A DNA stretch of 7,417 bases from a virus (lineage: Duplodnaviria > Heunggongvirae > Uroviricota > Caudoviricetes). The stretch lies in the IMG/VR virus record IMGVR_UViG_2537562019_000013; one strand, written 5' to 3'. This document shows positions 1-7,417 of the stretch, one piece after another. How positions within the stretch are numbered: position 1 is the stretch's first letter; every line of letters begins with the position of its first letter. The translations under genes were made by a program, and so were the position numbers. Below the pieces are notes generated by a model. That model had not been told where the DNA came from, did not search any database, and saw only the letters and a list, made by a program, of their open reading frames with translations.

Positions 1-76
1 TCTGGCGGATGGTGTCCTGTTGCGTCTGCAACAGTGCCCGCAGGCGGGCATTCTCATGAGCAAGTGAGGTGTCCAT
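1..76 (-). CDS. IS66-family transposase TnpC (Orf3), N-terminal 25 codons only; continues beyond window start
   Basis: Reverse complement of 1..76 opens with ATG (76..74) and translates MDTSLAHENARLRALLQTQQDTIRQ, a heptad-like leucine-rich N-terminus typical of IS66 TnpC. It starts 20 bp after the TnpB stop, the usual IS66 tnpB-tnpC spacing. Not in the ORF track because it is truncated by the window edge. Confidence 0.55.
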   Translation of the reverse strand, partial: MDTSLAHENARLRALLQTQQDTIRQ

Positions 77-95
77 ATCCTCACTTTACAACGGG

Positions 96-443
96 TTATA
101 TGCGGATTCCAGCGCGTTCCGTTCGTTTCGGGTGCTTCCAGTTGATACCTTCAAGAAGCATGGATAACTGAGCCGGAGTAAGGTGAACCTTTCCATCGCG
201 GGTGACCGGCCAGACGAAGCGGCCCCGCTCCAGGCGTTTGGTGAAGAGGCACAGTCCGTCACTGTCAGCCCACAGCACTTTTATCTGGTCACCCCGGCGT
301 CCGCGGAAGATGAACAGATGCCCGGAGAACGGGTCATCCTTCAGGACGTTCTGAACTTTTGAGGCCAGGCCGTTAAAGCCATTTCGCATATCGGTGATAC
401 CGGCAACCAGCCAGATACGCGAACCGGCAGGGAGAGATATCAT
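96..443 (-). CDS. tnpB: IS66-family Orf2 / TnpB accessory protein (115 aa)
   Basis: The 115-aa translation (MISLPAGSRIWLVAGITDMRNGFNGLASKV...LFIFRGRRGDQIKVLWADSDGLCLFTKRLERGRF) has the size and conserved motifs of IS66 Orf2. Its start overlaps the upstream ORF's stop in an ATGA arrangement at 443, suggesting translational coupling. Confidence 0.85.
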   Translation of the reverse strand: MISLPAGSRIWLVAGITDMRNGFNGLASKVQNVLKDDPFSGHLFIFRGRRGDQIKVLWADSDGLCLFTKRLERGRFVWPVTRDGKVHLTPAQLSMLLEGINWKHPKRTERAGIRI

Positions 444-1093
444 CAGTGGCTGCTCCCTTTCATTTCGCGGATAAGTGTCTGTAATAACGCCGGTGTCAGT
501 TCACCTTTCAGCCTGAGAGTTCCGGCCGGCAGAACCAGCTCACAGCACAGACTGTCGGGCGGTGTATTTATCTGTTCAGGTATCTGCACTGGTGCCGGGA
601 TTTTATTATCCGGCTCCGGAGTTAACGTCACGGGAAGTAGCGATGTTTCATGTTCGCCGGTCGGCTGCAGGCCGCCGTTACGCCAGAGATGCCGCCAGTT
701 AAAGAGCAGGTTATCGTTGATTCCGTTCTCACGAGCTATTTGTGCGACACAGGCACCGGGTAAAAGAGTTTGCTGAACAAGCCTCCATTTAAACTCCGGT
801 GAAAATCGGTTCCGGCGGATTTTCTCTGTTTTCACAGGCTGAGTCACTGTCGGGGCTGAAGGATATCGCCCAGGGAAAAGAGCCCGGGCCAGTTGCACGC
901 AGGAATATTCTCCGGAAAGAGGCCAGTCAGTGAATACCTGGTGAAATCGCCTCACCAGAGAAAAAATGGCGGTTTTGCTGATACCGGTCTGCGCAGAAAT
1001 GCGCGGGTACGACAGTGACTCGTCAAATCTCAGCTGTAGCACACGCAGGATCAATTCCGGATTGTCTGCCAGTACCGCTTTTCGTGCATTCAT
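443..1093 (-). CDS. IS66-family Orf1 / TnpA-like protein with an N-terminal HTH-like extension (216 aa as drawn; an alternative GTG start at 835 would give about 131 aa)
   Basis: The C-terminal about 130 aa (KIRRNRFSPEFKWRLVQQTLLPGACVAQIARENGINDNLLFNWRHLW...) resembles the IS66 TnpA HTH/leucine-zipper protein. The N-terminal about 86 aa (..SYPRISAQTGISKTAIFSLVRRF..) looks like a second helix-turn-helix. ATG at 1093..1091 is preceded by AAGGGA. Gene order TnpA-TnpB-TnpC on one strand is the IS66 family arrangement. Confidence 0.7.
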   Translation of the reverse strand: MNARKAVLADNPELILRVLQLRFDESLSYPRISAQTGISKTAIFSLVRRFHQVFTDWPLSGEYSCVQLARALFPGRYPSAPTVTQPVKTEKIRRNRFSPEFKWRLVQQTLLPGACVAQIARENGINDNLLFNWRHLWRNGGLQPTGEHETSLLPVTLTPEPDNKIPAPVQIPEQINTPPDSLCCELVLPAGTLRLKGELTPALLQTLIREMKGSSH

Positions 1094-1190
1094 CTTAAAT
1101 GTCCCTTTACTGCGAAAATGGACATTAGTATCGGAAACAGGAAAGGGAGGCGAAAGACGGTTTAAATGAGACGGTTACCCATAAACGATA

Positions 1191-1210
1191 AAACCGCCCG
1201 GAGGCGGTTT
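1191..1210 (-). terminator. Perfect 8-bp stem hairpin (AAACCGCC-CGGA-GGCGGTTT) immediately downstream of gene I; possible intrinsic terminator or attenuator
   Basis: Seen directly: 1191-1198 aaaccgcc, loop cgga, 1203-1210 ggcggttt. On the minus strand it is followed by TTTTATCGTTTAT, a T-rich but interrupted tract. It lies 19 bp after the I stop codon. Confidence 0.35.
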
Positions 1211-1228
1211 CACATAAAACATTTTGCA

Positions 1229-1898
1229 TCAGCGACCAATCACCACAACCTGACCACCATCCCCTTCGTCTGCCGTGCTGATCTCCTGAGAAACCACGCG
1301 TGACCCCACGCGCATTTCACCGTACAGAACCGGCAGAACATTACCCTGGGCAACCATGTTATCCAGGGAGGAGAAATAGGTGTTCTGTTTGCCGTTATCC
1401 GTTGTCTGTGTACGGGGAGTTCTGGCTTTCGGTGCCAGCATCTGCGCCACACCACCGAGCACCATACTGGCACCGAGAGAAAACAGGATGCCGGTCATAC
1501 CACCGGTCCCAATGGCTGCCCCCCATGCTGCAAGGGTGGCTCCGGCGGTAAAGAATGATCCGGCAATGGCGGCAGCCCCCAGGACAATCTGGAATACGCC
1601 ACCTGACTTGGCCCCGGCGACTCTGGGAACAATATGAATCACAGCGCCATCAGGCAGAGTCTCATGTAACTGCGCCGTTAACCCGGACGTGCTGACGTCC
1701 CGCCCGGCAATCCGTACCTGATACCAGCCGTCGCTCAGTTTCTGACGAAACGCCGGAGCTGTGTGGCCAGTGCCCGATGGCTTCAGCCCCCGTTTTCACA
1801 CGAAGGTCGATGCGGCGGCCAAATCGTTGTAAATCCCCGTAAAGGCAGATGCGCGCCATGCCCGGTGACGCCAGAGGGAGTGTGTGCGTCGCTGCCAT
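1229..1898 (-). pseudogene. I: Lambda-like tail tip assembly protein I, split into two frames (N-terminal ORF 1662..1898, C-terminal ORF 1229..1642)
   Basis: The 78-aa ORF starts MAATHTLPLASPGMARICLYGDLQRFGRRIDLRVKTGAEAI, then becomes unrelated sequence. The other frame carries the rest of the protein (..FRQKLSDGWYQVRIAGRDVSTSGLTAQLHETLPDGAVIHIVPRVAGAKSGGVF...VVVIGR). The frames cannot be joined without adding 2 nt between about 1752 and 1778. ATG at 1898 has a GAGAGG RBS and overlaps the K 3' end by about 100 bp, as in lambda. Confidence 0.65.
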
Positions 1899-2539
1899 TT
1901 GTCGGTATACCTCTCTCGTTTGCTCAGTTGTTCAGGAATATGGTGCAGCAGCTCGCCGTCACCACAGTAAATGGCGGCATGATTCGGCACCGATGAACCA
2001 AAACAGCACAGCAGCACATCGCCCGGCTGCGCCGCTGACAACGGCACCTGATACAGCCCTGTGGCCTCCAGATTATCCAGATAGAGATTCTGACCGTTAC
2101 GCCACCAGTCATCCTCGCGATGAAAATCCGGCATCTCAATCCCCGCCAGATGGTAAGCATCCCGGAACAGCGTGTAACAGTCCGTCACCCCGTGCTCAAA
2201 GCGCCGCCCGGAAAGATGTGGCACACAGCGGAACTTGTGAATCGCCCCCCGGCAAACCAGCCACCACGGCAAATCACTCTGCACCTGCAGCCGCCGGTCG
2301 GCCTCACTCAGCCAGGGCAGACCACCGGGGTGGCTGTGGACCAGCGCCACAATCTCACCCTGCATTTCTGCCTGCAGCCAGTCCTCCGGCGACATCCGGA
2401 AATACTCCTCCGGCTCACCGGAGATATTCACGCAGGGAAAATATCTTTCCCCCTCCGGCGTGCTTACCACGAAGCCGCACGACTCCGCTGGCGCACATCG
2501 CCGGGCGTGCGCCAGAATCGCTGATTCTGTCTGTGTCAT
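1796..2539 (-). CDS. K: Lambda-like tail tip assembly protein K (247 aa), MPN/JAMM plus NlpC/P60 domains
   Basis: The translation has a JAMM-type motif (VHSHPGGLPWLSEAD: H-x-H-x7-S-x2-D) and a downstream Cys/His region consistent with NlpC/P60 (..GVTDCYTLF.., ..NHAAIY..). The start ATG at 2539 lies 5 bp after the L stop. Position between L and I matches the lambdoid tail-tip order. Confidence 0.85.
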   Translation of the reverse strand: MTQTESAILAHARRCAPAESCGFVVSTPEGERYFPCVNISGEPEEYFRMSPEDWLQAEMQGEIVALVHSHPGGLPWLSEADRRLQVQSDLPWWLVCRGAIHKFRCVPHLSGRRFEHGVTDCYTLFRDAYHLAGIEMPDFHREDDWWRNGQNLYLDNLEATGLYQVPLSAAQPGDVLLCCFGSSVPNHAAIYCGDGELLHHIPEQLSKRERYTDKWQRRTHSLWRHRAWRASAFTGIYNDLAAASTFV

Positions 2540-2544
2540 GGGAT

Positions 2545-3243
2545 TTACTGCGAAAGTTTGTTAATGGAAAGGAAGCCGCCAAAGTTGCCGACGTTATTGC
2601 GGAACTTACAGCCACTCAGGCATTTGCTGCATTTATCCTTCGTGATATCGGACGTTGTCTGGTCATATTCATCCGCGACCGCCGGACCGTGATAACCGCA
2701 CTCATCGCCGCGATAGGTCCAGGTGCAGGTGTTGGCCAGCATGATACGTCCCGGAAAAACAGCGCCATCTGTTTCCGTCGGCGTGGACAGTACAAAGGAG
2801 GCACTCACCGCGCTCAGTTCGCTGCACTGCTCGATGCGCCAGCGGCTGATCACCTCCTGCTCCGGATCGGCGTCACTGTTTCCGTTAACGAAGTTCACCG
2901 CATCCAGAAAACGGGCGTAAACCTTACGCCGGACCACCGTTCCGCCGACCAGACTCTGCAGATCTTCCGCCATCCCGGTGACCATACCGTACAGGTTAGA
3001 AACCGTCAGCGTGGGGCGCGTACTGGTGCCTTTGCCATTCAGTTCAAAACCACTCCCCTGAATGGGATACGGCTGATACTGTCGCCCCTGCCAGGTGACC
3101 GGCTCACCTTTTTCGTTCTGCTCATTACAGAAAAAATAACGTTCTCCACCGACCTCTGTCAGGTCGATTTCCCAGAGCACCACGCTGGCCGACTGCTCCG
3201 CACGGGTGCATTCATTCAGTGTTTCCTGCCGGATATCCTGCAT
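2545..3243 (-). CDS. L: Lambda-like tail tip assembly protein L (232 aa)
   Basis: 232 aa, the same length as lambda gpL, with a C-terminal cysteine cluster (C-x8-C ... C-x2-C-x3-C) consistent with the Fe-S site reported for gpL. Its ATG overlaps the M stop in an ATGA arrangement at 3243. Confidence 0.85.
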   Translation of the reverse strand: MQDIRQETLNECTRAEQSASVVLWEIDLTEVGGERYFFCNEQNEKGEPVTWQGRQYQPYPIQGSGFELNGKGTSTRPTLTVSNLYGMVTGMAEDLQSLVGGTVVRRKVYARFLDAVNFVNGNSDADPEQEVISRWRIEQCSELSAVSASFVLSTPTETDGAVFPGRIMLANTCTWTYRGDECGYHGPAVADEYDQTTSDITKDKCSKCLSGCKFRNNVGNFGGFLSINKLSQ

Positions 3244-3572
3244 CAGTTCACCACCTGTTCAAACTCTGCGCTGAACTCAACACGCAACATACTGACCCGC
3301 GACGACCATTTTGCGCAGGTCACCTTTATCTGCCGCCACTCATAAGGCGGCGTCCACAGAAAGGCTTTCCAGCCCCCGTGCTCTTCCAGAAACGACTCCA
3401 GTACCGTGGCCTCCTCACGGGGGACAGAAAGCGTCACGCTGTACGTTTTCAGGTTGGCATTCAGCCCGGCAGGCGCTCGCTGAGAATAGCCATCACCAAA
3501 GCGCACCTTTCTTACAGAAGGGACCGAAGCCACATCCATACCGGGTTTCACTTTCCAGCGGAAGGTCTTCAT
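3243..3572 (-). CDS. M: Lambda-like tail tip assembly protein M (109 aa)
   Basis: 109 aa, the same length as lambda gpM, in the conserved H-M-L position. Its start overlaps the stop of the H C-terminal frame in an ATGA arrangement at 3572..3569. Confidence 0.85.
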   Translation of the reverse strand: MKTFRWKVKPGMDVASVPSVRKVRFGDGYSQRAPAGLNANLKTYSVTLSVPREEATVLESFLEEHGGWKAFLWTPPYEWRQIKVTCAKWSSRVSMLRVEFSAEFEQVVN

Positions 3573-6147
3573 CGTCCACCTCCGGAGAACAGGCCACCAT
3601 CACGCATCTGTGTCTGAATTTCATCACGGGCACCCTTGCGGGCCATGTCATACACCGCCTTCAGAGCAGCCGGACCTGGCAGACCATTCGTACCGTCGTT
3701 CTGAATCACCACGTGATTGTTCTGATTAAAATTAATGCCTTCAGCCCGCCGCATCTGCGCCGGACTTCCCGGCACCGCACATAACCACCTTCCGCATAGC
3801 CCCGCATCAGGCGGTACAGGTTGCCGACACCAATCCGGCTGGTTGCCTCCTTCGTGAAGACAAACTCACCACGGTGAACAATCCCCGCTGGCTCATATTT
3901 GCCGCCGGTTCCCGTAAATCCTCCGGTTGCAAAATGGAATTTCGCCGCAGCGGCCTGAATGGCTGTACCGCCTGACGCGGATGCTCCACCACTGGCAGCA
4001 CCGCCAATGGCGCTGCCGATACTCCCGACAATCCCCACCATTGCCTGCTTAAGCAGAATTTCTGTCATCATGGACAGCACGGAACGGGTGAAGCTGCGCC
4101 AGTTCTGCTCACTGCCGATCAGCATCGCCGCCATATTCTGTGCAATACCATCAAAGGTCTGCGTGGCTGCACTTTTTACCTGCGACATACTGTCCGTGGC
4201 GCTCTCTTCCCACTCACTCCAGCCGGACTTCAGGCCTGCCATCCAGCTCCCGCGAAGCTGGTCTTCAGCCGCCCAGGTCTTTTTCTGCTCTGACATGACG
4301 TTATTCAGCGCCAGCGGATTATCGCCATACTGTTCCTTCAGGCGCTGTTCCGTGGCTTCCCGTTCTGCCTGCCGGTCAGTCAGCCCCCGGCTTTTCGCAT
4401 CAATGGCGGCCCGTTTTGCCCGTTGCTGCTGTGCGAATTTATCCGCCTGCTGCGCCAGCGCGTTCAGGCGCTCCTGATACGTAACCTTGTCGCCAAGTGC
4501 AGCCAGCTGGCGTTTGTACTCCAGCGTCTCATCTTTATGCGCCAGCAGGGATTTCTCCTGTGCAGACAGCTGGCGACGTTGCGCCGCCTCCTCCAGTACC
4601 GCGAACTGACTCTCCGCCTTCCACAAATCCCGGCGCTGCTGGCTGATTTTCTCATTCGCTCCGGCATGCTTCTCCAGCGTCCGGAGTTCTGCCTGAAGCG
4701 TCAGCAGGGCAGCATGAGCACTGTCTTCCTGACGATCGCCCGCAGACACCTTCACGCCGGACTGTTTCGGCTTTTTCAGCGTCGCTTCATAATCCTTTTT
4801 CGCCGCCGCCATCAGCGTGTTGTAATCCGCCTGCAGGATTTTCCCGTCTTTCAGTGCCTTGTTCAGTTCTTCCTGACGGGCGGTATATTTCTCCAGCGGC
4901 GTCTGCAGCCGTTCGTAAGCCTTCTGCGCCTCTTCGGTATATTTCAGCCGTGATGCCTCAGACTCGGCCCAGTCCTTTGCTGCCATCTCTCTGGCCTTTT
5001 CAAGATCGGCCTGCAACGTGGCGGCTGAAAGCCCAAGTTGCGCATTCGCTCTGTCCTCCCATGCTCCCCGGAGATTGGCAAGAAATGCTGAGGTTTTACC
5101 GCGCCGGTGGCTCCGGCTCTGATACCACTGCCATTTTTTGTCCGCCTCATCAAAAGCCTTTTCTGCTTTCTCCAGCATTCCCTGGGCAGTGTCCGGGCGA
5201 CCAATATCCAGCACCGAATCCCACATGGATTTGAATGCCCGTGCTGTCCTGTCTGCCCAGGTCTCCAGCGTGCCCATGTTCTCTTTCAGGCGGCGGGTCT
5301 GGTCATCAAACCCTTTCGTTGCGGCTTCGTTCGCCGCCTGCAATGCCCCGGCTTCATCGCCGGAACGCTGCAACTGAGCAACATACGCAATCTGCTCCGC
5401 CGTCACGTTATGGAACTGACGCGCCATCGCCGTCAGCCCCGACGTCGGGTCTGTGGTCAGCTTCCCGAAGGCTTCAGCGACCTTGTCCACCTCCACGCCG
5501 GATGCAGAGGAGAAACGCGCCACACTCTGGCTGATCGCCTCAAACTGCTCACCACCACGCACACCGGCATTCACCAGCGCCGTCAGTGACTCGCTGGTCT
5601 GGTTAAACGTCAGCCCTGCCGCCTGCCCGGCTCTGGACAGGACCAGCATACGATCTGCCGTCAGACCCGACTGATGACCGGAAAGGACCAGCGTTTTGTT
5701 GAAATCGGACAGGGTTGAGTTGCCCTGATACCAGGCATACGCCAGCGCACCGGTCGCCACCGCCAGCGAGGTGGCCCCCACCATCGGCAGGGTGATCGCA
5801 CCGGCAAGCCCCCTGAACATGGGGATCATCCCGCCGAAGGAGTCCTTAACCTGACCCCCCTGTTGCAGCAGGATCAGCCACGGACTTTGCCCGCCTGCAA
5901 GCTGCGTGGCCACGTCGGTGAACTGTGCAGGCAGCATACGCATGGCGGCTTTATACTGCCCGACGGAAATCCCCGCTTTCTGTGCAGCCAGCGCCTGTCG
6001 GCTCAGCGACTGTTCAACGACTGCCGCTGTTTTTTTCGCATCACTTTCCGTACCGGAAAAATGACGCCTGACTCTGGCCATCTGCTCGTCAAATCTGGCC
6101 GCATCCAGACTCAAATCAACGACCAGATCGCCTACCGGTTCAGCCAT
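3569..6147 (-). CDS. H: Lambda-like tail tape measure protein H, frame-disrupted near the 3' end (main ORF 3706..6147, 813 aa; C-terminal 67 codons in another frame at 3569..3775)
   Basis: The N-terminus (MAEPVGDLVVDLSLDAARFDEQMARVRRHF..), long coiled-coil middle and glycine-rich segment are typical of a tape measure protein. After ..LMRGYAEGGYV the main frame becomes an aberrant 30-aa tail (RCREVRRRCGGLKALILIRTITW*). The true C-terminus (..NFNQNNHVVIQNDGTNGLPGPAALKAVYDMARKGARDEIQTQMRDGGLFSGGGR) is in a frame offset by 1 nt and ends exactly at the M start. Confidence 0.8.
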
Positions 6148-6978
6148 ACCGGACTCCTCCTGCGATCCCTTCTGATACTGTCATCAGCATTACGTCATCC
6201 TCCGTCATGTCCGCCACATCCGGGGAAGCGGGGATAACTTCATTCCCGTCCGGGCCAAAGCGGACGCCTCCGGCAAGCCCTGCCGCTTTCTGCATCAGCA
6301 CATCATCTTCAGGCTCTTCGTCAGCCTCACGCCGGTTCAGCAGACTGAAATCCAGCGGATGCATATCCGGATCGCTGAAAAACAGGCTGAGTACGGTGTA
6401 CGTCAGCCCGGAAAAGTGCATATCCAGCAGAACATCATGAAAATAATGGGTACTGTAAAAGCGGTGCCAGTCGGCATACTCCGTGGATGACATCCCGGCA
6501 AGCATGGCACGCCAGTCGGGTCGCCCCATCTCTCGCGCCAGTTTCAGGGCAAAACTCAGCTCACCATCGAACACTTTCCCGCAGAAACAGGCTCTGCAGG
6601 CCCGGCGTCCTCTGTCTGTTCAGGAGCATCATTCACCACAAACTCATACATACCGGACAGCCGGTACACCACGTTTTCAGCATGAGAAATTGCCTCCGTG
6701 GGCCAGGTGGTAAGCACTTCCTGCTCAATCTGTTTAACGGCTTCATTCATGGAAGGCAGCTTTGTCTTCTTCGGATGGTTATGCCACAGGGACATCGCCA
6801 CCAGAAACGCGCCGGTTCTGATGGCGTCTTCCACAGTAAACTTCCGGTTGCTGTCTGACTCCGCCTGTTCTGCCTGCCGTTTCATCAGGGCGAGATGCTC
6901 AATACGCTGCAGGGCTGACAGTTCAGAAAGCGTGACGGTCACACCGTTATGTTCAAATGATTCGGTTTTCAGGAACAT
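6140..6978 (-). CDS. T: Tail assembly chaperone G-T fusion made by programmed -1 ribosomal frameshift (T portion at 6140..6574)
   Basis: The -1 frame after the slippery site reads K-VFDGELSFALKLAREMGRPDWRAMLAGMSS.., which is the T ORF in the track. That ORF has no proper start of its own; its leading M is a GTG inside G. It overlaps the H start by 8 nt. This is the conserved G/GT arrangement of lambdoid and many other tailed phages. Confidence 0.8.
6556..6978 (-). CDS. G: Lambda-like tail assembly chaperone G (140 aa)
   Basis: 140 aa, ending ..PVSAGKCSMVS, with the slippery heptamer G GGA AAG in frame near its 3' end. ATG at 6978 is preceded by a GGAGA RBS, 15 bp after the V stop. Confidence 0.85.
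   Translation of the reverse strand: MFLKTESFEHNGVTVTLSELSALQRIEHLALMKRQAEQAESDSNRKFTVEDAIRTGAFLVAMSLWHNHPKKTKLPSMNEAVKQIEQEVLTTWPTEAISHAENVVYRLSGMYEFVVNDAPEQTEDAGPAEPVSAGKCSMVS
6574..6580 (-). promoter_or_regulatory. Programmed -1 frameshift slippery heptamer G GGA AAG (G-T recoding site)
   Basis: Plus-strand ctttccc at 6574-6580 is GGGAAAG on the minus strand, with GGA and AAG as in-frame codons of G (..A-G-K-C..). A -1 slip enters the T frame. Confidence 0.8.
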
Positions 6979-6993
6979 CGCTGACTCTCCGGA

Positions 6994-7417
6994 TTAACTG
7001 GCGGTGACGTTGATTTCTGCAACCGCAGCAAGTTCACCATTACCGGATACGACCGGAATGTTGACCTTGCCTGCAGCAACACCTTTCACGGTGATGGTCA
7101 TACCACTGACCGACACGGTGGCTTTTGTTTTATCCGCTGACACCGCACGGAAGCTCTTGTCGGTTGCGCCTTCCGGCTGGAATGCCACGGTCAGCGTGGT
7201 GCTCTTCCCTTTCACTACGGAAGCGCTGGCTGGCGTCACGGTCATACCGGTTGCCGCTGTTACCGTGCTGCGATCTTCTGCCATCGACGGACGTCCCACG
7301 TTGGTGACTTTCACCGTGCGGGTGATCACTTCCTTCGCCGTCACCGCCTTACCGATACTGCTGACCCAGCCGCGGAACACATCGACCGTGCCGTTCGGGA
7401 AGCGGATTTTATAGGCA
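6994..7417 (-). CDS. V: Lambda-like major tail protein V, C-terminal part including the Ig-like domain; 5' end lies beyond the window
   Basis: The frame is open from the window edge (..[83 protein letters not shown]...NVTAS*). The T/V/S-rich C-terminus looks like the Big_2-type Ig-like domain of gpV. The M at 7380 in the track is an internal GTG. Stop TAA at 6996..6994. Confidence 0.8.

Follow-up and report, generated by a model that had tools for sequence, protein, structure and literature searches.

Members of the IS66 family generate 8-bp duplications of their target and are bounded by inverted repeats of 20-35 bp (PMC6778807; PMC3281130 Table 2). The closest described elements are those of the IS679/ISCro1 group, which occurs in E. 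coli pB171, on ETEC plasmids, and in Citrobacter rodentium. Like the members of this group, the element described here is 2,704 bp long, has tnpA, tnpB, and tnpC all pointing the same way, ends in imperfect terminal repeats of the GTAA type, and duplicates 8 bp of its target; there is no structural difference, with 1,178 bp of the element lying in the sequence that we analyzed. The IS679/ISCro1 label comes only from the NCBI product names of near-identical copies ("IS679 family", "ISCro1 family"). The 2,704-bp IS is common on ETEC plasmids and chromosomes, and an ETEC plasmid carries a copy with 100% identity to the one at the corresponding site in the chromosome of the O114:H49 strain 90-9280 (CP024240, locus L001).

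On the phage side, the model is the I-J region of phage lambda (NC_001416, 15445-15504), a 60-nt spacer that contains a hairpin equivalent to ours at the equivalent place. The spacer is uninterrupted in lambda, whereas here it is interrupted by the IS. Cryptic lambdoid prophages disrupted by IS elements are found in pathogenic E. coli, and our locus resembles them in having an IS in the late region. It differs from them in that the target was an intergenic spacer and every neighboring ORF was left intact by the insertion.

The window, that is, the whole stretch of 7,417 bp that was analyzed, is an entire draft contig (APXB01000377.1, assembly GCA_000356365.2) that terminates within the IS. All its long family-supported ORFs are on the minus strand. 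The tail genes follow the lambda-type order V-G-T-H-M-L-K-I; H, M, L, K, and I have Pfam family matches, whereas the assignment of V, G, and T relies on the gene calls of the contig. The features are as follows.

7417..6994, minus strand: 3' part of V (gene call)
6147..3569, minus strand: tape-measure gene H (PF06791, PF09718)
3572..3243, minus strand: M (PF05939)
3243..2545, minus strand: L (PF05100)
2539..1796, minus strand: tail gene K, with JAB/MPN and NlpC/P60 peptidase domains, intact (PF14464, PF00877)
1799..1229, minus strand: tail assembly gene I, frameshifted, with its stop codon at 1231..1229 (PF06805 on the upstream, 5' fragment; aligned with the intact gene of L001, which encodes 190 aa)
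1213..1188, minus strand: I-J intergenic hairpin, native to lambdoid phages and outside the IS, with the core stem AAACCGCC/GGCGGTTT at 1210..1191
1179..1186, minus strand: 8-bp target-site duplication, copy next to I, reading GTTTATGG (minus strand) or CCATAAAC (plus strand)
1..1178, minus strand: tnpA-proximal 1,178 bp of the 2,704-bp IS66-family element, cut by the contig end; many full-length copies of 2,704 bp match it at 98.6-99.4% identity
1154..1178, minus strand: IRL, the tnpA-side terminal inverted repeat GTAACCGTCTCATTTAAACCGTCTT, which matches the far-end repeat GTAAGCGACTCGTCAGAACCGTATT of L001 at 18 of 25 positions
1093..443, minus strand: tnpA, IS66-like accessory protein of 216 aa (PF01527 HTH_Tnp_1, E 6e-16; NF038385 IS66_access_TnpA, 285 bits with a cut-off of 150)
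443..96, minus strand: tnpB, IS66 Orf2-type accessory protein of 115 aa (PF05717 TnpB_IS66, E 5e-40; NF033819, 129 bits)
76..1, minus strand: first 25 codons of tnpC (DDE transposase), up to the contig end, with the translation MDTSLAHENARLRALLQTQQDTIRQ, collinear with the 523-aa tnpC of L001

Two features of the tail module were seen outside the junction. At the end of G (6556-6580, minus strand), GGGAAAG corresponds to the slippery sequence of the programmed -1 frameshift between G and T in lambda, and the T frame follows, as judged from the sequence and the gene calls only. Inside H, about 220 bp (4954-5172) gave no megablast alignment to the close relative, and the identity to that relative was 97.4% for 5173-7417 versus 99.1% for 1-4953. 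This pattern suggests that the tape-measure gene is mosaic or contains a recombined patch.

Our analysis confirmed an IS insertion in the I-J spacer with an exact junction at position 1178. Read on the minus strand, the element starts with GTAACCGTCTCATTTAAACC (GTAACCG...), and the match of the window to most other copies of the IS, hundreds of them, ends at this same base. The traits of the IS66 family that are present include tnpA and tnpB in the window, GTAA-type imperfect terminal repeats, the 8-bp duplication, and a length of ~2.7 kb. For tnpC, the window holds 25 codons, and the full DDE transposase is seen in relatives: the 523-aa protein of L001 matches NF033517 (479 bits), and the copies in L002-L011 carry PF13007, PF13005, PF03050, and PF13817. 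At 443, the ATG of tnpB and the stop codon of tnpA overlap, and all three genes are co-oriented with the tail genes. An earlier note, made from the letters of the sequence, had described an IS66-type element that begins with GTAACCG and carries tnpA-tnpB-tnpC in the tail orientation. The boundary at 1178 and the Pfam and NCBIfam matches bear out this description; in the ORFs at 1..1093, the matches of tnpA and tnpB to IS66 accessory proteins lie above the curated thresholds.

The search for the far side of the element in complete genomes revealed a 100% match to the 140-bp I-side junction in each of three complete ETEC chromosomes, CP024240, CP023349 (ETEC-2264), and LR882978. Such identity in three complete genomes means that the junction is not a chance pattern. 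The J-side junction was present in the same three only, among 5,426 complete E. coli genomes. The earlier note had stated that J was missing or separated from the late operon, and it had proposed to look beyond the IS for a matching inverted repeat, an 8-bp duplication, and an intact J ORF. The repeat and the duplication were found in each of these three chromosomes. In L001, the IS is 2,704 bp long with GTTTATGG at both ends, and J resumes 18 bp past it as an ORF of 1,132 aa, equal in length to lambda J and 97% identical to it over the first 65 residues, which were the residues compared. The GGAG-N8-ATG start of J is kept, because the duplicated GG is the first half of its Shine-Dalgarno site. 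Separation is therefore correct, with 2,704 bp of IS between I and J, but loss is not, given a full-length J in the three relatives. J is separated from I and is still present in these genomes.

We deleted the IS in silico, together with one of the two 8-bp copies. The resulting 600 bp was 100% identical to many uninterrupted E. coli I-J regions (4,210 genomes have an uninterrupted I-J region at a coverage of at least 80%), and the reconstructed empty site was 98-99.5% identical to lambda-type phages. This agreement with uninterrupted prophages therefore argues for simple transposition, with no loss of DNA. The best explanation is one transposition of an IS66-family element, 2,704 bp long and of the IS679/ISCro1 type, into the 60-nt I-J spacer. 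The point of entry would be 9 nt past the I-J hairpin that belongs to the phage, with the IS co-oriented with the late operon and the 8-bp target GTTTATGG duplicated in a simple insertion without deletion. J, with its own GGAG site partly rebuilt through the duplication, would lie 18 bp past the far IS end, so that the J-side junction under simple insertion would read far IS end-GTTTATGG-AGCATGACGA-ATG(J). We give this single insertion into the spacer, taken whole, a probability of about 0.88, and we infer that the genome of the window has the identical J-side junction. The insertion is lineage-specific, occurring in those three complete genomes and in this draft.

The draft contig shows other lesions. 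Compared with the intact genes of CP024240, gene I of the window has two 1-nt deletions (at ~1755 and ~1775, within the region 1740-1790) and H has a +1/-2 indel pair (~3770-3780, within the region 3660-3790), so that each gene is frameshifted. These indels are clustered and lie at short homopolymers; they may equally be errors of the draft assembly or genuine pseudogenisation. Within the window, the IS portion was 99.4% identical (7 mismatches) to a plasmid copy of ETEC-2264 (L022) and 98.6% identical to L001, the chromosomal copy at the corresponding site, with 16 mismatches that fall mostly in tnpB. Since it is closer to the plasmid copy than to the same-site chromosomal copy, the simplest explanations are that it may be a collapsed consensus of several copies or a product of gene conversion; that the IS inserted independently at the very same base is less likely.

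The clustered indels and the resemblance of the IS part to a consensus of several copies are also what would be expected if the junction were an assembly chimera of the draft contig. However, three independent complete genomes contain the identical junction; a chimera is thus hardly credible, and we rejected it.

Another reading is that the IS marks the end-point of a deletion or rearrangement in the window's own genome, where J would be absent or elsewhere. The contig ends in the IS and the window shows nothing beyond, and this IS does rearrange DNA at other places, with swapped flanks at L002/L003 and mismatched flanks at L004, L022, and L023. Nevertheless, in each of the three complete genomes that share the 140-bp junction, the insertion is simple, with a duplication and an intact J, and a contig break at a multi-copy IS is the usual outcome of short-read sequencing, which makes such a rearrangement improbable. 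Short-read contigs normally break at multi-copy IS elements, and under the simple insertion the window would end inside the IS because this multi-copy repeat broke the short-read assembly.

The earlier note had also suggested that the intergenic hairpin was relevant to the choice of target by IS66. It had placed the hairpin 19 bp after the I stop and the IS about 13 bp further, distances that are correct within a few bases: the hairpin begins 15-18 nt past the stop codon of I and the IS end is 9-12 nt beyond the hairpin. This stem-loop at 1213..1188 is strong (-19 kcal/mol, z -3.1), and none of 200 shuffled sequences folded equally well. A scan for consensus terminators did not call it, and it is terminator-like by eye only. 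Alignment with lambda, which the note had proposed for fixing the junction, showed that the flank 1179-1275 corresponds to lambda base for base except for four substitutions, in the loop and at three nearby bases; the loop is TCCG in the window and TGCG in lambda. The target GTTTATGG corresponds to lambda ATTTATGG, and it thus adjoins lambda's own hairpin and lies directly before the Shine-Dalgarno site of J.

We surveyed 19 copies of the same IS in eight further genomes; a look-up with the TnpA of the window had yielded ten other copies in a single genome, and the survey drew on these. All of them were exactly 2,704 bp long; 13 had perfect 8-bp duplications and six had unmatched flanks. The duplications lean toward AT (mean of 3 G+C in 8) and have no consensus. 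Many of the target sites are intragenic, including hns, yhaV, psiA, an IS4 transposase, and the phage genes G (tail) and FI. In the reconstructed empty sites of the 13 other clean insertions, folding revealed no strong stem-loop at or beside the target (z -1.6 to +0.8).

These results bear on the possibility that the intergenic hairpin directed the IS to this site through structure-specific target choice. The insertion is 9 nt from a strong hairpin, which is what such targeting would predict, but the hairpin is lambda's own, the insertion occurs in only three of the ~4,200 genomes that have this spacer, and the 13 other clean sites have neither a common stem-loop nor a motif. The absence of a shared hairpin or consensus at these sites therefore gives no support to structure-directed targeting, which we consider very unlikely and rejected on a small sample, and the suggestion that the hairpin guided the element did not hold.

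The survey yielded other observations on this IS. In GCA_040813075.1, which has at least 10 copies, the insertions L002 and L003, at ~4.36 and ~4.60 Mb, have exchanged their 8-bp flanks reciprocally (GTCTTTAT and CATTAATC), a pattern that indicates an IS-mediated inversion of ~240 kb. In the same genome, the IS is also present in other lambdoid prophages, where it lies in the first codons of the tail chaperone gene G and, as another copy, ~11 codons into FI (L005 and L006, both 9916-12619); these coding sequences are truly disrupted. Among 185,579 species-representative genomes, the exact 23-nt IS end had one match, in contig NODE_59 of Thauera sp. 2A1 (L015). This contig of 3 kb, with a coverage of 1.7, shows 97.8% identity to the IS of E. 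coli; it is probably contamination and was left out of the target analysis.

It was predicted in the earlier note that the insertion would uncouple J and leave the prophage tail-defective. A strongly polar IS, or one that blocks J in some other way, would indeed result in no tails. The IS moves J 2.7 kb away from I and puts three foreign ORFs in front of it, and a weak terminator-like site lies at the far IS end on the strand of the tail genes (L001 7495..7480). On the other hand, J has its own GGAG-N8-ATG and was never coupled to I in translation, because lambda itself has the 60-nt spacer with the same hairpin between the two genes. A sequence scan of the IS found no promoter-like sites, and its terminator-like sites were not above chance when compared with shuffled sequences (4 observed vs. 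2.6 +/- 1.6). Lambda-type late transcription is antiterminated by Q and resists terminators, and the relative CP024240 has a Q homologue, quuD, upstream. The prophage seems in any case to be disabled by other lesions, namely the truncated integrase in the relative and the frameshifts of H and I in the window. A block of J is therefore doubtful.

Under a simple insertion, late Q-antiterminated transcription would read through the IS, and J expression would be reduced at most rather than abolished; this argument is based on general lambda Q antitermination and not on this prophage. In CP024240, the prophage occupies the DLP12 position and adjoins appY and ompT (L014 1-1600 corresponds to CP024240 4432000-4433600), and its integrase is truncated beside IS100. 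With a truncated integrase, excision is probably impossible whatever the IS66 element does. The prophage in this lineage thus looks cryptic for reasons other than IS66.

In the leader of the IS (1094-1178, minus strand), UCCCUUU is predicted to pair with the tnpA Shine-Dalgarno sequence AAGGGA (-20 kcal/mol, z -2.4). IS10 and IS50 are elements that block their expression from read-through transcripts. Speculatively, the leader modeled here might shield tnpA from translation on such transcripts. It is conceivable, although a long shot, that induction drives Q-antiterminated read-through of tnpA-tnpB-tnpC and causes a burst of IS66 transposition, or that the leader pairing blocks exactly that. 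If true, either outcome, transposition coupled to induction or a block by the leader, would be new information on the regulation of IS66.

The kind of event is already known: a well-known IS has moved into the spacer of a prophage by ordinary transposition. Beyond annotation it has little importance; it documents a lineage-specific IS in an ETEC prophage, explains why the contig ends where it does, and corrects the idea that J was lost. The junction could be used to mark the lineage of O114:H49-type ETEC. Were the IS polar on J, it would represent one more route of prophage domestication, of a kind that is already well documented.

Follow-up and report, generated by a model that had tools for sequence, protein, structure and literature searches.

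Two single-base losses in tail gene I of a prophage contig from Escherichia coli 179550 are probably artefacts of collapsed-repeat assembly

Tail gene I of the lambda-type prophage analysed here is interrupted by two separate single-nucleotide deletions, and the tape measure gene H of the same contig is broken by a +1/−2 cluster. We consider it probable, at odds of about three in four, that the gene I deletions and the H cluster are consensus artefacts of a collapsed repeat and not mutations of the bacterium. The contig is a mosaic, its private differences are nearly all indels, and I and H are intact in long-read genomes of the same lineage. We attribute the mosaic to the assembler rather than to events in the bacterium, an inference from this pattern combined with general knowledge of overlap-consensus assemblers.

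The whole 7,417-bp window corresponds to contig APXB01000377.1 of assembly GCA_000356365.2, a draft assembly of E. coli 179550 from 2013. The contig is bounded by repeats, with one end inside a multicopy IS66 element and the other in gene V. Strain 179550 is a CS7-expressing ETEC originating from Bangladesh (reads SRR446711), whose draft was built by Celera Assembler from 100-bp Illumina HiSeq 2000 reads (PMC5469772); it is also included in the strain listing of PMC6301781. Given that the published platform is Illumina, flowgram homopolymer errors of the 454/Ion Torrent type could be ruled out as a source of the deletions.

The lambda-type tail module occupies positions 1179–7417 on the minus strand and reads V (partial), G, T, H, M, L, K, I, with only the 3′ part of V present at the contig end; it is a mosaic of three resident prophage copies. 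Between G and T, the slippery heptamer GGGAAAG is present at 6580–6574 on the minus strand, as in the programmed −1 frameshift of lambda. It lies 19–25 nt upstream of the G stop codon (6556–6558), and the T ORF (6140–6574) starts directly after it.

Positions 1–1178 (minus strand) hold the end of an IS66-family element, comprising tnpA (443–1093), tnpB (96–443) and the first 76 nt of tnpC. As judged from uninterrupted relatives, the insertion separates I from J, at a point ~10 bp before the J ATG, and its effect on J-lom-stf is probably polar. The IS portion of the contig is itself a blend: the segment 108–363 carries alleles of the plasmid IS66 copy of the lineage, and seven positions within 378–1034 match neither this plasmid copy nor the copy at the chromosomal junction. 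These seven positions presumably come from further IS copies.

For comparison we used the complete long-read genomes of three strains from the CS7 lineage, of which 179550 is a member: 90-9280 (O114:H49), ETEC-2264 and E2980 (L3_CS7; NZ_LR882978.1). All three carry the identical IS66 insertion after I, and in all three both I (573 bp as annotated) and H are intact. Each genome contains three lambda-like tail modules, 95–99% identical to one another, designated copies A, B and C; copy A is the module with IS66, copy B adjoins ynfA-ynfB, and copy C is located at 0.16 Mb in 90-9280. The multicopy state that a collapsed repeat presupposes is thus known from relatives of 179550, such as 90-9280, and it is from these related strains that copies A, B and C were taken. 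Over 7,402 bp, the IS66-bearing copies of the three genomes are 3–15 substitutions and no indels apart.

Small differences among these long-read genomes deserve mention in their own right. In gene V (7123–7285 of the 7,402-bp region), copy A of 90-9280 is unlike copy A of ETEC-2264 and E2980, and copy C of 90-9280 carries an A-type V, a pattern that suggests real exchange or inversion between the prophages of that long-read genome. In ETEC-2264, three SNPs at 4612–4693 represent a small exchange between copies.

Gene I, which encodes a homologue of the lambda tail tip assembly protein I, extends over 1229–1898 on the minus strand and requires three reading frames as written. Frame 1 encodes MAATH…RVKTGAEAI (full string MAATHTLPLASPGMARICLYGDLQRFGRRIDLRVKTGAEAI) and then junk up to a stop at 1662, frame 3 contributes the seven codons RALATQL between the two main parts of the gene, and frame 2 encodes the rest of gpI, starting with AFRQKLSDGWYQ and running as APAFRQKLSDGWYQVRIAGRDV...VVVIGR to the stop codon. 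Such a three-frame layout implies two separate 1-nt losses and not a single loss of 2 nt.

Alignment with intact relatives (phage 21, lambda and several E. coli prophages) located both losses. At the first site (1755–1756, plus strand) the contig reads GCCGGAG where every relative has GCCGGGAG, which on the gene strand changes CTCCCGG to CTCCGG; copies A, B and C are identical here. At the second site (1773–1776, plus strand) the contig has GCCCGATG, copy B GCCCGGATG and copy A GCGCGGATG. The G concerned is at 1776, where CCCGATG in the contig stands against CCCGGATG or GCGGATG in relatives, and it was lost two bases from an A/B SNP at 1774. The deleted forms AACGCCGGAGCTGTG and GTGCCCGATGGC therefore have as undeleted counterparts AACGCCGGGAGCTGTG and GTGCCCGGATGGC or GTGCGCGGATGGC, respectively, and the interval from AEAI to FRQK measures 25 nt in the contig vs 27 nt in intact genes. 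The original prediction, made from the letters of the window, had proposed two separate 1-bp losses and the same 25-for-27-nt shortfall; three-frame translation and alignments bear out both, and its coordinates and base calls proved exact. The comparison it had suggested, with intact gpI of lambda and other prophages, reveals each of the single-base losses.

Restoring the two Gs (1755–1756 and 1776) yields a protein of 223 aa, 221 of which are identical to lambda gpI (NP_040599). The repaired product matches Pfam PF06805 (Lambda_tail_I) over residues 14–97 with 99.9 bits against a cut-off of 23.8 (1.1e-28), and chain I of PDB entry 8iyk over residues 1–223 (E = 8.6e-141). As written, the N-terminal ORF of 78 aa (1662–1898, minus strand) consists of the first 41 residues of gpI followed by an out-of-frame remainder, and scores 30 bits to PF06805 over profile positions 2–42 only. 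The 137-aa ORF (1229–1642, minus strand), which a gene caller predicts for the C-terminal part of gpI from a GTG start and which equals the C-terminus of the copy-B type I, has no PF06805 match, because the model covers the N-terminal domain only.

The position of the gene is likewise the expected one, between K, whose 3′ end it overlaps, and J, which is displaced here by IS66. By sequence and position, gene I is a typical lambda gpI homologue that lacks only an uninterrupted frame, three frames being needed to read it; as written, it is either a pseudogene or a mis-assembled gene. Its start is annotated in two ways. RefSeq (PGAP) gives 190 aa in relatives, from a GTG that overlaps the TGA of K (GTGA at 1796–1799), and the lambda and phage 21 records use an ATG 99 nt upstream, at 1898, for 223 aa. 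Both frameshift sites are downstream of the GTG (1799) and the ATG (1898) alike.

We searched for the gene I allele elsewhere. A 161-nt query across the sites matched 11,699 places in 4,289 complete E. coli genomes, with a median of 2–3 homologous places per genome; the best matches listed are all 163 nt long, with neither deletion among them. An exact search with a 38-mer spanning both deletions gave no occurrence in either GTDB representative genomes or IMG/VR, and no gene on record encodes exactly the 78-aa N-terminal product. The 137-aa C-terminal ORF is present on about 20 contigs, ten of which were readable. In the nine that do not belong to 179550, the ORF has other causes: some run up against a contig end, one adjoins an N gap and one a deletion junction, two carry different TAG nonsense codons, and one has lost a single nucleotide at another site. 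Gene I is therefore knocked out in other assemblies too, never with the lesion of this contig, and none of the independent assemblies or related isolates among the records searched has it.

Three of these other assemblies carry real-looking point lesions of their own. In L011, a CAG codon of gene I is changed to TAG at the Q of ALATQL; in L012, the same change is found further along; and in L015, 1 nt is lost from the G5 run of AAAACGGGGGCT.

The existence of two ORFs, with the C-terminal one of 137 aa opening on GTG, might point to a gene that functions in split or recoded form, through programmed frameshifting or as two separately translated polypeptides. This seems to us extremely improbable. 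Two shifts in the same direction would be needed only 20 nt apart, neither site has a slippery heptamer, the break at residue 42 falls inside the Lambda_tail_I span (14–97), and the layout is conserved nowhere in the databases searched. Programmed frameshifting in particular is effectively refuted by the combination of non-conservation and missing slippery sites. A natural two-ORF form of I, which the original prediction had raised as the counter-case, is shared by no other sequence searched.

Evidence for the collapsed-repeat reading comes from the tail module as a whole. We aligned positions 1179–7417 of the contig with copies A, B and C, which gave 429 variable columns, and at 421 of them the contig matches at least one copy. 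The matching parent changes at least 29 times in 6.2 kb, and nine of the segments must be shorter than 100 nt, so that the alternation falls below the read length, as anticipated for a collapsed repeat. Parent switches can be as close as 3 bp: a B allele at 1958 is followed by A-lineage-specific alleles at 1961 and 1964. The best single natural match to this region, at 98.2%, is E. coli LR-71-1 (L020). In that strain, H carries an internal stop and has been annotated as a pseudogene.

In a three-taxon comparison, each variable site is private to one sequence. Alternation between A and B in a comparison of three sequences is for this reason insufficient as proof of chimerism, and we extended the panel to TW10828, S30, LR-71-1 and 13E0767. 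With this wider panel, some "B" alleles turn out to be merely the common allele. Alleles specific to the A/TW10828 lineage are present in the contig at 1189, 1331–1367, 1961, 1964, 2030, 2093 and 2153–2255, and those at 1774, 1830, 1958 and 2302–2373 are absent; alleles found in copy B only are present at 1507, 3287–3671 and 4118. This interleaving of A-lineage-specific and B-only alleles rules out that the contig is a mere "central" haplotype, and puts the mosaic conclusion on firmer ground.

The mosaic extends to the protein level. Gene K (1796–2539, minus strand), which overlaps the start of I and encodes a JAB/NlpC-P60 tail protein, is an A/B chimera whose product mixes A- and B-type residues (E45, Q56, A80, A99, S110, H140, Y237 and A241). 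Among about 15 billion proteins, this chimeric K (ENA58049.1 / WP_001388824.1) is a singleton found on one contig, against 22 contigs for the K form of copy A and at least 1,000 for that of copy B. No other assembly contains the chimeric form, including those of other isolates from the sequencing project of 179550.

Gene H (3569–6147, minus strand) is split into an 813-aa ORF (3706–6147) and a C-terminal ORF (3569–3775). In its middle part (4954–5272), a strongly divergent block, the contig goes with copy B, whose block exceeds those of A and C by 18 nt, and the intact product would therefore have 859 aa vs 853 aa in copy A. The second frameshift cluster lies in the 3′ part of the gene (3768–3778, plus strand; alternative strings CTTCCCGGCACCGCACAT vs CTTCCGGCACCGCCCACAT), where one C is gained and CC is then lost relative to copies A and C. 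The net change of −1 removes the last ~60 residues. Here the contig makes an A-to-B-to-A micro-switch within a strongly divergent stretch, taking the extra C of copy B at 3768 and the bases of copy A at 3767 and 3773–3777. The cluster is the gap pattern of B without the substitutions of B, which is what a pile-up of mixed reads aligned with gaps would produce. At this site, the best matches listed in complete genomes are all one base longer than the contig, and both frameshifted H products have APXB01000377.1 as their sole contig among about 15 billion proteins.

At eight of the 429 variable columns the contig has a state of its own, and six of these eight belong to the gene I deletions and the H cluster. 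The private columns are 1754 and 1775 in gene I, 3773–3777 in H, and the substitutions at 3865 and 6392. Counted as events, there are 4–5 indels vs two substitutions, with all of the indels confined to two clusters of 10–21 bp.

The simplest explanation of these data is as follows. The chromosome of the lineage of 179550 carries three lambda-like prophages whose tail modules are 95–99% identical, and 100-bp reads from the three copies, together with reads from several IS66 copies, were probably merged by Celera Assembler in one contig. Consensus calling column by column would then produce a sequence that alternates between the copies, and gapped alignment of the mixed reads could drop or add bases in short C/G runs. 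In favor of this mechanism, the second gene I deletion is two bases from an A/B SNP, and the H cluster coincides with a difference between copies. Against it, the first deletion (1755–1756) is not at a site that varies among A, B and C, and read mixing offers no obvious explanation for it. Indel errors are also rare in Illumina data, and co-resident lambdoid prophages recombine in nature.

The last point raises the possibility of real, patchy gene conversion among the three prophages of 179550, with the indels as scars of heteroduplex repair at the junctions. Nearly every difference from copy A is indeed an allele of copy B or C, and small exchanges such as those in ETEC-2264 (4612–4693) and in the V region of 90-9280 occur among the long-read genomes. 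If true, dozens of very short patches would have been exchanged in one isolate, and I and H inactivated almost at once. We find such a history hard to credit: at least 29 switches and nine tracts under 100 nt would have arisen while only two substitutions accumulated, and at the H cluster the indel state of B alone would have been transferred, with none of its neighboring substitutions. Nor is the chimeric K found in any other assembly, those of the same project included.

Genuine pseudogenization is a better candidate than such conversion, and we still regard it as unlikely. It would hold that IS66 crippled the prophage, that selection on the tail genes was relaxed, and that the I and H frameshifts are real in 179550. 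By separating J from its upstream region, ~10 bp before its start in the contig and in the three long-read lineage genomes, the element plausibly makes the prophage defective and relaxes selection on I and H; the independent gene I lesions of L011, L012 and L015 and the H pseudogene of LR-71-1 agree with decay of this kind. However, the long-read genomes with the same IS66 keep I and H intact, at 3–15 substitutions and no indels from one another. In the contig, 4–5 private indels lie within stretches of 21 bp and 10 bp and exceed the two private substitutions; independent neutral mutation would give neither such clustering nor such an excess. In addition, the allele is in none of the best complete-genome matches listed, the frameshifted products are confined to one contig, and the fine mosaic around the lesions is shown by no long-read genome. 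The original prediction had offered sequencing error in homopolymers and relaxed selection on a cryptic prophage as its two explanations. Our results favor the error branch, in the form of a collapsed-copy consensus; its homopolymer-miscall version did not hold up, and relaxed selection fits poorly.

The gene I frameshifts themselves have little biological importance. Gene I offers nothing new, whether as a mis-assembled gene or, should the lesions be real, as an unremarkable pseudogene of a prophage already broken by an IS. If they are artefacts, they are a caution: collapsed repeats in short-read draft assemblies can give rise to frameshifted prophage genes, which should then be taken neither for pseudogenes nor for signs of prophage decay. 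As singletons, the chimeric K and truncated H products of this contig have entered protein databases.

Comparison with known systems places these features in context. The repaired product resembles lambda gpI closely in length (223 aa), identity (221/223), PF06805 domain and match to chain I of 8iyk, and the gene order V-G-T-H-M-L-K-I, with I overlapping the end of K and J downstream in relatives, is that of lambda. In contrast to lambda, the contig gene is broken at codons 42 and 49, which makes a full-length gpI impossible as written, and an IS66 element separates I from J. With decaying lambdoid prophages, the contig has in common an IS in the late operon, and I and H lesions are known from other assemblies, but its own lesions are clustered and more numerous than the private substitutions, and no long-read genome of the lineage examined here has them. 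With collapsed-repeat contigs, it shares its short length, its boundaries in repeats (IS and prophage tail genes), the alternation of copies below the read length, and private differences dominated by small indels in C/G runs, located at or close to differences between copies. It departs from them in that the first gene I deletion falls where no difference between the copies is known, and its probable assignment to this class is drawn from the contig and its relatives.

Follow-up and report, generated by a model that had tools for sequence, protein, structure and literature searches.

The question raised by this locus is whether the broken reading frames of two of its tail genes, H and I, mark a lambda-like prophage in decay or a fault of the deposited sequence. 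The window, i.e. the whole stretch of DNA that was analysed, is the entire contig APXB01000377.1 (7,417 bp) from the draft assembly GCA_000356365.2, a 2013 assembly of Escherichia coli strain 179550, a CS7 ETEC from Bangladesh. A preliminary description had put the matter as a choice between artefact, namely homopolymer-biased sequencing or polishing errors, and genuine slipped-strand decay in a prophage already crippled by an IS insertion. From our point of view, the frameshifts are probably consensus artefacts of a contig in which two paralogous prophage copies, here called X and Y, would have been blended, and the broken tail genes are most likely not a real feature. Coordinates are those of the window, and the features named below lie on the minus strand.

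Gene content of the tail module

The window carries the gene order V-G-T-H-M-L-K-I with the matching protein families of a lambda-like siphovirus tail module, namely, in this order, Phage_TTP_12/Big_2, Phage_TAC_2, Phage_tail_T, TMP_2 with Tape_meas_lam_C, Phage_min_tail, Phage_tail_L and Prok-JAB with NLPC_P60, and annotated homologues agree with these gene assignments. The major tail gene V is represented by its 3' part with the Big_2 domain (6994..7417). It is followed by the tail assembly chaperone gene G (6556..6978), the T reading frame (6140..6574), the tape measure gene H (3569..6147), the minor tail protein genes M (3243..3572) and L (2545..3243), the JAB/MPN and NlpC/P60 peptidase gene K (1796..2539) and the tail assembly gene I (1229..1799, with a GTG start at 1799 or a lambda-style ATG at 1898). 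As had been described before, the slippery site for the expression of T as G-T via -1 frameshifting is preserved: the heptamer G GGA AAG (6574..6580, read from 6580 to 6574) stands just before the G stop at 6556, and the T frame overlaps G and is open in the -1 frame. The accompanying statement that K, L, M, G, T and V are intact holds for the open frames of the first five, but V is partial, being truncated by the contig end.

Gene order, Pfam families and G-T slippery site are those of the V-G-T-H-M-L-K-I-J region of phage lambda, the C-terminal block of H is conserved, and the repaired I (in its 223-aa form) and H both align over their full length with proteins of the lambda type. Unlike phage lambda, the locus has an IS66-family element between I and J, its H variable region (3678-3829) is of a non-lambda allele type, and H and I are frame-broken as deposited. 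J itself lies outside the window, as the contig terminates within the IS66 element, and in the finished orthologous locus it follows directly after the IS.

The partial IS66-family element (about 1.18 kb, 1..1178; Pfam HTH_Tnp_1 and TnpB_IS66) comprises tnpA (216 aa, 443-1093), tnpB (115 aa, 96-443) and the start of tnpC (from about 76 off the contig end), and tnpA, tnpB and tnpC are all annotated in the finished orthologous locus. Its terminal inverted repeat GTAACCG (1178-1172; the other end reads …CGCTTAC) adjoins one copy of an 8-bp target-site duplication, GTTTATGG, in the I-J spacer (1179..1186). In the finished genome 90-9280, the junction of which is identical to that of the window, the full element is flanked by GTTTATGG at both ends, the second copy lying 10 nt upstream of the J ATG. 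Window and 90-9280 together thus display the tnpA-tnpB-tnpC order, the terminal repeats and the 8-bp duplication of the IS66 family. The window's element differs from a complete IS66 in its length and in that, at 9 sites, it matches an IS66 copy carried on a plasmid in this lineage and not the copy at the X locus. The I-J spacer also contains a perfect GC-rich hairpin (AAACCGCC-TCCG-GGCGGTTT, 1191..1210) that appears terminator-like and is conserved in relatives. To call the prophage crippled by this insertion is an overstatement, as IS66 lies between I and J, 10 nt before the start codon of J, and the finished genomes have J, lom and stf intact behind it.

Frame disruptions in I and H

As deposited, I consists of two open reading frames (1229-1642 and 1662-1898), whereas intact homologues measure 573 nt. 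Alignment to intact relatives traces the break to two non-compensating 1-nt deletions, spaced 21 nt apart and giving a net change of -2, at 1755..1756 (GGG to GG on the plus strand, CCC to CC on the coding strand) and at 1776 (GG to G on the plus strand). The base missing at 1755-1756 is present in 151 of 155 panel sequences as well as in X and Y, and the deletion at 1776 directly adjoins an X/Y SNP at 1774. When both lesions are undone, a protein of 190 or 223 aa (depending on the start) is restored with no further stop codon; this repaired protein is the commonest I allele, found on more than 1000 contigs, and I holds no unexplained substitution when the window is compared with the two copies of its lineage. 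H was deposited as an 813-aa frame (3706-6147) and a tail frame of 61 or 68 aa (3569-3754 or 3569-3775). Its lesion (3766..3778) is compound, with an insertion of one base (CC to CCC, 3766-3768) and a loss of two (CCC to C, 3778) within 12 nt and a net change of -1, and repair yields a product of 859 aa without any other stop. The sites given in the preliminary description, two in I and one in H, as well as their position in G/C runs of 2-3 nt, are therefore correct, but the three single-base losses proposed there are in fact four indel differences at three sites, with that in H being a +1/-2 change.

These lesions are private to the contig. Across 5,426 finished genomes, they are found at 0 of 7,307 places homologous to I and at 0 of 1,897 homologous to H, the lesion strings have no match in viral or metagenome contigs (nor has that of I in GTDB-representative genomes), the intact strings match at least 120 viral contigs, and the truncated H protein is encoded by contig APXB01000377.1 only among 15 billion proteins. 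One could imagine that H or I is recoded by programmed ribosomal frameshifting, given that G-T in this module is already expressed by a programmed -1 frameshift. However, frame breaks that no relative among thousands shares are not conserved, which effectively refutes this idea; there is also no slippery heptamer at the lesion sites, and I would require two shifts 21 nt apart, so that its probability is negligible.

That all four indels lie in short G/C runs is only weakly informative, since 28% of all bases are in G/C runs of at least 2 nt and the 22 runs of at least 5 nt in the window were spared (0/22 hit). Elsewhere in the databases, rare single-base indels in these genes fall in runs of at least 4 nt in 6 of 15 cases, although such runs make up little of the sequence. 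What is truly non-random is instead the spacing of the window's indels, which fall into two close pairs (P about 1.5e-4 if they were independent). They are also out of proportion, as four indels stand against at most two unexplained substitutions in the module, compared to a natural substitution to indel ratio of about 10-12:1 in E. coli (PMC6330053). A neutral mutation spectrum, in which substitutions exceed indels roughly tenfold and indels favour longer repeats, is hence not what the window displays.

The sequencing platform, which the preliminary description had suggested to check, was Illumina HiSeq 2000 (100-bp reads, SRR446711) in combination with the Celera Assembler, an overlap-layout-consensus program; 454, Ion or nanopore reads and a polishing step are not reported for strain 179550. 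Genome-wide miscounting of homopolymer runs during sequencing or polishing could be invoked on the grounds that the four indels are all in G/C runs and that single-base indels without accompanying substitutions look error-like. This platform is, however, not prone to homopolymer errors, the affected runs are just 2-3 nt long with the long ones untouched, more than a quarter of the sequence lies in short G/C runs anyway, and the -2/+1 change in H is no one-base miscount. Further, a density of 4 per 6.2 kb would, if genome-wide, amount to thousands of errors. The homopolymer mechanism is consequently not borne out, and we regard it as very improbable.

A patchwork of two paralogous tail modules

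The same I-IS66 junction occurs in three finished genomes of CS7-type ETEC. In these, locus X has the order V-G-T-H-M-L-K-I-IS66-J with intact H (853 aa), I (190 aa) and J, and all three carry a second, likewise intact paralogous tail module, Y. In NZ_CP023349.1, for example, X and Y lie at 616921-634160 and 1770852-1782092. X and Y are 94.5% identical; Y is identical across the three genomes, whereas the X copies differ at up to 15 sites, including a cluster of changes in V. On the basis of the shared IS66 junction, the CS7/Bangladesh provenance and the allele content of the contig, we infer that strain 179550 likewise holds both X and Y.

The contig begins at the X-specific I/IS66 junction. 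The window matches X at 137 and Y at 213 of 350 X/Y-informative sites, and these form 27 blocks with 26 switches. Within K, for example, the alleles are those of X from 1961 to 2255, of Y from 2302 to 2373 and again of X from 2384. Apart from the lesion columns, only two SNPs match neither copy, and the sole substitution that had seemed private to the window (4118) is the Y allele. Alleles that alternate between two resident copies, with almost none foreign to both, are what a chimeric consensus would look like. In a control set of 18 unrelated full-length modules, the number of substitutions foreign to both X and Y is 18-193 per module, with the exception of pure-Y relatives (3-7). Unmixed modules do exist in other genomes, such as L178 for pure X (99.65% over 6.26 kb) and L085 for pure Y (99.92%). 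The diagnostic comparison is that with the lineage's own X and Y, as against the population panel the mosaicism of the window is not an outlier. The exact K protein (WP_001388824.1/ENA58049.1) was seen only on contig APXB01000377.1; K is open as a frame, but its sequence is an X/Y chimera.

The positions of most of the indels fit into this picture. For three of the four, X and Y differ no more than 2 nt away, compared to 16.4% of columns overall; the deletion at 1755-1756 does not fit as well, the nearest such difference being at least 18 nt away. The H lesion sits in a stretch of high X/Y divergence, and the lengths of X and Y differ at exactly the affected columns: X has TT-CCGG..CCGCCCACAT here, Y has TGCCCGG..CCG---ACAT, and the sequence of the window is TTCCCGG..CCGC--ACAT, i.e., its length states are intermediate between those of the two copies.

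The most plausible scenario is then that the window is an unfaithful copy, in which reads from two co-resident lambdoid prophage tail modules, X with IS66 between I and J and Y as the other module, would have been merged. As 68% of 100-nt windows contain at most 3 X/Y differences and 84% at most 6, reads from both copies could merge. The frame-breaking indels in I and H would be consensus errors introduced by the assembler's consensus step wherever the alignment of mixed X and Y reads was ambiguous, which may have been the case beside the X/Y SNP in I and at the X/Y length differences in H. H and I would then most likely be intact in both modules of the real strain, just as the finished ETEC genomes show. 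A point against this scenario is that consensus sequences from Illumina data at high coverage are usually accurate, with published small-indel errors of about 4-25 per ~3 Mb, so that the error in the window must be strictly local. The artefact proposed earlier is in this sense supported, albeit by another mechanism. Collapsed or chimeric repeat contigs of short-read drafts, from paralogous prophages or IS elements, provide the closest parallel, with alleles alternating between two paralogous copies, indels where the copies differ, K and truncated H proteins found in no other assembly, and bounds in multi-copy sequence, which here are IS66 on one side and V on the other. Whereas such contigs are usually recognized by double depth, mixed columns and discordant read pairs, the likeness is drawn here from the consensus and its finished relatives.

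Less likely readings: a real hybrid or a decaying prophage

Four switches are very close to their neighbours (1818/1830, 1958/1961, 2373/2384 and 3671/3678; 3-12 nt), and that from X to Y at 3671-3678 is clean despite lying in a highly divergent stretch with just 6 nt of identity. Simple hopping between read overlaps does not readily explain these four. They are one reason to consider real intragenomic gene conversion, in which patchy repair of a long X/Y heteroduplex would have created a fine-scale hybrid module with the indels as by-products or scars. The almost exclusive origin of the window's alleles from X and Y would equally fit, and the change cluster in V among the finished X copies indicates some exchange in the lineage. 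If true, the hybrid would catch gene conversion between two prophages in the act, inside a clonal ETEC lineage. However, 26 switches with just two new SNPs would need many tracts within a very short time. Among three independent finished genomes, Y does not differ at all and X differs very little. Repair of a 3-nt loop would either retain the whole loop or delete it, not leave a single base. In addition, mismatch repair in E. coli strongly suppresses homeologous recombination at 5.5% divergence, which is that of X and Y. We thus consider gene conversion highly unlikely.

The other possibility is that the frameshifts in H and I are real and very recent, arising by slipped-strand or complex indels in one prophage copy at an early stage of decay. 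The prophage concerned is one in which IS66 stands between J and the late operon. Since this insertion is genuine, with a target-site duplication, and common to the finished genomes, the tail genes could be under relaxed selection. Illumina consensus sequences are, as mentioned, generally accurate, and 1 nt is also missing from the same G-run of H in one of the panel sequences. Broken tail genes also occur in decaying lambdoid prophages of E. coli and Shigella: I has independent, real-looking lesions in other assemblies, with TAG nonsense codons in L009 as well as L010 and the loss of 1 nt from a C5 run in L013, and H has an internal stop in LR-71-1. In such prophages, however, lesions are single and often affect longer runs or are nonsense codons, whereas those of the window are paired, confined to 2-3-nt runs, known from a single draft contig and missing at the orthologous locus of the finished genomes, where H and I are intact in all three. 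The excess of indels over unexplained substitutions and the pairwise clustering likewise speak against decay, and a contig that demonstrably mixes two loci cannot be read as one gene copy. The decay branch of the preliminary description therefore finds no support, and we regard real frameshifts as unlikely.

Implications

Overall, the biological weight of the broken tail genes is small if the frameshifts are, as we consider most likely, no real feature. The case provides a caution that short draft contigs from E. coli with multiple prophages can blend paralogous copies, and that the resulting false "pseudogenes" and chimeric "intact" proteins enter databases as real, such as the truncated H protein ENA58053.1 and the chimeric K protein described above. 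The locus itself is a lambda-type tail module of the ordinary kind, with IS66 between I and J, that is known to be intact in finished ETEC genomes, and counting it as an instance of prophage decay, or as a fossil, would be an error.

Gene content and provenance of the contig

All genes of the window lie on the minus strand and comprise V (partial, 6994-7417), G (6556-6978), T (6140-6574), H (3569-6147), M (3243-3572), L (2545-3243), K (1796-2539) and I (1229-1799). Beyond I, ~1.18 kb (1-1178) belong to an IS66-family element with tnpA (443-1093), tnpB (96-443) and the start only of tnpC. The Pfam families of the called genes agree with a lambda-type tail module plus IS66, the slippery heptamer of G-T, G GGA AAG, occupies 6580-6574, and the proteins encoded by L, M, T and G represent common alleles. 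The I-J spacer holds a perfect GC-rich hairpin at 1191-1210 (AAACCGCC TCCG GGCGGTTT) with T-rich sequence after it; this terminator-like element sits immediately upstream of the IS66 target site and is kept in relatives.

The window is the entire contig APXB01000377.1 of GCA_000356365.2, and its truncated 813-aa H protein, ENA58053.1 of Escherichia coli 179550, was seen on one contig only. Strain 179550 belongs to the CS7 ETEC and comes from Bangladesh (PMC6301781; Table S1 of PMC5469772; reads SRR446711); the source study used Illumina HiSeq 2000, 100-bp reads and Celera Assembler, and its authors ran SPAdes 3.6 as well. As such, no homopolymer-miscounting platform was involved, and the homopolymer-biased sequencing that the preliminary description had offered as one cause of the frame disruptions was not borne out. 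Small-indel errors in Illumina assemblies made with assemblers other than Celera amount to about 4-25 per ~3 Mb; our search for published base rates for Celera Assembler itself returned only these other figures. Since such errors are normally few, an error in the present sequence must be local to this repeat. The label "MLST untypable" was considered as a sign of genome-wide error and discarded as uninformative, as it occurs 24 times in the source table and both CS7 strains are shown with it.

The lesions in I and H

When aligned with intact relatives taken from finished E. coli genomes, the window shows two 1-nt deletions in I (+ strand GGG to GG at 1755-1756 and GG to G at 1776; 21 nt apart, net -2) and a compound lesion in H, in which a C is gained at 3766-3768 and two C are lost at 3778 (net -1). 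Once the indels are reversed, I (190/223 aa) and H (859 aa) read through without an additional stop. The lesions in I and H described previously are hence present in the sequence, but instead of three one-base losses there are four indels, the one in H being a compound -2/+1 event. Their position in short G/C runs, to which the same description had attached weight, carries little information, because G/C runs of at least 2 nt hold 28% of all window bases and the 22 runs of at least 5 nt are all untouched. These run lengths and the platform used both speak against a homopolymer error of the platform, which we regard as very improbable. The non-random property of the lesions is that the four indels form two tight pairs (P ~1.5e-4). 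A quasi-palindrome-templated mutation at the H lesion was rejected, since the inserted G lowers the GCCGGA/TCCGGC symmetry.

Search for the lesions in other genomes

In 5,426 finished E. coli genomes, the I indels were shared by none of 7,307 homologous I-segment places and the H indels by none of 1,897 homologous H-segment places; the best matches were identical to the window save for the gaps themselves. Neither exact lesion string matched viral or metagenome contigs, and that of I was also without a match in GTDB-representative genomes, while the intact strings, used as positive controls, each matched at least 120 viral contigs. Exact-protein look-ups and contigs (I fragment, K, truncated H, H tail) yielded no other assembly with the same lesions, and brought up neither a sister isolate nor a Logan assembly of SRR446711. 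Since the frame breaks lack conservation, programmed recoding in H or I is excluded.

Where other contigs encode the 137-aa I fragment too, it results from different lesions or from a cut at the contig edge. Real or apparent I pseudogenes do recur across assemblies, as I is independently disrupted in three of these contigs: in L009 and L010 each by a CAG to TAG nonsense change at different sites, and in L013 by a 1-nt deletion in a C5 run. In the best full-length finished-genome match (L001; NZ_AP027599.1, 3893-6472), the tape measure gene itself bears a pseudogene annotation, having an internal stop.

Two tail modules in finished CS7-type genomes

Searching with the IS-I junction located orthologues with the same junction in three finished genomes, namely O114:H49 strain 90-9280, ETEC-2264 (Dhaka) and L3_CS7_E2980. 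This locus, termed X, has the order V-G-T-H-M-L-K-I-IS66(tnpA,B,C)-J-lom-stf, with IS66 flanked by an 8-bp duplication (GTTTATGG) and placed 10 nt upstream of the ATG of J; in all three, the annotation gives intact H (853 aa), I (190 aa) and J. The same genomes contain a second, intact tail module, termed Y, which is identical among them, and their X copies differ at no more than 15 sites. In NZ_CP023349.1, for instance, X and Y occupy 616921-634160 and 1770852-1782092, respectively. Nine of the 12-15 differences among the X copies cluster in V (window-equivalent 7138-7300; 90-9280 versus ETEC-2264/E2980), which suggests a natural recombination patch within the lineage. Between the IS66 part of the window (1-1178) and the IS of locus X in these genomes there are 16 differing sites; at nine the window matches a plasmid IS66 copy of ETEC-2264, and the seven that match neither presumably stem from further IS copies.

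The question arises whether H and I could have decayed recently in strain 179550. The intact H and I of the finished orthologues, the pairwise clustering of the indels and the mutation spectrum of the window all stand against this. After repair, I is identical to the most frequent I allele (more than 1000 contigs), and relative to a local panel of 255 loci the private changes of the window are four indels and one substitution (4118), the latter being the Y allele. The natural substitution-to-indel ratio in E. coli is ~10-12:1 and indel rates climb with repeat length (PMC6330053); in the panel, clean rare frameshifting indels number ~0.16 per module, and 6 of 15 single-base indel events fall in runs of at least 4 nt. 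By these measures the window is an outlier in both indel rate and sequence context. The evidence no longer calls for recent decay, which we consider unlikely.

Similar consensus deletions may also have entered this module in other draft assemblies, as suggested by the draft-derived X-type modules L178 (IMGVR_UViG_2529292725_000005) and L249 (IMGVR_UViG_2529292837_000006). These are identical over ~3.8 kb bar three private single-base deletions in L (window-equivalent 2770, 2833 and 2961; none in homopolymers), and thus show an error-like spectrum of three indels and no substitutions. L045 likewise has two 1-nt deletions, spaced 39 nt.

The contig as a patchwork of X and Y

At 350 sites informative for X and Y, the window has the X state at 137 and the Y state at 213, arranged in 27 blocks with 26 switches. 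Compared with a population panel this mosaicism is not unusual (4.0 segments per kb against a median of 2.4, with 28 of 91 at or above), a test without power because lambdoid polymorphism is largely bi-allelic. As any module would therefore resemble an X/Y mosaic, a foreign-allele control was run, and only this control together with the comparison to the lineage's own X and Y is diagnostic. The 18 unrelated full-length modules carried 18-193 substitutions absent from X and Y, except for pure-Y relatives among them with 3-7; in the window, the columns unlike both are limited to those of the lesions and to SNPs at 3865 and 6392. These two SNPs could be true strain SNPs, errors or, with four matching places in the finished genomes, alleles of a third paralogue. 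Pure haplotypes occur unmixed in other genomes (L178, 99.65% to X; L085, 99.92% to Y; 6.26 kb each), and the mixed haplotype was found in this draft contig only.

The K protein (WP_001388824.1/ENA58049.1) is in the protein collection from this contig only, which is explained by K being an X/Y chimera; like the truncated H (ENA58053.1), it is probably a chimeric or artefactual entry that has propagated into RefSeq/nr. The 7-SNP patch of K was rejected as a private mutation, given 100% matches in hundreds of genomes, and a unique A-to-B allele switch in the 3' end of H was rejected as a rare natural allele, being an X-to-Y switch.

The sequence around the H lesion is TT-CCGG...CCGCCCACAT in X, TGCCCGG...CCG---ACAT in Y and TTCCCGG...CCGC--ACAT in the window, whose length states lie between X and Y at both columns with flanking substitutions that are all X. 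Deletion 1776 in I adjoins the X/Y SNP at 1774, and three of the four indels are within 2 nt of an X/Y difference, compared with 16.4% of columns overall. Because X and Y differ little (at most three differences in 68% and at most six in 84% of 100-nt windows), merging reads of both copies could lie within the ordinary error tolerance of an overlap assembler.

From our point of view, X and Y would both be present in strain 179550, and reads of the two paralogous modules would most likely have been laid out together; the consensus would then have alternated between them and, where gap placement was ambiguous, lost or gained bases. The deposited indels are most likely not a biological feature. 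Weaknesses of such a blend are that deletion 1755-1756 is without an adjacent X/Y difference, that four X/Y switches, namely 1818/1830, 1958/1961, 2373/2384 and 3671/3678, take place over just 3-12 nt, and that the X-to-Y switch at 3671-3678 falls in a divergent stretch with 6 nt of identity only. Against real patchy gene conversion between X and Y in strain 179550 stand the stability of both loci across the three finished genomes and the H lesion, where one of three bases is left; we deem it highly unlikely.

Implications

The actual locus is an ordinary tail module of the lambda type that carries IS66 in its I-J spacer and was already known from finished genomes. In strains with several lambdoid prophages, short draft contigs can be blends of paralogs, and the pseudogenes and even the "intact" proteins of such contigs are untrustworthy.

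Follow-up and report, generated by a model that had tools for sequence, protein, structure and literature searches.

The frameshift that interrupts the tape measure gene H in this window (the whole 7,417-nt stretch of DNA that was analyzed) is most likely a consensus error made during assembly, in a collapsed and chimeric contig, rather than a property of the strain. The indels responsible for the break are private to the contig, the alleles of two paralogous tail modules are interleaved along it, the two H indels coincide with gap positions in the alignment of these paralogs, and the strain was sequenced with short reads that were assembled by an overlap-consensus method. A similar disruption was found in gene I of the same contig.

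In the contig, the main frame of H encodes 813 aa and occupies positions 3706..6147 on the minus strand, according to the open reading frame (ORF) list and the sequence. Its product tracks lambda gpH through ...MRGYAEGGYV, in which the final V is codon 790. Thereafter, 23 aberrant residues (RCREVRRRCGGLKALILIRTITW*) were read before a stop at 3706. The conserved C-terminus (..GSPAQMRRAEGINFNQNNHVVIQNDGTNG...MRDGGLFSGGGR*) was found in the -1 frame, which runs without a stop from 3868 to its end at 3569, inside the ATGA overlap with the start of gene M (3572). As judged from the ORF list and the alignment, this orphan C-terminal piece comprises 69 conserved residues at 3569..3775 (-). The break thus sits 69 codons ahead of the natural end of the gene, and the repaired H is 859 aa long. 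The original prediction, which was made from the sequence alone, had described both the departure from the conserved sequence after GGYV and the continuation of the C-terminus in a frame offset by 1 nt up to the M start, and both descriptions agree with the ORF list and the sequence. Its estimates of size need correction, since the aberrant tail was given as 30 aa, the break as about 65 codons before the end, and the restored protein as about 857 aa.

The repaired 171-residue C-terminal stretch matched residues 683-853 of lambda gpH from end to end with an E value of 1e-89, which means that the conserved -1 frame is not due to chance. The Pfam families TMP_2 (PF06791) and Tape_meas_lam_C (PF09718) were detected at H residues 54-256 and 633-707, respectively. 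Their scores (236 and 71 bits) were the same for the truncated and the repaired protein, and both exceeded the curated cutoffs. In addition, H is placed between the G/T chaperone genes and M-L-K-I, which is the position expected for a lambda-like tail module. The likeness to lambda gpH (853 aa; PDB 8iyk, 8iyl, 8k35, and 9e7m) extends to the gene order V-G-T-H-M-L-K-I and to the combination of TMP_2 with Tape_meas_lam_C. The repaired C-terminus also covers the coiled-coil helix at gpH 818-842 (PDB 8iyk and 9e7m). The window differs from lambda in that its last 69 H residues lie in another frame and in that the repaired H reaches 859 aa, because its central segment and the patch that follows GGYV are variant. 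A single frame running through the C-terminal helix to the M overlap was present in all relatives and is broken here at codon 790. By every feature tested, except for the continuity of its frame in this contig, H is a member of the lambda gpH family.

The H lesion was defined by nucleotide alignments with five relatives, and it consists of two indels. At 3777..3778 (-), two G are missing, so that GTGGGC, the reading of all relatives, has become GTGC. In the G run at 3768..3770 (-), one extra G is present, which turns the CCGGAA of the type-6 relatives into CCGGGAA; the type-8 lambda-like paralog reads CCGGG at this spot. The two changes (-2 and +1) are 9 nt apart and add up to a net -1, with zero substitutions relative to the commonest allele. 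The junction reads GGTTATGTGCGGTGCCGGGAAGTCC in the contig, GGTTATGTGGGCGGTGCCGGAAGTCC in type 6, and GGTTATGTCGGTACACCGGGCAGC in type 8. Alignment with intact tape measure genes therefore bears out the ancestral single frame that had been proposed and locates two indels, a 2-nt deletion and a 1-nt insertion, where the original prediction had expected a single missing base near 3776-3780.

When a 91-nt probe over the H junction was searched against 5,426 finished E. coli genomes, neither indel was found at any of the 1,897 homologous places. The best identity was 96.8% (90/93 columns), and the difference corresponded to exactly the two indels. Among the matches listed, down the whole ranking, 92 nt were spanned, versus 91 in the window. 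Representative H alleles from CFT073, O157:H7, and others were all in frame. In exact protein look-ups, the truncated H was on record only on APXB01000377.1, and the 61-aa gene called at 3569-3754, which corresponds to the orphan H piece, was likewise on record only on the contig of the window. Repetition of the lesion in independent assemblies or related strains, a feature of genuine pseudogenes, was not seen; the lesion is private to this contig.

For a tail gene with two overlapping frames and the downstream one at -1, the G/GT frameshift of lambda is the obvious precedent. The same window in fact carries a genuine -1 site of this kind, the canonical slippery heptamer G GGA AAG at 6574-6580 (-), where G ends within its overlap with T. 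A programmed -1 ribosomal frameshift between 3868 and 3706 could in principle yield a full-length H in the same manner, but this explanation has a negligible probability and can be regarded as effectively excluded. A scan of the frame overlap (3868-3706) revealed no X XXY YYZ heptamer, in line with the earlier reading of the junction. The two-frame layout, unlike that of G/GT, is conserved in no relative: H was one ORF at the 1,897 finished-genome places and in all phages examined, and the homologous prophages in finished E. coli genomes that were searched for a conserved two-frame arrangement did not have one. Moreover, a frameshift downstream of the lesion would retain out-of-frame residues within the protein. 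Because a slippery site is absent and the homologous places are one base longer and single-frame, the sequence evidence indicates that H was ancestrally read in one frame and that its break is a lesion rather than programmed recoding. The claims that the -1 frame is the ancestral one and that the break represents a lesion thus gained support from the single-frame homologs.

The whole window corresponds to contig APXB01000377.1 of assembly GCA_000356365.2 from the E. coli enterotoxigenic (ETEC) strain 179550, in which the truncated H was deposited as ENA58053.1. According to Table S1 of Sahl et al. 2017 (PMC5469772), strain 179550 (APXB00000000, run SRR446711) is a CS7 ETEC that came from Bangladesh. 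It was sequenced with Illumina HiSeq 2000 100-bp reads and assembled with the Celera Assembler (methods, PMC5469772). The same table gives the MLST status of both 179550 and 180200 as "untypable," which could reflect novel alleles or assembly errors. Among finished genomes, the closest relative of the window overall was E. coli LR-71-1 (L005:2771-5350). In the annotation of LR-71-1, H is a pseudogene that contains an internal stop, which is a different and independent lesion.

Both H and I are intact in four finished genomes of the lineage. Among the genomes with intact H (853 aa) and I, 90-9280, ETEC-2264, and LR882978 have the same IS66 junction as the window. A second prophage in the same three genomes has a tail module that is 97-98% identical and an H of 859 aa with a lambda-like 3' end. 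The two paralogs of 90-9280 are located at 4462643-4465204 and 652384-654963 of CP024240.1. Compared segment by segment, the window was 99.3-99.5% identical to the H alleles of this genome (WP_001703004.1 and WP_033561711.1), and it has the IS66 junction in common with the WP_001703004.1 locus. However, the two alleles of 90-9280 are single ORFs (853 and 859 aa), whereas the window interleaves both and contains four private indels.

A site-by-site comparison demonstrated that the window switches at least 30 times between these two alleles, which are referred to as type 6 and type 8. The segment from 1180 to 3100 was 99.5% identical to the type-6 copy of the lineage, far above other finished genomes, and all of its substitutions relative to that copy (7/7) were the type-8 allele. 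The segment from 3880 to 7000 was 99.3% identical to the type-8 copy, and 21 of its differences were the type-6 allele. At the 3' end of H, the contig passes from type 8 to type 6 (about 3678-3830, with the lesion inside) and back to type 8 (3565-3672), thereby joining a non-lambda patch (GGAGSPAQMRRAEGINFNQ...) to a lambda-like patch (GPAALKAV). This combination of the 3565-3672 and 3678-3830 patches had no match among 8,197 places in finished E. coli genomes. Over 1180-7000, three private substitutions were counted versus four private indels. Each of the four indels falls within a short run of G or C, and they form two tight pairs, 9 nt apart in H and 20 nt apart in I, neither of which restores the frame.

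The position of the H indels is also informative. When type 6 was aligned optimally with type 8 at the junction, four of five scoring schemes placed a 3-nt gap (GT[GGG]CGGT) and a 1-nt gap (CC[-]GG). With these four schemes, the gaps coincided exactly with the two sites of the H lesion, and their direction was the same. The window retains a single G of the three and includes the extra one, and it is therefore a column-wise intermediate of two alleles that are both in frame and of equal length.

The remaining genes of the window follow the order and belong to the Pfam families known from lambda and many E. coli prophages, and all are on the minus strand. The 3' part of the major tail gene V (6994..7417), which encodes an Ig-like C-terminal domain, runs off the contig end and is followed by G (6556-6978) and T (6140-6574). 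A cluster of seven window-private substitutions was observed in the Ig-like C-terminal domain of V, at 7138-7246; these probably derive from a third V allele, that is, from a further paralog near the contig end. Downstream of H, genes M (3243..3572, 109 aa) and L (2545..3243, 232 aa) are intact and represent common alleles. Gene K (1796..2539, 247 aa, JAB/NlpC-P60) is also intact but mixes the two paralog alleles into a hybrid, and its protein was unique to this contig among 153 billion gene positions, in contrast to the common M and L alleles.

Gene I (1229..1898, minus strand), which encodes a tail tip protein that is the structural partner of the gpH C-terminus, is split into pieces of 78 and 137 aa and carries two 1-nt deletions in C runs that are private relative to all relatives, one at about 1775 (ATCCGGG to ATCGGG) and one at about 1755 (CTCCCGG to CTCCGG). 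The junction sequences in the contig are ATCGGGCAC and AGCTCCGGCG. The distinguishing sequences for gene I are GAAGCCATCGGGCACT against GAAGCCATCCG[C/G]GCACT and CAGCTCCGGCGTT against CAGCTCCCGGCGTT. One of these indels adjoins a single nucleotide that differs between the paralogs, and the one at about 1755 has no known paralog difference nearby. An exact look-up of the 78-aa fragment gave no support from any other contig. The 137-aa fragment occurs on 20 contigs and was considered as independent support for the I frameshift. It was rejected as such, since none of the four contigs aligned over the I N-terminal region (L013:1527-1705, L014:608-786, L017:1307-1484, and L010:7835-8013) had the indels of the window. 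Of these four contigs, two have CAG-to-TAG nonsense changes that differ from each other, one has a G run shortened by 1 nt, and one is interrupted by a scaffold gap filled with N. Gene I seems to have been inactivated repeatedly in prophages.

An IS66-family element fills the end of the contig (1..1178, minus strand), with tnpA at 443-1093, tnpB at 96-443, and the start of tnpC at the contig end, which lies within the IS. The element was inserted after ...TTTATGG, with the junction at about 1178/1179 and about 10 nt upstream of the J start codon, and it splits the GGAG ribosome-binding site of J. The same junction was present in the finished ETEC genomes 90-9280, ETEC-2264, and LR882978.

Collapsed-repeat and chimeric consensus errors are a known artifact of short-read draft assemblies. 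The present case resembles them in being a short-read overlap-consensus draft of multi-copy prophage modules, in having contig ends within repeats (IS66 and V), in the per-site mixing of alleles, and in the location of the two H indels at the gaps of the copy alignment. The four finished lineage genomes, together with the mixed contig, suggest that strain 179550 carries both paralogs. Strains of this lineage have at least two lambdoid prophages whose tail modules, at 97-98% identity, include long identical stretches, and 100-bp reads are unable to separate such copies. Reads of both copies would then be merged into one contig, with the consensus picking either allele at each site. At the 3' end of H, a column-wise consensus would have retained one of the three G and added the extra G, leaving a sequence that is one base short and matches neither copy. 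Both H genes are probably intact in the cell, and the consensus step is probably what produced the indels.

A consensus artifact is favored because the contig comes from a short-read draft with multi-copy, near-identical segments and combines mixed alleles with a unique K hybrid. In addition, indel pairs that are tight and do not compensate each other are unlike independent or compensatory mutations. Several points count against this explanation. The two alleles are about 18-25% divergent in the vicinity of the H lesion, which is more than an overlap assembler normally merges, so it is not obvious how reads of both copies would have come together there. No known paralog difference lies near the second I indel, at about 1755. 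Given the IS66 element just upstream of J, it is plausible that selection was relaxed and that H and I have truly decayed, and independent, real-looking lesions of gene I occur in other public assemblies.

The indels might instead be real, in which case an IS66-crippled prophage would have received many short gene-conversion patches from a co-resident prophage and then acquired private frameshifts in H (net -1) and I (net -2). We consider this unlikely. Decay through frameshifts and IS insertions is known from defective lambdoid prophages of E. coli, and the window shares with them an IS66 element within its late operon and tail genes that are interrupted at short homopolymer runs. The insertion also occurs in finished genomes, selection on the tail genes is probably relaxed by it, and the short G/C runs holding all four indels are the usual sites of slippage. 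The nonsense codons and the -1 found in gene I of other assemblies are independent natural lesions, the H of LR-71-1 is annotated as a pseudogene in a finished genome, and the part of gpH lost here would be the structurally ordered one. However, the lesions of the window occur in no related genome and are private to one draft contig, against four finished genomes of the lineage in which H and I are intact, and the pattern fits the mixing of paralogs better. An excess of private indels over private substitutions (four versus three), arranged in two tight pairs without compensation, also counts against real decay. About 30 conversion patches would be required in one strain, the H indels match paralog gap positions, heteroduplex repair does not give the loss of two G from a 3-nt loop, and the hybrid K protein is found nowhere else. 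It is rather improbable that the contig is correct throughout, with some 30 short gene-conversion patches exchanged between two co-resident lambdoid prophages and with the IS66-disrupted copy then losing the C-terminal tip helix of H and its partner I through clustered indels. If this were true, the contig would show prophage decay, very rapid and driven by recombination, at one moment in a single clone.

All four indels alter the length of a G or C run, as would plain homopolymer-length read errors of the flow-sequencer type without any involvement of a paralog. This explanation is highly improbable, since the project used Illumina HiSeq 100-bp reads, and it was rejected as the main cause on account of the platform. 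It would also leave the interleaving of alleles and the unique K hybrid unexplained. On Illumina instruments, errors in runs of two or three bases are rare and would not win the consensus at normal depth. Since such runs are seldom miscalled, simple read error is a poor explanation, and the consensus of collapsed copies is a good one.

In lambda, gpH residues 818-842 form a three-helix coiled coil that is held by the gpI tripod in the lumen of the tail tip (PMC10721106). The original prediction held that loss of the H C-terminus would block tail tip assembly. The importance of the lost segment stands, as it includes the counterpart of this coiled coil. As a biological mutation, however, the loss is probably not what it was taken to be, given that it is private, lies in a mixed-allele draft contig, and is accompanied by further private indels. 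If the lesions were real, H would lack its last 69 residues, including the helix held by the gpI tripod, and its partner I would be broken too, so that no functional tails would be expected. The frameshift would then represent ordinary decay of a prophage that was already disrupted by an IS. Either reading of the H break is an ordinary one and carries little biological weight.

If the frameshift is an assembly artifact, as we favor, neither of the two deposited proteins, ENA58053.1 and ENA58052.1, is likely to be a real product. The contig would then offer a practical signature of this type of error, namely, alleles that alternate from site to site, a hybrid protein without a counterpart elsewhere, and indels placed at the gaps between paralogs. 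In general, it would warn against calling frameshifts of multi-copy prophages in short-read drafts pseudogenes or recoding events without read support.
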